Below, in pieces: positions 1 to 64,000 of a stretch of 64,000 nt of DNA. The position numbers were made by a program, and so were the translations under genes. Every line of letters begins with the position of its first letter. Position 1 is the stretch's first letter. Under the pieces are notes generated by a model. It made no database searches. It saw only the letters and a list, made by a program, of their open reading frames with translations, and had not been told where the DNA came from. Origin of the DNA: Ruminococcus sp. Lineage in GTDB: Bacteria > Bacillota > Clostridia > Oscillospirales > Ruminococcaceae. The stretch is from NCBI GenBank assembly GCA_017397925.1, contig JAFQHO010000047.1, positions 4,750 to 68,749 of the forward strand, in the 5' to 3' direction.

Positions 1-500
1 GGGAGATTTTTTTCTGCACACTCAAAAACAAATGCCTCACGGTAAAGATTATTCATCTTGCCGTAGAGATATGGGGGACGGATTATGTAAGCTTTCGGCA
101 GATTTTCAAGGAGATATTCCTCGGCATCAATTTTATTTGTGCCGTAAGCCTCCCAATGAGTGTTATAGCCTGTTTTCATATCCTCCGTGAATGGTTGTGG
201 GAGAGTTTCAGGATAAACCGCACTTGAACTAATCATAATATATTCGCCGAAATCACCAAGAGCGTTTAATAAATCCTTTACATCTTCCTTATTATATGAA
301 GTAACATCAACAACAAGGTCAAAGGGGATATTTTTCGGCTTATCGCCCAGTTGGCGGCGGTCAGCTTCAATAAGATGCACACCGTTGGATTGAGGACGGC
401 TGTTTCTGTTGAGAACATACACCTCGTGTCCCTTTTGCACAAAATATTCCGCTGTGTATCGGCTTACAAATACTGTTCCGCCTGTTACAAGAATTTTCAT
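1..500 (-). CDS. NAD-dependent epimerase/dehydratase family protein (3' end runs off the window)
   Basis: Not in the ORF track; translated by hand. ATG at 500 after RBS GAGGAG gives MKILVTGGTVFVSRY...ISSSAVY...YGTNK (Rossmann start, SSxAVY, YxxxK). Open to position 1. Confidence 0.8.
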   Translation of the reverse strand, partial: MKILVTGGTVFVSRYTAEYFVQKGHEVYVLNRNSRPQSNGVHLIEADRRQLGDKPKNIPFDLVVDVTSYNKEDVKDLLNALGDFGEYIMISSSAVYPETLPQPFTEDMKTGYNTHWEAYGTNKIDAEEYLLENLPKAYIIRPPYLYGKMNNLYREAFVFECAEKNL

Positions 501-512
501 AGTATCAGCTCC

Positions 513-1394
513 TCAAACTACTATCTCATTTTCAGTTTTTTCTTTGTATGCTGTTTTGTCGGCATTTTCTGCCAATGCTCTAAGTTCAGAAAGTGCTGCC
601 TCAACCTGATATTCGTCAAGTTCAACTGAGTATGCCGTATCAGCTGTTATATTCAGTTTAAACTTATATTGCTCTCCGGCATAAATATTGTCCATATAAT
701 TCTTTAATCTTATGACAGTTCTTGAAACATTTGTTATCTGATTATTATCAATTGCATATACTGCATCTTTGTTGTAAATAACAGTATATTTTCCGCCAAT
801 ATTTATTCCCTTTCCATTGCGGTAATCTTTATTTGAAAGGATTTTTCCTGATACATAGGAAAATTCAATATCACTGCAATCAGGGTTATTTTTATAGAAG
901 TTTCTCAATGGAACGGCAATAATATATTTTATTCCAAATGAATACAAAAGAAATAAACCAATCAGCAAGCCGAAGAGAAAGTAAAAAATATTTGTAAATT
1001 CAAATTCAACTAAGAAAACACAAAAGGAACCAACTATCATAAAAATTCCCATAAGCATAAAGGGAATTGATACCATTCGATGATATCTCTTTGTTAAATC
1101 TGCTTTCATGCCTTTTTTATCAGAGGTTTCAAAAAAATCTTCTGTAACACGGCTTAAATACTTCTCACGCCATTCCGCACTATTGAAATAACTTTCATCT
1201 ATAATGCGATCCTTGAGTAATTGAGCCTTTTTGTCATCCTTTTTTTCTTTTATAGATGCAAATATAAAGAATAAACCAACAATAGCTGTAAGTAAAAAAG
1301 CGTAAATTATAGGAATACCTTTGAGATAGAACATTAATGGTGCAAAGATAATAAGACCGATAAAAACCGCTATCATCGTGGGTTTTGAGTTCAT
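513..1394 (-). CDS. Hypothetical membrane protein (two pairs of TM helices)
   Basis: 293 aa ORF with hydrophobic segments; 11-12 nt gaps to both neighbours, so operonic. Confidence 0.7.
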   Translation of the reverse strand: MNSKPTMIAVFIGLIIFAPLMFYLKGIPIIYAFLLTAIVGLFFIFASIKEKKDDKKAQLLKDRIIDESYFNSAEWREKYLSRVTEDFFETSDKKGMKADLTKRYHRMVSIPFMLMGIFMIVGSFCVFLVEFEFTNIFYFLFGLLIGLFLLYSFGIKYIIAVPLRNFYKNNPDCSDIEFSYVSGKILSNKDYRNGKGINIGGKYTVIYNKDAVYAIDNNQITNVSRTVIRLKNYMDNIYAGEQYKFKLNITADTAYSVELDEYQVEAALSELRALAENADKTAYKEKTENEIVV

Positions 1395-1405
1395 ATTATC
1401 CCCCC

Positions 1406-2293
1406 TTAGAAAAACGAAAGCTGATTATCCCCATAGCCCATTTTATAGGCGGAAATAATGCTTTTCATATTGTAGATTATTCCGTATCTGTCGCAGTCCT
1501 CGGTAAATACTTTCCACAGCTTTTTCATATTCGGACTGACACATTCGTATCTGTTTCCATAATAGCTTATATACCGCTGTCTGAGGTTGCTGTCGGGGAA
1601 CCGCTTGTCCAGTTCATTGAGAAAATGCTCACGTTGATTTGTCCGCAGAGTTACCCCGAAAAATGGGTAAATGCACCGCACTCCGCATTGGTGGGCAGTA
1701 CGGACAATATTTCTGATATTTTCCACGCTGTCCTCAATAAAAGGGAGTACAGGCATAAGAGTTATTCCTGTGAAAAGCCCATTGTCAGCCATTTTCGCCA
1801 ATGCTTCAAATCGCTCCGAAGCAACAGAAACATTCGGCTCAATTATCCTGCACAAATCATTGTTAGCAGTAGTAATTGTCATTTTACACAGCACAGGGGA
1901 ATTGTCCGAAATTTCTTTATATATGTCAATATCCCGTGTTATAAGATCGCTTTTGGTGATTACCGTTAAACCAAAACCGTAAGCAGAAATCAGCTCTAAA
2001 GCGTGACGGGTAAGCAACTCCGTTTTTTCAAAAGGATTATATGGGTCGCTCATTGCTCCCGTACCTATAATTCCTGATTTCACCTTTCTCCGCAATTCGT
2101 CACGCAGTATTTCAAGTGCGTTTTCTTTTGCATGAACTGTGTCAAAATCCTCAACGTGATAACATTCAGAACGGCTGTCGCAGTAAATACAGCCGTGACA
2201 GCAGCCGCGATATAAATTCATATTATAATCGTTGCCGAACCATTCAGATGTTTTATTCTTTTGCAGAATAGTCTTTGCAGGTACTGTTTTCAT
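1406..2293 (-). CDS. Radical SAM protein, spore photoproduct lyase-like (Rv2578c-type) family
   Basis: MNLYRGCCHGCIYCDSRS (CxxxCxxC), GAMSDPY and ITKS motifs; start moved to ATG 2293 (MKTVPAK). Confidence 0.8.
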   Translation of the reverse strand: MKTVPAKTILQKNKTSEWFGNDYNMNLYRGCCHGCIYCDSRSECYHVEDFDTVHAKENALEILRDELRRKVKSGIIGTGAMSDPYNPFEKTELLTRHALELISAYGFGLTVITKSDLITRDIDIYKEISDNSPVLCKMTITTANNDLCRIIEPNVSVASERFEALAKMADNGLFTGITLMPVLPFIEDSVENIRNIVRTAHQCGVRCIYPFFGVTLRTNQREHFLNELDKRFPDSNLRQRYISYYGNRYECVSPNMKKLWKVFTEDCDRYGIIYNMKSIISAYKMGYGDNQLSFF

Positions 2294-2315
2294 ATATTCA
2301 CCGCTTATCCTAAAC

Positions 2316-2545
2316 AAAAATCCCCGTACAGCAAAAACTGTACGAGGACGAAATTACTCGTGGTACCACCTCGATTTATCGGGAAAACTCCCGACCTCAA
2401 AAGGGCTATAACGTGCCTAACCGTCCCTGCCTACTTAGTTTCAACAGGGCAACTCCCGAATGTAATTCTCTGTGACAGCTGACTTTCTCCCACCGTCCGA
2501 AAGCTCTCTGAACAGCCGTTTTCACAGGTTTTATTCGTTCACCGT
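2316..2545 (-). promoter_or_regulatory. T-box riboswitch leader, probable Tyr (UAC) specifier
   Basis: Minus strand: stem I with AGAGA bulge and GGUGGGA loop; GAA-U-UAC-A at 2468-2461; T-box GGTGGTACCACG (2370-2359); terminator CCTCGTACAG/CTGTACGGGG plus U-tract. Upstream promoter TTGACA-17-TATCAT near 2553-2581. Confidence 0.85.
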
Positions 2546-2621
2546 TTTTTATATGATACCATATAATAGAGAAAATGTCAAGGCCTTTTTAAATTAAATC
2601 ATAAAAATATATACTTCCCTA

Positions 2622-2650
2622 TTGACAATTAATTACAAATGTTGTATAAT
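2622..2650 (+). promoter_or_regulatory. Sigma-A promoter of tRNA-Thr
   Basis: Perfect TTGACA-17 nt-TATAAT, 13 nt upstream of the tRNA. Confidence 0.8.
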
Positions 2651-2663
2651 ATTTATTGTTGAT

Positions 2664-2739
2664 GCTGATGTGGCACAGTCGGTAGCGCAACGCCTTGGTA
2701 AGGCGTAGGTCGTCGGTTCAAGTCCGATCATCAGCTCCA
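2664..2739 (+). tRNA. tRNA-Thr (GGT)
   Basis: GCTGATG...CATCAGC-T-CCA acceptor stem; anticodon arm ACGCC-TTGGTAA-GGCGT; T-loop GGTTCAAGTCC; 76 nt; terminator hairpin follows. Confidence 0.95.
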
Positions 2740-2856
2740 TACTTTTGGAAGTAAAACAGGCACATTCTCGGTCTCGAGAGTGTGCTTGTTTTTTGTTGTA
2801 TAATTCAATACGTTGGGAACAATATTTGAATACTATCTGCATAAAAATAAAGATTA

Positions 2857-3912
2857 TCACACTAATCCATTAATATAATCTTCCACGAACACGTCCACAT
2901 CAGGATAGGATTTTACATATAAATCACAACCATTATAAATTTTTTTATATTCGTTTAAAAATGAATCAACTATTTTTTCATTTTCTTTTATGCAATCAGG
3001 TTGAAAATTTCCCATTAGATCAAAATAGTCGATTTTAAATACAGATGAAATATCTGAAATCATATGCTGTAAAGAACACATATTTACAAACGAAGAAAAG
3101 CAATCATTTCTTTTAGATGCCTCTTCGACCTTATTCCTCCAGTTCGAATTCATTTCCTCATATGTCCCAGCTATATTTTCTTTTGTTGGATTTATTTTTT
3201 CAACTTCTCTTGATACATATTTCTCAACATACAATATAATGTCTTTTGCAAGTGATCGAATTTCATAGATATCCTTACTTTCGGAGATTTTTTTCATATT
3301 ATCTGTAAAAACATTATCAAGTGAAAATTGAGAAAGTTCATCAAAAATACGCTTTACTCCACGTTTAAAATACGTACCGTGATAAATCATAATAGCATCT
3401 GCAAGAGATAGCATTACATCGCAAACGCACACTCGTATGTGTCCCATATCATCATACAGGCAAACCTCGGCATATGAGATTTTTGCTTTTTCTATTAATT
3501 CATCAACCCTTTTGTATCGTTCATCAGAACATAAAAAAAGCTTTGTTTTCTCTCTTAAGCAGCAAAGTTCCTCATAAGTCTCATAGTTTTTTATATAAAT
3601 AATTTTAGAATCCATCAGCTTTGAAAGATGTGCGCTATGACATTCAGAATCAAATCTTAATCCGTTAATCGTTGTACAGTATAAATCATATCCTATTTTG
3701 CTATCATCAAGAATAAAACCTGTTGCAAGCTTGTAACCTTTTTCATCATTAATAAGTATCAGCAAATCTAAATCAGATTTTTCATATTCGTCACCTGTTG
3801 CAACAGAACCATAAATTCCTATAAGTGCCAAGGAATTCGGACATACCGTTTCTGCTTTTGAAATAATACTGTCAATTATTTTTCTGTTAACATAATTCAT
3901 ACAACGCACCAT
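2857..3912 (-). CDS. Nucleotidyltransferase-domain protein (DNA pol beta superfamily)
   Basis: N-terminal IYGSVATG...SDLDLLI (GS + DxD); rest unassigned. Start may be 3900. Confidence 0.65.
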   Translation of the reverse strand: MVRCMNYVNRKIIDSIISKAETVCPNSLALIGIYGSVATGDEYEKSDLDLLILINDEKGYKLATGFILDDSKIGYDLYCTTINGLRFDSECHSAHLSKLMDSKIIYIKNYETYEELCCLREKTKLFLCSDERYKRVDELIEKAKISYAEVCLYDDMGHIRVCVCDVMLSLADAIMIYHGTYFKRGVKRIFDELSQFSLDNVFTDNMKKISESKDIYEIRSLAKDIILYVEKYVSREVEKINPTKENIAGTYEEMNSNWRNKVEEASKRNDCFSSFVNMCSLQHMISDISSVFKIDYFDLMGNFQPDCIKENEKIVDSFLNEYKKIYNGCDLYVKSYPDVDVFVEDYINGLV

Positions 3913-3969
3913 CCTTCTTATAAAGTAAAACGGCTAATGATAAATCCTATCAAAAGCCGCTTATTTTTA

Positions 3970-4800
3970 TTACATGTTAGCAATCTGATTAACAGCAGGG
4001 TCAATCCAATCGCCCTCGTAAAGTTCAATTGTTCCCTGATCACAGTGCTTTGCAAGCTCAGGAGCAATTGGAATCTGTGCAATTACAGGTATACCGTATT
4101 CCTTGGCAATATCCTCAATATGACTGTCACCATAAATTTTATGCTTTTTGCCGCAATCGGGACACTCAAAATAGCTCATATTCTCAACAATACCGATAAT
4201 TGGAATATTCATAAGTTTAGCCATTTTTACAGCCTTTTCAACTATCATTGATACAAGCTCCTGAGGAGATGTCACAATTACGATACCGTCAACGGGAATA
4301 GACTGAAAAACAGTGAGCGGAACATCACCTGTTCCTGGAGGCATATCAACAAAAAGATAATCAACGTCCTTCCAGATAACATCAGTCCAGAACTGCTTTA
4401 CAACACCTGCAATAACAGGTCCTCTCCATACAACAGGATCTGATTCATTTTCAAGAAGAAGATTAATTGACATAACATCAATACCCATTTTACTCTTGCT
4501 TGGGATAATTCCGAACTCGCAAGCATCAGCTTTACCGTGAATACCGAATGCCTTGGGAATTGAAGGGCCTGTTATATCAGCATCAAGAAGTCCTACATTC
4601 TTTCCCATTCTCTGCATACCTACAGCAAGCATAGATGAAACCATAGTTTTACCTACACCGCCCTTACCACTGACAATACCAATTACCTTGCCAATCTTGC
4701 TCATCTCATTAGGCTTTTCGATAAGACTCTGTGGCTCTTTTCTGCTTGCACAATCGCTTCCGCAAGTAGAGCAGTTGTGTGTACATTCACTCATTTTCAT
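3970..4800 (-). CDS. mrp: Mrp/NBP35 family Fe-S cluster carrier ATPase
   Basis: N-terminal Cys cluster; SGKGGVGKT Walker A; DADITGPS; WRGP; DMPPGTGD; ENMSYFECPDC. Confidence 0.9.
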   Translation of the reverse strand: MKMSECTHNCSTCGSDCASRKEPQSLIEKPNEMSKIGKVIGIVSGKGGVGKTMVSSMLAVGMQRMGKNVGLLDADITGPSIPKAFGIHGKADACEFGIIPSKSKMGIDVMSINLLLENESDPVVWRGPVIAGVVKQFWTDVIWKDVDYLFVDMPPGTGDVPLTVFQSIPVDGIVIVTSPQELVSMIVEKAVKMAKLMNIPIIGIVENMSYFECPDCGKKHKIYGDSHIEDIAKEYGIPVIAQIPIAPELAKHCDQGTIELYEGDWIDPAVNQIANM

Positions 4801-4921
4801 AACTCCTTTAAATAATAATCATTACCTATATATTATACCCCATTTAGTAGAAATAGTCAATAGTTTATCAAGATAAATCCGCGCAACACTGTTGTAAAAC
4901 AGACATCGCACGGATTTTGTC

Positions 4922-5848
4922 TTATTTAAGATTAATATACTGTGTTATATCATCTCTCATGCGAATAGCCTCACGACGAGCTGCCTTGGCAAAATCGCGT
5001 TCATCGCAGCCCTCTTTCTGATATGCACACATAACTGCACGGCTGGAATTAACAATTGCACCAAGTCCATTTTCATCAAAGCCGCCTTTTAAGCCTTCTG
5101 CACCGCCACCTTGTGCACCATAGCCAGGTACAAGGAACATTGTATGCGGAAGTCTTTTTCTCAGCTCTGTAAGCATTTCGGGATATGTAGCGCCTACTAC
5201 AGCACCTACAGCTGAATAACCGTATTTACCAATTGTATCAGCTCCCCACATTTCACAAAGATCGCCCATTTTCGCATAAATAGGTGTACCGTCCTCAAGC
5301 TTTAAATCCTGCAATTCACCGCTTGAAGGATTTGAAGTCTTTACAAGTACGTAAATGCCTTTATCCTTTTCTTTGCAGACTTTAAGAAGTGGAGAAATTC
5401 CATCTGTACCAAGATACCCGTTTACTGTAAGAGCATCAGCACCGAAAGCTTCTGAAACGCTATCGCCTACAGCTGTAGTTCCAAGATGTGCGTTAGTATA
5501 AGCCTCCATTGTTGCACCAATATCATTACGTTTGCCATCTGTAATAACAAACATACCCTTGAGCTTTGCATAACGAATTGTCTTTTCCAACGCTCTTATA
5601 CCATAGTGACCATACATTTCATAATATGCCGCCTGTGGCTTGATAGCCGGAACAACATCACATATTTCATCTATAATAGCTTGATTAAAGTCGTAAATCG
5701 CCTTTGCAGCAGCTTTAAGAGTAAGTCCATCCTCAACGAGGTAACGTCTGCGAATAAATTCCGGTACATATTCAAGCTTGGGATCAAGACCTACAACCGT
5801 AGGATTTTTCAGTTCAATAATTTTCTCGATAAGTCTGTCAAATGACAT
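4922..5848 (-). CDS. pyrF: Orotidine-5'-phosphate decarboxylase (subfamily 2)
   Basis: VGLDP, IKPQAAYYE, DGKRNDIGAT, VKTSNP, LVPGYGAQGG, VNSSR. Confidence 0.93.
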   Translation of the reverse strand: MSFDRLIEKIIELKNPTVVGLDPKLEYVPEFIRRRYLVEDGLTLKAAAKAIYDFNQAIIDEICDVVPAIKPQAAYYEMYGHYGIRALEKTIRYAKLKGMFVITDGKRNDIGATMEAYTNAHLGTTAVGDSVSEAFGADALTVNGYLGTDGISPLLKVCKEKDKGIYVLVKTSNPSSGELQDLKLEDGTPIYAKMGDLCEMWGADTIGKYGYSAVGAVVGATYPEMLTELRKRLPHTMFLVPGYGAQGGGAEGLKGGFDENGLGAIVNSSRAVMCAYQKEGCDERDFAKAARREAIRMRDDITQYINLK

Positions 5849-5893
5849 TTTTTATTCCTCCTGTGAAATATTTATTTTATGGCAAAAGCCTTT

Positions 5894-7162
5894 TTATCTT
5901 GCATCATATCTTATAATTCCCTTTGAAATCGTAACAAGTGGCTTTCCTGTAAGGGTTTGTCCCTTGAATACTGAATTCTTCGATATAGAATGCAGCTTTT
6001 CCGGGTCAACAGTCCATTTCTTATTTATATCAACAATTACAAGGTCAGCTATACTGCCCTTTTTAATTTCAGCTGCTTCAACTCCAAGGATTTTTCTCGG
6101 GTTGACACACATGAGTTCCACAATCTTATTAAGTGTAATTTCTCCTGTGTGATATAATGATGTAAGAGTTGCAGCCAAAGAAGTTTCAAGTCCAAGAACT
6201 CCATTAGGAGCTTTTTCGAAATCAGCCTTCTCTTCAGGAGTATGCGGAGCGTGATCAGTTATAATACAATCAATTGTGCCATCCTTTATACCCGCTATTA
6301 TAGCCTTTAAATCTTCATCCGTGCGAAGCGGCGGATTCATTCTGTAATCAGCGTCACGTTTTTCAAGAAGTTTATCCGTAAACATAAAATAGTGGGGAGC
6401 TGTTTCGCAGGTTACTTTTACGCCCTGTGATTTAGCAAACCGGATCATTTCCGTACTTCCCTTGGTTGAAACGTGACATATGTGAATTCTTGCATCAACA
6501 GAATGAGCAAGAATCATTTCACGAGCTGTTATATAATCTTCGGAAGCCCGATCCATACCCTTAACTCCAAGCTTTTCGGATATTTCTCCTTTATTCATGA
6601 TACCGCCATCAATAATGCTTAAATCCTCACAATGGGAAGCTACAAGAAGTCCGTTTTCCTTCGAAAGTTCCAAAGCCTTCCGCATCATTTCAGCATTCTC
6701 AACGGGTCTGCCGTCATCAGAAATGCAAATACAGCCTGCATTTTTCAATGCTTCGTAATCGCAAAGACCATTTCCGCTCATTCCCCCTGTAATACAACCT
6801 ACAGGGTAAACATCAACTCCCGTGGACGCTGATTTTTCAATGACATAGCGGATAGTTTCGGGATTATCGCAAATAGGCTTTGTATTTGGCATTGCAAGAA
6901 TACCTGTAACACCTCCTGCAAGTGCAGCTGCACAGCCTGTTTCTATTGTTTCCTTATGAGTAAAGCCAGGATCGCGAAGATGAACATGCATATCAAACAA
7001 TGATGGCATAACAACAAGACCGGCTCCATCAATTACCTCATCAGCCTGAGCAGTAAGATTTTCGGCAATATCAGCAATTTTTCCATCTGCAACTAAAATA
7101 TCTGTAACAAAATCATTTTCCACATCAATAGCACGGATATTCTTTATAAGAATTCTTGACAT
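5894..7162 (-). CDS. pyrC: Dihydroorotase
   Basis: DMHVHLRDPG, MPNT, ASHCED, HICHVST, RMNPPLR, TDHAPH. Confidence 0.93.
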   Translation of the reverse strand: MSRILIKNIRAIDVENDFVTDILVADGKIADIAENLTAQADEVIDGAGLVVMPSLFDMHVHLRDPGFTHKETIETGCAAALAGGVTGILAMPNTKPICDNPETIRYVIEKSASTGVDVYPVGCITGGMSGNGLCDYEALKNAGCICISDDGRPVENAEMMRKALELSKENGLLVASHCEDLSIIDGGIMNKGEISEKLGVKGMDRASEDYITAREMILAHSVDARIHICHVSTKGSTEMIRFAKSQGVKVTCETAPHYFMFTDKLLEKRDADYRMNPPLRTDEDLKAIIAGIKDGTIDCIITDHAPHTPEEKADFEKAPNGVLGLETSLAATLTSLYHTGEITLNKIVELMCVNPRKILGVEAAEIKKGSIADLVIVDINKKWTVDPEKLHSISKNSVFKGQTLTGKPLVTISKGIIRYDAR

Positions 7163-7194
7163 AATTTCTCCTTTTCAGTTAAACGGCAAAATTA

Positions 7195-7308
7195 CGGAAT
7201 AAAAGCCTGTCCGAGGTTCAGACAGGCTTTATTAACACTACTCGTAAACCTCAAAAGCCGATTAACAGGTGTTTTATTTATTATAACATATTTCAGCACA
7301 AATGTAAA
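7195..7308 (-). promoter_or_regulatory. pyrC-pyrF promoter plus attenuator-like leader
   Basis: TTTACA-17-TATAAT (7308-7280). The leader holds a terminator AAAGCCTGTC/GACAGGCTTTT (7201-7231) before the RBS. An upstream GGCTTT could pair with its 5' arm and is enclosed by AACAC/GTGTT. Confidence 0.55.
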
Positions 7309-7314
7309 GTCTTT

Positions 7315-7542
7315 TCAACGTTTCTTTTTCTTTGATTTTTTATTTTTCTTTTTACCAAATTTTAGTTTTAAAAGTGTAACACCAACTACCGCAGCAGCAC
7401 TTAATGCTATTTCAGCTATTTCCTGCTTATCGGATTTCTCAGTTGTCTTTGCATTGTGAAGCTCTTTTACATTGGTATTTCCTACCAATTTATCTGTTCC
7501 AAATCCAAACGAAAACTTTTCCGTTTCCTTACTGAACTCCAT
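7315..7542 (-). CDS. Small hypothetical protein with a C-terminal TM helix and Lys-rich tail
   Basis: ATG 7542 with RBS GGAGG, directly after the trmB stop. Confidence 0.6.
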   Translation of the reverse strand: MEFSKETEKFSFGFGTDKLVGNTNVKELHNAKTTEKSDKQEIAEIALSAAAVVGVTLLKLKFGKKKNKKSKKKKR

Positions 7543-7543
7543 A

Positions 7544-8206
7544 TTAGACCTCCTTTTTCGGCTCTGCAATAAGGAACTTTATTTTCTTTCCCTCATCGCT
7601 GAACATTTTTTCATGTTCTGTTACATAATTTTCTATACCGCTTTCCTTATGCAAATCGAAGGTTTTGAATTTAATTATATAACCTGCTTCTTTAAAATAT
7701 TCGAAGGATTCCTCAAAAAGCTCATCATCATCTGTCTTGAACCAAATTTCCCCTTTAAGAAACTTTTTATAATTAAGAAGCTGTCTTGTATGTGTAAGAC
7801 GACGTTTCTTATGCTTTCCTTTAGGCCAGGGATTACAGAAATTTATGTAAATTCTGTCAGCTCTGTCGTTTTCATCCCAGGCAAGATCAAGCCGCTCTAT
7901 ATTCTGAATTGCAACACGTACATTATCTGGTGTTTGCCCGATAGCATTGTATGCCGCTTCAATCTTTCTCTTTGCAAGAACAAGCATTTCATTTTTTATA
8001 TCCATCGCGATAAAATTAACTTCGGGATGTGCAGGGGCAATTTGTGAAATAAATCCACCTTTTCCGCAGCCAAGTTCAACATAAAGAGGTCGTTCAGGCT
8101 CAGAAAAGAGTTCTGTCCATTTACCTTTTTGCTCTGCTGGGGATTTCACATAAAAAATACACGCTTCAAGTTCAGGCTTAGCCCAAGGTTTATGTCTTAT
8201 TCTCAT
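7544..8206 (-). CDS. trmB: tRNA (guanine-N7)-methyltransferase
   Basis: [40 protein letters not shown]. Confidence 0.93.
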
Positions 8207-8431
8207 AAATACTCCTTATAATCTATGCTGTTATCTTATTTACACCAAACAGCTCTTTTATACTCAATATTTATTATTATACCACATCTAAATAAATTTT
8301 CCAACCCCTTTTTTGAAAAAATCTGTAAATTTCTTTTTAAAGCTTGACATATATGCTTAAAAAGGGTATAATAAATATGTATGTATAAATCATTCCGACG
8401 AAATTTTCAGCGTATATTAAGGAGAATAAAT

Positions 8432-9316
8432 ATGAAAAAGAAAATTTTGGGATTACTTACAGGAACAGCTTTTATGCTAAGTCTTTCAGTTGCTCCTTTT
8501 TGTGTAAATGCAGCTACACCTGAAGAAGCTGCTGCACTCGCACGTTCAATGGGGCTTCCAGAAAGTCTTATACAGGCAGGCTGGAACAAATATTACGAGG
8601 ATCCGTCAATGTACCCTCCTGAGCTTATTGATAGCTATATGGCAACACTAAGGGGTATGAATCAGGAAATGATTAATCAGTTGCTTATAGATAACGGTAT
8701 GAGTCCCGCAACTCCACCAGCACCTGTTATCACGACAGCAACCCAATCGTCAACAGAAAGCACTATAACTACAACCATTCCGGTTGCAGGTGCGGATAAC
8801 TCTGAAGAAAGCAACAATAACAGCTCATCAGGAAATACCGCAGACACATCTAAAAATGATAAAATAACAATCACACTCCCTAATGGCTCTACATTCGATC
8901 GAATAAGCTCAAAAGAATTCGCAGCTATGAGTCTTGACGAAAAACGAGCATATATCGCCTCTTTAACTCCTGAACAAAAAACAGCATTTCTCAGCAATAT
9001 GTCCCCTGAAGATTATAAAAGCCTGTTAAAACAGCTTCCTATTGATAACAAAGCTGAAATAATTGATGGTATGGCAGATATTACAAATCAACTTGGCCTT
9101 ACACTGAATGTCGAAGAACTCAACGATAGTAACATCATTCTTTCAATGAAGGATAAAGACGGAAAGCTCGTGGCTTTAAGTGCTGCAAGCGACACTGTAG
9201 CCGCTACAGGTTACGACCGCCGTGGTATTCTTGCACTTGCAGCTGCAATTACTTCATTAGGCTTATTGGGAACTGCTTTTATAGTTAAAAAATCATTTGG
9301 CAATAAAGAGGTCTGA
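8432..9316 (+). CDS. Secreted, probably sortase-anchored surface protein
   Basis: Signal peptide MKKKILGLL...VNA; Thr/Ser/Pro-rich linker; C-terminal VAATG, hydrophobic helix and KK tail. Confidence 0.7.
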   Translation: MKKKILGLLTGTAFMLSLSVAPFCVNAATPEEAAALARSMGLPESLIQAGWNKYYEDPSMYPPELIDSYMATLRGMNQEMINQLLIDNGMSPATPPAPVITTATQSSTESTITTTIPVAGADNSEESNNNSSSGNTADTSKNDKITITLPNGSTFDRISSKEFAAMSLDEKRAYIASLTPEQKTAFLSNMSPEDYKSLLKQLPIDNKAEIIDGMADITNQLGLTLNVEELNDSNIILSMKDKDGKLVALSAASDTVAATGYDRRGILALAAAITSLGLLGTAFIVKKSFGNKEV

Positions 9317-9317
9317 A

Positions 9318-10001
9318 ATGGAAGAAAAGAAAAAAGCAAAAAGCAATATAGCCCTGCATATTATAACTCCTATAATGCTAAGTGTAACTTGTGCAGGAAT
9401 CACTATAGCTGCTGCAATTAAACCAGCTGATAAAATAAAAACATATACAAACATTGCTTTTATGGATAGTCTTAAATCTGACCCTCTAAATGAAGATTCA
9501 GGACTCGTTATAAAAGATAACGACATTAATATGGATTACAGCGGCGAAACATCAGAAACAGGTGAACCCGATCGTCCCGACTTCGGAGAATTATATGCTA
9601 TTGTAAGCACAAAATCACTTGGAATAAATGTTCCGATATATTGGGGTACTACTACAGAACTTCTTGAACGTGGTGCTTGTCAGTCATCAAGCTCAGTTGT
9701 GTTTGGTGCAGATGGCAATTCTGTTATTTCAGCTCACGTTGACACATATTTCGCTGATTTAAATAACATCCAAAAAGGTGATATTGTAGATATTTATACA
9801 AATTACGGAAAATTCACCTATACAGTAACAGAACTTATAGAATTCAGTAGTAAAGATAAAAAATATATTGTTCCGAGCGAAGATAGTAAACTTACAATTT
9901 ATACCTGCAAACGCGATTTACTTGGCGCCTCCGATAGACGTATCGGTGCTGTATGCGAATTAACTAAAAAGCAATTCTATTCTACAAAGGAGGGTGAGTA
10001 A
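9318..10001 (+). CDS. Sortase (class D-like)
   Basis: N-terminal TM; ISAHVDTYF (His), LTIYTC (Cys), downstream Arg. Confidence 0.85.
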   Translation: MEEKKKAKSNIALHIITPIMLSVTCAGITIAAAIKPADKIKTYTNIAFMDSLKSDPLNEDSGLVIKDNDINMDYSGETSETGEPDRPDFGELYAIVSTKSLGINVPIYWGTTTELLERGACQSSSSVVFGADGNSVISAHVDTYFADLNNIQKGDIVDIYTNYGKFTYTVTELIEFSSKDKKYIVPSEDSKLTIYTCKRDLLGASDRRIGAVCELTKKQFYSTKEGE

Positions 10002-10913
10002 ATGAAAAGTAAAGGTTCATATATAAGTTCGTTTATCATCACTCTTATCTTCGTTTTTACGCTTATAGCTTCTGTAGGCTGTATCACAGCAGATAAATTT
10101 GCTTCTAGCCAGAATCTGTTGAAATTAACAGAAGAAAAGGAAATCAATAACGTAGTTCACAAAGAGCTTGAAAAATATTTCAGTGAAAAATACGCTGATA
10201 CAGGTATTCCGGTTGAAGTTCATATGAAAAGTATTAATCAGGAATATCTTAGTATGGTTATAAAGAACAGAATTGATTACGGATTCGCCAAGCTGAATGG
10301 CGGAGATTCAAAAAAATTTGCCAACATTCCTGTAAATACCGATCTCGATAAAAGCATAACAACATATTTTGAGGAATACGCTAAAAGCACAAATTACGAA
10401 ATAAAAGATGGAAACGATCCATATTATGAAAAGCTTGCTGCCGCAAAAAATAATGCACATGCCGCGATAGAAGAGTACTGCGACGTATACAAATTCAACG
10501 CTTTGATTAAACATGGAATTATCAGCAAGATAAAACCTATATTTATTAAGCTTGATACAATCAAAACTATATGTATCTGTGCGTCAGCTTTTCTTGCTGT
10601 ATTGCTTCTAATATGCAATTTCAAACGTGTTAAAGACACACTATACTGGATTGGTACCGGCTCAATGTGTGCAGGCGTACTTGGCTGTATTCCTTGTATA
10701 TATTTGTTAAATACTAACTATTTTTCATCATTTACAATCAAACAGCCACAGATTTACATCTCTTATACAACAGCAATGAGGTCATTTACAGAAAGTGTAC
10801 TTTTTACTTTTATTATGCTCATTACAGCAGCTGTAGTAGTCTACGTTCTATACGGAATTATATCAGCATTCTCCAAAGAGAAATCATCTGAAAAAGCAAA
10901 TACCAAATCCTAA
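10002..10913 (+). CDS. Hypothetical membrane protein
   Basis: N-terminal TM, extracellular domain, three C-terminal TMs; abuts the sortase stop. Confidence 0.7.
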   Translation: MKSKGSYISSFIITLIFVFTLIASVGCITADKFASSQNLLKLTEEKEINNVVHKELEKYFSEKYADTGIPVEVHMKSINQEYLSMVIKNRIDYGFAKLNGGDSKKFANIPVNTDLDKSITTYFEEYAKSTNYEIKDGNDPYYEKLAAAKNNAHAAIEEYCDVYKFNALIKHGIISKIKPIFIKLDTIKTICICASAFLAVLLLICNFKRVKDTLYWIGTGSMCAGVLGCIPCIYLLNTNYFSSFTIKQPQIYISYTTAMRSFTESVLFTFIMLITAAVVVYVLYGIISAFSKEKSSEKANTKS

Positions 10914-11042
10914 TTTATTAATTTTTAGTGAATATTTTCAAAATTCTATTGACATTTTGAAATATTTAGTATATAATAATCATAATAGAAAATTAATAAA
11001 ACTATTTACGAGTTTTATGAATTATGAAAGGAAATAAAGCTT

Positions 11043-11993
11043 ATGAAAAAATCAAAAAGACGTAAATTTAACCCAACAGTAATACGCATCATCGGAATAC
11101 TTCTTTTCATTTCCACACTTGTTGGACAAGGACAGATATCCAGAAGGATAGGTGCTGGCAATCTACCACAGGCAGCATCCGGTGGTGTAAATGGTATCAT
11201 TTCACAGATTCAGGTACTTATTGCCGTTGCTATGGTTGTTATGATTCCTAAAAAAGGTATTTTCACATCACTTGTAATGTGTATAGTCAACTCTCTTTAC
11301 ATCCTTGTATTTGGTGTTATTGTAAGTCACAACCCTGGTGCAGCTCCTGGTGTTATCTCTCCACTTATTACAATTGTCGTATGTACACTCATTCACTACT
11401 ACTCAATGCAATCTATCAAAGCACAGGAAGAACTCGAAAAACAAAACGAAGATCTTATAGAAACTAACGATGTTATCACCAAAGAGGGCGAGCGTCTTTC
11501 TCGTATCGTATATAACGATAATCTCACAGGTCTTTTCAATAAGGAAATGTTTGCTGTAAAGCTTGATGAACTTATAAAAAGTGAAGAAAAAACCCCATTT
11601 ACTGTTGTATATACTGAAATAAACGATTTTGATAAAATCGTTAAATCCCGTGATAACGCAAGCGGAGATATGATTCTTACAACATTTGCTTACCGTTTAC
11701 ATAACTTCTGTGGCAACTCAGGTACTGTTGCAAGAATACGCGGCGCAAGATTTGCACTTATCATTACAGGTCAGAGAAGCAGGGAATCCGTTTCAAGCTA
11801 CATTAGCGATCTTAACGCAGAGGTTTGCGAACCAATCGCTCTTGGCGACGGACTCCAGGAAATCACCGTAAGCTCAGGTGTTACTCACTTCCCAAGAGAT
11901 GGAAAGACATCCGAAGATCTTATGAAAAACGCTGACAGTGCAGCAGACTACGCAATCGAAAAAGGTAACGGTTCTTTATACTTCTTCAGTTAA
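11043..11993 (+). CDS. Membrane GGDEF-domain protein with a degenerate active site
   Basis: 4 TMs; DNLTGLFNK, INDFDKI, GDMIL; the signature reads RGARF instead of GG[DE]EF. Confidence 0.8.
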   Translation: MKKSKRRKFNPTVIRIIGILLFISTLVGQGQISRRIGAGNLPQAASGGVNGIISQIQVLIAVAMVVMIPKKGIFTSLVMCIVNSLYILVFGVIVSHNPGAAPGVISPLITIVVCTLIHYYSMQSIKAQEELEKQNEDLIETNDVITKEGERLSRIVYNDNLTGLFNKEMFAVKLDELIKSEEKTPFTVVYTEINDFDKIVKSRDNASGDMILTTFAYRLHNFCGNSGTVARIRGARFALIITGQRSRESVSSYISDLNAEVCEPIALGDGLQEITVSSGVTHFPRDGKTSEDLMKNADSAADYAIEKGNGSLYFFS

Positions 11994-12002
11994 AATAACA
12001 CT

Positions 12003-12042
12003 CCAGGGGATTGGATATAATATCTAATCCCCTGGATTTTTT
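12003..12042 (+). terminator. Intrinsic terminator
   Basis: CCAGGGGATT...AATCCCCTGG followed by a T-tract. Confidence 0.7.
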
Positions 12043-12470
12043 TAAACTGAATATAATTGTCTTTACATCGCGAAAGTCTATTATCGTACATTTATTCCAA
12101 ATATTACTATAAAAATATTGTGATTTATTTCATATTTTGCAAAAAAACACTTGAAATTTTACATAGGATATGGTATAATAAATAAAGAGTTTTTGTATAT
12201 TATCGACTAATTTGGTTCATTATTTTAAAATTAACGTTTTTTCGTAACATTTCAGGTATTCCTCACAGTATCGTCTTAAAGCGTTAATAAAAAAAAAGCT
12301 TAAATAACAGTATTTTTTATTTATTTTAAACATTGTAATTCATACAAAAATATGTTACAATATAGAGAGGTACTTTTTTACCTTTACTATATTAGATCTT
12401 ACTTTTTATTAATTTTGGGTATTATAGCATATGTGATATGCTTGAATAATAATTAAAAGGAGAATGAAAT

Positions 12471-13439
12471 ATGGCTGACACACTCTTTATTAAAGCTGCT
12501 GCATTCTGTGGTTACGATAAGGCGGATGTAGATAAAAGACTTGAAACGCTTTATTCACTTATATATAACCTTAAAAATGAAATTCGCGAAAATAAGCAGA
12601 TAATCAAAAAATATGAAGAAGGTTATAGTCAGGATAAAGCTTATGAAAATGCTCTGGCTGTAGAAAGAGCTCAGCTTACACAGCTTCAGGTTAAAAATGA
12701 AAATCTTTCTGAAAAAAACAAGGCTCGTAAGGAAGAATTAAACATTAAAGAGCAGGAAAACATTAAACTTCGTGAAGAAATCAAAACTCTCAAAGCTGAG
12801 GTTGAAGAACTCAGACTGAAACAGCTTGCCCTAAAAAATAATGATACAGAAGACCTCGGAATTATCTTCATAGAAGCAAAAAAATCCAGAGATCTCATTG
12901 TTAACAACGCAAAACAAGAAGCTTCTTCATACAAAGATGAAGCACAAAAATTTGCTGAAGATCTTATTGCAGAAACAAATGAAAAAGTTGAAAAGCTTAT
13001 AAAAGATGCCGAAAAAAAAGCTGCAGATATTATTGCTACTGCAGAAGAAAAAAATCAAAAGCTTGTAGAAACTGAAAATAGCCTTAAAGAAAATATTCTG
13101 GCAAATATGAAAAATCTTGATGCAGAAATTAAAAATATCAAGTCAGTTTTAGGTGAATTCAATTCAAAAACAGCTTCTTTCATAGACGATTCAGAAGTTC
13201 TTCTTTCCGGTGTACAGGACAAACTTAATAGCATTGATGAAGAAGTTGTCGAAGAAAACACTGACACTGAAAATGCGTCTGACGAAAATACCACTGATAA
13301 AGACAAAAACGATACCGAAATTGACGTTGCAGATAAAAATGAAGAATCAAGGTCGACTACCTATTCCGCTCCCAAAAATGAAAGCGGAATAAATCTTGAA
13401 GATCTTTTAAAGCAGGCAAATGAACTTAACAATGTCTGA
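12471..13439 (+). CDS. DivIVA-like coiled-coil protein
   Basis: GYDKADVD N-terminus typical of DivIVA/GpsB; long heptad region with A-D/E-x-I-I-x-x-A repeats. Confidence 0.6.
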   Translation: MADTLFIKAAAFCGYDKADVDKRLETLYSLIYNLKNEIRENKQIIKKYEEGYSQDKAYENALAVERAQLTQLQVKNENLSEKNKARKEELNIKEQENIKLREEIKTLKAEVEELRLKQLALKNNDTEDLGIIFIEAKKSRDLIVNNAKQEASSYKDEAQKFAEDLIAETNEKVEKLIKDAEKKAADIIATAEEKNQKLVETENSLKENILANMKNLDAEIKNIKSVLGEFNSKTASFIDDSEVLLSGVQDKLNSIDEEVVEENTDTENASDENTTDKDKNDTEIDVADKNEESRSTTYSAPKNESGINLEDLLKQANELNNV

Positions 13440-13511
13440 TTTACATCAGATATTCATAAAGTGTTTATGTTTATAAATTAGGTTAATATGAATTTGAGGA
13501 GAACAGAGTAA

Positions 13512-15203
13512 ATGAATGATATAATTATTGTTAAACCTGAAAAATGTGTTGGATGTAATGCTTGTATCCGTAACTGTCCCGCTCCTGAGGCAAATATTAC
13601 AAAAATGCTTGAAGATGGCAGATTTATTACATCAGTTAACTCCGACAAGTGTATTGCCTGCGGACAGTGTCTTAAGGTATGTAATCACGGTGCAAGAGAT
13701 TATATTGATGATACAAGAGTATGTATGCAGCGTCTTGAAAAAGATAAAACCATTATACTCGTATCTCCTGCAATCAGAACTGTTTTCCCCACTCGTTGGG
13801 TTGGTATACTTGACTGGTTCAAAAGCAAGGGCTGTGTGATTTACGATATTGCTTTTGGTGCTGATATCTGTACTTGGGCGCACCTTCGTACATTAGATAG
13901 CCATAAAGTAGGAAAAATGATATCTCAGCCATGTGCTGCTGTAGTAAACTATATTGAAAGATACCAGCCATCACTTATAAAAAATCTTTCACCTGTTCAT
14001 AGTCCTGTAGCTTGTGCAGTTGCTTACATAAAAAAATATCTTAGAAGAACAAATCCTATTGCTGTTCTTACTCCCTGTTTAGCTCAGAAAAATGAGTTTA
14101 TCGAAACAGGTCTTGTAGAGTACAATGTAACATTTAACAAGCTTATGGAATATTTCGATGCAAACGGCGTTGTTATCCATACAAATTCGGATGAAGAATA
14201 TGAGTACAGATTTGACGACCAACAAGGACAAATGGGTACTATTTATACACGTCCTGGTGGTTTCAGAGATAATCTTCTTATTCACAATCCAGAACTTGAT
14301 ATATTAAGTTCTGAAGGTATTAACAGAGTTTACAGTGAGATTGATCTTTATGCAAACACAAAGGAATCAAAACGTCCTGAAATATTTGATGTTCTTTCAT
14401 GTGAATTCGGATGCAATATGGGTCCTGCTACTGATGGAAAATATTCACCATTTGAAATAATGAATTATATGAAAAATATCGAAAGGGAAGCAAAGAAAAG
14501 TCGTAAGACAAGCGTTTTCCGTCAGGGAGAGGATAAACTTTTCAAAAAATTCGACGAAGAGCTCCAGCTTGATGACTTCCTTAGAACATATAAATCTCAA
14601 TCCCCATCCCCTATTCCTTCCGATAAGCAACTCGATGCAGTTTTCAAGCTGATGGGCAAAAATTCAGAAGCTGACAAATGCTATGACTGTCGTGCTTGCG
14701 GATATGATTCATGCCGTGATATGGCAACTGCTGTATGTCGTGGACTAAATACACCAAATAACTGTGTTGTTCATTCGAGAAGTATATTAGTTGAACGTCA
14801 GAATGAACTTGTTTCCAATCACGAAAAATATACTGAAATCACCAACAAATGCCGTGATTTTTCTGAGGATTTAAAAGAGAAAATGGAAAGTATCAAGACA
14901 AATCTTGATGCTATAGATGATTCTACAAATAAAACCGGAGAACGATCAAAAGTTGTTAATGACTTGATTACAAATATTATCACTTTCTGCAAGAATAATG
15001 AAACTCTTAATGCAGATGGAATCAATCAGATGATTGTTATCCTTGAAACTACTCTTAATGCTTTCAAAACTCTTGATAAAAATGTTGACGCAACAAATAA
15101 AAGCTCTGACAAAATAACTGAGTCAATTTCAGAAATTAAGGAAGTTATTGAAAACATCAATAAAACTTTAAATGAAACGGCAAATATGAGTATTTCCAAA
15201 TAA
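13512..15203 (+). CDS. Fe-S sensor: 2x[4Fe-4S] ferredoxin + [FeFe]-hydrogenase-like domain + FeS domain + short MCP-like coiled coil
   Basis: CVGCNACIRNCP and CIACGQCLKVC; H-cluster-like SQPCAA, TPCLAQKNE, SCEFGC; CRACGYDSC; C-terminal coiled coil. Confidence 0.75.
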   Translation: MNDIIIVKPEKCVGCNACIRNCPAPEANITKMLEDGRFITSVNSDKCIACGQCLKVCNHGARDYIDDTRVCMQRLEKDKTIILVSPAIRTVFPTRWVGILDWFKSKGCVIYDIAFGADICTWAHLRTLDSHKVGKMISQPCAAVVNYIERYQPSLIKNLSPVHSPVACAVAYIKKYLRRTNPIAVLTPCLAQKNEFIETGLVEYNVTFNKLMEYFDANGVVIHTNSDEEYEYRFDDQQGQMGTIYTRPGGFRDNLLIHNPELDILSSEGINRVYSEIDLYANTKESKRPEIFDVLSCEFGCNMGPATDGKYSPFEIMNYMKNIEREAKKSRKTSVFRQGEDKLFKKFDEELQLDDFLRTYKSQSPSPIPSDKQLDAVFKLMGKNSEADKCYDCRACGYDSCRDMATAVCRGLNTPNNCVVHSRSILVERQNELVSNHEKYTEITNKCRDFSEDLKEKMESIKTNLDAIDDSTNKTGERSKVVNDLITNIITFCKNNETLNADGINQMIVILETTLNAFKTLDKNVDATNKSSDKITESISEIKEVIENINKTLNETANMSISK

Positions 15204-15221
15204 ACTACAAGGAGAATTGCT

Positions 15222-16283
15222 ATGCAGTGCGAAATCTGCTTTTCCGAGCTTAATGATAAAGCTCTTTCCTGCAACAATTGCGGAGCGCCTGTTCCGCAGA
15301 ATGTTGAGGGCTTTGAGAATACAATTGAAATACAGCGTATCCTCTATAATCTTATAATAGAAAACTTCAGCTTAAAACCTGTTAATGTAAGAGAACTCCA
15401 GGCTCTGCTGATGGATTACCTTGCTGATTATAGAGCTGAATGCCGTCTTCTTATTTACACTATAAGGGCAGGTGTTCTCCAGAATATGCTTGTTGAGGAA
15501 GACAGAAGCATCGCAATTATGCGTGCAAGAAGTTTTCTGATCAGCGAATGCTTCCTCTCAGAACAGGCAACAGAATTTGTTCTTGCATGTCTCACATATA
15601 TGCTGAAATGGGAATTTGAGCCACAAATATATCAATCCGAAACTGTTACCATACAAACCTCTGTGCCTGTAGATGAGCCTGATGTTAAATCTCACAGAAC
15701 AGTGAATATCGACGCTCTTGTTTTTCGTCCTATAGATGCTGTAAAGTTTAAATTTTCAAAGCACGTTGCACTGCATAAGGATTATACAAAAATTGAAGGA
15801 TTTTCATTCGATAAATTTTCCTCAATGCGTAGTATAAAACTCCCTTTAACGCTTATTGCAATCGAAGAATACGCTTTTTCAGGATGTAAGCATCTTCGTA
15901 CAATAGAGCTTCCTTCTTCGCTTAGGATAATTCGTCAGGGTGCATTTAGCCAGTGCTCTGAGTTGGAATCAATCAAAATTCCTACAGGTGTATTGGAAAT
16001 TGAGGAAAATACATTCCTCTGCTGTGAATCCCTTACAGTAGCCGATATTCCCCCAACTGTAACAAGTATCGGTGTACAGGCATTTTCTGGCTGTGAGAAG
16101 CTTTCTATGATCTATATACCAGATAGTGTTAAATTTATTGATGAAAATGCTTTTCTTTATTGTCCACAGCTTACAGTAAAGTGTTATGAAAATTCTTACA
16201 CACATAAATATTGCTTAAGTCATAATATAAATTGTAAGACAATACCTATGGGTATGGATCTCTATAATAGTGTTATATTCTAA
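15222..16283 (+). CDS. Zinc-ribbon + BspA-type leucine-rich repeat protein
   Basis: CEIC...CNNCG at the N-terminus; repeated I.LP..L..I...AF..C..L; no signal peptide. Confidence 0.8.
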   Translation: MQCEICFSELNDKALSCNNCGAPVPQNVEGFENTIEIQRILYNLIIENFSLKPVNVRELQALLMDYLADYRAECRLLIYTIRAGVLQNMLVEEDRSIAIMRARSFLISECFLSEQATEFVLACLTYMLKWEFEPQIYQSETVTIQTSVPVDEPDVKSHRTVNIDALVFRPIDAVKFKFSKHVALHKDYTKIEGFSFDKFSSMRSIKLPLTLIAIEEYAFSGCKHLRTIELPSSLRIIRQGAFSQCSELESIKIPTGVLEIEENTFLCCESLTVADIPPTVTSIGVQAFSGCEKLSMIYIPDSVKFIDENAFLYCPQLTVKCYENSYTHKYCLSHNINCKTIPMGMDLYNSVIF

Positions 16284-16301
16284 AGAGAGGAGAAAATTCA
16301 A

Positions 16302-17645
16302 ATGATCGAACTTAAATTCGGACAACAGATTGATATGGAATTCGGTGGAAAAGCCAAAGTCCTTAAAAAAATCGGTAGTGGTGGTCAGGGTAGCGTTTAT
16401 CTTGTCGAATTCAATGGTATGGAATGGGCTTTAAAATGGTATGATGTAGATAAAATCAAAAGGCCCAAGGACTTCCGTGAAAATCTCCGTAGTAATATTG
16501 CAGACGGCCCTCCCAGTAATCGTTTCTTGTGGCCGAAATATCTTACAAAGGAAACTCCTGATGGCGGTTTCGGATACCTTATGGATCTTAAGCCTGAAAG
16601 TTTCGACTCCTTTGTTGATATTCTCAATACATATAAACTTGTAATTGATCCTCTTACAGGTAAAGCTGTTAAAAAATCCGTACGTTTTGCAAATCTGTAC
16701 GCTATGGTAACAGCTGTTATAAACATCGTTAATTCATTCCGTCAGCTCCACCGTTCCGGAAAAAGCTATCAGGATCTTAACGACGGTGGTTTCTTCATAA
16801 ACGTTGAAACAGGCGCAGTTCTTGTCTGCGACTGTGATAATATTGCTCCTGAAGGAAGTAATTTCGGCATTGGCGGTAAACCTGGATATATGGCTCCTGA
16901 AATTGTTCGTGGAGTTGCTAAGCCAGATGTTCAGACAGATAAGTATTCTCTTGCTGTAGTACTTTTCAAGCTTCTTTTTAGAGGCGATCCTATGGAAGGC
17001 GAAAAGGTTGTAAAGGATATATGCCTTACAGAGTCTTCTGAATTAAAACACTACGGACAAAATGCAGTATTTGTATATGACCCAAATGACGCTTCAAACC
17101 GTCCTGTAAGAGGAATTCACGATAATGTCATTAAATTCTGGAGATTATATCCTGAATATATTAAGGAAGCTTTCCTCCGTTCATTTACAGACGGTGTAAA
17201 CGATCCTAATAAAAGAATTATTGAAAATGAGTGGCAGAATCTTTTCCTCAGACTTCGTTCAGAGATTATTATGTGTGGGTGCGGAAGAACAAACTTTACA
17301 TCAATGTTTGAAAAGCCTGATAATGTTTCATACAGATGCCCTAAATGCGGAATGACATTTTCTACCATTGCTTTCTCTAATAGTGATATACGTCTTCCTC
17401 TTTACCTTGGACGTCAGTTCTATCAGTGTGACATTTACCCCGATTGTGATGATTTCCTCAGTGTTGCAGGCGAACTTGTAGAAAATAAGCTTCGTCCAGG
17501 AATTCTTGGCATAAAAAATCTTTCAGACAGAAAGTGGAATGTTAAAATGCCTGACGGTCAGTTTTATGATATTGCTCCCGGAAGCGGTTTCCCTATATGG
17601 AAAGGTCTTGAAATCAACTTCGGTGATGTAAAAGCTAAAATATAG
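16302..17645 (+). CDS. Ser/Thr protein kinase (TerY-P type) with C-terminal Zn ribbon
   Basis: GSGGQGSVY, ALKWY, YQDLNDGG, DCDN, GKPGYMAPE, D.YSLAV; CGCG...CPKCG. Confidence 0.85.
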   Translation: MIELKFGQQIDMEFGGKAKVLKKIGSGGQGSVYLVEFNGMEWALKWYDVDKIKRPKDFRENLRSNIADGPPSNRFLWPKYLTKETPDGGFGYLMDLKPESFDSFVDILNTYKLVIDPLTGKAVKKSVRFANLYAMVTAVINIVNSFRQLHRSGKSYQDLNDGGFFINVETGAVLVCDCDNIAPEGSNFGIGGKPGYMAPEIVRGVAKPDVQTDKYSLAVVLFKLLFRGDPMEGEKVVKDICLTESSELKHYGQNAVFVYDPNDASNRPVRGIHDNVIKFWRLYPEYIKEAFLRSFTDGVNDPNKRIIENEWQNLFLRLRSEIIMCGCGRTNFTSMFEKPDNVSYRCPKCGMTFSTIAFSNSDIRLPLYLGRQFYQCDIYPDCDDFLSVAGELVENKLRPGILGIKNLSDRKWNVKMPDGQFYDIAPGSGFPIWKGLEINFGDVKAKI

Positions 17646-17666
17646 TTTGAAAGGATGTACTCTTTT

Positions 17667-18485
17667 ATGAGCGAAAATATGAATTTAAATCCTATGGCAG
17701 CAGAAAATACTGCTCCAGCTAATGATTTTGATTTTGATGATGATGATCCCCTCGGTGCAACAAGTGTATCTAAGAAAAGTCTTGTAATATTCTTTGTAAT
17801 TGATACTTCAGCAAGTATGAGAGGAAAGAAAATCGGTGAGCTTAACACTGTTATGGAAGAACTTATTCCTGAGATACGTAAAGTAGGCGAAGCTGATACT
17901 GACGTTAAGGTTGCTGTACTAACATTCTCAACTGATATTAAATGGATGTATTCTGCCCCTATTTCAATCGAAGATTTTGAATGGAGCCGTCTTAATGCAT
18001 CAGGTGTTACAAGTATGGGTGCTGCTTTCGAAGAGCTTTCTGCAAGAATGTCAAGAAACAGCTTCCTCAATTCCCCTTCTCTTTCTTTTGCTCCTGTAAT
18101 TTTCCTTATGACTGACGGTTATCCTTCAGATGACTACAAAAAAGGTCTTAGAGAACTTTATTCTAACAGTTGGTATAAATTCGGTCTTAAGGCTGCACTC
18201 GGAATCGGAAACGAAGCTAATGATGATATGCTTGCTGAATTTACAGGTTCAAAGGATACTGTTGTTCACGCCTACACGGGCAGTCAGCTTGCACAGATGA
18301 TTAAAATAGTTGCAGTTACTGCTTCTCAGATTGGAAGTAAAAGTATGACTCTTTCCGATGATAACAACAAAGAATTGAATGCTGATGATGTTTTTGCTTC
18401 AAAGCAGAAGCTCCTCGGTCAACAGATTCAGGAGCTTGTATCACAGGAAGATTCAGACGATATTTCATTTGATACAGGTTGGTAA
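17667..18485 (+). CDS. TerY-like vWA domain protein
   Basis: FVIDTSASM (MIDAS), TSMGAAF, FLMTDGYPSDD. Confidence 0.85.
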   Translation: MSENMNLNPMAAENTAPANDFDFDDDDPLGATSVSKKSLVIFFVIDTSASMRGKKIGELNTVMEELIPEIRKVGEADTDVKVAVLTFSTDIKWMYSAPISIEDFEWSRLNASGVTSMGAAFEELSARMSRNSFLNSPSLSFAPVIFLMTDGYPSDDYKKGLRELYSNSWYKFGLKAALGIGNEANDDMLAEFTGSKDTVVHAYTGSQLAQMIKIVAVTASQIGSKSMTLSDDNNKELNADDVFASKQKLLGQQIQELVSQEDSDDISFDTGW

Positions 18486-18512
18486 AATATGATTCCGAAA
18501 GGAGTGTAAATT

Positions 18513-19409
18513 ATGTATAAAGGATTCAGCTATTCTATGACAGGAGCAAGTCACATTGCCAAAAATTTAATATGTCAGGATAGCTCAGCACATTATGCTG
18601 CAAAGGATTTTTCGGCCGCAGTAGTCGCTGACGGTCATGGTAGTAAAAAACACTTCAGAAGTAATATAGGATCAGAAATTGCTGTAAATTGTACTTTGGA
18701 TGTCATTAAACGTTTCTACTCAGATGTTGATGAATTTAACAGGGAGTTCCCTAAGAATCACAAAAGAATTATGAGAAACATTGAACGTCAGATTATTTCA
18801 GAGTGGAATATAAGAGTAAATGAACATTATCGTGTCAATCCTCTAACCCAAGAAGAAAAAAATCAATTTACCCCTGAAGAACTTGCTGAAATTACTGTAG
18901 AATCATTTTATGGCACAACACTTGTAGCTGCTGTTATGTGTGATAATTTCACATTCGGATTTCAGATCGGAGACGGCAGTCTTATAGCTGTTTTTGAAGA
19001 TGGACATACTTCTATGATTATTGATTATGAAGAATCAAATCCAGCCAATATTACAGCATCAATGTGTAATTCTAATGCTATTACTATGTTTAACAGCTAT
19101 TATGTAGATGATAAGAAAATAAGTGCAGTATTTGTTTCAACCGATGGACTTTACACATCTTTTGGCAGCGATCTTGAATTTCTTAATTATCATACTATTA
19201 TTGCTGACCAGCTTTCGGAATCAGAAGCATTTTCTGAAACTGTAAGCAAAAACGTTCAGAAGCGTACTAATTACGGCACACAGGATGATATTTCACTTTC
19301 ATGTGTGTACAATGAGGACCTTCTCAAAGAAAATTCTGAACTTATAAAGAAAAAAATTGAAGAAAATAAACGGCGTCTTCTTTTACGCAAACCAAAACCG
19401 AAAAAGTGA
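18513..19409 (+). CDS. PP2C-family protein phosphatase
   Basis: CQDS, VADGHGS, QIGDG, STDG, DDIS metal-binding motifs. Confidence 0.88.
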   Translation: MYKGFSYSMTGASHIAKNLICQDSSAHYAAKDFSAAVVADGHGSKKHFRSNIGSEIAVNCTLDVIKRFYSDVDEFNREFPKNHKRIMRNIERQIISEWNIRVNEHYRVNPLTQEEKNQFTPEELAEITVESFYGTTLVAAVMCDNFTFGFQIGDGSLIAVFEDGHTSMIIDYEESNPANITASMCNSNAITMFNSYYVDDKKISAVFVSTDGLYTSFGSDLEFLNYHTIIADQLSESEAFSETVSKNVQKRTNYGTQDDISLSCVYNEDLLKENSELIKKKIEENKRRLLLRKPKPKK

Positions 19410-19420
19410 AAGGGTAATCG

Positions 19421-20377
19421 GTGTTAACTATGGCTTTAAATGTTTTTTACAGTATGGTCAGAGAAGCGGCAGAGCAGCTTATTCGCAGAGAACCTAAATT
19501 AGCCTTTTCGGCTAATGCCAGGATATGTGCTATTCTTGCGAAGAATTATGATATAATCTCAGGTGTGTCATCTATCTATATGATTAATCAAACCGCAGGT
19601 ATTATTCCAGCTGAGTATATGGCCGTTGTTGCAATGAACAATGCAGATATGACAAGGGCATTACAGATGATTACATTATCTCTTGTGGATTTCAGTGTTG
19701 TAGTACCAAATCCATCTGAACTAATGATTGTACAGGCTATGGATCCTGCTAATACAAAATGTAATGTCTATATCTCCCCTTCTGATTATGTTCCTATAAC
19801 ATCTCTTTTAGAGAATGAAACTCAAACAGAAGAAATTTCAAATGAAGCTGACCAGACAACAAATGCTTCTGTTAATGATTTCAGTGTACCAGATATTACT
19901 GAAACACCGGCGTCTGTTGTAAAATCTTCACCTGAAACTAAACCTTCTTCTAACACTGCAATGTCAGGATTTTTCAATGGCTTCGGTGATAATGAATCAG
20001 ATAGTACAAATGTTCCTGATAGCACAGAACTTGAAAAAATGGGTTTTATTTCAAATATTGCACCAACACAGTATCAATCTGATTATAAAACAAATTTTTC
20101 TGCTTCTGCTGCACAGGAAGAATACTCCACTGCAGTAAATATAGATGAGAATAACCCTTTCCTCGACAATTCTGTAAAAGCAGCAGAAAACAAAGATGTT
20201 GTTTATTTTGCTGAGATGCCAAGTGACCAGGAAATAAATGCTTCTTCTGAGGAAAGTATTCCGAATATTAATGGAAATACACCTCCTACTGAGATTATGT
20301 CAAAGGATGACCTTGTGAAACAAGCAAAGCAAAAGAAAAAGGTCGCAAGAGCTAATTTTAATATTCGAAGAAAATAA
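19421..20377 (+). CDS. Hypothetical protein; N-terminal domain resembles an inactive cytidine-deaminase fold; acidic low-complexity C-terminus
   Basis: Pattern AILAKN..IISG...PAEYMAVVAM...VVPNPSE mirrors the CDA pattern but lacks the Zn ligands. Confidence 0.5.
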   Translation: MLTMALNVFYSMVREAAEQLIRREPKLAFSANARICAILAKNYDIISGVSSIYMINQTAGIIPAEYMAVVAMNNADMTRALQMITLSLVDFSVVVPNPSELMIVQAMDPANTKCNVYISPSDYVPITSLLENETQTEEISNEADQTTNASVNDFSVPDITETPASVVKSSPETKPSSNTAMSGFFNGFGDNESDSTNVPDSTELEKMGFISNIAPTQYQSDYKTNFSASAAQEEYSTAVNIDENNPFLDNSVKAAENKDVVYFAEMPSDQEINASSEESIPNINGNTPPTEIMSKDDLVKQAKQKKKVARANFNIRRK

Positions 20378-20434
20378 ATAGGTTTATTGCCATAGACTTA
20401 TAGTTATATTTCAATAAAAGGAAGGAAGAAATTT

Positions 20435-20956
20435 ATGGCACAATATCTTTTAAGCTTCGATGAAGCTATTGATAGAAAATTCATTGTTACCAAAAATTTA
20501 AATGGACAGGCAAAGCCAGGTACAATGATTCACGTTCTTGATTGTGTACCTAAGGGAAATGGGGCTCATACTGTTTGGTACAGAGTAAACGAAACAGGAC
20601 AGGATTTTAGTCACGGTTTCAGTTCCATTAAAGACTTTTGTAGTTGGGCAAGAACTGATAAAATCCTTATTCGCCACTACGAAAGCCTTTCCCGCCGTGA
20701 CGTTATGCAATATCTGAAAATCACTAATGGTGGTTTCACTAAGCTATATCTGCCTGTTATCATCGTGCTTCTTATCCTTGTTTGGATTGCACTTATTTCT
20801 GTTGTAGGCGGTGTTACCGGTGCGGTTATTGCTTCAGTACTTTCTCTTGTTATTTTCGTTGGTGCTCTTTTCGTATACAAAGCACAACGTAAAAAAGCCA
20901 TTCTAAGTATTTATAGTAAAGTAAGTAAGAATAACTGGGGAGTTATTATCAAGTAA
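20435..20956 (+). CDS. Hypothetical membrane protein
   Basis: RBS GGAAGG; two C-terminal TMs. Confidence 0.7.
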   Translation: MAQYLLSFDEAIDRKFIVTKNLNGQAKPGTMIHVLDCVPKGNGAHTVWYRVNETGQDFSHGFSSIKDFCSWARTDKILIRHYESLSRRDVMQYLKITNGGFTKLYLPVIIVLLILVWIALISVVGGVTGAVIASVLSLVIFVGALFVYKAQRKKAILSIYSKVSKNNWGVIIK

Positions 20957-21114
20957 TTTACGATTTATGCCAGCAAAATGGACAATACCCCATATAATCC
21001 TTATGGATATTTGAGGTATTGCCCTGCTGTATAAATTTAATATTTTAAATATATATTTTACGCTTGACTTTTTTAATATTTTATAGTATAATATTATAGT
21101 ACCTTTTAATAAAT

Positions 21115-21188
21115 CGAGGTGTGGCTCAGTTTGGTAGAGTACTACGTTCGGGACGTAGGGGACGCAGGTTCAAATCCTGTCACCTCGA
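21115..21188 (+). tRNA. tRNA-Pro (CGG)
   Basis: CGAGGTG/CACCTCG acceptor stem; CTACG-TTCGGGA-CGTAG anticodon arm; GGTTCAAATCC. Promoter TTGACT-17-TATAAT at 21064-21092; terminator at 21194-21224. Confidence 0.95.
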
Positions 21189-21233
21189 CTTTTAGCTGAT
21201 GTTGTTTTTACATCAGCTTTTTTTATTAATGAA

Positions 21234-21263
21234 AAAGCCTGTATCAAAAACGATACAGGCTTT
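21234..21263 (-). terminator. Terminator closing the dockerin/radical SAM operon
   Basis: AAAGCCTGTATC/GATACAGGCTTT, 6 nt after the rSAM stop, with a U-tract on the minus strand. Confidence 0.7.
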
Positions 21264-21269
21264 CTTAAT

Positions 21270-22343
21270 TCAGAATAAAATATCTTTAAAGCAAAGTTGT
21301 GGCTCACCCTTGTCAAAATCCCAACTGTGATAAGAATCACCATGACAACGGCATTTTTCAGAGCAATTACGGCACTTTTCATTTTCATCGCCAAGGTCTT
21401 TACGGAAGATATCAAAATTATTCTCCCATACATCCTTGAAACGGTCTTTAAGAATATTACCTCTGATAAACTCTGGTCGACGCTCAATATCAAGACACGC
21501 TGTAATATCTCCGTTCGCCATAATACTTGCAATATATGTACCAGCAACACAGAGATAATACCAATCACGCACCTCACGCTCATATTCTAAACCGAGGTAA
21601 TGGCTGCAACCATATGTAACAGGCTCCCCTGCTATTCGCTTATTTCTGATATATTCAAACATATAGCGATAATCATCAGGAGTTAGAAGAAGTTCAGGAT
21701 ACTGCTTCGCTCTGCCCATTGGCTCCATATTAATGATACGCCAAGAATCGATATCCATATCATTGAAAATCTTATAAAGTTCATTAAGCTGACCGATATT
21801 TTCATGTGTAACAACAGTTGTTACCTGTATAGCTTTAAATCCACCAACTTCAATAAGATTTTCTATGCCCTCCATAGCCTTTTTATAGCCGCCTGGAGTA
21901 CGTCTGAATGCGTCGTGGGTTGCTTCAAGTCCATCTATACTTACAGAAATTGTATCCATTCCTACACGCTTTAAATCCTTAGCAACCTGCTTATCAATAA
22001 GTGTAGCATTACTTGTCATACCCCAATTGAAGCCAAGTTCATTGGCTATTGCCATAATGTCAAAGAAATCCTTACGAAGAAGGGGTTCTCCACCTGTGAT
22101 ACAAAGCATTTTATTCTGTGTTCCAAAATCGCCTTTTATCTCTGCAAGGAATTTCGAATACTGCTGAGGTGTAAGCTCATCATAGAATACATCACCACAG
22201 TTACTTCCGCAATGGAGGCACTTTTCGTTACATTTGATTGTAAGCTCGAGGAAAAGATGACGAAGTTCAGGCTTTATCATAAGTCCTGCACGATAAGCCT
22301 CAATTGTTTTCATATGTTCAAGTTTTTTGTTTACATCAAGCAT
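21270..22343 (-). CDS. Radical SAM/SPASM peptide- or protein-modifying enzyme (resembles the rSAM/lipoprotein, splicease-like branch)
   Basis: LELTIKCNEKCLHCGSNC, ITGGEPLLR, WGMTSN, SWRIINMEPMGRA, YGCSHYLG...REVRD, SPASM Cys (CVAG, ITAC, CRNC...C). Confidence 0.85.
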   Translation of the reverse strand: MLDVNKKLEHMKTIEAYRAGLMIKPELRHLFLELTIKCNEKCLHCGSNCGDVFYDELTPQQYSKFLAEIKGDFGTQNKMLCITGGEPLLRKDFFDIMAIANELGFNWGMTSNATLIDKQVAKDLKRVGMDTISVSIDGLEATHDAFRRTPGGYKKAMEGIENLIEVGGFKAIQVTTVVTHENIGQLNELYKIFNDMDIDSWRIINMEPMGRAKQYPELLLTPDDYRYMFEYIRNKRIAGEPVTYGCSHYLGLEYEREVRDWYYLCVAGTYIASIMANGDITACLDIERRPEFIRGNILKDRFKDVWENNFDIFRKDLGDENEKCRNCSEKCRCHGDSYHSWDFDKGEPQLCFKDILF

Positions 22344-22356
22344 TTATATATTCTCC

Positions 22357-23223
22357 TTATTGAAATACACTCGGTGGACCGTATAATGGCGCAAAAGTTA
22401 CTTCTGTGGTGGTGATACTGTCATTCTCCTCTACGGTAGTTGTAAACCAAGAAGGCGGTCCGTATACTCCAGCAAGTTCTGTTCTTGTAGTTGTTGTAAC
22501 ATCTTCTCTTTCGGGGTAACGAATATCATCAATCTTTCCCATAAGATACTTATTTAGAAGCACCAGGTCAGCAACAGAAATCTTCATATCGTTGTTTACA
22601 TCAGCTGCGAAACTATAATTTGTATTGTTTTCAGCAAATCTCTCACGAAGTAGTATCATATCAAATACATCAAGTCTGTTATCAGCATTCACATCACCAT
22701 ATAGCGGTGCAGGGCCGTATACAGGCTGACCATTTGTCTGAAGTTCGGCTATTACATAGTCTGTTGTAGTCGTTGTATCATTAATATCAGGAGCTGTAGT
22801 TGTAGTAAACACAGAAGGAGGACCGTAAAGAGTATTAAAAGCAGTTGTATTTATTACAGTAGTTGTTGTCCAATTTTCAAACTCATCTTCATCAGGGGCC
22901 TTTGTTGTCATATACTCAGGCGGACCATATAATGGTACTGTTGTAGGTCTAGTTACAACACCCTCTTCATCATAATTATTACCGTAATCATAATCTGACG
23001 GTGGCGGGCCATATACAGCAGACATTTTTGAATTCAGTTCCTTGATTGCATCAATTGAGATACCCGATTGACTATCAGCAACGCTTTCCATACCTACTAC
23101 AGAGGTTGTAGTTGATGTAAATGCAGCGCCTGCCTCAACAGGCTCAGCAGCTGCATTTGCAGTACCATACATTGCTGCGGCAAAAATAGCAGCAGTTAAA
23201 GCCGTTTTTTCAGTTTTTTTCAT
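22357..23223 (-). CDS. Secreted dockerin protein with six [VL]YGP[PA] repeats; putative rSAM substrate
   Basis: Signal peptide; dockerin YGDVNADNRLDVFDMILL...ADVNNDMKISVADLVLLNKYL (about aa 175-231); YGP motifs at Y71, 99, 133, 169, 254, 281 separated by Thr-rich spacers. Confidence 0.8.
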   Translation of the reverse strand: MKKTEKTALTAAIFAAAMYGTANAAAEPVEAGAAFTSTTTSVVGMESVADSQSGISIDAIKELNSKMSAVYGPPPSDYDYGNNYDEEGVVTRPTTVPLYGPPEYMTTKAPDEDEFENWTTTTVINTTAFNTLYGPPSVFTTTTAPDINDTTTTTDYVIAELQTNGQPVYGPAPLYGDVNADNRLDVFDMILLRERFAENNTNYSFAADVNNDMKISVADLVLLNKYLMGKIDDIRYPEREDVTTTTRTELAGVYGPPSWFTTTVEENDSITTTEVTFAPLYGPPSVFQ

Positions 23224-23410
23224 AAAAATTCTCCTCTCATAATATTATCAGTTTAAAAGTAAAGCTATACAGGCTATTATAACTTTACCATATGAATATA
23301 ACTATCCATTTATATTATACATCAATAACATATCTATTTCAAGTAATTTAGCAAAATTCAACAAACATTCGTAACGTTGCACAAAATAGCAACTGTAGAT
23401 TTGGCGAATA

Positions 23411-26230
23411 TTACAAATATTTTTTCAAATACTTTCCTGTATATGATTTATCACACTTTGCTACTTCCTCTGGAGTTCCTACAGCAACAATTGTTCCACC
23501 GCCGTCACCACCCTCGGGACCAAGATCGATGATATAATCAGCTGACTTAATAACATTAAGGTTATGTTCGATAACAAGAACAGTGTTCCCCTGGTCTGTA
23601 AGCTGCTGCAATACATCAATAAGCTTGTGTACATCAGCTGTATGAAGTCCTGTTGTAGGCTCATCAAGGATATAAATTGTCTGACCTGTAGCACGCTTTG
23701 AAAGTTCGGTAGAAAGCTTTACACGCTGTGCTTCTCCTCCAGAAAGAGTTGTGGCAGGCTGACCGATTTTGATATATCCAAGTCCGACTTCCTGTAGTGT
23801 TTTGAGTTTACGGGCAATTTTTGGCAGATGCTCAAAAAATTCCACTCCCTCATCAACCGTCATCTCGAGTATATCATATATTGATTTACCCTTGTAGTGT
23901 ACTTCGAGGGTTTCACGATTGTATCTCCTGCCCTTGCAGACCTCGCAGGGAACGTATATATCGGGTAGAAAATGCATTTCTATCTTGATAATACCATCAC
24001 CCTCACAAGCTTCACATCTTCCGCCTTTGACATTAAAACTAAAGCGTCCGCTGTTATATCCTCTTGCTTTCGCGTCAGGAGTCATTGCAAAAAGCTCACG
24101 AATATCATTAAACACACCCGTATAAGTGGCAGGATTTGAACGTGGTGTACGACCTATAGGTGACTGGTCTATACAAATAACCTTATCAAGATTTTCAAGT
24201 CCTATCATCTCTCTGAACTTTCCGCTTACTGTCTTTGCCCTGTTAAGCTTATGAGCAAGATGCTTATGAATTATAGCATTTACAAGAGAAGATTTGCCAC
24301 TGCCAGATACTCCTGTAACGCAAATCAGTTCACCTAATGGAATATCTATATCAATATTTTTCAGATTATTCTCTGTTGCCCCTTTGACTGTAAGATATTT
24401 TCCATTACCCTCACGTCTTTTCTTAGGTACAGGGATTTTTTTCTTACCACTCAAGTATTGTCCTGTAATTGAATTTCTGCATTTCATTAATTTATCTACA
24501 GAACCCGAAAATACAACGTTTCCACCGTTTACTCCTGCTCCAGGACCAATATCTACAATATAATCCGCCGCAAGCATTGTATCATCATCATGTTCAACTA
24601 CAATAAGAGTATTTCCAAGGTCACGAAGTTTTTTCAGCGTTGCAATAAGCTTGTCATTATCACGCTGATGAAGTCCGATACTTGGCTCATCAAGAATATA
24701 AAGCACACCTACAAGGGATGAACCAATCTGTGTTGCAAGTCTGATACGCTGTGACTCTCCTCCGGAAAGTGTTCCTGAGGAACGTGAAAGTGTAAGATAT
24801 CCAAGCCCTACACTACTGAGAAAGTTAAGTCGTTCCTTAATTTCCTTTATTATACGTTCACCAATCAGCTTTTCCTGTTCAGTAAGATTAAGGTTACTGA
24901 AAAAGTCAAGAGAATTTTTTACAGAGAAATCAGTAATATCACTTATATTTCTATCTCCTACTGTAACAGCAAGATATTCGGGGCGAAGTCGTCTGCCGTG
25001 ACATTCGGGGCAATCACACTCTGTCATAGTTTCCTCTATAACCGCTTTGCTGTAATCGCTGTTGGTTTCGCGATATCTTCTTTCAAGATTTGGTATAATT
25101 CCTTCAAAAGGAGTTCTATACTTTCCTCCTCCAAGAGATGCAGGACGACGAAGCTCCAGCTCGGTAGTACCAGTACCATAGAGGAAGATATTAATCTGCT
25201 CTTTTTTAAGCTTTTTTACAGGAACATCAAGAGGAATATCATAATATTTTGAAATGGCTTTATAATACATCATAGCAATTGATGTATCATCAAGACTATT
25301 CCAACCGCTTGCATTTATGGCGCCCTCTACAATAGATAATTCCTTATCAGGAATAATTATATCAGGGTCTATTTGTCTGAATACTCCAAGTCCAGTACAT
25401 TTAGGACAGGCACCCACTGGATTATTAAAGGAAAACATTACAGGCTCTAAATCACCGATACTTATGTTATGTTCAGGACAGGCAAAATTACGTGAAAACA
25501 GCATTTCCTCTCCGTCTATTACGTCAATAAGAGCAATACCCTCTGTAAGCTTGAATATAGTTTCAAGACTATCTGTTACACGTGTCTCTATTCCCTCTTT
25601 GATAATAATTCTGTCGACAACAATTTCAATGTTGTGCTTTTTATTCTTATCTATCTTGATTTCCTCAGAAAGGTCATATATTATACCGTCAATACGAGCA
25701 CGCACAAATCCTGATTTTCTTGCAGCTTCAAGCTCCTTAGCAAATTGTCCCTTGCGATTTCTTGCAATGGGTGCAAGAAGCTGTGCTTTTGTTCCTTGCG
25801 GCAGCTCCATTATTTTATCTACCATCTGGTCAATCGTCTGCTGTGCGATTTCTCTTCCGCAAACCGGACAATGAGGTATACCTATTCTTGCATAAAGCAG
25901 TCGCAGGTAGTCGTATATTTCCGTAACAGTTCCAACTGTTGAACGCGGATTCTTTGATGTTGTTTTCTGGTCTATTGATATTGCCGGAGAAAGTCCTTCT
26001 ATGCTGTCGACATCCGGCTTTTCCATTTGTCCTAAGAACATTCTGGCATAGGATGAGAGGCTCTCCACGTATCTACGCTGACCATCTGCGTAAATCGTAT
26101 CAAAGGCAAGAGAAGATTTTCCCGAACCTGAAAGTCCTGTCATTACGATAAATTTATCTCTTGGCAGTTCAAGGTCAATGTTTTTAAGATTATTTGTCCT
26201 TGCTCCCTTAATTTTTATTTTATCTATCAT
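23411..26230 (-). CDS. uvrA: Excinuclease ABC subunit A
   Basis: Two ABC cassettes ([23 protein letters not shown]), Zn fingers; 939 aa. Confidence 0.97.
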
Positions 26231-26231
26231 A

Positions 26232-28193
26232 CTATTCTCCCTTTAACTCGCGTATCTTATCCCTGAGATATGCAGCGTGTTCAAATTCCAGCATTTTAGC
26301 GGCATTTTTCATCTCTATTGTAAGTCTGTCAATGAGCGCCTGACGTTCAGCCGCTGACATCTTCTTTTTCTTTGTCTTGGCTTCTATCTTATTTTTAGAG
26401 CTGATTTCTATAACATCACGTATTTCCTTTATGACAGTTTTAGGAGTAATACCGTGCTTTTCATTAAAGGCAATCTGTAATGAGCGGCGACGTTCTGTTT
26501 CCATAATAGCCCTTTCCATTGAATCTGTTACTTCATCGGCATACATTATAACCTGTCCGTTAGCATTTCTTGCGGCACGACCTATTGTCTGTATAAGCGA
26601 GGTTTCACTTCTTAAAAAGCCCTCTTTATCAGCATCAAGTATCGCTATAAGGCTGACTTCAGGTATATCGAGTCCTTCACGAAGAAGATTTATACCTACA
26701 AGAACATCAAATACACCGCTTCGCAAGTCTTTGATAATCTCCATACGTTCAATTGTGTCAATATCGTGGTGGAGATAGCGTATTTTCATACCAAGCTTTT
26801 CGTAATAGGAAGTTAAATCCTCAGCCATTTTCTTTGTGAGAGTTGTTACAAGCACCCTCTCCCCTTTTTCAATACGCTGGTTAATCTCTGAATACAGGTC
26901 GTCAATCTGTCCTTGTGTGGGCTTTACGATAATTTCAGGGTCAACCAGTCCAGTAGGACGTATAAGCTGTTCAACTATAATATCCGTCTTTTCACGTTCT
27001 ATCTGCCCCGGAGTTGCACTGACATATATAGCCTGATTTATATGTGAATTAAACTCATCAAAATTAAGAGGTCTGTTATCATAAGCACTTGGGAGTCGGA
27101 AGCCGTAATCAATAAGCGTCGTTTTTCTTGCCCTGTCACCTGCATACATACCTCTTACCTGTGGCAAAGTGACGTGACTTTCGTCAACAATAAGCAGAAA
27201 ATCCGAGGGAAAGTGATCAAGTAGTGTAAGTGGACTACTTCCGGGTGGTCTGCCTGCCAATACTCTTGAATAGTTCTCTACTCCGCTACAATAGCCAACT
27301 TCACGCAACATTTCCATATCATAGTGTGTGCGCTGTTCAATGCGCTGTGCTTCTATGAGCTTATTATTCTGTTGAAAGTATTCGATACGCTCCGCAAGCT
27401 CCTTATCAAGCTCAACAAGAGCAGATTCAAGCTTATCTTCTCCAAAAATATAGTGAGAAGCAGGGAATATGGCAGCATGAGAGACTATAGCCTTAATCTC
27501 TCCTGTAAGTACATTTATTTCACAGATACGGTCAATTTCATCACCAAAAAACTCAACTCTCACTGCTGTATCGGTTGACATTGCAGGAAAAATTTCCACA
27601 ACATCTCCTCGTACTCTGAAACGATTACGCTCAAATGCAATATCATTTCGTTCATAACGAATTCTAACAAGCTCTGCAATAAGCTGTTCACGGGATTTTT
27701 CCATACCATGACGAACTGAAACCACCATAGAGCGATATTCTTCTGGACTTCCCAACGAATAAATACAAGATACACTTGAAACTATAATTACATCACGACG
27801 TTCAGCCAGCGCTGTAGTGGCCGAGTGACGCAGTTTATCTATTTCATCATTTACAGCTGAAACTTTCTCAATATAGCTGTCAGTGCTTGCAACATATGCC
27901 TCAGGCTGATAGTAATCATAATAGGAAACAAAGTATTCAACGGCATTTTCTGGAAAAAACTCCTTAAACTCAGAGCAGAGCTGTGCAGCAAGAATCTTAT
28001 TATGGGCAAGTACAAGGGTAGGCTTGTTAACTCGGGCTATTACGTTTGCCATTGTAAATGTTTTACCCGAACCTGTTACACCAAGAAGTATCTGCTCCTT
28101 CTTCTTTTCATTAAGTCCTTTTACAAGGGCTTCTATAGCCTCAGGCTGGTCCCCTGCAGGAGCATAGTTTGAATGAAGTACGAATTGTTCCAT
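26232..28193 (-). CDS. uvrB: Excinuclease ABC subunit B
   Basis: [35 protein letters not shown]; start at ATG 28193. Confidence 0.97.
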
Positions 28194-28261
28194 AAATGCC
28201 TCCTCAACATCACAAATACCCCTCGGATTTCCCAAGGGGTATGTTACATTTTCACTATTGA

Positions 28262-29278
28262 TTATCTGCCATAACCATCCGGATTATTCTTCTGCCAGTT
28301 CCAAGAATCACGGCACATGTCCTCAAGAGTACGCTCTGTTTTCCAACCAAGTACTTCATAAGCCTTATCAGCATTTGCATAGCATTCAGCCAAATCGCCT
28401 TCACGTCTTGCGCCGTATACGTGATTAACCTTAATACCATTAACCCTTTCAAATGTCTCAACTATTTCAGTAACACTATAGGGTACACCTGTTCCAAGGT
28501 TGAAAATTTCAACGCAGTTATTATTTGTAATATAATCCACGGCTTTTACATGACCTATTGCAAGGTCAGTAACATGAATATAATCTCTTGTACAAGTGCC
28601 GTCAACAGTAGGATAATCATTGCCAAAGATAGTAAGGCACTCGCGTTTTCCAATTGCAACCTGTGATACGTAAGGCATTAGATTATTTGGAATACCATTA
28701 GGATCCTCGCCGATCATTCCGCTTTCATGTGCGCCGATAGGATTGAAATATCTCAGAAGAATAACAGACAGTTCGGAATCAGCCTTGGCTGCATCCTCGA
28801 AAATCTGCTCCATCATAGCCTTTGTCCAGCCATATGGATTGGTACATACTCCCCTTTTCATTGTCTCAAAATATGGAACAGGATTTTCTTCACCATAAAC
28901 AGTTGCACTTGATGAGAAAATAATGTTCTTGACATTGAATTTCTTCATTGTTTCAAGGAGAGAAAGGGTTGTATCTATATTGTTTCTATAATACATTACA
29001 GGCTCACGAACTGATTCTCCAACAGCTTTCAAACCAGCAAAATGAATTACAACGTCTATTTTGTTATCTTCAAAAACTTTTTCAAGCAGATCAGCATTTT
29101 TTATATCAAGTTCATAAACCTTAACTGACTTACCTGTTATTCTCTCAACTCTCTTAATCGACTCAGATGAACTGTTGCTGTAATTATCGACTACCACAAC
29201 ATCATACCCCGCATTAAGAAGCTCCACCGCTGTATGAGAACCGATATAGCCTGCACCACCTGCAAGTAATACTGTCAT
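28262..29278 (-). CDS. galE: UDP-glucose 4-epimerase
   Basis: [45 protein letters not shown]. Confidence 0.95.
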
Positions 29279-29296
29279 ATTAACACCTCAAAATAA

Positions 29297-30844
29297 TTAT
29301 ATTTTCTGCAATTCTTTTTCTTCGGCTGAATTTTCTTTCTGTTCAAACTTCTTTAATGCTTTTTCATTAAACACCTCTGGTTTAACAAAAGTTGGAACTA
29401 TTTTACGCAGCTCCTCTACTACATTAACGTCGTCATTTTTCTCAGCAATAGAAATCAAGACATTAACCTTATCCATAAATGTTTCTGTATCAATTTCAAT
29501 CTGACGGCCGATAAATATAAGCTCGTTAGAAGTTTTTCCGGCTTTTTCTTCCTTGGATAAAGTTTCCTCGTAAAGCTTTTCGCCCTTACGAAGTCCTGTA
29601 AACTCAATTTTTATATCTTCATATGGTGTTTTACCATACATACGAATAAGGTTCTCTGCAAGTGTTACTATCTTGACCGGTTCTCCCATATCAAGAACAA
29701 ATATTTCACCGCCCTTTGCAATAGCAGCAGCTTCAAGAACAAGACTTACAGCCTCAGGAATTGTCATAAAGAAACGATAAATATCCTTATGAGTAACTGT
29801 AACGGGACCACCCTTTTCAATCTGCTTTTTGAAAAGCGGAATTACCGAGCCATTTGAACCAAGAACATTTCCGAAACGTGTTGTAACAAATTCTGTTCCG
29901 CCCGTCTTAGTCTGAGCAAGAAACTTTACAATCATCTCGCAACAGCGTTTAGAAGCACCCATGACATTAGTAGGATTAACTGCTTTATCTGTAGAAATCA
30001 TAACAAATTTTTCTACATTGTACTTCTGCGAAAGAGTTGCTACATTATATGTTCCCACAACATTATTTTTTATAGCTTCAGCAGGTGAAACCTCCATAAG
30101 AGGTACGTGTTTATGAGCTGCAGCGTGGAAAACAATTTCAGGTTTATACAGCTGAATTATTTTTTCAAGTCTGTCATAATCGCGAACAGAAGCAATAAGA
30201 GTAACAAGATTAAGGCTTTCACCATATTTCATACACAGCTCCTGCTGTATCTCATAAGCATTGTTCTCATAAATATCAACAATAACTACCTGCTTAGGAT
30301 CGTATCTTGCAATCTGACGTACAAGCTCAGAACCGATACTTCCACCGCCGCCTGTTACCATACACTTTTTGCCCTGTATAAAATTCTTGATATCCTGATT
30401 ATCAAATTTTATCGGATCACGGCCAAGAAGCTCTTCAATATTAATATCTCTTACCTGATTAAGAATTGACGCATTATTTTCCAGAATAAGGCTACCAATA
30501 AATGGAATAATTTTCAAAGGAAGCTTTGTTTCATTACATATATCAATAATCTTTTTTCTTTCCTTTTCTGATAATGAAGGAATAGCAAGAATAATTACTT
30601 CAATATCCAGTTCCTTTGCTTTATCAATAATAAGCTCATTTCCGCCAATTACTTCAACACCATTAATATACGTACCAAATTTTGATGGATCGCAGTCGAT
30701 AATACATACCGGATCGTAAAGTGCTGCGGATTTATCTCCTTCATATGGAGAATTCTTCGCGTTAAAAATTTCTTCCAGCAGAGTTGTTGCAGCTCTGCCG
30801 CCACCGATTATCATCGTTCTTTTAGAAGCAAAATTTGTTCCCAT
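29297..30844 (-). CDS. Nucleoside-diphosphate sugar dehydratase (CapD/PglF family), lacking the N-terminal TM region
   Basis: TGGGGSIGSEL, HAAAHKHVP, ISTDKAVNP, RFGNVLGS.GSV, RFFMTIPEA. Confidence 0.9.
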   Translation of the reverse strand: MGTNFASKRTMIIGGGRAATTLLEEIFNAKNSPYEGDKSAALYDPVCIIDCDPSKFGTYINGVEVIGGNELIIDKAKELDIEVIILAIPSLSEKERKKIIDICNETKLPLKIIPFIGSLILENNASILNQVRDINIEELLGRDPIKFDNQDIKNFIQGKKCMVTGGGGSIGSELVRQIARYDPKQVVIVDIYENNAYEIQQELCMKYGESLNLVTLIASVRDYDRLEKIIQLYKPEIVFHAAAHKHVPLMEVSPAEAIKNNVVGTYNVATLSQKYNVEKFVMISTDKAVNPTNVMGASKRCCEMIVKFLAQTKTGGTEFVTTRFGNVLGSNGSVIPLFKKQIEKGGPVTVTHKDIYRFFMTIPEAVSLVLEAAAIAKGGEIFVLDMGEPVKIVTLAENLIRMYGKTPYEDIKIEFTGLRKGEKLYEETLSKEEKAGKTSNELIFIGRQIEIDTETFMDKVNVLISIAEKNDDVNVVEELRKIVPTFVKPEVFNEKALKKFEQKENSAEEKELQKI

Positions 30845-31143
30845 TACGGCTACATTCCTATTCCTTAAATATATTTATACATTTTCCTGATTTACCTGAT
30901 GAATATTCACAGCGACGTGTTAACACCAAAAGATATGTCAATATCAGAAAAAACGTATAACAATAAAAACCACGCTGTGCATATATACTATTATTATACA
31001 TCCTAACGAATTAAAAAGCAAGCCACTTTACAAATTAACAAAAAAAATCGTCAATTTAGACAATCTCATTATATATTAAATGTAAAATTTCGACACGCTT
31101 TTTTAATGTAAAAAGCTGCCGTATTACTACAGCAGCTTAATAT

Positions 31144-33672
31144 TTATGCAGTTACAATTTCGTTATCTTTATGAAGATTAAGCTTTTCAACAGCTTGTTC
31201 ACGCATCTTATATTTCAGAATTTTTCCGGCTGCATTCATTGGGAAACTATCTACAAAATCAACATATTTAGGACATTTATGCTTTGCCATTTTTTCAAGA
31301 CAATAGTTCTTGATTTCTTCTTCAGTGGATGTTTCACCCTCCTGAAGTATAATACAAGCCATAATTTCTTCGCCATAATCAGCACTTGGTACTCCGATTA
31401 CCTGAACATCCTTTACCTTTGGATGTGTATAAAGAAAATCTTCAATTTCCTTAGGATATATATTCTCACCGCCACGTATAATCATATCCTTTATGCGTCC
31501 TGTAATCTTGTAATAGCCGTCAGAAGAACGTTTTCTTGCAAGATCACCTGTATGCAGCCAGCCATCGAAATCTATTGCAGCAGCTGTAGCCTCGGGCATT
31601 TTATAGTAGCCCTTCATTATATTATATCCTCGAGCAACAAATTCACCGTCAGTATCATCAGGAAGCTCTTCATTTGTTTCAGGGTCAACAATTTTACACT
31701 CTACTCCGAATATAGCTCCACCAACAGTATTTACACGCTGTTCAATTGTATCTGTCGTTTTGCTCATTGTGCAGGCAGGTGAAGCTTCGGTCTGTCCATA
31801 AGTTATACAGATTTCAGACATATTCATCTTTTCAAGCACTTCTTCCATTGTCTTTATAGGACAAGGCGATCCAGCCATAATACCTGTTCTCATATATGAA
31901 AAATCAGTTTTTTCAAAATCCTCATGGCCGAGCATAGCAATAAACATTGTTGGTACGCCGTGGAAGCAGGTAATCTTTTCTTTATTAATACAAGCAAGTC
32001 CCTTTCTTGGTGAAAATCTTGTAATAGGTGACATAGTTGTTCCGTGTGTCATTGAAGCAGTCATAGCAAGTACCATACCAAAGCAATGGAACATAGGTAC
32101 CTGAATCATCATACGATCAGCTGTTGAAAGATCCATACAGTCTCCGATAGCTTTACCATTATTTACAACATTATAATGTGTAAGCATTACACCCTTTGGA
32201 AAGCCTGTTGTACCTGATGTATACTGCATATTACATACATCGTGAACGCTGATTGTCTTTCTGACGCTTTCCATTTCACTATACGAAACATTCTTTGAAA
32301 GTGCCACTGCTTCTTCCCAAGTATAGCATCCCTTGTTTACAGAATCAACTGTAATTACATTCTTAAGCATAGGAAGTCTTGAAGATTCAAGCCTTCCTGC
32401 ATCGCAATTCTCAAGCTCCGGGCAAAGTTCTTTGATAATATTTACATAACTAATATCTCTAATGCCGTCAACCATAACAAGAGTGTTTGTATCTGACTGG
32501 CGTAGCAGATATTCAGCCTCGTGAATTTTATATTCTGTATTCACTGTAACAAGTACAGCGCCGATTTTTGTAGTTGCCCAGAAAGTAATATACCATTGAG
32601 GTACATTAGTTGCCCATATAGCAACGTGGTCGCCTTTTTTAACGCCCATTGCAAGTAATGCTCTTGCAAATGTATCTACATCATCTCTGAATTCTGAATA
32701 TGTTCGTGTATAATCAAGCTCTGTATATCTGAATGCATACTGATTAGGGAAATCCTCGCACATACGATCGAGAACATCGGGGAATGTGTAATTAAGTATC
32801 TTTTCCTTTGGCCAAGGATAATGACCTGTTCCCTTTATACTTGTCTGTAAGGAATGCTTGTGCTTCTTTTTATAAGGAGCCATATATTGTGCATACTGTG
32901 GAATTACAATTCCACCATCACTGAGGTCGGATGCCCAGCGTTTTACCCATTCAAGAGTTATATATCCATCATAATTTATCGTTTCAAGAGCAGATATCAT
33001 ATCCTTAACAGGAATATCACCGCTGCCCATAAGACGATACTCAACTTTACCATCAGCATTGATTACGCTATCTTTAATGTGAGTATACTTTATGTACTGT
33101 CCAAGATTCGCAACAGTTGTTTCAGGAGCCTCATTATTGTAACGGTAAGGATGGTGCATATCCCATAATGCAGCAACTTTACGGCTAGCAACCTTGTCAA
33201 GCACAGAAGCAAGTCGCGCTGTATCACAATAAACACCATTTGTTTCAACAAGCAGGGTTACATTATATTCTTCTGCAATTGGAATGAGCTTTTTAAGACA
33301 TTCAATGATATAATCATCGTCTACTTCATCTACAGGAGCAGGTTCGAGATCTGCAAGTATTCTGATGTATGATGTGCCAAGCTTTGAAGCGAGCTGTGCA
33401 TACGCCACTATCTCAGCCTCTGCTTCTGCAAATTTATCCTTGTATTTCAGGCAGGCACCTGATGAAAGACAGGAAATTTCTAGACCAAGCGAATTAAGCT
33501 TATCAATTGTTGCAGGCAATTGAGAATCAGTGAAAGGCTTTGCCTTTACTGAGAAAATCTCATTACCAAGACCTCTTATTTCAATACCATTGAAACCAAG
33601 GTCTTTAGCGGCTCCATAAATATCTTGCCACGACCAGTTCGGGCAAGCAAGAGTTGAAAAACTAATCTTCAT
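31144..33672 (-). CDS. Fusion: xylose-isomerase-like TIM barrel + acyl-CoA synthetase (AMP-binding)
   Basis: N-terminal ~270 aa with E-T, WDMHH, HIKD, TLE metal motifs; C-terminal YTSGTTGFPKG, YGQTE, TGDL, IIRGGENIYP, GKILK. Confidence 0.85.
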   Translation of the reverse strand: MKISFSTLACPNWSWQDIYGAAKDLGFNGIEIRGLGNEIFSVKAKPFTDSQLPATIDKLNSLGLEISCLSSGACLKYKDKFAEAEAEIVAYAQLASKLGTSYIRILADLEPAPVDEVDDDYIIECLKKLIPIAEEYNVTLLVETNGVYCDTARLASVLDKVASRKVAALWDMHHPYRYNNEAPETTVANLGQYIKYTHIKDSVINADGKVEYRLMGSGDIPVKDMISALETINYDGYITLEWVKRWASDLSDGGIVIPQYAQYMAPYKKKHKHSLQTSIKGTGHYPWPKEKILNYTFPDVLDRMCEDFPNQYAFRYTELDYTRTYSEFRDDVDTFARALLAMGVKKGDHVAIWATNVPQWYITFWATTKIGAVLVTVNTEYKIHEAEYLLRQSDTNTLVMVDGIRDISYVNIIKELCPELENCDAGRLESSRLPMLKNVITVDSVNKGCYTWEEAVALSKNVSYSEMESVRKTISVHDVCNMQYTSGTTGFPKGVMLTHYNVVNNGKAIGDCMDLSTADRMMIQVPMFHCFGMVLAMTASMTHGTTMSPITRFSPRKGLACINKEKITCFHGVPTMFIAMLGHEDFEKTDFSYMRTGIMAGSPCPIKTMEEVLEKMNMSEICITYGQTEASPACTMSKTTDTIEQRVNTVGGAIFGVECKIVDPETNEELPDDTDGEFVARGYNIMKGYYKMPEATAAAIDFDGWLHTGDLARKRSSDGYYKITGRIKDMIIRGGENIYPKEIEDFLYTHPKVKDVQVIGVPSADYGEEIMACIILQEGETSTEEEIKNYCLEKMAKHKCPKYVDFVDSFPMNAAGKILKYKMREQAVEKLNLHKDNEIVTA

Positions 33673-33860
33673 ATATCTATCATTCCTTCATAAGTAATTT
33701 ATGCAATACTGTCCAGAAATATTTAATGAATGCCTTTACACACTACAATTCTAAACAGATAAATTAATTATACCATATTTCCGCATATTTTTCAATAGTT
33801 ATGCCGCAATTTTCATTATTTTAACATAAAACACCGCACAAAATGTGCGGTGTCGTAAAA

Positions 33861-36140
33861 TCAATTCCAGAAGGAGACAAGGTCCTCAGCATAATAAAGA
33901 AGATGTGGAAACGCGTGATTTAAAGCATTATTATCAAATGAAAGCAATTCAAGTATTCCAAGCATAACCGTAATAATTGTAACTATCGAAACAATGCTTA
34001 CAGATTTAGCAGAAATCTCACTTTCAGGCTTAAATTCACAGGAAACATCACATATTACAAATGCTGCAAGAAGTGCAAGCAATGGGAATATATCGCAGAC
34101 ATAACTAAGAATGACTCCTGCCATACAATAATCAAACCACGCAATAAATACACTCATCGCAAAAACAAGCAAATATGCCATTTTTCTTGTATTTACAGCG
34201 TTAAAACAGAATTTCTCGCCTTTCTTTGCCCTGTTGTGATGAATAAGCAATGGTAACACGAGTAATCCAGCTGCAATAAAAGGTACAGCTAACGCTCCCA
34301 TTGAAAAATCACTGTAAATATAAGCTTGTCTGTTTGAAAGATACAAACCATCTATTGAAACAAACGGGAATGAACCTTCCATACAAAGCGGTCTCAAAAA
34401 ATAATTCATTATTGAATCAGGAAGCATCGAAATCTTTAATCCACTTGCTGTTACATTGCTTACAGTAAGCTGATATATAGCTCCGAATTCAAAAGGAGAA
34501 TCAAATCTCGCATTATTATAAGCCATTATTGCTCCACATCCGATTCCAACAGGAACAAGGAATGAAGCAACAGAAATAATCTTACTTTTCACCTTTATTT
34601 CACGATTAAACAGCAGTTCAAGAAAAACTGGAGCTATAACAAGACAACTCAATGCTCTTGTGGGCTTTGAAGCAAGGCAAAATGCAAATGCCAATCCACA
34701 AAGTATAAACAAAACTGGCTGTTTCTTTTTTCCTTGCTGTATACACGCCTCAATACCGCACCACAGGCACATCATAAGGAAGCAGGTACCTGTAATACCA
34801 GGAAGTGCATACATATCAGAAGAATTCACATTGAAATATATTCCCGAGGCAAAAAGCGAGGAAATCATACATAATATCAATGTAAGGAAGTTAGGCTTGC
34901 TAAGGTATTTTCTTACAAAAGCCATAATTGTTCCGTACATAAATATTATTGATAAAAAGCCGAATACCATACAAGCACTATTTATTGACGGTAATCTCTT
35001 TGTTATGAAATAATAGGGATAATAATAAGTGAGTACGGGTGCAATTCCGTAATAGGAATAATACTTGCCGTCATAGTAGGCTCTGTCCCAGGAATATGCT
35101 ACTCCATTATCCTCACGGAGGGATAAATCATATGGATTTTCCATTGCAAGAAGTTCATCACTGGGTGTTATATTGATATTCACACGCTTATTCTGAATAG
35201 CATCAAACATCTGAACGTATGGGTCGGCCCAGTAATAATTATCACCCTTGGTGTATTCCATATCCTCCACATCAGGATTAGCAAAGAGGAATACAGTAAG
35301 TGCAGAAAGACAGGTCAGAACAAATATTATCGCTCTGTGTCTGGTATCTTTTCTGTTGTATGTTACCTTATATAACTCATATGAACGAATAAGAGCAATA
35401 AGTGTCAGTATAAGGAATACAGTCCAGAAACGCAAGTCTGAAAATCTGAACGGTAACGCTTTAAAGAAACTGATTTTGGAAATTGTAATTGTATCAGTTA
35501 ATCCATAGAATTCAAGGCGGATTGAATGCAGATTTTCATATGACTTGAATGAAAAGTCAGCCTTGCCATAATCGCCCTTAACTCTCTTTTCACCTATGTT
35601 AATATATCTCTGTGAAAAGTTGTTATCTTTTATACTTGCTACAATACGGAATTCTGATGTACCTTCACTATCAAATTCAATTGTTACAGCGTTGATATCA
35701 GCTTTATCAATATCGTAGTAAAGCGTAGATTCAGAACTCATTACTATTTCATCAGCTGTAATAGACGTAATATCATTATTGGTTGTGAATACAGTATAAT
35801 CGCTTACTACAGTTTCAATGTTCCCTTTAGCTATTGATTTGAAGTTAAAAACAAGTACTTCCGATGCAAATGCTATAAGACAAGCCGCTGCTGTTCCCTT
35901 GATAAAACGATTTAATTTTTCATTTTTCTGAACTGCAGGAAGAACAGCTCCTCCAAAACATATCGCTACAGCTAATAGAGCAGTAATAACTGATATATGC
36001 TTTTCACAAACTGCATAAGATGAAGTAATTAAAACGTAAATTACAGCTATAACAGCAACACTAAGGAGAAATATCAGCGACCTTTTTTCAAATAACGACG
36101 GTTTATTTTCCTTTTTCGTTTCAGTTTGATTTTTCTTCAT
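33861..36140 (-). CDS. Polytopic membrane protein, possible GT-C glycosyltransferase
   Basis: Many TMs, YYSYYGIAP loop, [13 protein letters not shown]; cotranscribed with GtrA. Confidence 0.55.
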
Positions 36141-37680
36141 GGTATTCCTTCTCTGTATTTACATTCCAGATATTATCCTTTGATGTTTCACCATTTATAA
36201 TATTTTTTACAGTTTCAAAGGATGTAACCATTGAGTGGTCCATATTGTTATAACGATGCTGTCCGTTACGTCCTACACAATAGAGATTATCAAAAGTATC
36301 AAGGTAGCTGATAATATCATCCATATGCTCATAAGTGTCAAAATATGCAGGATATGCCTTTTTAACCTTTTCACGGTGACAATCCTTTACACTCTTAGGT
36401 GTACTGATAACACCCATTTTTATGAGTTCCTTGATAGCAAGCTTAATGCATTCCTTGTCTGTCATATTCCAGAAATCATCGCCTTCGCTGCAGAAATATT
36501 CAAGACCAATCCACACATAACGTTCGGGGTCAGTAACCATATACGGTGACCAGTTGTTGAAAATCTGAATTCTTCCAAGCTTAACACCTGTATCCTGTAC
36601 ATAAATCCAACAGTCAGGAACAATATTACCGAGAGTTCTGATATTTGTTTCATTTTTGAGGTTGAGTCTGTCAACGAGAAGTCCTACAGTTACAAAATCT
36701 CTGTAAGGAAGCCCTGCTGACCATTCTGCAATGTTCTCAGGGACATCATTCATACCACCTACTAAATCCTTTACAGGCATTGATGAAATAAAGATATCAC
36801 CTGAAACTTCCTTTGAAATACCGTTTTCTTCGGCAGTAATTGATACAACCTTACCATTTTCTGTCTTGATAGTCTTTACAGAGCAGTTCTTTATAATCTT
36901 ACCGCCCATATTTTCAATATGTGAAGCAACTGTTTCCCAGAGATGTCCGGGACCGAATTTTGGATAGTAGAATTCTTCAATAAGTGAAGTTTCTTTTGTC
37001 TGATTTTCGCCGCCTGGGATAATCTTGGATACCATATCCTTGATAACAGCCATAATGGAAAGTCCCTTTACACGCTGCGAACCCCAATCTGCGGAAATCT
37101 CTCTTGGATGTCTGCCCCAGAGTTTTTCTGTATATCCCTCAAAGAACATACTGTAAAGTGTCTTACCAAAACGATTTATATAGAAGTTTTCAAGTGAGTC
37201 CTCTGGTTTCTTCACAACACAAGACTGGAGATAACTTACACCGGATTTTACAGTTGAAGTAAGTCCCATATTCTTAAAAGTCTGAGGCTTCATAGTTACA
37301 GGATAATCAAAGAATTTCTTTTTATAGTAAATACGTGAAACTCTGTTTCTTACCAGCATTACTTCATCAGTTTCAGCAGGGTCAGGGCCACCCTCCTTGA
37401 GCTTCTTTTCGCGTCCGAGAATAACATCATCAAACGAAGGCTTACCCTGTGTAGGCATAATTTCTTCCCACCACTGAGTAACATCGTTATCCTTTGAGAA
37501 AAAACGATGACCACCGATATCCATACGGTTTCCGTTATACTTTACAGTTTTTGAAATACCGCCGATGTCATCGGATTCCTCTAAAATTGTCACATTATAC
37601 TTATCTGGAGCTTTTTTAAGAAGCTCATAGGCCGCTGTAAGTCCTGCAGGACCTGCACCAATGATAATTACATTTTCCAT
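36121..37680 (-). CDS. FAD-dependent oxidoreductase (HemY/Glf-like, cell-envelope associated)
   Basis: [39 protein letters not shown]. Confidence 0.8.
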
Positions 37681-37701
37681 TTCAATAACTCCTTTATATT
37701 T

Positions 37702-38163
37702 TTATTTTGAATAAAGAATAACCTTTCTTGCAACATAGTTATATACAAGCACTATGAGTGCTACAAGAACTTTAGCTATATATCTGTTCATAGACATAAC
37801 CCACTCAGTGAAAAGCATCATTAAGAGTACATTGAGAATCGCACCAACTATGCCTATTACAGTATACCACACAAATTCGCCTTTACGTGATACTTTTTCA
37901 GAATCCTCTGTAAAAACAAATTTTTTTGATAAAAGGAAATTGACTATAAGTCCGCAGATAAAACCTGCAATAGTTCCGATTGTTGTTACAACTGCCCCCT
38001 TGCCAAGTAATAAGCAAACAATGGCAAATACAGCATAATCTACTACAAACGCAATTCCACCAACAAAACAATATCGGAAGAATTTTATCATACCATTATC
38101 AGTTGGACTAAAAAATAGATTTTTAAAATCAAATTTAAATAAAAGTGAAAATAACTCCTTCAT
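37702..38163 (-). CDS. GtrA family flippase-like protein
   Basis: Four TMs; KFFRYCFVGG; NFLLSKKFVF; YNYVARK. Confidence 0.85.
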   Translation of the reverse strand: MKELFSLLFKFDFKNLFFSPTDNGMIKFFRYCFVGGIAFVVDYAVFAIVCLLLGKGAVVTTIGTIAGFICGLIVNFLLSKKFVFTEDSEKVSRKGEFVWYTVIGIVGAILNVLLMMLFTEWVMSMNRYIAKVLVALIVLVYNYVARKVILYSK

Positions 38164-38311
38164 ATCGCTTTACTCCTTCTTATATTTTACTATTATATCA
38201 CTTTTATATAAAAATGTCAACCGCTTATATCGAATTTTTCATCTATTGCACTTGACAAACCTTATTTAAACGTGTATAATATATTCATAATCTATGAAAG
38301 GAGCTTTTATA

Positions 38312-38623
38312 ATGAGCGAAATTATTAACGAAAATGTAAATATACCCGAAGATGAGGAAGAAAATGAAAATTATATAACTCTTACTGATGATAACGGTGA
38401 GGATGTTTCCTTTGAAGTTCTTGGTACTCTTGAATACAAAGAACGATGGTTTGCTGTTCTTCTTCCCTTTGACGAAGAAGATGAGGGCGTTGTTATTCTT
38501 GAACTCGTTCCCAGTGAAGACCCCGAATTTGATGAGTTCGTAGGTATCGATGATGACGCACTCGTCAATGAGGTATTTGAAGAATTCAAGAAGACATACG
38601 AAGGTCCATATAATTTTGAATAA
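38312..38623 (+). CDS. DUF1292-like acidic small protein
   Basis: ITLTDDNGEDVSFE, F.EVFEEF; very acidic. Confidence 0.75.
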   Translation: MSEIINENVNIPEDEEENENYITLTDDNGEDVSFEVLGTLEYKERWFAVLLPFDEEDEGVVILELVPSEDPEFDEFVGIDDDALVNEVFEEFKKTYEGPYNFE

Positions 38624-38659
38624 TATTTAAGCGGCAGATTTTCAACCTGCCGCTTTTAT

Positions 38660-40168
38660 TTACGCTGTAAGCTTTTCTCTCATTCTGCAAAAATCAAAAA
38701 CATCAATAATACCATCCCTGCACAGATCTCCTGCCTGCCAGTCAGTAATCTCACCACTGCCTAAAAGCCAACATTCCAGCATCACTGCATCAGCAATGGA
38801 AAATTCACCGTCAGCGTTTACATCTCCGGTTACTGAAACAGCAACAGAAAGTTTTTCCTTTATGACGGATAAAAGTGAATACGCCCCTGCTGCATCCTGA
38901 GAGAGCTCCCATATCATAATTCCGCCATATTCTTTAGCTATATCGCACTTTTTAGCCATTGTAGCCGCACCGTTGTACGCTATATCGTTGTATAAATCTC
39001 TGTTGTAATTATCCTTATCCTTTTCAATTAACTCAGCAAACGATATATACGAGTTCCAGTCAAGTTTGCCATCAGAGGTGTATCCCCTGCCATAGAACGG
39101 CACACCAAGAACAAGCTTTTCCTTTGGTATTTTCTTCTGTATATTAAAATATTTCAGCGATGTCTGTGTGAAATCCATATCACAATGTGAGCTTTCATCA
39201 GCATCATTATCATATGCCATAACATTTATAAAATCAAATAATCCAAATGTTTCGGGAGAAACTTTTACAGCTACCCACTGTGCCGAAGCTGTCGAAAGCT
39301 CGTAGTCATATTCATCACAAAGGATTCTCAAAGAAGCTACCCAATCGGCGTAATAATTCCATATTTCGTGATTTGAACCCAATTCAATATCAAGGTCAAT
39401 ACCATCAAGGTCGTATTTTTCGCAATAAGCAATAATTTTCTCATTGAAATCCGTCATTTCTTCGGGAGTATCCAGCAATGGAAGATACCCGTCACAGCCT
39501 CCTCCACCGCCTAATGCCGCCATAACCTTAACACCGTTGCTATGAGCCTCGCTTACTATGTTTTTCATCTCAATATCAGGTATATAACAGGATAGATCAC
39601 CATTGCTGTCGGGATTGCAGAAGGCTATGTTCATATGCGTCAATGCGCTGAAATCAAGCTTTCCATATGTCTGATATGACCAATCAGGAAGATAGCCTAC
39701 AACCCTTGAAATATGCTCCCTGTCCTCTTCTTCGGGAGTTTCCGCCGTACTGCCGCCCATAACCATATCAATGGAATAGACTGTCACAGGAGTATTTGCC
39801 GCCATAACTGAAATATAATCAAGAAGAGAAAAATCTGTGCCGAATGCATCAGTCATAGCTTCATAGGAATAGTAATATGTATCGCCGCTTGCATCGTCGG
39901 GAAGCAGGCTTGCCCAAGTTTCGCCGCCGCTGTATGATGTAAGCACAAAATAAGGAGCATCATCAGAAGCACATTTAACGGCTATTTTGTTTCCTTCGGC
40001 ATATATACTTGTGTCAGGCACGGGAATTGTCAACGGACAAGTCCACGCATCGGCTGAAGCCTCTCCTTCATATAAATGTATAACATTCTCATTTGCGTAA
40101 GCAGTCATTGTCTGCGTAATCATCAATACCACTGCAGCAACAACAGATATGATTTTACTTATTCTCAT
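38660..40168 (-). CDS. GH18 chitinase-like glycoside hydrolase with C-terminal dockerin
   Basis: Signal peptide; DGIDLDIE (DxDxE); MAYD; LGVPFYG; MIWEL; GDVNADG dockerin. Confidence 0.88.
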   Translation of the reverse strand: MRISKIISVVAAVVLMITQTMTAYANENVIHLYEGEASADAWTCPLTIPVPDTSIYAEGNKIAVKCASDDAPYFVLTSYSGGETWASLLPDDASGDTYYYSYEAMTDAFGTDFSLLDYISVMAANTPVTVYSIDMVMGGSTAETPEEEDREHISRVVGYLPDWSYQTYGKLDFSALTHMNIAFCNPDSNGDLSCYIPDIEMKNIVSEAHSNGVKVMAALGGGGGCDGYLPLLDTPEEMTDFNEKIIAYCEKYDLDGIDLDIELGSNHEIWNYYADWVASLRILCDEYDYELSTASAQWVAVKVSPETFGLFDFINVMAYDNDADESSHCDMDFTQTSLKYFNIQKKIPKEKLVLGVPFYGRGYTSDGKLDWNSYISFAELIEKDKDNYNRDLYNDIAYNGAATMAKKCDIAKEYGGIMIWELSQDAAGAYSLLSVIKEKLSVAVSVTGDVNADGEFSIADAVMLECWLLGSGEITDWQAGDLCRDGIIDVFDFCRMREKLTA

Positions 40169-40318
40169 AAAAGCACTCCTTTCGATATAGCACCAATGGG
40201 TATTATACTTCATATCTCAATTATATAATGTAAAGTCCTTTATGTCAATAATATTTTTCTTGACACACATCATTTTTTGGTATATAATATTTATATAAAA
40301 TTTTTAGCGGAGGTACAT

Positions 40319-41266
40319 ATGGTTAAATTAAAATGCAGAATGTTTGAGGAGTCAAAAAAATCAACCGCATCAGAAAATATAATTATAACGCTGCTGATAT
40401 TCTTTTTTATGTTTGTTCTGATACAGCTTGCTGAATCAATTATTCCTTCAATAATGTCATATGACGAATTACAGCTAAGAATTGCCGCAGAAGGAACTGC
40501 CGACATAAAACGTTCAATGGAAATTGCAACAGAAATAATGATGCAGGAAAAATATCTTATCCCAACTCTTTTCTGTACGTTTTTTGGTACTCTAATCAGT
40601 ATAATTTACTGTCGGTTTATCGAAGCACGCTACATCACATCAATGGGTATGAGAAAGAAAAAAGCGGGCATTCACTATCTGCAGGGACTTCTTATCGGAT
40701 TTGTTCTGATATCATCACTCACTTTATTATCAGCTCTTTTCGGAATTACTGAAATCAATCTCTGTAAATCAAGCAATCTATCAATAATCGCCTTGATGCT
40801 GGGAGGATTTCTTGTACAGGGTATGAGTGAAGAATTTATCTTCCGCGGATATCTTATGAACACCCTTGGAGGCAGACATAACCCTTGGACTGCTGTAATT
40901 GTCAGTTCCGCGGCATTTTCTCTTGCACACATTCTTAATCCGGGATTCAGCTTCCTTGTCTTTATAAATCTAACACTGTTCGGAGTTTTCGCAGGACTTT
41001 ATATGATTGCCTTTGACGATATATGGGGAGCATGTGCTATTCACTCTATATGGAATTTCACACAGGGAAGCATTTATGGCATAAGCGTCAGTGGAACCGG
41101 TGAAAACGAATCAATATTCCGTACAACTGCCGTTTCTTCGTCTGTTTTATTAACAGGCGGAGATTTCGGAATTGAAGGCAGTATCATCACAACAATTATA
41201 CTTGCAGCCGCTTGTATACCTGTATTGATGAAAATAAAAAAGCAGACATCAGCTGAAAATATATAA
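40319..41266 (+). CDS. CPBP (CAAX/Abi) intramembrane metalloprotease
   Basis: EEFIFRG, FSLAH, HSIWN motifs; multiple TMs. Confidence 0.88.
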   Translation: MVKLKCRMFEESKKSTASENIIITLLIFFFMFVLIQLAESIIPSIMSYDELQLRIAAEGTADIKRSMEIATEIMMQEKYLIPTLFCTFFGTLISIIYCRFIEARYITSMGMRKKKAGIHYLQGLLIGFVLISSLTLLSALFGITEINLCKSSNLSIIALMLGGFLVQGMSEEFIFRGYLMNTLGGRHNPWTAVIVSSAAFSLAHILNPGFSFLVFINLTLFGVFAGLYMIAFDDIWGACAIHSIWNFTQGSIYGISVSGTGENESIFRTTAVSSSVLLTGGDFGIEGSIITTIILAAACIPVLMKIKKQTSAENI

Positions 41267-41285
41267 TACCAATCCCTAAAATATT

Positions 41286-41404
41286 AGTAGGCAAAGATGA
41301 TGAGCAGAAATGATGTATGTCAAGACGGACGACGAAAGCATACTGACGTATGGTGAGGAGAACAACGACGACATACATCATTTATGCCATTAGATTTGTC
41401 TACT
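41286..41404. repeat. Nested palindromic intergenic element
   Basis: Perfect 14-bp IR AAATGATGTATGTC (41308-41321) / GACATACATCATTT (41370-41383); outer AGTAGGCAAA/TTTGTCTACT; inner CATAC-TGAC-GTATG. Confidence 0.6.
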
Positions 41405-41459
41405 GTTGTTTCAGAATAACCTATAAATTAAAGCGGACGATTTCTCGTCCGCTTATGTT

Positions 41460-42701
41460 TTATTCGCTATCTTTGATTATTTCTATAATTAGTTTTTCAA
41501 CTTTAATTTCATCAACATCCACAGCAGCAATAGAAAATCTTCCTGTTTCCACTGTTTCGCCGGATTCGGGAATGTGCCCCATAATATCTGTCACCCAACC
41601 GCCTATTGTAGTATATTCCGTGTCAAATTCATCCTCTGAAATGCCAAGCATTTCAGCAAAATCATAAATATTCGTATCACCTAAAACTTCGTATCTGTTA
41701 GTATCAAGCTTATGAATATTCGTTACAATTTCATCTTCTTCGTCGTAAATCTCTCCAACAAGTTCTTCAATAATATCTTCAAGTGTTACAATACCTTTTG
41801 TTCCACCATACTGATCAGTAACAACAGCAAGATGAACCTTCGATCTTTGCATAAAACGCATAGCTTCGCTAATGAGATTAGTGTCAGCTATATGAGGAAC
41901 TTCCTGTATAATCTGAGCTATATCTCTTTTTCCCTGGCCGAGCATTTTGAAAAAAGTTTTATTTGTAATAATACCGACAATATTATCAAGACTTTTTTCA
42001 TATACAGGAAGTCTTGAGTACATCTCAGTATTGAAAATCCGCTTGATTTCGTCAATTGACTCACTTAGCTCAATACCTACAACTTTAACTCGCGGAATAA
42101 GAATTTCATTTACAGTTATATCATCAAAATCAAGGGCATTTTTCATAAGTTCACTTTCCTGCTCCTCGATTACGCCTTCTTCCTCGATTTCATCAATCAT
42201 ATATTTCAGCTCATCCTCAGTAACTGTGGGTGCATCATCTCCCTTGAACATTGAGGACATTTTATTGAGCATCCATATAAATGGCTTGAATAACACCACC
42301 AGAAATGAAAGAGGCGTCGCAAAAAGAAGCGCTAATTTTTCAGAATTTCTTTTTGCATATGATTTAGGCAATACTTCGCAAAATATAAGAACAAGAACAG
42401 TTACAACTGCCGTTGAAATAGCTGCACCGCTATCACCAAAAATATCACAAAAGATTACAGTTGCAACAGATGATGTACCAATATTTACAATATTATTACC
42501 AATAAGTACAGCTGTAATTACATCATCAAATCGATTAGCAAGCTTTAATGCCTTCCCTGCTTTTTTATTTCCCTGCGCCTCATAATTTTTTAATCTCAGC
42601 TTATTTACCGTTGAATATGCCGTTTCTGTTCCGGAAAACAACGCAGAAAACACCATCATCGCCAATACAAGTATCAATTTCGGTATAAGTGAACTGTCCA
42701 T
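41460..42701 (-). CDS. CNNM/TlyC-CorC family transporter (DUF21 + CBS + CorC domains)
   Basis: FSGTETA, LIGNNIVNI, EVLPKS, SRLPVY, DQYGGT.GIVTLEDIIEE.VGEI.DE. Confidence 0.9.
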   Translation of the reverse strand: MDSSLIPKLILVLAMMVFSALFSGTETAYSTVNKLRLKNYEAQGNKKAGKALKLANRFDDVITAVLIGNNIVNIGTSSVATVIFCDIFGDSGAAISTAVVTVLVLIFCEVLPKSYAKRNSEKLALLFATPLSFLVVLFKPFIWMLNKMSSMFKGDDAPTVTEDELKYMIDEIEEEGVIEEQESELMKNALDFDDITVNEILIPRVKVVGIELSESIDEIKRIFNTEMYSRLPVYEKSLDNIVGIITNKTFFKMLGQGKRDIAQIIQEVPHIADTNLISEAMRFMQRSKVHLAVVTDQYGGTKGIVTLEDIIEELVGEIYDEEDEIVTNIHKLDTNRYEVLGDTNIYDFAEMLGISEDEFDTEYTTIGGWVTDIMGHIPESGETVETGRFSIAAVDVDEIKVEKLIIEIIKDSE

Positions 42702-42881
42702 AAAGTTTTTTTCAATCTCCTCTTTTGAATAAATTAATTTTTGATATCTCTTTTAAACAAATCTCCCAGAGCAAAACCCTGAGAGATTTCTACAATATTC
42801 AATTATATCACATTACGCCGACTTTTTCAATAGTAAAAATAGCTATTCTTTTGTAAATTTTTATGCACTTATATAGCTGAT

Positions 42882-43811
42882 TTATTCGGAAAAAAGGGCG
42901 GTTGTAAGGTATCTGTCACCTGAATCAGGAAGAATTACAACTATATTTTTCCCGTGATTTTCCTGTCGCTTTGCAATAGTAATCGCACCATAAAATGCAG
43001 CTCCCGAAGATATTCCCACGAGGATCCCCTCTTTTCTGCCTATTAATCTGCTTACTTCATATGCCTGTTCCTCGGTAACCGCAATAACTTCATCGTAAAT
43101 CTGCGTATCAAGAATATCGGGAACAAAGCCTGCTCCGATACCCTGCAAACCGTGACTGCCAGCGTTTCCGCCGGAAAGTACAGAAGACGAGGCAGGTTCA
43201 ACCGCAACTATTTTTATATCGGGATTTTTCTCTTTCAAATATTTTGCCGTACCTGTAAGAGTTCCCCCTGTGCCTACACCTGCTACAAAAATATCTATCT
43301 TTCCTTTTGTATCCTTCCATATTTCCGGCCCTGTAGTTTCGTAATGAGCCTTGGCATTGTCGGGATTTGAAAATTGCTGCGGTATAAAGCTATCAGGGAT
43401 TTCAGCGGCTAATTTCTCCGCCTTTGCAATAGCCCCTGCCATACCTTTTGAACCCTCTGTGAGAACAAGTTCCGCACCGTAGGCTTTCATCAATATACGG
43501 CGTTCTTCGGACATTGTATCGGGCATTACAATAATTACACGATACCCTCTTGACGCACCAACTGATGCAAGGCCAATGCCCGTATTGCCCGAAGTAGGCT
43601 CAATTATAACGGATTCGGCAGTAATCAGACCTTTCTTTTCCGCCTCGTCAAGCATAGTTTTTGCAGCTCTGTCCTTAACTGAACCTGTGGGATTGAGGTA
43701 TTCAAGCTTTGCGAGGATTTTCCCCTGCAAACCGTATTCCTTTTCAATATTTCCAAACTCCATAATGGGAGTTTTGCCGATAAGTTCATCCACCGACTGA
43801 TAAATATTCAT
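42882..43811 (-). CDS. cysK: Cysteine synthase A
   Basis: NPTGSVKDR, EPTSGNTGIG, GVGTGGT, GIGAGF, PDSGDRY. Confidence 0.93.
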   Translation of the reverse strand: MNIYQSVDELIGKTPIMEFGNIEKEYGLQGKILAKLEYLNPTGSVKDRAAKTMLDEAEKKGLITAESVIIEPTSGNTGIGLASVGASRGYRVIIVMPDTMSEERRILMKAYGAELVLTEGSKGMAGAIAKAEKLAAEIPDSFIPQQFSNPDNAKAHYETTGPEIWKDTKGKIDIFVAGVGTGGTLTGTAKYLKEKNPDIKIVAVEPASSSVLSGGNAGSHGLQGIGAGFVPDILDTQIYDEVIAVTEEQAYEVSRLIGRKEGILVGISSGAAFYGAITIAKRQENHGKNIVVILPDSGDRYLTTALFSE

Positions 43812-43820
43812 AAATTCACC

Positions 43821-45959
43821 TTATTCTGCTTGTGTTTCAAGCCACTTCTCCATATCTGTTTCTATTCCGCCTGTTGAAGTATATGCGTAGAACGCAAGGA
43901 TTGACGAAGCATCAGAGGAATCAATTTTATCGTCTTTGTTTACATCGGCCGCCTTTTTCGCCTTATCATCAAATGTGAGAGTTCCGTTTGTGGAAATTGC
44001 TGCATATTCCGCAAGTACAAGTGAAGCATCTACAGAACTTACAGAACCATCGCTGTCAACGTCGCCGAGAGGAATTTTTACTTCAACTATTTCATCGGAA
44101 ACCTCGATATCTTTTATTACATATTTAGCTTTTCCCTTATTTGTTACAACAACACGGATTTTAGATACTCCTGATACATCAATACTCTGCTTTGTCGGTA
44201 CCATTCCCGATGTCAAAATGATTTCCTCAGCAAGAACATTATCCAGATATATCTTTGCTGTTGAATCTGAAAGAGCTGTTTCGTCAACGTGTCCCCATAC
44301 CCAGGATATTGAATTAATGCTTTCTGTATTAATTACAAAAGATGAAGTACTTGTAGAACTTGAATACTGGCCATTAAAAACTATACCATTATAACAACTT
44401 TCGTTATTTACTTTATATGCTTCAAGTTCACTTACAAAATCAAATGTATTCGCATTATAAATGTCAAAGGCAGATGCCGCAAATGCCTTACCGTCTTTAT
44501 AATCAGGTGTAACAAATGATTTCTTAGCCTTTATTTCGTCTATTCCGATTTCCGCCAATGCAAATTTATCTTTTCCATTATGAGTTACACTTAATCTGAG
44601 ATTCTTACAGTCTGCTACATCAAATACAACATCACTAAAAAGCATATTACAATCCAACTCAATTTTTTCACTGAGAACATTGTCTTTATATACTGATAAC
44701 ACAGCATTTGTCATTGCTGTATTATCAACATGACCAAATGTTCCTTTTATTGTATCTACATTCTCAACATTAAAATCTACAATTGATGTAGATTTACTGC
44801 TTGAATAAACACCGCTGAAAAGTAATCCCTGATAATAATTTCTGCCGTTTATCTTTACAGATTCAAGGTCACTTACAGCTGTAAAACTTGACACATTCTG
44901 TACATTATAGACATCGCTGATAAACATCTCAGAAGTACCGTATGTAGGTGATTTACCTGTTTTTGGAGCAGTATTCGTATCAATTGTTATGTCTGTCATT
45001 GCAAAGCTTGCTTTTCCATCAAAATCAATTATAAATCTGAGTTCCGCTGTTTTAGAAACATCAATAGAATAATCTGATATTTCCATTGTAGCTGAAAGTG
45101 CAAATTTATCTACAAGAACATCATCGTGATAAACTGATACAGTGGCATTTGTCATTTGTGTATTATCAATGTGACCCATTGAAAAAGAAAGCTTATCAAT
45201 ATTTTCTGTATTAAAGCTGGCAGTAGCCGAACTTGCTGAAGAATTAAAACGTCCGCTGAAAATAATCCCTTGATAATAGTATCTTCCGTTAATTCTCTGT
45301 GCATCAAGGTCACTTACAGTTGAAAAGCTGCTATTATATGTAGAATTATATCTACCCTGAATAAAAGCGTCAACAGAATTATATGTGGGAACTACAGGCG
45401 ATGTTACAGGTTTCATATCATCAACAGCTACATCCGCCATTGCAAATTTAGCCTTGCCTGCGAAAGTTACAGATATTTTCAATACAGATGCAGCAGATAC
45501 ATCCAAAGAATTTTTCTGTTGTAACATATTTTCTGACAAAACATATTTATCTGTAAGAACATCGTCAAGATAAATTGACACCGTTGCACCTTTCATTGCT
45601 GTATTATCAACGTGTCCCCATACCCATGACAGCGATGAAACATCCTTTGTGTTATAATTGATAGATGCAGTTGATTCAGAACTTTCATAACGTCCCGCAA
45701 AAACAACACCCTGATTGTATGTTCTGCCGTTCATATTGAATGTCTTTGAACCGTCGCTATAAATTGTAGCATTTTTAGCGTCATATCCGCCTGCAAGAAA
45801 GCTTTCCGCTGTCAATGCTTCTTCCTTTTCTTCTGTTTCAGCCTTGTCAGCTGTTTCAGCCGCAGCTGCATAATTCATTGCAGCATGGGGATAAACACCT
45901 GTTGAGCTGCAGATTACTACACCTGCAATAAGTCCTGTGACAATACGTTTTAAATTCAT
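43821..45959 (-). CDS. Secreted protein with four tandem ~145-aa NPCBM/NEW2-like repeats and a C-terminal dockerin
   Basis: Repeat core NGR.Y.QG..F.G...GH.DNT.M..A....Y.D occurs four times; GDVDSDG/ADVNKDD dockerin. Confidence 0.75.
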   Translation of the reverse strand: MNLKRIVTGLIAGVVICSSTGVYPHAAMNYAAAAETADKAETEEKEEALTAESFLAGGYDAKNATIYSDGSKTFNMNGRTYNQGVVFAGRYESSESTASINYNTKDVSSLSWVWGHVDNTAMKGATVSIYLDDVLTDKYVLSENMLQQKNSLDVSAASVLKISVTFAGKAKFAMADVAVDDMKPVTSPVVPTYNSVDAFIQGRYNSTYNSSFSTVSDLDAQRINGRYYYQGIIFSGRFNSSASSATASFNTENIDKLSFSMGHIDNTQMTNATVSVYHDDVLVDKFALSATMEISDYSIDVSKTAELRFIIDFDGKASFAMTDITIDTNTAPKTGKSPTYGTSEMFISDVYNVQNVSSFTAVSDLESVKINGRNYYQGLLFSGVYSSSKSTSIVDFNVENVDTIKGTFGHVDNTAMTNAVLSVYKDNVLSEKIELDCNMLFSDVVFDVADCKNLRLSVTHNGKDKFALAEIGIDEIKAKKSFVTPDYKDGKAFAASAFDIYNANTFDFVSELEAYKVNNESCYNGIVFNGQYSSSTSTSSFVINTESINSISWVWGHVDETALSDSTAKIYLDNVLAEEIILTSGMVPTKQSIDVSGVSKIRVVVTNKGKAKYVIKDIEVSDEIVEVKIPLGDVDSDGSVSSVDASLVLAEYAAISTNGTLTFDDKAKKAADVNKDDKIDSSDASSILAFYAYTSTGGIETDMEKWLETQAE

Positions 45960-46123
45960 AATTTAACCTCCATATAAATTTCATATGTTTTCTACATATT
46001 ATTATTTTAACAAATCCAACATAACTTGTCAAGTAAAAAAATTCTCCCAATCTATTGCAAATTTTGTCCTTTTATGATACAATTATAATAGTATATTATG
46101 TGTATTTTCAGGAGGATAAAACT

Positions 46124-48463
46124 ATGGATAATAAAAGACCAAGAGCAAGACAGAAAAATGTCACATCAGGCGGCAGCGGAGTTCACAGACGTGGCAGCGG
46201 ACTTGGTACAGGCCCTGTGGGCTCAGGTAAAATAAGCTCTGGAAAAACAGGTGGAAGCGGTATGAAACGTGCCGCTGTCGGAGGCGGTATCAGCATCCCA
46301 ACTCTGCTTATTATCGGCTTTGCTATTATTAAAATGCTGGGCGGTGGCGGAAACGGAGCTTCTCAGCAGCAGCAGGACTTTATCCAGAATAACAACAACT
46401 CATTTTCAGGCGTCGATTTCTCTGACACAGGCAGTTCAGCGCAGATTGACAACAGCGTAGCTGCAGGTTCAAGAAACAAATACACAAATATTCTTGGCAG
46501 CAAAAACGACACTGTTACTGTAATGATTTACGTATGCGGTACTGACCTTGAATCAAAGCACGGTATGGCTTCTTCTGATATTCAGGAAATGGCATCAGCT
46601 AATTTCGGAGATAATGTAAATGTAATTCTCTACACAGGCGGCTGTAAACAGTGGAAAATTAACGGTATCAGCAATAAAGTTCATCAGATATACCAAATTA
46701 AAGACGGCGAACTTCTCCGTCTTGAAGATGATATGGGCAAGGGAGCTATGACTGACCCCGAAAATCTCACAGAATTCATCAAATACTGCAACAAACATTT
46801 CCCTGCTAACCGTAATAATCTCATTATGTGGGATCACGGCGGCGGCTCTGTCAGCGGTTATGGTTATGATGAAACTAATACATTAAGCGGCTCAATGGAT
46901 TTAGCAGAAATTGACAAGGCTCTCACAAATGCAGGAGTAAAGTTTGATTTTATCGGCTTTGATGCCTGTCTTATGGCTACTGCCGAAACTGCTCTTATGC
47001 TTAACGACCACGCAGATTATATGATTGCTTCCGAGGAAACAGAACCGGGTATCGGTTGGTATTATACAAACTGGCTTACAAAGCTTGGCAAGAATACGTC
47101 TATGCCTACAGTTGAAATCGGTAAGAATATTATTGACGATTTCGTTGATACCTGTGCAAAAAAATGCCGCGGTCAGAAAACCACACTTTCAATTATTGAT
47201 CTGGCAGAATTTTCAAATACTGTGCCTGATAAGCTTAATTCATTTGCTCAGTCAATCAGCACAAAGCTTACAAATAAGGAATACAAGGAAGTTTCCGATG
47301 CTCGTTATACAACCCGTGAATTTGCTGTAAGCTCCAAAATTGACCAGGTTGACCTTGCTCACCTTGCGCTCAATATGGATAACAACGAAGGTAAAGCTCT
47401 CAGCGATGCTATACAGAACGCTGTTAAATATAATCGTACATCTTCCGATATAAGCAATGCCTACGGCGTATCAATCTATTTCCCCTACAGAAAGACATCA
47501 AGCGTTGATGCAGCCTGCAATACATACAATAAAATTGGTATGGACTCCGAATACAGCCAGTGTATAAAGCAGTTTGCAAGCCTTGAAACAGCAGGACAGA
47601 TTTCAGCTGGAGGTACCTCCTCCCCTGTCCCCTCACTTCTTGATATGCTTGGAAGTGCAACAGGCTCATCAGGCGGAAGCGCTGATATGATTGGTCAGCT
47701 GCTCGGTTCTTTCCTCGGCGGTGCTTCTGACAGGACAATTGAAGGCCTTGACAGCTCAAATACAGCTTATATGAACGATAACGCCCTTTCTACCGATGAT
47801 ACAGCTGAATATATCTCCGCAAACTATTTTGACCCTACAAACCTCGTGTGGGAGCAGAACAGTAACGGCGAATATATTATGGAACTTCCCGAAAAACAGT
47901 GGGAGCTTGTACACACTCTTGACAAAAACCTGTTCTATGATGACGGTACAGGCTATGTTGATATGGGACTTGACAACGTGTTTACATTTGATGATGACGG
48001 AAATCTCATTGCAGATACCGATGATACCTGGGTAGCAATCGACGGTCAGCCTGTTGCATATTACCACACAGATACAACAGAGTTCGGCAATGACAGATAT
48101 TCAATTTCAGGCTATGTTCCTGCACTTCTCAACGATGAGCGTGTAAATCTAATCATAGTATTTGATTCTGAAAATCCCAATGGCTATATTGCAGGAGCTT
48201 CAACTGACTATATAAACGCAGAAACAGATACAGTTGCAAAGAATATGATTGAGCTTGAAGCTGGCGATACTCTCGACTTTATCTGTGATTATTACGACTA
48301 TAGCGGCAACTACAGCGACAGCTATTTCCTCGGCGAGCAGATGACAGTTTCCGATAATATGGAAATCAGCAATGTAAGCGTAGGCGACGGAAACCTCAAA
48401 ATCAGCTATTGCTTTACTGATATTTACAATCAGATTTACTGGACTGAGGCGATTAACAAGTAA
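46124..48463 (+). CDS. Clostripain-family (C11) cysteine peptidase, membrane anchored
   Basis: VMIYVCGTDLES, WDHGGG (His), FDACLM (Cys), ASEETEPG; Gly-rich N-terminus plus one TM. Confidence 0.85.
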   Translation: MDNKRPRARQKNVTSGGSGVHRRGSGLGTGPVGSGKISSGKTGGSGMKRAAVGGGISIPTLLIIGFAIIKMLGGGGNGASQQQQDFIQNNNNSFSGVDFSDTGSSAQIDNSVAAGSRNKYTNILGSKNDTVTVMIYVCGTDLESKHGMASSDIQEMASANFGDNVNVILYTGGCKQWKINGISNKVHQIYQIKDGELLRLEDDMGKGAMTDPENLTEFIKYCNKHFPANRNNLIMWDHGGGSVSGYGYDETNTLSGSMDLAEIDKALTNAGVKFDFIGFDACLMATAETALMLNDHADYMIASEETEPGIGWYYTNWLTKLGKNTSMPTVEIGKNIIDDFVDTCAKKCRGQKTTLSIIDLAEFSNTVPDKLNSFAQSISTKLTNKEYKEVSDARYTTREFAVSSKIDQVDLAHLALNMDNNEGKALSDAIQNAVKYNRTSSDISNAYGVSIYFPYRKTSSVDAACNTYNKIGMDSEYSQCIKQFASLETAGQISAGGTSSPVPSLLDMLGSATGSSGGSADMIGQLLGSFLGGASDRTIEGLDSSNTAYMNDNALSTDDTAEYISANYFDPTNLVWEQNSNGEYIMELPEKQWELVHTLDKNLFYDDGTGYVDMGLDNVFTFDDDGNLIADTDDTWVAIDGQPVAYYHTDTTEFGNDRYSISGYVPALLNDERVNLIIVFDSENPNGYIAGASTDYINAETDTVAKNMIELEAGDTLDFICDYYDYSGNYSDSYFLGEQMTVSDNMEISNVSVGDGNLKISYCFTDIYNQIYWTEAINK

Positions 48464-48517
48464 TATTAAAAAAACACCGTATATGGCAAACAACTGCCAT
48501 ATACGGTAATTTTTTAT

Positions 48518-48675
48518 GGGCATCTCTAAAAACCCATTTGATTAAAGAAAAAACAGATAGGTGCGGCAGCTGCAAGGAAACCTTCCGAAGGCGTGCTGCC
48601 GCACTCCGAGGGAGGTTGACGAAGCATCTGTCGTGCATAGCTGTTTTTTCTCAAAAGGGGTTTTTAGAGATGCCC
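48518..48675. mobile_element. MITE-like element, 158 bp
   Basis: Perfect 18-bp TIRs GGGCATCTCTAAAAACCC / GGGTTTTTAGAGATGCCC; TTAT on both flanks (4-bp TSD); internal nested IRs; no transposase. Confidence 0.75.
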
Positions 48676-48864
48676 TTATATCATTGCTTAAAGTACCACT
48701 CAAAAATCAACCTATATAAACAAATAATAATTCATATTAAAAGTCTGTTAACAAAAAATTTACTCTGTATTCACAGAAAAAATGTGACCTTTTTGGGGTC
48801 TCGTGCGTTATATATATAGAGGGAAGAAAGCAAGTCCAATAAGAAATCACCGCTACATATATAA

Positions 48865-49527
48865 TCACATCTTATCCGAAGTCCACACAAAATGATAGTT
48901 TATAGACTCGCCGCCGTCTACAAGAATATTCTGCCCTGTACAAAAAGTATTTGTAACAGTAAGAAAATACGCCCACTGTGCGATTTCCTCAGGGGTTGCC
49001 CATTTTTTCAGCGGAGTTTCCTCCATTATCTGCTCCCACAGCACAGGGTCATTAATTACACACTCATTAAGAGGTGTAAGCACTCCACCTGGGTCTAAAC
49101 TGTTGCAGGTCGCCCCATAGGGAGCAATACGCATAGCCACATTTTTTGTATAAGCAAGAACGCCGCCCTTACTTGCACAGTATTCGGGAAATTCAGCTCC
49201 TGTATGACCGCTTGCGGAGCCTATATTCAGAATTGATTTAATACAAGGATGAATACCATATTTTTCAGTAATAAAAATAAGAGCTTTCAGATTTATATCA
49301 ATATCTTCCTCATTCTGCGTTCCCGCATTATTGATAAGAATGTCGATATCCTCAATTTCAGGCAGCTTTTCCTTATCCCTCACATCACATTCGTAATGGG
49401 TATAATTCTCGTTATCTATGCTTTTGCCCTGCCTGTCAATGCCGATAACGGTATGACCTTCCCTTAAAAAAAGCTCAGCAATAGCCTTTCCAATACCCTG
49501 TGATGTACCCGTAATTAATATTTTCAT
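48865..49527 (-). CDS. SDR family oxidoreductase
   Basis: TGTSQGIG, NNAG, YCASK. Confidence 0.9.
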   Translation of the reverse strand: MKILITGTSQGIGKAIAELFLREGHTVIGIDRQGKSIDNENYTHYECDVRDKEKLPEIEDIDILINNAGTQNEEDIDINLKALIFITEKYGIHPCIKSILNIGSASGHTGAEFPEYCASKGGVLAYTKNVAMRIAPYGATCNSLDPGGVLTPLNECVINDPVLWEQIMEETPLKKWATPEEIAQWAYFLTVTNTFCTGQNILVDGGESINYHFVWTSDKM

Positions 49528-50264
49528 TCAGATTTCTTCCTCTCTACAAATTCAAAATAGTCCTTGCCGATGTTTTCAGCCTTCCATTTTCTGGTAATAC
49601 GGTATCCGAATGGAGAAAATATAATCTCCATAAGCAATTCCGCCATAGCACCTGTTAATGCACAAGTTGCACATTGCAGAACAGTCCAGCAGAAACCGTC
49701 CCAGAAAATTGGCGCAAAGAAAACGAACACAATAACTGAAAAGATGAAATTATCAAGAAATTGTCCAATAAAAGTAGATATATAAGTTCTCATTGCATAA
49801 GCAAGCTTTCCGTCAGGATTATTACGAAAACATTTGCCGATTGTATGATTAAGAATATTATTAATTACAGCAGATGACAGAAAAGCAACAGTACTGCCCA
49901 GAAGTACAAACCATGTACCGCCAAAAATGCCGTCAAATGCGGTGTAATCATCTGCTGTCGATGGAATAATACTTGCTACAAAGAAAATAAGACAGGTAAG
50001 CAAATTAATTGATACCGCGTGAAGGGAAATAATCGATGAAGCCTTAGGACCGAAATGTTTTGTGATGATATCCATACACATAAAAGATAACCAAGAGATA
50101 AGAATACCGCCGTCAAGGGCAATCCAGTCAAGTTGAAGCAGGGTTTTATTTGCAAGCAGATTCATACATACAACACTAACAGCAAACAATGTTACTACAT
50201 TGGCCGGTATAGTTCTCAGCAATATTTTCGATTCATCATACAGTTCTCGTAGTTTCATAATCAA
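49524..50264 (-). CDS. VUT family transporter (putative queuosine-precursor transporter)
   Basis: Multi-TM; DIITKHFG; R.YIST.IGQFLDN.IF. Confidence 0.75.
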   Translation of the reverse strand: MIMKLRELYDESKILLRTIPANVVTLFAVSVVCMNLLANKTLLQLDWIALDGGILISWLSFMCMDIITKHFGPKASSIISLHAVSINLLTCLIFFVASIIPSTADDYTAFDGIFGGTWFVLLGSTVAFLSSAVINNILNHTIGKCFRNNPDGKLAYAMRTYISTFIGQFLDNFIFSVIVFVFFAPIFWDGFCWTVLQCATCALTGAMAELLMEIIFSPFGYRITRKWKAENIGKDYFEFVERKKSE

Positions 50265-50531
50265 ACATAAACCTTCTCAATATATATTGCGGCAACATTA
50301 CACAAGCTTTCATGCAGGATAGAGATATGTTTATCTGATAATAACCTTATCCTACTATTTTGAAACCTTATTGCCAATAATATTATACATCAAGCCAATG
50401 GGAAAGTCAACTCATCAAATGAACAGAATTATCAGCTCAACAACATAGTTTTTTCTGCAAAATAATACCGCATACAGCAAATATGCCATATGCGGTAATG
50501 AAAGTGCTGATATACAATTCAGACTGTTTTA

Positions 50532-51956
50532 TCAGAGATTATAGTAACGGTCGAACTCTGCAGGATGAGGAATTGCAGCCATTGCACGGCACTCCTCACG
50601 CTTTGAACGAATGAACTTTGTGATAAGCTCCTCTGGGAATACTCCGCCTTCAAGGAGATAATCGTGGTCTGCTTCAAGAGCATCGAGAGCCTGCTCAAGA
50701 GATGTGGGAAGATGTGAAAGCTTTGCCTTCTCCTCTTCACTGAGGTGGAAGAGGTTCATATCATATGGACCCCAGCCGTTCTCATGTGGGTCAATCTTAT
50801 TTTTGATACCGTCAAGACCAGCCATGAGAATTGCAGCATAGCAGAAATATGGATTACATGTAGCATCTGGATTTCTCAACTCAAAACGTCTGCGGTCAGG
50901 AGTCTTTGCATATGCAGGAATACGAATAACAGCACTTCTGTTTGATGTTGCATAACCAACTGTAACAGGTGCTTCAAATCCTGGAACAAGTCTCTTGAAT
51001 GAGTTCGTACTTGGATTTGTAATAGCACAAAGAGAATTGATATGCTTAAGAAGTCCGCCCATAAAGTAATGAGCTTCTTTGCTAAGGTGTGCATAGCCGT
51101 TATCATCAGAGAATACAGGCTGTCCGTCCTTAAATAGAATCATATGAACATGCATACCGTTTCCGGCCTCACCCATAACAGGCTTGGGCATAAATGTAGC
51201 AGATTTACCGTACTTTCTTGCTGTATTGTGGATGATATACTTGATAGTCATTGTAGCATCAGCCATTTTTGACATTACACCGAGCTTAGGCTCAATCTCA
51301 AACTGACCAGCCGCACCAACCTCAGGGTGGTGGTAGTTAATTCCGATTCCGGCTTCTTCCATAAGCATACACATTTCGCTTCTTGCCTCGTATGAAACAT
51401 CATATGGCTTTGCAATGTGATAGTTTTTCTGCTTAGGAACAATATTTCCCATACCTTCAACAGCTGTGTTCCAGTGAGCCTGTACAGCATCAACTGAATA
51501 GCCTACTGACTGTGCACCAACTTCCCAACCCACATTGTCAAAGAGATAGAATTCAAACTCCGGGAGAATAAGCATTGTATCAGCAACGCCGCAATCCTTC
51601 ATATACTGCTCTGCAGCAGCAACGATATTTCTGGGATACTGAGCAAGCGGGCGATTTTCGGGGTAATCAATAATCATTGCATTACCCATCATTGAAAGCG
51701 TAGCAATCTCACAGAAAGGGTCAATCTGTGCTGTATCGGGATCGGGTATAAATACCATATCGCTCTTTTCAACAACAGCATAGCCGTAGTTTGAAGCGTC
51801 AAAACCGATACCATTCTTCATAACATCTTCGCTGAAATCCTCAGCAGGGATTGTTACGTGGCGGAACTGTCCGTTAATATCAACCATTTTGAAATCGACC
51901 ATTTTAATGTCTTTTTCACGGATAAGATCCATTATCTTCTGTACTTTTTCATTCAT
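50532..51956 (-). CDS. glnA: Glutamine synthetase type I
   Basis: FDASNYG, PEFEFY, HHPEVG.AGQFE, TFMPKP...GNGMHVH, NRSA.IRIP, ELRNPD. Confidence 0.93.
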   Translation of the reverse strand: MNEKVQKIMDLIREKDIKMVDFKMVDINGQFRHVTIPAEDFSEDVMKNGIGFDASNYGYAVVEKSDMVFIPDPDTAQIDPFCEIATLSMMGNAMIIDYPENRPLAQYPRNIVAAAEQYMKDCGVADTMLILPEFEFYLFDNVGWEVGAQSVGYSVDAVQAHWNTAVEGMGNIVPKQKNYHIAKPYDVSYEARSEMCMLMEEAGIGINYHHPEVGAAGQFEIEPKLGVMSKMADATMTIKYIIHNTARKYGKSATFMPKPVMGEAGNGMHVHMILFKDGQPVFSDDNGYAHLSKEAHYFMGGLLKHINSLCAITNPSTNSFKRLVPGFEAPVTVGYATSNRSAVIRIPAYAKTPDRRRFELRNPDATCNPYFCYAAILMAGLDGIKNKIDPHENGWGPYDMNLFHLSEEEKAKLSHLPTSLEQALDALEADHDYLLEGGVFPEELITKFIRSKREECRAMAAIPHPAEFDRYYNL

Positions 51957-52120
51957 TGGGATTCACTCCTTAGTTTTTTTGTCGGAATATGCCAAATATT
52001 ATTATACCACATTTGCGACATAAATGCAATAACATTTTTGAGAAAAAATGTATATTTTTATCTTTTAACATCATATAATAAAAAAATAAACCCTCAAAGA
52101 GGATTTATTTAAAAAATATA

Positions 52121-52163
52121 GTGGAGCATAGGGGATTCGAACCCCTGACCCCCACACTGCCAG
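52121..52163 (-). mobile_element. att site: 43-bp 3' half of tRNA-Ala(GGC), left boundary of an integrated element
   Basis: Minus strand CTGGCAG-TGTGG-GGGTC-AGGGG-TTCGAAT-CCCCT-ATGCTCC-AC. Similarity to a tRNA stops at the anticodon loop; the D-arm and 5' acceptor strand are absent. Terminator hairpin at about 52086-52110. Confidence 0.85.
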
Positions 52164-52279
52164 AATAGAATAATATAATTTCATTATTCCACTTATAACT
52201 CATAAGCCCCTATATTTAGCCGTTTTCAAATACCAACCGTTCCATAGTTTATTTCAAATACTTATCTATTTTTATTGCA

Positions 52280-52300
52280 ATAACGGAAATATAACGGAAA
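52280..52300. repeat. Direct repeat ATAACGGAAA x2, putative integrase arm-type sites
   Basis: 10-bp tandem repeat with a 1-nt spacer, about 120 bp inside the att core. Confidence 0.5.
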
Positions 52301-52420
52301 CGGTTTGCTCCAAAATAATGACTATGTACACTCTTTACTTCCATATTATTATAGCGCATCGCTGATGCTATGTCAATATATTTAATGGAAATATCGGGGC
52401 ATAAAGCCCCGACGCAAATG

Positions 52421-52939
52421 TTATTCTACAAAATAGACATAGTTTTCTTTTCTCGGTGATGCAGGAGAAGGTTCTGTTTCGGCATAGCCTAAAATACAAT
52501 GACCGATACCCTCGTAATCCCCTGTAATACCAAGTGAAGCGAGAATTTCTTTACCCTCGGCAGTTTCAAATTCTTCCTTTGCACGATGAATCCAGCAGCT
52601 GTCAACACCATAAGCGTGAGCTGCAAGCATAAGATTACTCATAACGAGGCTGCCGTCATATAGATATGTAGGCATAGATTTGTCTGCAAGAACTATAAGC
52701 ACAACTGGAGCACCATAAAAAGGATCTGTATCAGTTCCCATTATTTTCGCATTCATTGCAGAAAGTCTGTCACGAAGCTCCTTGTTTGTGACAGCTATAA
52801 TTATAGGTGACTGTCTGTTCATTCCTGTTGCTGCATAAGTGCCTGCCTCGGCTATCTTTTCGATAATCTCCTTTGGTACCATATCCGACTTATATGCTCT
52901 TACGCTTCTTCTTGTAAGCATGTTTTCAATTGCGGTCAT
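52421..52939 (-). CDS. Nitroreductase family protein
   Basis: TRRSVRAY, A.GTYAATGMNRQ, YGAP, NLMLAAHAYGVDSCWI. Confidence 0.9.
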   Translation of the reverse strand: MTAIENMLTRRSVRAYKSDMVPKEIIEKIAEAGTYAATGMNRQSPIIIAVTNKELRDRLSAMNAKIMGTDTDPFYGAPVVLIVLADKSMPTYLYDGSLVMSNLMLAAHAYGVDSCWIHRAKEEFETAEGKEILASLGITGDYEGIGHCILGYAETEPSPASPRKENYVYFVE

Positions 52940-52964
52940 TTGTTTTTTCCTCCATAAATGCTTT

Positions 52965-53504
52965 TTAATTAATATATCCGCAGAATTCTGCAAATTCTCC
53001 GGCAAGTTCAACGCCATTGGCTCGTATATTCTGCTCGCCTATCTCATAATAATATTCCAGTTCGTGTATAAGTACAGGTATTTCACGCCCAAATGTTTCT
53101 TTGATAAAACCAGAATTATGAAGTTCTCTTACAATTACAACAAGCAATTCTACAAATGCTTTTGTTATTTCCGACTCATATTCTACAGGCGTCGTATCGC
53201 ATGCCTGACAATAGGCAAAGCCGCTGTCAATTATCCATTGGCGTACAATATCTGCTGTATCATCTTTACCAAACGCAAATTCTTCATTCTGTAACCAAAA
53301 CGCATAGTTCCAGCGTGCTTCTTCCTCATCAGAAGCATATTCAATTTGTTCATTTAAATATGATTCCGTGTTATATCCAACTGTAACAGTAGGACGGCAG
53401 GGATCATCATTATCATCATAAACATACAGAGAAACTACATATATATCTGCCTCATCCCACGATGCAATTGTTTGCATTATTGCTTCTTTAAGCTGTTCTT
53501 TCAT
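52965..53504 (-). CDS. Hypothetical acidic protein (DUF4303-like)
   Basis: DIYVVSLY...GYNT...RWNYAFW...IHELEYY pattern. Confidence 0.6.
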   Translation of the reverse strand: MKEQLKEAIMQTIASWDEADIYVVSLYVYDDNDDPCRPTVTVGYNTESYLNEQIEYASDEEEARWNYAFWLQNEEFAFGKDDTADIVRQWIIDSGFAYCQACDTTPVEYESEITKAFVELLVVIVRELHNSGFIKETFGREIPVLIHELEYYYEIGEQNIRANGVELAGEFAEFCGYIN

Positions 53505-53545
53505 AAAATCAATCCCCCCCCTTTTCTATAATTATTTAAAGGAAC

Positions 53546-54907
53546 TTATTTGTCGGAAAGGAATGTATCAAAAAATTCTTTTATCTTGCCATATTCTTGC
53601 TTTTGCAATAATCGTTCAAGCTTTCTTATGTGATATTGAAAATAGTTCCTGTATCCTGTAACCGCAGATTCAGAAAGTCTGTAATTGCTTGTACATCGTT
53701 TATATGCTATTTCTGCTTTTATTCTGAATGGTATTTCCTGCTCAAGAATGTAACCGTCATACTTATCAAAATCAAAGAATCTACCTTCACAATCATTTAC
53801 AAGGCAGTCATTATAAAAATCAATAAGCTCCGGATGCGGATTTTTACCGTTTCTGAAAGGCATCATCGGGAAATACATAAGCACTTCGGCATAGTTATCT
53901 TCCAAGTCAAAAATAAATCGAAATCTTCTTCTGCCGTCTTTATACTGCGAAATAAATATCAGATTATATCCAAAGACTTTCTTTTCATTTCCTATTTTGA
54001 ATGTATCGTTTTTGAATACATTAACAAATGCATTTGAAAGCAGTTCTGCATTTTTTAAATATTCCAAACGTTGAGGGAAAATCTGTTTTTCTCTATGATA
54101 AATTCCATAATAAGCAGTACTATGGCAGGATATGCAGCTGACATCTTTGTATATCAAAACATCATCAGCGCTATCAACAATAACCTGCGTATCATTGATA
54201 ACAGGTATTGTTAACCCAAGATAGCTACTCCAACCGTCATTTTTTCCGAAATCCTTTGGAAGCCTTATTTCTTTTAAGGAGCAGCATGAAAAAGCCCCAC
54301 CACCGACTTTTTTTACAGTATCGGGAATGTTTATCCTTTCTAACTCCGAATCAAAAAAAGCAAGATTTCTTATTTCAATCAATCCATCCGGCAGAACAAC
54401 TTCTTTGATTTTAGAATGACGAAACGCAAGATAACCAATCGTTTTTATGTACGGTGGAACAACATAAACCTCCGATTTTATACGACACCACAGTAACTTG
54501 TCGCCAATAATGAATGTGTCATTTTTCTCGAAAAACGGAGTATTCGTAAAAGAAGATATATCAAGAGAATTACCTTTTATATATTCAAGACCTGATATTT
54601 CTTCAAGTCCGGAAAGAAAAAACGCACCACCCTCAATATATGTTCTTGCACAGAAAGTGACTTTCTTTAGCAATTTGCAGTATATAAACGCAGAATTACC
54701 TATGAATTTTATAGTATCTGAGATTACAATTTCAGTAATATCAGAACTTGAAAATGCCCATGCTTCAATCTTTGTTACAGGCATTTCATCAATATACTGC
54801 GGAATAATTACTTTTCCGCCTTCACCTTTATATTTCTTTATATGTATCTTTCCATGCTTTTGTCTGAACGAATATTCCTTTTCAGCTTCTTCAAGTGTCA
54901 TTTTCAT
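53546..54907 (-). CDS. BspA-type leucine-rich repeat protein, no signal peptide
   Basis: IIPQYIDEMPVTKIEAWAF and I..IG..AF repeats; RBS AAGGGAG before ATG 54907. Confidence 0.8.
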   Translation of the reverse strand: MKMTLEEAEKEYSFRQKHGKIHIKKYKGEGGKVIIPQYIDEMPVTKIEAWAFSSSDITEIVISDTIKFIGNSAFIYCKLLKKVTFCARTYIEGGAFFLSGLEEISGLEYIKGNSLDISSFTNTPFFEKNDTFIIGDKLLWCRIKSEVYVVPPYIKTIGYLAFRHSKIKEVVLPDGLIEIRNLAFFDSELERINIPDTVKKVGGGAFSCCSLKEIRLPKDFGKNDGWSSYLGLTIPVINDTQVIVDSADDVLIYKDVSCISCHSTAYYGIYHREKQIFPQRLEYLKNAELLSNAFVNVFKNDTFKIGNEKKVFGYNLIFISQYKDGRRRFRFIFDLEDNYAEVLMYFPMMPFRNGKNPHPELIDFYNDCLVNDCEGRFFDFDKYDGYILEQEIPFRIKAEIAYKRCTSNYRLSESAVTGYRNYFQYHIRKLERLLQKQEYGKIKEFFDTFLSDK

Positions 54908-54954
54908 AATAATTCTCCCTTGACAATTCATTCTATTTGTGATAAAATATACCT

Positions 54955-55130
54955 GTGAAACCGAGTTCATGAAACGAGGTATCTCATAAAAAACAACGTA
55001 GTTTAGTGGAAAAACGTAAGCTCACCTGCAAAGATGCTTTGGCATTTCTGCTAACAGAGCCGTGCAATTACGGCGGTCCGATTCCGCCCGTTAGTTTTTT
55101 ACCTGTTTCGTAAGAAGCAGGTTTTTTATT
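54955..55130 (+). ncRNA. Candidate ~175-nt sRNA
   Basis: Promoter TTGACA-17-TAAAAT with extended TG (54920-54948); terminator ACCTGTTTC-GTAA-GAAGCAGGT plus T-tract (55101-55130); no convincing ORF. Confidence 0.45.
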
Positions 55131-55495
55131 TGTTAATAACTATAACCATACCTGTTTCAAGCAAGTAATTTTCATTTAATTAAACTTGGACGTTGATAAA
55201 AATCAAATTTCTTTCAATCTTGTTTTATTAATTTCTATTATAGCATATCTTAAATGTAAAATCAATAATTTATGGAAAAATCGGGGCATATCGCCCCGAT
55301 TTATAAGTATAATGAAATTTCGAGCTATAGGGAACCTCTATATCTGGATCCTAACACATGGTCTTCGGAATCAAAATCCCTATTCAATCTTTTTTACAGA
55401 TTATATTTAAAATATCGACTTTTCCGCTATTGTATTTTTTGTAGAAATATGCTATAATAAATTAAATATAGTATCTCCCGAAAGGTGGTTTAGTT

Positions 55496-55927
55496 ATGCT
55501 CCCAGAAGAAAAAGCTCGTGTTAAAATTGATGAAAAACTCAGTAAAGCTGGCTGGTATATTGTAGACAGGGACGAGTATGTTCCACAAACTACATCTGCT
55601 ATCAGAGAAGCTCTTACGCAAGGCAATAAGGAGAGCGACTATCTGTTTTTTATAGATAATAAGGCAATCGCTGTTCTGGAGGCAAAGAGAGCAGATAATC
55701 CCCTTGGAAAAGATGTTGAATCACAAGCGGAGAATTATGCCAGTACACCTCTTTCATGGTACGGATTATGGGAGAATAAGGTCGTTCGCTTTGACGGATG
55801 GCAGAATACGACTGCGGGACAGAAGGAAGTCAAGAAAGCCCTGCGCAGTGTGATCTGGAACAAGTACAAGATTCACGATAATGATGTGTTTAACAAGGCG
55901 TACAGCTATATCGAGGAGTATTATTAA
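55496..55927 (+). pseudogene. hsdR: Type I R-M HsdR remnant with a large internal deletion
   Basis: N-terminus MLPEEKARVKID...DY..F.D.KAIAVLEAK fused directly to an HsdR-like C-terminal tail (FDGWQNT.AGQKEV...YIEEYY); no helicase motifs. Confidence 0.7.
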
Positions 55928-55928
55928 A

Positions 55929-56156
55929 ATGTCAGAACAGAGAATTATCGACCGTGACACCTATCGAGCAATCAAGAAAATGAGCCGGGAGGAGCTGCAA
56001 TCCTTCCTTATACGATATGCTAATGGACTGCTTGAAAATGACGGCATGACCATCGACCTGCGGGAGGTCGAAAAAGACCTCCGGCAGATCAAGGGCATCG
56101 TCGATAAGCGCATTGCGGAGATCATGGATGTGATCGAGAAGCATCTGGGGGTGTGA
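55929..56156 (+). CDS. Small hypothetical protein
   Basis: 75 aa; ATG directly after the hsdR stop. Confidence 0.6.
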   Translation: MSEQRIIDRDTYRAIKKMSREELQSFLIRYANGLLENDGMTIDLREVEKDLRQIKGIVDKRIAEIMDVIEKHLGV

Positions 56157-56160
56157 TTAA

Positions 56161-57249
56161 ATGGTAAATAGTCATTATGTCCCGCAGCTAATACTGCGTC
56201 ATTTTGCAGTAGATGATCGGATACAGTATTGCAATCTCTCTAAGGGGATAGTAGAAACCCGAAACATTAGATCTGCTTTTTCTGAAAAAGGCTACTATCC
56301 TGATGAGATTGAAAAAGAGATGTGCTACAAAACAGAAAGTCAATTTGCCAATCTGTTAAACAACAAGATCCTAAAAGAACAGCGACGCATTGTACTGACA
56401 CGAGAAGAGCTTTTCATTTTGAAAAAATATCTCATCGTTACAACAATTCGTTTTAATTGTACAGAAGCCTTACAGAACTTCGGAAACCCTGAAGATGCCG
56501 TACAAGGATACTCATCCCGCTTTTACGACAATATCAATAAAGTGCTGGCTTGCCAAAATTCAGATGAGCTTGCTCAGTATATGATGGTGAATCCATTTGA
56601 GGAACTTGGCAAGGTGATAAGCGACGGAGCAGGTGCATTGAACCGCTTGTTTGTGGATATCAAGAATATCATGCATTCATACATTATTTTCGTAAGCACG
56701 AGACGGTGTAAAGAAAACTTTATCATTCCGGATACTGGCTTCGCTTATCAAGCAACACATATTGCGCCATTTTCGGATGGAGCATTCGATAAATGTATGT
56801 ATACGCTTTCCTATGCGATGCAATCAAGAAATCCGTATTTGCTTCAAGTTGCACAGATGCTTACGCCATATGATATGTTCATCTGCCCTGTTACAAAAGA
56901 TTTAGCGGTTGTTTCGCTCAGTATTTTTTATAAGTTTTTCAATCGAAAGTCGGATATCTATGGGCTATTGCCTACGGAAGGACTGACTGTTGGTAAATTA
57001 CTTGGATTTGGAGATTCTAACTTGGTAGAACCTCCTAAAGTGAGAAACCAGTATGGTAAACCTGCAACTTATGAATACACTATCCAGCAGCTTTCACAGA
57101 CAGATGCACTTACCCTGAATTCTGGAATGATCAATACGGCAGAGCATTATTTCGGATATGCTGATCTACAAAACATTCGATCAAGTATAGAGCGTTATAT
57201 GTCGTTCCCAACGGGTGCGAGAAGATACGATCTTAGTTTTATGAAGTGA
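56161..57249 (+). CDS. DUF4238-like protein
   Basis: N-terminal SHYVPQLILRHF motif. Confidence 0.7.
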   Translation: MVNSHYVPQLILRHFAVDDRIQYCNLSKGIVETRNIRSAFSEKGYYPDEIEKEMCYKTESQFANLLNNKILKEQRRIVLTREELFILKKYLIVTTIRFNCTEALQNFGNPEDAVQGYSSRFYDNINKVLACQNSDELAQYMMVNPFEELGKVISDGAGALNRLFVDIKNIMHSYIIFVSTRRCKENFIIPDTGFAYQATHIAPFSDGAFDKCMYTLSYAMQSRNPYLLQVAQMLTPYDMFICPVTKDLAVVSLSIFYKFFNRKSDIYGLLPTEGLTVGKLLGFGDSNLVEPPKVRNQYGKPATYEYTIQQLSQTDALTLNSGMINTAEHYFGYADLQNIRSSIERYMSFPTGARRYDLSFMK

Positions 57250-57288
57250 AAAACAGGCTGCGGTCAAGCACGACCGCAGCCTGTTTTC
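57250..57288. terminator. Bidirectional terminator
   Basis: AAAACAGGCTGCGGTC/GACCGCAGCCTGTTTT perfect stem between convergent genes. Confidence 0.8.
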
Positions 57289-57538
57289 ATTTTCCGAGGA
57301 TATCCAGCATCATTCTCGCTCCGTCTTTGAAGCCCTGCACATAGAGCGCCTCGTTGTCGAGGAAAGCACTCTCGCTTTGTATGTCCGAAAGCCTATGGTA
57401 CATTTCGACCTGCTCCGGTGTGAGCAACTTCTCAAACTCTTCTGAAAGCCGCATCCACTCCTGAGTCATTTCCGTTGGTTCTGGTCGAGGGATTCGTTCT
57501 GACGGGTTGATTTTGCCGTGGTAAAGGTCTCTGAGCAT
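57287..57538 (-). CDS. Small hypothetical protein (DUF6809-like)
   Basis: RBS AGGAGG; MLRDLYHGKINPSE...GFKDGARMM pattern. Confidence 0.65.
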   Translation of the reverse strand: MLRDLYHGKINPSERIPRPEPTEMTQEWMRLSEEFEKLLTPEQVEMYHRLSDIQSESAFLDNEALYVQGFKDGARMMLDILGK

Positions 57539-57651
57539 GGCGGCATACCTCCTTTTCAATACAACAGTATACCACAACCTGCTGGAAATAGCTATCACCA
57601 GAACCACCAAAGATGAATGAAAAATACTGTTAAAATTGGGCTGTCCATATC

Positions 57652-61607
<3,956 letters not shown>

Positions 61608-61762
61608 AATATTCAAGATAAAAAAAGAAACCGAATTAAAAATGCCTTAATACTGCTCTCTCAAAAGGGGACAGCAGGCTTAACGGTTTGATTATTACAT
61701 CGCTTCAATAATTGAATCAAATAATATGTGAAAACGTCTTCTGTATGGGAGGCGTTTTTTCT

Positions 61763-62305
61763 TTAATCTTCAATTTCATCATAGTTTTTCGGATAGAAAA
61801 CTTTATTATGTTCCCATTCATTCCCGTTTTCTTTTCTTACAATTAGTTTTGTGGGCTGTCCTGTAATATTCGCCATACGCTGAGCCAAAGCAAATGTAGT
61901 TGCATTATCACCATACAACATTGAGCCGTTCTTATAATTGGTCGGACTCATAAACGTGTGAGAGTGATAATCTGAATCTGCTCTCACTTCATTGTGTATA
62001 CTAATTAATGCAAGGTGGTTTTGAGTAAGTTCATCAAAGATTTTTTCTGTTAATTCCATAGTTTTTTCAGCAGTCGGAGATGTTTCCGATGTAAATGAAG
62101 TCATATAGTGAAATAGCGGAGTTTTATCTTCATTATTAAAAAATTCCGCTGTTTTTTTGAATTGCATAGATGCAATTGCTGGATCGTACTGATTTATACC
62201 AAATCCTTTTGTAAGAACCTGTCTGCCGTCCATAGCATAATTTGCGCCGTTATCGATATATGGATATCCGCCGTGAGTGTGTAAAATCATTTTAAATATT
62301 TCCAT
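61763..62305 (-). CDS. Short relaxase/mobilisation nuclease domain protein (MOBP-like)
   Basis: N-terminal Tyr, FHYMTSF (motif II), IH...HSHTF.SPTN (HUH motif III); only 180 aa. Confidence 0.7.
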   Translation of the reverse strand: MEIFKMILHTHGGYPYIDNGANYAMDGRQVLTKGFGINQYDPAIASMQFKKTAEFFNNEDKTPLFHYMTSFTSETSPTAEKTMELTEKIFDELTQNHLALISIHNEVRADSDYHSHTFMSPTNYKNGSMLYGDNATTFALAQRMANITGQPTKLIVRKENGNEWEHNKVFYPKNYDEIED

Positions 62306-62562
62306 AATAACGAAACCTCCAATTCTGTTGTTTTTGCCATTGTAAGTGAATTGTTTTTTACAGCTTCTATGGCATGATTACAGATATCCTGAATTTTAGC
62401 AAGAAGCTCTGGTGTTAATGGATTCTGGTGATGCTGTAAGCGATAATTGGCAATATCAGAAAATGTAGTGTTTCTTGATGAAGCCTCTTGTTCAATCTCC
62501 TTTACAACTTTCTCAGGGATTCTAATGGGTTTGAGTACTGTTCTGGGTTTTGAATTTTTCAT
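62287..62562 (-). CDS. MobC-like ribbon-helix-helix protein
   Basis: KPIRIPEKVVKEIEQEA...TFSDIANY (RHH pattern); overlaps the relaxase start. Confidence 0.55.
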   Translation of the reverse strand: MKNSKPRTVLKPIRIPEKVVKEIEQEASSRNTTFSDIANYRLQHHQNPLTPELLAKIQDICNHAIEAVKNNSLTMAKTTELEVSLLWKYLK

Positions 62563-62587
62563 AGAAAATTCTCCTTTACAAAATATT

Positions 62588-62675
62588 AATCCTGTATACT
62601 TATGCTCCTCTTTTGTCACATATCATAAGCATCGTATTAGTTAATATATATAATTACAGGATATAAGTATAGAGC
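62588..62675. other. Putative oriT
   Basis: TATCCTGT on the minus strand (62663-62656) matches the RP4-type nic consensus YATCCTGY; short inverted repeats lie upstream of mobC. Confidence 0.35.
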
Positions 62676-62782
62676 AACTGTATTACAGAATTTAAATAAT
62701 AGTACGTTTGAGCATAAAAAAATCCTCCCGAATAATGGCTGATACTCTTATCGGAGAATCAATAACCAACCGAATAGGACAC

Positions 62783-62820
62783 GAACCCCGTACAGAGTTA
62801 CAAAACTCTGCACGGGGTTC
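62783..62820. terminator. Strong hairpin downstream of kdpE
   Basis: GAACCCCGT.CAGAGT/ACTCTG.ACGGGGTTC. Confidence 0.65.
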
Positions 62821-62836
62821 ATTGTATAAGAATTCA

Positions 62837-63523
62837 TCACATTTTATTCATCCGATATCCAATGCCAATATGTGTTTGAATATACTGCTGTTTCTGAGGC
62901 TGCTTCTCAAGTTTTTTTCGTAGTGTTGCCATAAATACTCTCAATGATCCGATTTCGTTTTCATAAGAGCTCCCCCATATCTCATGGGTAATGTAGGTAT
63001 GTGTCAGAACCTTTCCGACGTTTTTGGCAAGCAGACAAAGGATTTTGTATTCGATCGGAGTCAGGTGGATCTCCTCCTGATGTATTGTGACGTTCCCAGC
63101 GGCATAGTCAATTGTCAGCTCGCCGTTCACAAAAACGGAGGATGTTTTCTGCATTCCCAGAATTCGGCGTTGTGTAACTCTGATTCTGGCAAGAAGCTCG
63201 TCAACAGAAAACGGCTTTGTCAAATAATCATCCGCACCGGAATCAAGTGCCTCGATCTTATCCGTATCTTCAATGCGGGCACTAATTACAATGATGGGGA
63301 CATCCGACCATGTCCTTATTTTTCTTATGATCTCGACCCCGTCCATATCCGGAAGTCCGAGATCCAGAAGAATAATATCAGGGTTGTGGGATGCTGCTTC
63401 CATTACGGCAGTTTTACCATTGGGAGCAGTCAAGTATTTGTAGTTGTTGGTATTAAGTGTAGTTACGATCAGATTTCTGACTGCACTATCGTCCTCCACT
63501 ACCAAAATTCTGGAATGATTCAT
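62837..63523 (-). CDS. kdpE: KdpE-like OmpR-family response regulator
   Basis: VVEDD, LLDLGLPDMDG, GADDYLTKPF, LTPIEY, LRVFMATLRKK. Confidence 0.85.
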   Translation of the reverse strand: MNHSRILVVEDDSAVRNLIVTTLNTNNYKYLTAPNGKTAVMEAASHNPDIILLDLGLPDMDGVEIIRKIRTWSDVPIIVISARIEDTDKIEALDSGADDYLTKPFSVDELLARIRVTQRRILGMQKTSSVFVNGELTIDYAAGNVTIHQEEIHLTPIEYKILCLLAKNVGKVLTHTYITHEIWGSSYENEIGSLRVFMATLRKKLEKQPQKQQYIQTHIGIGYRMNKM

Positions 63524-64000
63524 GCAGCTTCACCTCCTCAGCAGGTACTGTAAAGCGGAACACAGCCCCGCTTGGTTGATTGTCATATACTTCGATTTTT
63601 CCGCCATGAGAGTGAATGATGGATTTGCACAGAGAAAGCCCCAGCCCCATACTCCGGCGGCTGTCGGCAATTTTTGTCGCTGCGGTGTAGAACATATCAA
63701 AGATTTTTTTTTTGTCTTCATCAGGAATGCCGCCGCCCTGATCGGCAATTTCAATCACGATCCAGTGATTGTCTTCATAGAAATGAATATGAATCGACGA
63801 ATTTTCCGGTGTATATTTGATTGCATTATCAAGTATATTGAATATGACCTGTACAATCAGCCTTGCATCCATGCGTGCAAGCAGGATCTCATCGGAAGAT
63901 GTGATGCTGATACGCTGTCTGCAATTTTTCGGAACTCTTAAAACAGCCTCCTGTATGGCATCTTCTATCAGCTCAGAATTCATATTGAGTTTCATCGTAC
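63486..64000 (-). CDS. kdpD: KdpD-like sensor histidine kinase, C-terminal part (5' end outside the window)
   Basis: NILDNAIKYT, DQGGGI, FDMFYT, DSRRSMGLGLSLC HATPase boxes. Confidence 0.8.
   Translation of the reverse strand, partial: TMKLNMNSELIEDAIQEAVLRVPKNCRQRISITSSDEILLARMDARLIVQVIFNILDNAIKYTPENSSIHIHFYEDNHWIVIEIADQGGGIPDEDKKKIFDMFYTAATKIADSRRSMGLGLSLCKSIIHSHGGKIEVYDNQPSGAVFRFTVPAEEVKLHESFQNFGSGGR

What the first reader, a model, noticed from the sequence alone, without database searches (positions are those of the whole stretch)
21270..23223. Radical SAM enzyme paired with a six-YGP-repeat substrate: candidate splicease-type protein modification system
Seen: a two-gene minus-strand operon with a 13-nt gap and its own terminator at 21234-21263. 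The upstream 288-aa secreted protein has six near-identical motifs (AVYGPP, PLYGPP, TLYGPP, PVYGPA, GVYGPP, PLYGPP; Tyr71, 99, 133, 169, 254, 281). They are spaced 27-36 aa apart by disordered Thr-rich linkers, except where the dockerin intervenes, and the last motif forms the C-terminus. The downstream gene is a SPASM rSAM enzyme. Known: PlpX-type spliceases excise tyramine at Tyr-Gly motifs to install alpha-keto-beta-amino acids. From memory, the rSAM sequence (WGMTSN, SWRI...PMGRA, YGC..YLG..E.EVRD, C.AG) resembles the Bacteroidetes rSAM/lipoprotein family (TIGR04133, partner TIGR04134). Inference: the enzyme modifies each YG site, yielding a multivalent ketoamide-bearing (or Tyr-crosslinked) protein. 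No separate RRE/PqqD gene is visible, so recognition would be intrinsic or supplied in trans.
Basis: partly seen in the sequence, partly recalled or inferred. Interest (0 to 1): 0.9.

Follow-up and report, generated by a model that had tools for sequence, protein, structure and literature searches.

The report
Radical SAM enzyme with YGPP-repeat dockerin partner
A rumen Ruminococcus encodes a secreted, cellulosome-docking protein with six Tyr-Gly-Pro-Pro motifs just upstream of a radical SAM enzyme; this pairing recurs across many bacteria and an archaeon, so the motif is very probably the site of a still-unknown protein modification.

Summary
On the minus strand a 288-aa protein is followed after 13 nt by a 357-aa radical SAM/SPASM enzyme, then a strong terminator. 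The 288-aa protein has a signal peptide, six [VL]YGP[PA] sites, a dockerin and no Cys.

The motif is not a chance or general linker feature. In the whole genome only this protein carries it more than once.

The enzyme-motif link is strong:
- 9 of 9 same-genus loci read keep the pair.
- 74 of 80 named loci (43-90% enzyme identity, six phyla) have YGP proteins beside the enzyme.
- Three natural fusions join the enzyme to the motif.
- More distant relatives in Clostridium, Methanocella, a deltaproteobacterium and Zixibacteria have YGP partners too.
- No third gene is conserved.

The enzyme's best family is TIGR04133, the untested "rSAM/lipoprotein system", but it scores below the cut-off. The partner does not match TIGR04134.

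It is not a member of the splicease family (114 bits against a cut-off of 725), so tyramine splicing is only one possible chemistry.

The model resembles anSME, SuiB and SkfB and has no RRE domain.

The dockerin partner is a derived, Ruminococcus-specific variant. The chemistry is unknown and needs mass spectrometry.

The parts
23314..23342 (-). Promoter-like site TTGAAA-17-TATAAT, about 90 nt upstream of the partner's ATG
   Evidence: 11 of 12 matches. This is a consensus match only.
22357..23223 (-). Partner (substrate) gene: a 288-aa secreted protein with six YGP sites, a dockerin, no Cys and Thr-rich linkers
   Evidence: Orthologous partners sit directly upstream of the rSAM gene in all 9 same-genus loci read.
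23149..23223 (-). Sec-type signal peptide (MKKTEKTALTAAIFAAAMYGTANA|AAEP; the cleavage site is inferred)
   Evidence: Read from the sequence. The N-terminus is conserved among orthologous partners. No signal-peptide predictor was run.
23002..23016 (-). Motif 1, VYGPP (Tyr71)
22918..22932 (-). Motif 2, LYGPP (Tyr99)
22816..22830 (-). Motif 3, LYGPP (Tyr133)
22708..22722 (-). Motif 4, VYGPA (Tyr169), directly before the dockerin
22543..22701 (-). Type I dockerin (residues 175-227)
   Evidence: Pfam PF00404, 33.3 bits against a cut-off of 22.9. The genome has cohesins and about 98 dockerin matches.
22453..22467 (-). Motif 5, VYGPP (Tyr254)
22372..22386 (-). Motif 6, LYGPP (Tyr281), 4 residues before the stop
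22344..22356 (-). 13-nt intergenic spacer with a GGAG ribosome-binding site for the rSAM gene
21270..22343 (-). Radical SAM/SPASM enzyme, 357 aa, TIGR04133-like
22209..22232 (-). CX3CX2C radical SAM cluster motif (C38, C42, C45), followed by the invariant C49
   Evidence: Invariant in 38 sequences
21291..21608 (-). SPASM region. C265, C283, C324, C327, C333, C351 and H339 are invariant and C246 is nearly so. The canonical fourth Cys of CX2CX5CX3C is absent (Ser337).
21234..21263 (-). Intrinsic terminator that closes the two-gene operon
   Evidence: dG -20.7 kcal/mol, z -6.85

Best explanation
This is a two-gene protein-maturation system.

Proposed pathway:
1. In the cytoplasm, the radical SAM/SPASM enzyme recognises each short hydrophobic-Tyr-Gly-Pro-Pro site in the unfolded, Cys-free partner. 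It does this without a leader peptide or an RRE domain, much as anSME recognises the C/S-x-P-x-R site of sulfatases before export.
2. It cleaves SAM reductively. The resulting 5'-deoxyadenosyl radical abstracts a hydrogen at the Tyr-Gly unit, most likely from Tyr C-beta.
3. The auxiliary Fe-S clusters complete an oxidative, Tyr-centred modification at every site.
4. The modified protein is exported by Sec and its signal peptide is removed.
5. Its dockerin plugs it into a cohesin of the cellulosome. The cell thus displays an array of six modified sites on Thr-rich linkers.

Shown here: gene organisation, motif, domains, the conserved enzyme-motif pairing, the fusions, the lack of any third component, and an anSME/SuiB/SkfB-like fold.

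Inferred: that the motif is the modification site, that Tyr is the target, that modification comes before export, and that the protein docks on the cellulosome.

Not determined: the chemistry. My split:
- About 0.4: a 2-electron oxidation without backbone excision (dehydro-Tyr or a Tyr cross-link, -2 Da).
- About 0.2: tyramine splicing to a ketoamide.
- About 0.2: another modification.
- About 0.2: no modification at YGP.
For: - Operon: a 13-nt gap, an RBS, a shared promoter-like site and one strong terminator.
- Uniqueness: the motif is repeated in no other protein of this genome.
- Same genus: 18 of 37 genomes have the enzyme. All 9 loci read have a YGP-repeat protein directly upstream, sometimes two or three in tandem.
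- Named loci: of 80 loci at 43-90% enzyme identity from Bacillota, Actinomycetota, Planctomycetota, Spirochaetota and Chloroflexota, 74 have 105 adjacent same-strand YGP ORFs.
- Motif logo from 293 sites: Y and G are 100% (the sites were collected as YG), P at +2 is 87%, P at +3 is 81%, and V/L/I at -1 is 81%.
- Three partner types share only the motif: dockerin proteins, small acidic lipoproteins or secreted proteins, and cytoplasmic double zinc-ribbon proteins.
- Natural fusions of enzyme and motif: P0132, P0136 and P0133.
- Distant relatives at about 34-36% identity also have YGP partners: Clostridium swellfunianum, Methanocella, a deltaproteobacterial MAG and Zixibacteria.
- No other conserved neighbour was found: no peptidase, transporter or RRE.
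- The partner evolves fast except at its signal peptide, dockerin and YG sites. It is 62% identical where the enzyme is 90%, and about 40% where the enzyme is 72-83%.
- All cluster ligands are invariant.
- AF2 model: pLDDT 93.3, with only one helix before the core. The best PDB folds are SkfB, SuiB and anSME, with TM 0.72-0.74 to anSME over its full length.
Against: - There is no biochemical, proteomic or transcript evidence.
- The enzyme is below the cut-off of every curated family. No solved structure is close in sequence; the best is 58 bits.
- Of the 80 loci, 6 show no YGP neighbour: 2 at a contig end, 3 without one, and 1 (L083) with only a YGTNP protein.
- The canonical fourth Cys of the SPASM CX2CX5CX3C motif is missing, so cluster content is uncertain.
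- Hydrogen abstraction from Tyr, modification before export and cohesin binding are inferences.
Confidence: 0.78

Rival explanations
1. Splicease reading. The enzyme excises a tyramine equivalent at each X-Tyr-Gly site and leaves an alpha-keto-beta-amino acid (ketoamide) derived from the preceding Val or Leu. The result would be a cellulosome-docked, multivalent electrophile, for example a protease inhibitor.
For: - Known spliceases act at XYG motifs. They can work without a leader on proteins, and binary systems without a Y protein exist (PMC11414181).
- Tyr-Gly was present at every collected site.
- The -1 residue is conserved within clades: V/L in Bacillota, K in Clostridium and Methanocella, E in Zixibacteria. 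That would fit a P1-like side chain in a ketoamide.
- TIGR04103 is among the enzyme's hits. It is the second-best family for the Zixibacteria relative.
Against: - TIGR04103 scores 114.4 bits against a cut-off of 725. This is no better than AhbD, NirJ2 or MftC (147, 136, 134 bits), so it reflects generic SPASM similarity only.
- Described spliceases need a Y protein or an alpha-helical leader segment that binds the enzyme. Here the sites sit in Thr-rich or acidic linkers, and no third gene is conserved.
- The strict Pro-Pro after Gly is not part of the XYG motif as that paper describes it.
Confidence: 0.2
2. RiPP-precursor reading. The partner is a multi-core precursor. The YGPP sites are recognition or cleavage marks, and the functional products are short released peptides rather than the whole docked protein.
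For: Small partners outside Ruminococcus look like arrays of 15-residue units ending in VYGPP. Tandem precursor genes occur, up to six before one enzyme in L032 and L035.
Against: - No peptidase or transporter is conserved nearby.
- Partners carry signal peptides or lipoboxes, dockerins or folded zinc ribbons. These argue for a function as intact, tethered proteins.
- The inter-motif sequence is poorly conserved.
Confidence: 0.07
3. The pairing is not enzyme and substrate. The enzyme acts on a small molecule or cofactor (as AhbD, NirJ or MoaA do), or on another protein. The YGP protein would be only a co-transcribed neighbour or an accessory factor.
For: After TIGR04133, the next NCBIfam hits are the heme enzymes AhbD and NirJ2. 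Zinc-ribbon partners could in principle be redox partners.
Against: - The three partner types share nothing but the YGP motif, and one type is Cys-free and exported.
- Fusions attach the motif itself to the enzyme.
- No tetrapyrrole or cofactor genes are conserved nearby.
- The best fold matches are peptide- or protein-modifying SPASM enzymes.
Confidence: 0.05

Closest known systems
TIGR04133 / TIGR04134 'rSAM/lipoprotein system' (NCBIfam hypothetical equivalogs; function never tested)
   Same: - TIGR04133 is the best family for the enzyme. It aligns over residues 11-352 to profile positions 7-345 of 350.
- The architecture is the same: two genes, no RRE, an exported partner.
- A partner that reaches the TIGR04134 cut-off (Zixibacteria P0510, 39.8 bits) carries EYGPGPEYGPVIEYGVP just after its lipobox. 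The Y-G-(x)-P site is therefore shared.
   Different: - The enzyme is below the cut-off (257.5 against 425). It falls in a separate, well-supported clade.
- The partner does not match TIGR04134.
- The partner has an SPase-I-type signal peptide rather than a lipobox.
- It has six sites spread on Thr-rich linkers rather than a cluster next to the lipid anchor, plus a dockerin.
Tyramine spliceases (PlpX, PcpX, RhaX; TIGR04103; spliceotides)
   Same: They are radical SAM/SPASM enzymes that act at X-Tyr-Gly. They can modify proteins without a leader, and binary enzyme-plus-substrate systems exist (PMC11414181).
   Different: - The HMM score is 114 against a cut-off of 725.
- There is no Y protein, and no helical leader was seen in the sequences read.
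- Pro-Pro is required after Gly.
- Substrates here are exported surface proteins.
Anaerobic sulfatase-maturating enzyme (anSME)
   Same: - It works the same way in outline: a SPASM enzyme without an RRE that modifies a short motif (C/S-x-P-x-R, also with Pro at +2) in an unfolded protein before export. This comparison rests on established knowledge.
- It is the closest full-length structural match, with TMq 0.72-0.74 and TMt about 0.71.
   Different: - No anSME family appears among the 25 best NCBIfam hits shown of 69.
- The target residue is Tyr, not Cys or Ser.
- There are many sites per substrate.
- The substrate is not a sulfatase.
MftC (mycofactocin) and PqqE (PQQ): SPASM enzymes that act on Tyr in a ribosomal peptide
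   Same: Both carry out Tyr-directed radical chemistry on a gene-encoded substrate. MftA ends in Val-Tyr, which recalls the V-Y of the motif (established knowledge). MftC scores 133.7 bits.
   Different: - Scores are below the cut-offs: MftC 133.7 against 265, PqqE 72 against 381.
- Both need an RRE protein (MftB, PqqD), and MftC needs a C-terminal Tyr (established knowledge). Here the sites are internal and no RRE exists.

Membership tests
Radical SAM / SPASM superfamily (PF04055 + PF13186) | CX3CX2C cluster motif and a Cys-rich SPASM C-terminal domain, with both Pfam models over threshold | tested here: met
   PF04055 scores 79 bits against 29.5 and PF13186 scores 33.6 against 21.5. C38, C42 and C45 plus C265, C283, C324, C327, C333 and C351 are invariant.
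Radical SAM / SPASM superfamily (PF04055 + PF13186) | Canonical seven-Cys SPASM pattern, including CX2CX5CX3C | tested here: not met
   The fourth Cys of the motif is Ser337. His339 is invariant instead, and C49 and C246 are additional conserved Cys. The ligand set is therefore uncertain.
TIGR04133 (rSAM_w_lipo) | Score at or above the curated cut-off of 425 bits | tested here: not met
   257.5 bits. It is the best hit and aligns over the full length.
TIGR04133 (rSAM_w_lipo) | Adjacent TIGR04134 lipoprotein partner | tested here: not met
   The partner has no TIGR04134 hit even at E up to 10. The genome has none. The partner has a dockerin and an SPase-I-type signal peptide.
TIGR04133 (rSAM_w_lipo) | Partner carries a Y-G-(x)-P site (a shared feature inferred here, not a curated criterion) | tested here: met
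   There are six sites in the window's partner. The TIGR04134-level partner P0510 has EYGPGPEYGPVIEYGVP.
Tyramine spliceases (TIGR04103 / spliceotide X proteins) | Score at or above the curated cut-off of 725 bits | tested here: not met
   114.4 bits.
Tyramine spliceases (TIGR04103 / spliceotide X proteins) | XYG motif in the substrate | tested here: met
   Six [VL]-Y-G sites.
Tyramine spliceases (TIGR04103 / spliceotide X proteins) | A Y protein (RRE-like) or an activating helical leader segment (PMC11414181) | tested here: not met
   No third conserved gene was found in 80 loci. The enzyme has only one helix before its core. A helical segment in the partner was not modelled.
Tyramine spliceases (TIGR04103 / spliceotide X proteins) | Excision of a tyramine equivalent to give an alpha-keto-beta-amino acid | not testable with these tools
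   Needs mass spectrometry of the co-expressed proteins.
Type I dockerin (PF00404) / cellulosomal component | Dockerin domain over threshold, in a genome that has cohesins | tested here: met
   33.3 bits against 22.9. There are 6 cohesin matches, 4 over the cut-off, and about 98 dockerin matches in the genome. Which cohesin it binds was not tested.
Classical RiPP pathway | Leader and core precursor with an RRE, plus a peptidase and/or transporter in the cluster | tested here: not met
   Only the partner genes are conserved beside the enzyme. There is no RRE domain.

The most novel reading that the evidence does not exclude
The [VLIK]-Y-G-P-P site is a portable, leader-independent tag for a very large, uncharacterised family of gut and rumen radical SAM enzymes. 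These would turn Tyr-Gly into a reactive or redox-active group: either a ketoamide warhead made by tyramine splicing, or a Tyr-derived quinone-like or cross-linked cofactor. In Ruminococcus the tag array has been placed on a dockerin. The cellulosome would then carry a non-enzymatic subunit modified at six sites, for example a multivalent protease inhibitor that protects the complex, or a surface redox or adhesive element.
Probability: 0.2. Interest if true: 0.9.

Novelty: new variant of a known kind. Interest (0 to 1): 0.72.

Why it matters
If the inference holds, this is a protein-level post-translational modification that nobody has characterised. One enzyme writes it on a five-residue tag, and it is common in rumen and gut anaerobes.

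- The enzyme family is large. A search with a more distant TIGR04133-like relative (P0183) gave 6984 clusters at E <= 1e-40 among the 8000 candidates scored.
- It spans several bacterial phyla and a Methanocella archaeon.
- The Ruminococcus form would add a chemically modified, non-catalytic subunit to the cellulosome.
- A short, leader-independent tag with a single-enzyme writer could also serve protein engineering, as splice tags already do.
- The question can be tested directly with two genes in E. coli and a mass spectrometer.

Tried and rejected
- Literature: searches for TIGR04133, YGPP + radical SAM, radical SAM + dockerin + SPASM, SPASM + lipoprotein + tyrosine + repeat, splicease and spliceotide found no paper on this pair.
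- Partner families: Pfam and NCBIfam hold no family for the YGP partners apart from TIGR04134 for the Zixibacteria type.
- The first related-loci run, with a 40-sequence alignment, failed because no stretch was conserved enough. A 12-sequence alignment worked.
Loci found on the minus strand are not re-oriented, which briefly made L013 and L015 look as if they lacked a partner.
- The look-up of encoding contigs gave nothing for the Methanocella paludicola protein P0368 and no DNA for P0183. P0375 and P0435 were used instead.
- Sequence search of the PDB gave only distant hits, 58 bits at best.
- Rejected: a cofactor-biosynthesis role like AhbD or NirJ, a generic Thr/Pro linker motif, and a classical RiPP cluster. 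Reasons are given under the rival explanations.
- Not done: a test of whether genomes lacking the enzyme also lack YGP-repeat proteins. The motif is too short and the dockerin too common for a clean genome search.
Full report
**1. What is in the window**

On the minus strand, 22357-23223 encodes a 288-aa protein and 21270-22343 a 357-aa protein. They are 13 nt apart (GGAGAATATATAA), and the spacer holds a GGAG ribosome-binding site. A promoter-like TTGAAA-17-TATAAT lies about 90 nt upstream at 23342..23314. A 15-bp hairpin with a U-run at 21234-21263 closes the unit (dG -20.7 kcal/mol, z -6.85). A tRNA-Pro(CGG) gene on the other strand follows at 21115-21189, and uvrA lies upstream at 23411-26230.

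The 288-aa protein has these features:
- A Sec-type N-terminus.
- Six [VL]YGP[PA] sites, with Tyr at 71, 99, 133, 169, 254 and 281.
- No Cys and 15% Thr.
- A type I dockerin at residues 175-227 (33.3 bits).

The 357-aa protein has Radical_SAM and SPASM domains.

**2. Is the motif more than chance?**

Yes. Among the 8364 ORFs of at least 60 aa in the whole genome, YGP[PA] occurs in five. This protein has six copies. The other four have one each, and two of those are Walker-A-like LYGPPGxG sites.

The genome is that of a cellulosome producer. It has cohesin matches and about 98 dockerin matches. Among all those dockerin proteins, this is the only one with the motif. YGPP is therefore not a general Ruminococcus linker feature.

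**3. The enzyme**

The best NCBIfam family is TIGR04133 ("rSAM_w_lipo", a hypothetical equivalog). It scores 257.5 bits over residues 11-352, below the curated cut-off of 425. Then come:

| Family | Bits | Cut-off |
|---|---|---|
| AhbD | 147 | 500 |
| NirJ2 | 136 | 500 |
| MftC | 134 | 265 |
| TIGR04103 (splicease) | 114 | 725 |

In an alignment of 38 family members down to 33% identity, the following are invariant: C38, C42, C45, C49, C265, C283, C324, C327, C333, C351 and H339. C246 is nearly invariant. The fourth Cys of the canonical CX2CX5CX3C motif is absent (Ser337).

AlphaFold2 gives a confident model (pLDDT 93.3, pTM 0.90). Only one helix (residues 4-23) precedes the barrel, so there is no RRE domain. 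Foldseek finds peptide- and protein-modifying SPASM enzymes first: SkfB, SuiB, anSME (TM 0.72-0.74 over its full length) and CteB. No solved structure is close by sequence; the best is 58 bits.

**4. The enzyme-motif pairing elsewhere**

*Same genus.* Orthologues at 70-92% identity occur in 18 of 37 genomes, and in none of 24 other families sampled from the order. All nine loci I read have a YGP-repeat protein directly upstream, with signal peptide and dockerin. Some have a second or third YGP gene in tandem.

*Named genomes.* A scan returned 80 loci at 43-90% enzyme identity. They come from Ruminococcus, other Oscillospiraceae, Lachnospiraceae and Butyrivibrio, Erysipelotrichaceae, Coriobacteriia, Planctomycetota, Treponemataceae and Anaerolineaceae. 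Nearly all are rumen or gut MAGs. Of these, 74 have 105 same-strand YGP ORFs next to the enzyme. Of the six without one, two are cut by a contig end, three show none within 1.2 kb, and L083 has only a secreted protein with YGTNP.

*Motif logo.* The 293 sites were collected as Tyr-Gly, so those two positions are fixed by construction. The other positions give P at +2 87%, P at +3 81%, V/L/I at -1 81% and F at +6 30%.

*Conserved neighbours.* Clustering all neighbouring ORFs finds only the partners as conserved neighbours. There is no peptidase, transporter or RRE.

**5. Three partner types that share only the motif**

- (a) Dockerin proteins, found only where the enzyme is at least 66% identical to the window's.
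- (b) Small acidic secreted proteins or lipoproteins of 60-250 aa, with 1-7 units such as YDPxxNVxxDVYGPPxDF.
- (c) Cytoplasmic double zinc-ribbon proteins with a single C[IV]YGP[PM]P between the ribbons. These occur in ten loci.

On a FastTree of 100 enzymes the partner types follow the enzyme phylogeny:
- The dockerin clade (support 99) is nested inside the small-lipoprotein clade.
- The zinc-ribbon clade is its sister.
- A clade of enzymes fused to a JAB/MPN-like domain lies outside.
- The TIGR04133-like clade also lies outside.

The window's system is thus a derived, Ruminococcus-specific form in which the motif array was placed on a cellulosomal dockerin module.

**6. Fusions and distant relatives**

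The search of 50%-identity representatives found 323 representatives at E <= 1e-30. Among them were three natural fusions:
- P0132: enzyme, then ...AVIYGPPEML..., then a zinc ribbon.
- P0136: enzyme, then a zinc ribbon, then ...TLYGPPPMNY....
- P0133: three VYG sites, then the enzyme.

Relatives nearer to TIGR04133 (372-391 bits) also have YGP partners:
- Clostridium swellfunianum has two tiny lipoproteins, NKYGPPVSKYGPPTSY and GKYGPPPTPKYGPPPVT.
- A Methanocella MAG has a membrane protein with MGKYGPPPTP...VKYGAPVPP.
- A deltaproteobacterial MAG has a lipoprotein-like protein with about nine [LMEQ]YGP sites.
- A Zixibacteria MAG has a lipoprotein that reads WVEYGPGPEYGPVIEYGVPYATY. It reaches the TIGR04134 cut-off exactly, at 39.8 bits.

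The Y-G-(x)-P site therefore links the window's system to the catalogued TIGR04133/TIGR04134 pair.

**7. How the partner evolves**

Where the enzyme is 90% identical, the partner is 62% identical. Where the enzyme is 72-83%, the partner is about 40%. Copy number varies from 1 to 7. Only the signal peptide, the dockerin and the YG(P) sites stay aligned. This is the pattern expected of a substrate constrained only at its modification sites and its sorting modules.

**8. Interpretation**

The best-supported reading is a minimal, leader-independent maturase-substrate pair. The cytoplasmic radical SAM enzyme modifies each YGPP site of the unfolded partner. The partner is then exported and docked on the cellulosome.

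The logic resembles anSME, which modifies a short C/S-x-P-x-R site in proteins bound for export and is the closest full-length fold (the anSME mechanism is established knowledge).

The chemistry is not determined. Nor does the lack of a Y protein or helical activating segment, which described spliceases use (PMC11414181). Still, known spliceases do act at XYG, so splicing remains a live candidate at about 0.2.

Alternatives include a 2-electron oxidation at Tyr C-beta, giving dehydro-Tyr or a cross-link. This follows by analogy with anSME, MftC and the cyclophane-forming SPASM enzymes (inference only).

**9. Known or new?**

I found no paper on this pair. Pfam and NCBIfam have no model for the dockerin, acidic-repeat or zinc-ribbon partners.

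The only prior description is the computational TIGR04133/TIGR04134 "rSAM/lipoprotein system", whose function is untested. Earlier agents of this scan reached the same general reading on other genomes. I treated those notes as leads and re-derived the evidence here.

I rate the finding a new variant of a known but uncharacterised kind.

**10. Limits**

No signal-peptide predictor was run. The tree is FastTree only. The modification site, its timing and cohesin binding are all inferred.

Noticed in passing
L087 3370-3816, L089 3689-3961, L098 1396-1668, L091 5056-5364, L093 5212-5949, L096 5061-5495, L097 5113-5757, L099 5139-5519: A second partner class for the more divergent enzymes (43-48% identity; Planctomycetota, Treponemataceae, Anaerolineaceae, some Clostridia). 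These are small cytoplasmic proteins with two zinc ribbons and one C[IV]YGP[PM]P site between them. The same module is fused to the C-terminus of the enzyme in P0132 and P0136.
   Followed up: partly
Proteins P0139-P0153, P0164, P0170, P0190: A sister clade of about 530-670-aa proteins in which the TIGR04133-like radical SAM domain is fused to a C-terminal domain with a JAB/MPN-like GF(A/V)HSHP motif. An earlier scan note pairs this clade with 'YYGCPNS'-tagged lipopeptides. I did not test that.
   Followed up: no
L032 148-3982 and L035 62-3982: Six tandem genes for YGP proteins, most with dockerins, precede a single radical SAM gene. One enzyme may therefore serve a whole family of substrates.
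   Followed up: no
Tree (L087, L089, L095, L098, L100): Enzymes from Planctomycetota, Chloroflexota and Bacillota rumen MAGs form one tight clade with branch lengths of 0.12-0.4. This suggests recent horizontal transfer of the pair among rumen organisms, or mis-binned contigs.
   Followed up: no
window 21115-21218: A tRNA-Pro(CGG) gene on the + strand (21115-21189) has its own terminator-like hairpin (21194-21218). It converges on the operon's terminator, so the two units end within about 20 nt of each other.
   Followed up: partly
window 21291-21608 (enzyme residues 246-351): Across the family the SPASM motif reads CX2CX5C-x5-H. The His is invariant and the usual fourth Cys is missing, while an extra invariant Cys (C49) sits four residues after the CX3CX2C motif. 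This hints at an unusual ligand set or an open site on one auxiliary cluster.
   Followed up: partly
L004 405-767; L013 3439-3711 (minus strand): In some Ruminococcus genomes a small YGPP protein without a dockerin lies upstream of the dockerin-type partner. It is 120 aa in L004 and 90 aa with a lipobox in L013. Both partner types can therefore coexist in one locus.
   Followed up: no

Follow-up and report, generated by a model that had tools for sequence, protein, structure and literature searches.

A dockerin-bearing secreted protein with YGPP repeats as the putative substrate of a radical SAM/SPASM enzyme in Ruminococcus

The locus described here raises the question of whether an exported protein that carries a dockerin and repeated YGPP motifs is modified by the radical SAM (rSAM)/SPASM enzyme encoded next to it, and whether the product could be displayed on the cellulosome. 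The window, that is, the whole stretch of 64,000 nucleotides that was analysed, comes from a rumen Ruminococcus. A literature search retrieved no papers on TIGR04133, the family closest to the enzyme, and none on this system for dockerin combined with radical SAM (the main splicease survey, Scott et al. 2022, Chem 8:2659, lay outside this search).

The putative substrate and its radical SAM neighbour

The features of the locus are collected in Table 1. In its 288 aa, the putative substrate combines a signal peptide with six [VL]YGP motifs, whose Tyr residues are 71, 99, 133, 169, 254 and 281, and with an internal type I dockerin; no further domain was found by Pfam. The first-pass annotation had read this protein as carrying a signal peptide and an intact two-repeat dockerin between motifs 4 and 5, with no catalytic domain. 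These readings were borne out, since the n-region, h-region and cleavage motif can be read from the sequence, Pfam places the dockerin at 22543-22701 (between Y169 and Y254), and this is the sole Pfam domain found.

The N-terminus (MKKTEKTALTAAIFAAAMYGTANA, followed by AAE after the cleavage site) has an n-region rich in Lys, an h-region of Ala, Leu and Phe and the cleavage motif A-N-A and is, as judged from these features, a Sec-type signal peptide. Its first 17 residues show a column conservation of 60-99% among 68 diverse homologues, M1, K2, K3, A11, F14 and A15 are invariant in alignment A3, and the pattern of these 17 residues is absent from every other ORF of this genome. Outside the dockerin, the chain is acidic, Thr-rich and contains no Cys. 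AlphaFold2 was confident only at residues ~170-240 (pLDDT 82-92, with the remainder below 50), and the protein outside the dockerin is predicted to be intrinsically disordered. In the homologue alignments, conservation is confined to the N-terminus, the motifs and the dockerin, and all else varies.

Table 1. Features of the substrate-rSAM locus, with coordinates in the window.
Feature	Coordinates	Strand	Evidence or remark
Substrate gene (secreted protein, YGPP repeats and dockerin)	22357..23223	-	ORF translation (288 aa, stop codon included in the coordinates), Pfam, alignments, AlphaFold2
Signal peptide, residues 1-24 (MKKTEKTALTAAIFAAAMYGTANA)	23152..23223	-	Cleavage site read from sequence
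YGP motif 1 (V-Y71-G-P-P-P)	23005..23013	-	Y71 and P73 invariant, G72 nearly so in A3
YGP motif 2 (L-Y99-G-P-P)	22921..22929	-	Motif scan
YGP motif 3 (L-Y133-G-P-P)	22819..22827	-	Nearly invariant in A3
YGP motif 4 (V-Y169-G-P-A-P), abutting the dockerin	22711..22719	-	Y169, G170 and P171 invariant in A3
Type I dockerin, residues 175-227, two Ca-binding loops and two helices	22543..22701	-	Pfam, AlphaFold2, Foldseek
YGP motif 5 (V-Y254-G-P-P)	22456..22464	-	Motif scan
YGP motif 6 (L-Y281-G-P-P), 5 residues from the C-terminus	22375..22383	-	Nearly invariant in A3
Radical SAM/SPASM enzyme, 357 aa	21270..22343	-	Pfam Radical_SAM 79 bits, SPASM 33.6 bits
Ribosome-binding site GGAGA of the rSAM gene	22352..22356	-	Directly after the substrate TAA stop, 8 nt before ATG
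Promoter-like site (TTGAAA, 17 nt, TATAAT)	23314..23342	-	~90 nt upstream of the start codon of the substrate gene; 11/12 consensus matches, a consensus match alone, with about as many such sites in the region as expected from shuffling
Putative intrinsic terminator after the rSAM gene (AGCCTGTATC, loop gttttt, GATACAGGCT, TTTT)	21232..21261	-	Read from sequence; not listed by the pattern scan

The extended form of the motif is P-x-P-[VL]-Y-G-P-P. YGP tripeptides are scarce in this genome, with 41 in ~952,000 ORF residues, six of which lie in the putative substrate, and no other ORF of the genome contains three or more. When the motif columns of 203 partner proteins were compared, the Tyr position was Y in 628 of 628 cases and the Gly position was G in 628 of 634. 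Before Tyr-Gly, V accounts for 71% and L for 18%, with A or M also found. Strong conservation of Pro was also seen at +2 (85%) and at +3 (71%).

Concerning the enzyme, the cysteines of the CxxxCxxC motif (C38/C42/C45) and of the SPASM domain are invariant, and the protein has no signal peptide. The ~30 residues that precede the cluster motif indicate that there is no N-terminal RRE domain. TIGR04133 is its best family (257.5 bits, with the next family at 147), at a score below the cut-off of 425. The PlpX splicease model TIGR04103 (IPR026482) gave 114.4 bits for a cut-off of 725, ranking below AhbD, NirJ2 and MftC, among others, which places the enzyme outside the PlpX family. Its nearest solved structures are generic rSAM enzymes (BlsE, SkfB, MoaA). 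Within the genus, the enzyme is found as a single copy with at least 70% identity in 64 of the 121 species sampled.

Both genes, which are read in different frames, would form a bicistronic operon. A comparably tight junction, with a 2-nt gap, is present in R. flavefaciens. There is no Y gene in this two-gene arrangement, and the signal peptide is the only conserved helix-prone segment of the putative substrate. When the operon and its leader were scanned with Rfam, only the neighbouring tRNA was returned.

Conservation of the gene pair and variation of its anchor

Related loci were searched with alignment A2, narrower than alignment A1, which was too diverse, and 80 genome loci were obtained. 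In ~60 of them, one or more genes for signal-peptide proteins with 1-7 [VL]YGPP motifs are found immediately upstream of the rSAM gene, 0-300 nt away and in the same orientation. The genes flanking the pair differ from locus to locus, up to five substrate paralogues stand in line ahead of a single rSAM gene, and the operon holds no conserved partner other than the substrate and the enzyme. Moreover, the motif is fused to the rSAM enzyme itself in two independent relatives (P0252, which forms a singleton cluster, and P0256); no such fusion was found among the 80 related loci. These comparisons support the view that the putative substrate and the adjacent rSAM/SPASM enzyme belong together as a genuine, conserved pair.

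The partner proteins do not share one type of anchor. The survey of anchor types across taxa that the first-pass annotation had proposed showed, among the related loci, that a lipobox is usual and present in most lineages, that the dockerin is restricted to one Ruminococcus clade, and that a transmembrane segment occurs in a few cases. In the rSAM tree, the dockerin-type enzymes form one well-supported clade, which is sister to a clade with lipobox-type partners. Cohesins were present in 13 of the 13 dockerin-type hosts versus nine of the 37 others. Nevertheless, three lipobox-type systems occur in cohesin-bearing Ruminococcus genomes, which indicates that cohesins do not dictate the anchor, and two loci (L019 and L026) have lipobox and dockerin versions within one operon.

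It had also been suggested that the dockerin takes here the place of a lipid anchor used by partners in Bacteroidetes. The variation of the anchor by lineage agrees with this idea, but the lipid anchor is not confined to Bacteroidetes, being seen in relatives from Firmicutes and Actinomycetota, some Ruminococcus included; the Bacteroidetes part of the comparison derives from the name of the rSAM-lipoprotein family. The sample of the phylum around L076, a locus labelled Muribaculaceae with a genome of 0.9 Mb, was made up for the most part of small genomes (0.6-2.3 Mb) lacking the rSAM family.

Among the closest described systems is the pair TIGR04133/TIGR04134, 'rSAM with lipoprotein', both NCBIfam hypothetical equivalogs. 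TIGR04133 is by far the top model for the present enzyme, and in both systems a two-gene unit pairs a cytoplasmic rSAM/SPASM enzyme with a low-complexity partner that is exported and anchored. They differ in that the enzyme stays below the 425-bit cut-off and the putative substrate has a dockerin as anchor, with neither a lipobox nor any Cys. Among the matches listed at E values up to 10, TIGR04134 appeared neither for the substrate nor for three lipobox-type relatives. By sequence comparison, the system is a dockerin-anchored variant of the rSAM/YG-lipoprotein systems. If the motifs are modified, the widespread rSAM/YG-repeat systems of gut anaerobes would be surface-display systems whose anchor suits the host envelope, and a single modification module would have moved among lipid, transmembrane and cohesin-dockerin anchors.

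The dockerin and the host cohesins

The dockerin assignment comes from several lines of analysis. Pfam Dockerin_1 matched residues 175-227 with 33.3 bits (cut-off 22.9, E 5.5e-8) and with 36.6 bits in the genome scan. In both calcium-binding loops, DVNADNRLDVFD (at 177) and DVNNDMKISVAD (at 208), the ligand positions 1, 3, 5, 9 and 12 are kept, and position 6 is N/M in place of the usual G. All 27 matches of a Foldseek search against the PDB were dockerins, with a TM-score to the target of 0.72-0.91 for most of them.

The host has the machinery into which such a module would fit, as had been presumed from two other dockerin genes in the window, starting at 38660 and 43821. Both are real dockerin genes, encoding a CBM65-GH18-dockerin protein (38660..40213, minus strand) and an NPCBM-dockerin protein (43821..45959, minus strand), and cohesin-dockerin assembly in this organism is further indicated by ~96 dockerin and four cohesin matches above the cut-off in the genome.

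Regarding the cohesin that could receive this dockerin, its best sequence match in the PDB is 5lxv_B (E 1.2e-7), which was co-crystallised with the ScaC cohesin from R. flavefaciens, whereas a group-1 dockerin matched it with only E 0.16. A ScaC orthologue is present in the genome, where the C32 ORF matches the ScaC cohesin 5lxv_A (E 3.3e-52) and bears a dockerin of its own. Further cohesins of the host are encoded on contig C49, where they resemble ScaA/B, and on C11 and C81, and the host also has an S8 protease that bears a dockerin. The most similar dockerins within this genome are those of multimodular hemicellulases and esterases, the dockerin class that binds ScaC in strain FD-1 (PMC5301203). 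In R. flavefaciens FD-1, dockerins of groups 3 and 6 bound ScaC only (PMC5301203). From these similarities, the cohesin of the adaptor scaffoldin ScaC is most likely the partner of the dockerin.

Proposed modification, precedents and rival readings

The order of events that we propose starts with a substrate made with its Sec signal peptide, which would still be unfolded in the cytoplasm when the rSAM/SPASM enzyme acts on it. The enzyme very probably modifies the YGPP motifs before export, and it would act on Tyr in all six P-x-P-[VL]-Y-G-P-P sites or in a part of them. The most likely reaction is a tyramine excision of the splicease type, by which Val or Leu would be left as an alpha-keto-beta-amino (ketoamide) residue. 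The modified chain would then be exported by Sec and lose its signal peptide, and the dockerin would fold with calcium and dock on a cohesin, presumably that of ScaC, so that the cellulosome would bear a flexible chain of modified residues. The sequence of operon, cytoplasmic modification, Sec export and cohesin docking, taken as a whole, is somewhat better than evenly probable. That the signal peptide also serves the enzyme as a helix for recognition or activation is speculative.

The loss of a tyramine equivalent (C8H9NO, about 135.07 Da), giving an alpha-keto-beta-amino residue, is the hallmark of spliceases. The invariant Tyr and the near-invariant Gly fit the X-Tyr-Gly site of these enzymes, whose target is described as XYG (PMC11414181, PMC11626197). 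As in the known spliceotide systems (PlpX/PlpY with PlpA, and the binary RhaX, RasX and RcsX systems), an rSAM/SPASM gene adjoins the substrate gene, the target consists of a hydrophobic X, an invariant Tyr and Gly, and a substrate may hold several sites; those systems likewise include a binary arrangement without a Y protein, and proteins as well as peptides can be spliced. Unlike them, the present enzyme falls outside the PlpX model TIGR04103, the motif extends into a conserved Pro-Pro, and the substrate, which is 288 aa long and exported, carries a Sec signal peptide and a dockerin and lacks a leader of the Nif11/NHLP type. The X-Tyr-Gly grammar of the motif is the sole link of this system to splicease chemistry, and the Pro-Pro that follows, which is not among the described features of splice sites, could point to a non-splicing reaction. 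Given that modification takes place at all, splicing and any other chemistry appear evenly balanced. The most specific version of the proposal, a scaffoldin-displayed, dockerin-bearing chain with up to six ketoamides, whose signal peptide doubles as a recognition helix and which would be the first spliced cellulosome subunit, is therein only tentative.

Modification of an unfolded protein ahead of its export has a precedent in AtsB/anSME, the founding SPASM members, in which a cytoplasmic rSAM/SPASM enzyme alters a short motif of a signal-peptide protein before Sec export. Their motif is different, namely Cys/Ser-x-Pro-x-Arg, occurs at one site per protein and gives a catalytic formylglycine within a folded enzyme. 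Formylglycine maturation was rejected for the present protein, in whose sequence no C/S-x-P-x-R motif can be read. Thioether formation of the sacti/ranthipeptide kind was also rejected, as it is excluded by the lack of Cys. RiPP precursors with a lipoprotein signal peptide that are exported after cytoplasmic modification are known as well (DAG-RiPPs, PMC13056109). The two systems coincide in the cytoplasmic modification, the general secretion signal, the surface anchoring and the possibility of protein-sized products, and they differ in the enzyme (MNIO there, rSAM here), the motif (Cys-based there, YGP here) and the anchor (lipid there, dockerin here).

Other rSAM chemistry on the same displayed pair, such as a Tyr-Pro cyclophane, a Val-Tyr link of the MftC kind, or hydroxylation or epimerisation at Tyr-Gly-Pro, would yield a rigid or protease-resistant linker, not a ketoamide warhead, and is a minority reading of real weight. 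It is favoured by the profile scores, as the splicease model fits the enzyme no better than those of MftC, AhbD or NirJ do, and by the Pro conserved at +2 and +3, for which the splice-site rule has no need. Triceptide (3-CyFE) precursors typically contain repeated motifs of three residues, and the repeated Y-G-P formally fits their aromatic-X-X pattern. However, the middle residue of triceptide motifs is usually variable, so that the invariance of Gly makes a cross-link of this kind less likely; a Gly kept in 628 of 634 cases and a Tyr never replaced by Phe or Trp suit the strict Tyr-Gly requirement of splicing better. A reaction of the MftC type is disfavoured because MftC targets a C-terminal Tyr, while these motifs are internal.

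Two further readings concern the fate of the protein. Thr/Pro-rich linkers are common in cellulosomal proteins, and the protein might be an ordinary non-catalytic component with YGPP stretches as polyproline-like spacers, the enzyme acting elsewhere and being adjacent through co-regulation. AlphaFold2 may lend this some credit, since in its model of the natural fusion P0252 the core was confident, the tail had pLDDT <50 and the motif was not placed in the active site. Against it, the pairing outlasts changes of anchor, host phylum and flanking genes over ~60 loci, two relatives have motif and enzyme in one fused protein, YGP is nearly missing from the remaining proteome, and a single rSAM gene may serve up to five substrate paralogues with no other conserved operon partner, all of which makes mere spacers very improbable. 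Improbable too, though less so, is that the protein is modified as proposed and its dockerin is degenerate or binds a surface or other cohesin, the product acting at the cell wall. The non-Gly residue at position 6 of both calcium loops, the membrane anchors of the sister systems, the operons with lipobox and dockerin versions (L019 and L026) and the several host cohesin proteins of unassigned specificity would be in line with it. The intact calcium ligands, the confidently predicted fold, the ScaC-binding dockerin as best match together with the ScaC orthologue, and the exclusive binding of ScaC by group 3 and 6 dockerins in FD-1 (PMC5301203) speak against it and for docking on ScaC.

As for the function of the proposed product, spliceotides inhibit Ser and Cys proteases only if they are spliced (PMC11626197). 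In R. flavefaciens FD-1, a dockerin-bearing serpin binds ScaC, and a protective, protease-inhibiting role has been proposed for it (PMC5301203). Like the serpin, the putative substrate is a dockerin protein without a carbohydrate-active domain, with a type I-like dockerin of group 3/6 by similarity; the serpin works via its fold, whereas backbone chemistry on a disordered chain is proposed here. By analogy, this precedent for a cellulosome-bound protease inhibitor makes an inhibitory role plausible, and protection against proteases is the leading guess for the function, a doubtful one.

If the motifs are modified, the protein would be a cellulosome subunit without a catalytic or binding domain beyond its dockerin, and a new kind of component, one that owes its activity to radical chemistry on the backbone of a disordered chain. 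Practical interest would also attach to a natural protease inhibitor with several warheads that can be plugged into designer cellulosomes. Furthermore, the dockerin is a built-in affinity handle, which means that the native product could be retrieved by cohesin pull-down. Cultured carriers of the system exist in R. flavefaciens YL228 and Ruminococcus sp. XPD3002, and the combination of these strains with the pull-down would make the nature and role of natural spliceotide-like products directly testable.

The dockerin-bearing putative substrate and its operon

The substrate presents a Sec-type signal peptide by inspection (MKKTEKTALTAAIFAAAMYGTANA before the boundary with AAE) and six [VL]-Y-G-P motifs, whose Tyr residues are 71, 99, 133, 169, 254 and 281. 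Its one Pfam domain is a dockerin, which separates motif 4 from motif 5, in agreement with the first-pass annotation. The mature part has a net charge of -27, 39 Thr and no Cys. AlphaFold2 (42-sequence alignment) gave a confident structure only at residues ~170-240 (pLDDT 82-92), nearly all the rest being below 50, and dockerins were 27 of the 27 Foldseek matches in the PDB. The YGP motif is not a chance feature, since the ~952,000 ORF residues of the 2.71-Mb genome contain 41 such tripeptides, six of them in the substrate, and no other ORF in the whole genome has three. The Y169-G170-P171 motif, which is invariant across the 42-sequence alignment, abuts the dockerin six residues ahead of the first Ca ligand.

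GGAGA directly follows the TAA stop of the substrate gene, and the ATG of the radical SAM (rSAM) gene lies 8 nt further. The enzyme lacks a signal peptide, and ~30 residues precede its CxxxCxxC. Upstream of the operon are uvrA and uvrB, and a convergent tRNA-Pro(CGG) gene lies just past the terminator. CCG accounts for 6 of the 21 Pro codons of the substrate gene versus 14% genome-wide; the numbers are small, and this neighbourhood is probably a coincidence.

Coordinates of the features, in the window unless a related locus (L) or a contig of the host genome (C) is named
Feature	Location	Strand	Details
Promoter-like site	23342-23314	-	
Substrate ORF	22357-23223	-	288 residues
Dockerin_1 domain of substrate	22543-22701	-	residues 175-227; 33.3 bits, E 5.5e-8
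Y169-G170-P171 motif	22711-22719	-	
Radical SAM/SPASM gene	21270-22343	-	357 aa
Clear hairpin + T-run, 3' of rSAM stop codon	21261-21232	-	
tRNA-Pro(CGG)	21115-21189	+	
Peptidase_C11 (clostripain family) protein	46055-48463	+	802 aa
Five tandem dockerin-YGPP paralogues before single rSAM gene	L024:796-3982; L027:719-3982		each with family signal peptide
YGPP partner with multi-span N-terminal membrane segment	L062:3405-3950; L073:3233-3943		Lachnospiraceae; no lipobox or dockerin
rSAM relative with YGPP tail	L095:3001-4371		
ScaC-type adaptor scaffoldin	C32:12722-13649	+	C-terminal group-1-like dockerin
Subtilisin-like S8 protease	C70:562-3199	+	N-terminal dockerin

Pairing of substrate and enzyme and the predicted modification

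A locus search with one genome per species gave 80 loci, in which the enzyme shares 43-90% identity with the query. About 60 of these have, directly upstream of the rSAM gene and on its strand, one or more genes for signal-peptide proteins with one to seven [VL]YGPP motifs (partners); most loci that lack a partner either carry the most divergent enzymes or begin at the end of a contig. In R. flavefaciens, 2 nt separate the substrate gene from the rSAM gene, and the flanks are unlike those of the window. Furthermore, the motif is fused to the enzyme C-terminus in two independent relatives (P0252 and P0256), and in some loci (such as L024 and L027) a single enzyme gene is preceded by two to five consecutive substrate paralogues. 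Taken together, the conserved pairing, the flank change, the fusions and the tandem paralogues, along with the conservation patterns described next, make a functional link between substrate and enzyme very likely.

Nearly all of the 233 substrate homologues present a dockerin and 1-8 YGP motifs. Conservation among 68 diverse members is limited to the N-terminal 17 residues (MKKTxKTALTAAxFAAA), the dockerin and the YGPP motifs, and this N-terminal pattern appears nowhere else in the host genome. Identity among homologues is much higher for the enzyme (70-90%) than for the substrate (35-60%). The system is common in the genus, as 64 of the 121 species sampled, or about half, have the enzyme.

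With a cytoplasmic enzyme and an exported substrate, the modification would have to take place before Sec transport, and the disordered state of the substrate would suit it. Anaerobic sulfatase-maturing SPASM enzymes are one precedent for modification ahead of export. Recently described RiPPs with lipoprotein signal peptides are another (PMC13056109). Given its unusual conservation, it can be speculated that the signal peptide also serves as a recognition element for the enzyme, in which case it would resemble the leader helix that activates binary spliceases (PMC11414181).

Regarding the chemistry, the motifs of 203 partner proteins have Tyr at the position between [VLIM] and GPP without exception (628/628) and Gly at the position between [VLIM]Y and PP in 628/634 cases; V (71%), L (18%), A or M precedes the Tyr. 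Tyramine spliceases follow the same X-Tyr-Gly grammar: they excise a tyramine unit to leave an alpha-keto-beta-amino residue, and their products act as inhibitors of Ser and Cys proteases in the spliced form only (PMC11414181, PMC9811515, PMC11626197). Provided that the modification occurs, splicing would have about an even chance, and its main rival is cross-linking or other Tyr chemistry. Five observations speak against a confident call for splicing: the best model for the enzyme, TIGR04133 (257 bits, cut-off 425), is uncharacterised; TIGR04103, the PlpX model, reaches 114 bits (cut-off 725) and ranks below AhbD, NirJ2 and MftC; no close relative has a solved structure; the known splice rule lacks the Pro-Pro conserved in the partner motifs; and AlphaFold2 left the motif undocked in the natural fusion P0252.

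Some rSAM relatives (P0252, P0256, P0253 and that of L095) are fused to a tail in which a single [IL]YGPP motif accompanies CxxC zinc-ribbon pairs, and one of these also shows N-terminal VVYGCATP/RVYGVATP repeats. In another subfamily of relatives, of 535-560 aa (P0259-P0273 and others), the C-terminal domain has an H-S-H-P motif of the JAMM/MPN-like type, which suggests an enzyme-peptidase fusion.

Anchor types of the partners

Surveyed across taxa, as the first-pass annotation had envisaged, most partners have a lipobox, with the Cys often directly followed by VYGPP (Oscillospiraceae, Lachnospiraceae and Coriobacteriia), and dockerin-type partners appear in Ruminococcus-like genomes only. 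A few (L062, L073) use an N-terminal membrane segment, a third anchor type, and the L071 partner has no signal peptide. In the maximum-likelihood tree of the enzyme, the 14 dockerin-type rows all fall in one 17-row clade (support 97/97); in its 44-row sister clade, every partner found is of the lipobox type. The dockerin version appears to derive from the lipoprotein version, because the three lipobox-type members within the dockerin clade share the MKKTxKTALTAA N-terminus and two genomes (L019, L026) combine both types in one operon. Moreover, cohesins are present in 13/13 genomes with a dockerin-type partner versus 9/37 with other anchors (Fisher's exact p = 1.4e-6, phylogeny not corrected for). 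The partner survey, the tree and the cohesin counts thus support the earlier proposal that a dockerin stands here where relatives use a lipid anchor; close Firmicutes, beyond the Bacteroidetes named in that proposal, are among the lipid-anchored relatives.

The public record names the proteins 'dockerin type I repeat-containing protein' and 'radical SAM/SPASM domain-containing protein' and nothing more, and a literature search found no paper connecting dockerins to this type of radical SAM system. Lipobox-type rSAM/YGPP pairs were seen directly among the related loci, and the dockerin-anchored form is new among the uncharacterised rSAM/YG-lipoprotein pairs.

Host cellulosome and predicted cohesin partner

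The host genome has ~96 dockerin and four cohesin matches above the Pfam cut-offs, and the nearest relatives of both proteins belong to Ruminococcus and R. flavefaciens, which identifies the source, from its gene content, as a cellulosome-producing rumen Ruminococcus. The two other dockerin genes reported in the window proved real (CBM65-GH18-dockerin and NPCBM-dockerin); a Peptidase_C11 gene adjoins the latter.

Among all solved structures, the top sequence match of the substrate dockerin is 5lxv_B (E 1.2e-7), a dockerin from R. flavefaciens that was co-crystallised with the ScaC cohesin, versus E 0.16 for the group-1 dockerin 5m2s_B. The host genome encodes a ScaC orthologue with a cohesin (E 3.3e-52 to 5lxv_A) and a dockerin. 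The closest dockerins of the same genome are internal ones of multimodular hemicellulases and esterases, plus that of one S8 protease. In strain FD-1, group 3 and 6 dockerins bind ScaC only and are found mostly in hemicellulases, although one serpin with a proposed role in cellulosome protection carries such a dockerin too (PMC5301203). On these grounds ScaC is predicted as the cohesin partner, a prediction that could fall either way, with the caveat that N or M replaces the usual Gly in both Ca loops, the ligand positions being intact. The dockerin-bearing S8 protease is a possible partner or target of the substrate on the same scaffoldin.
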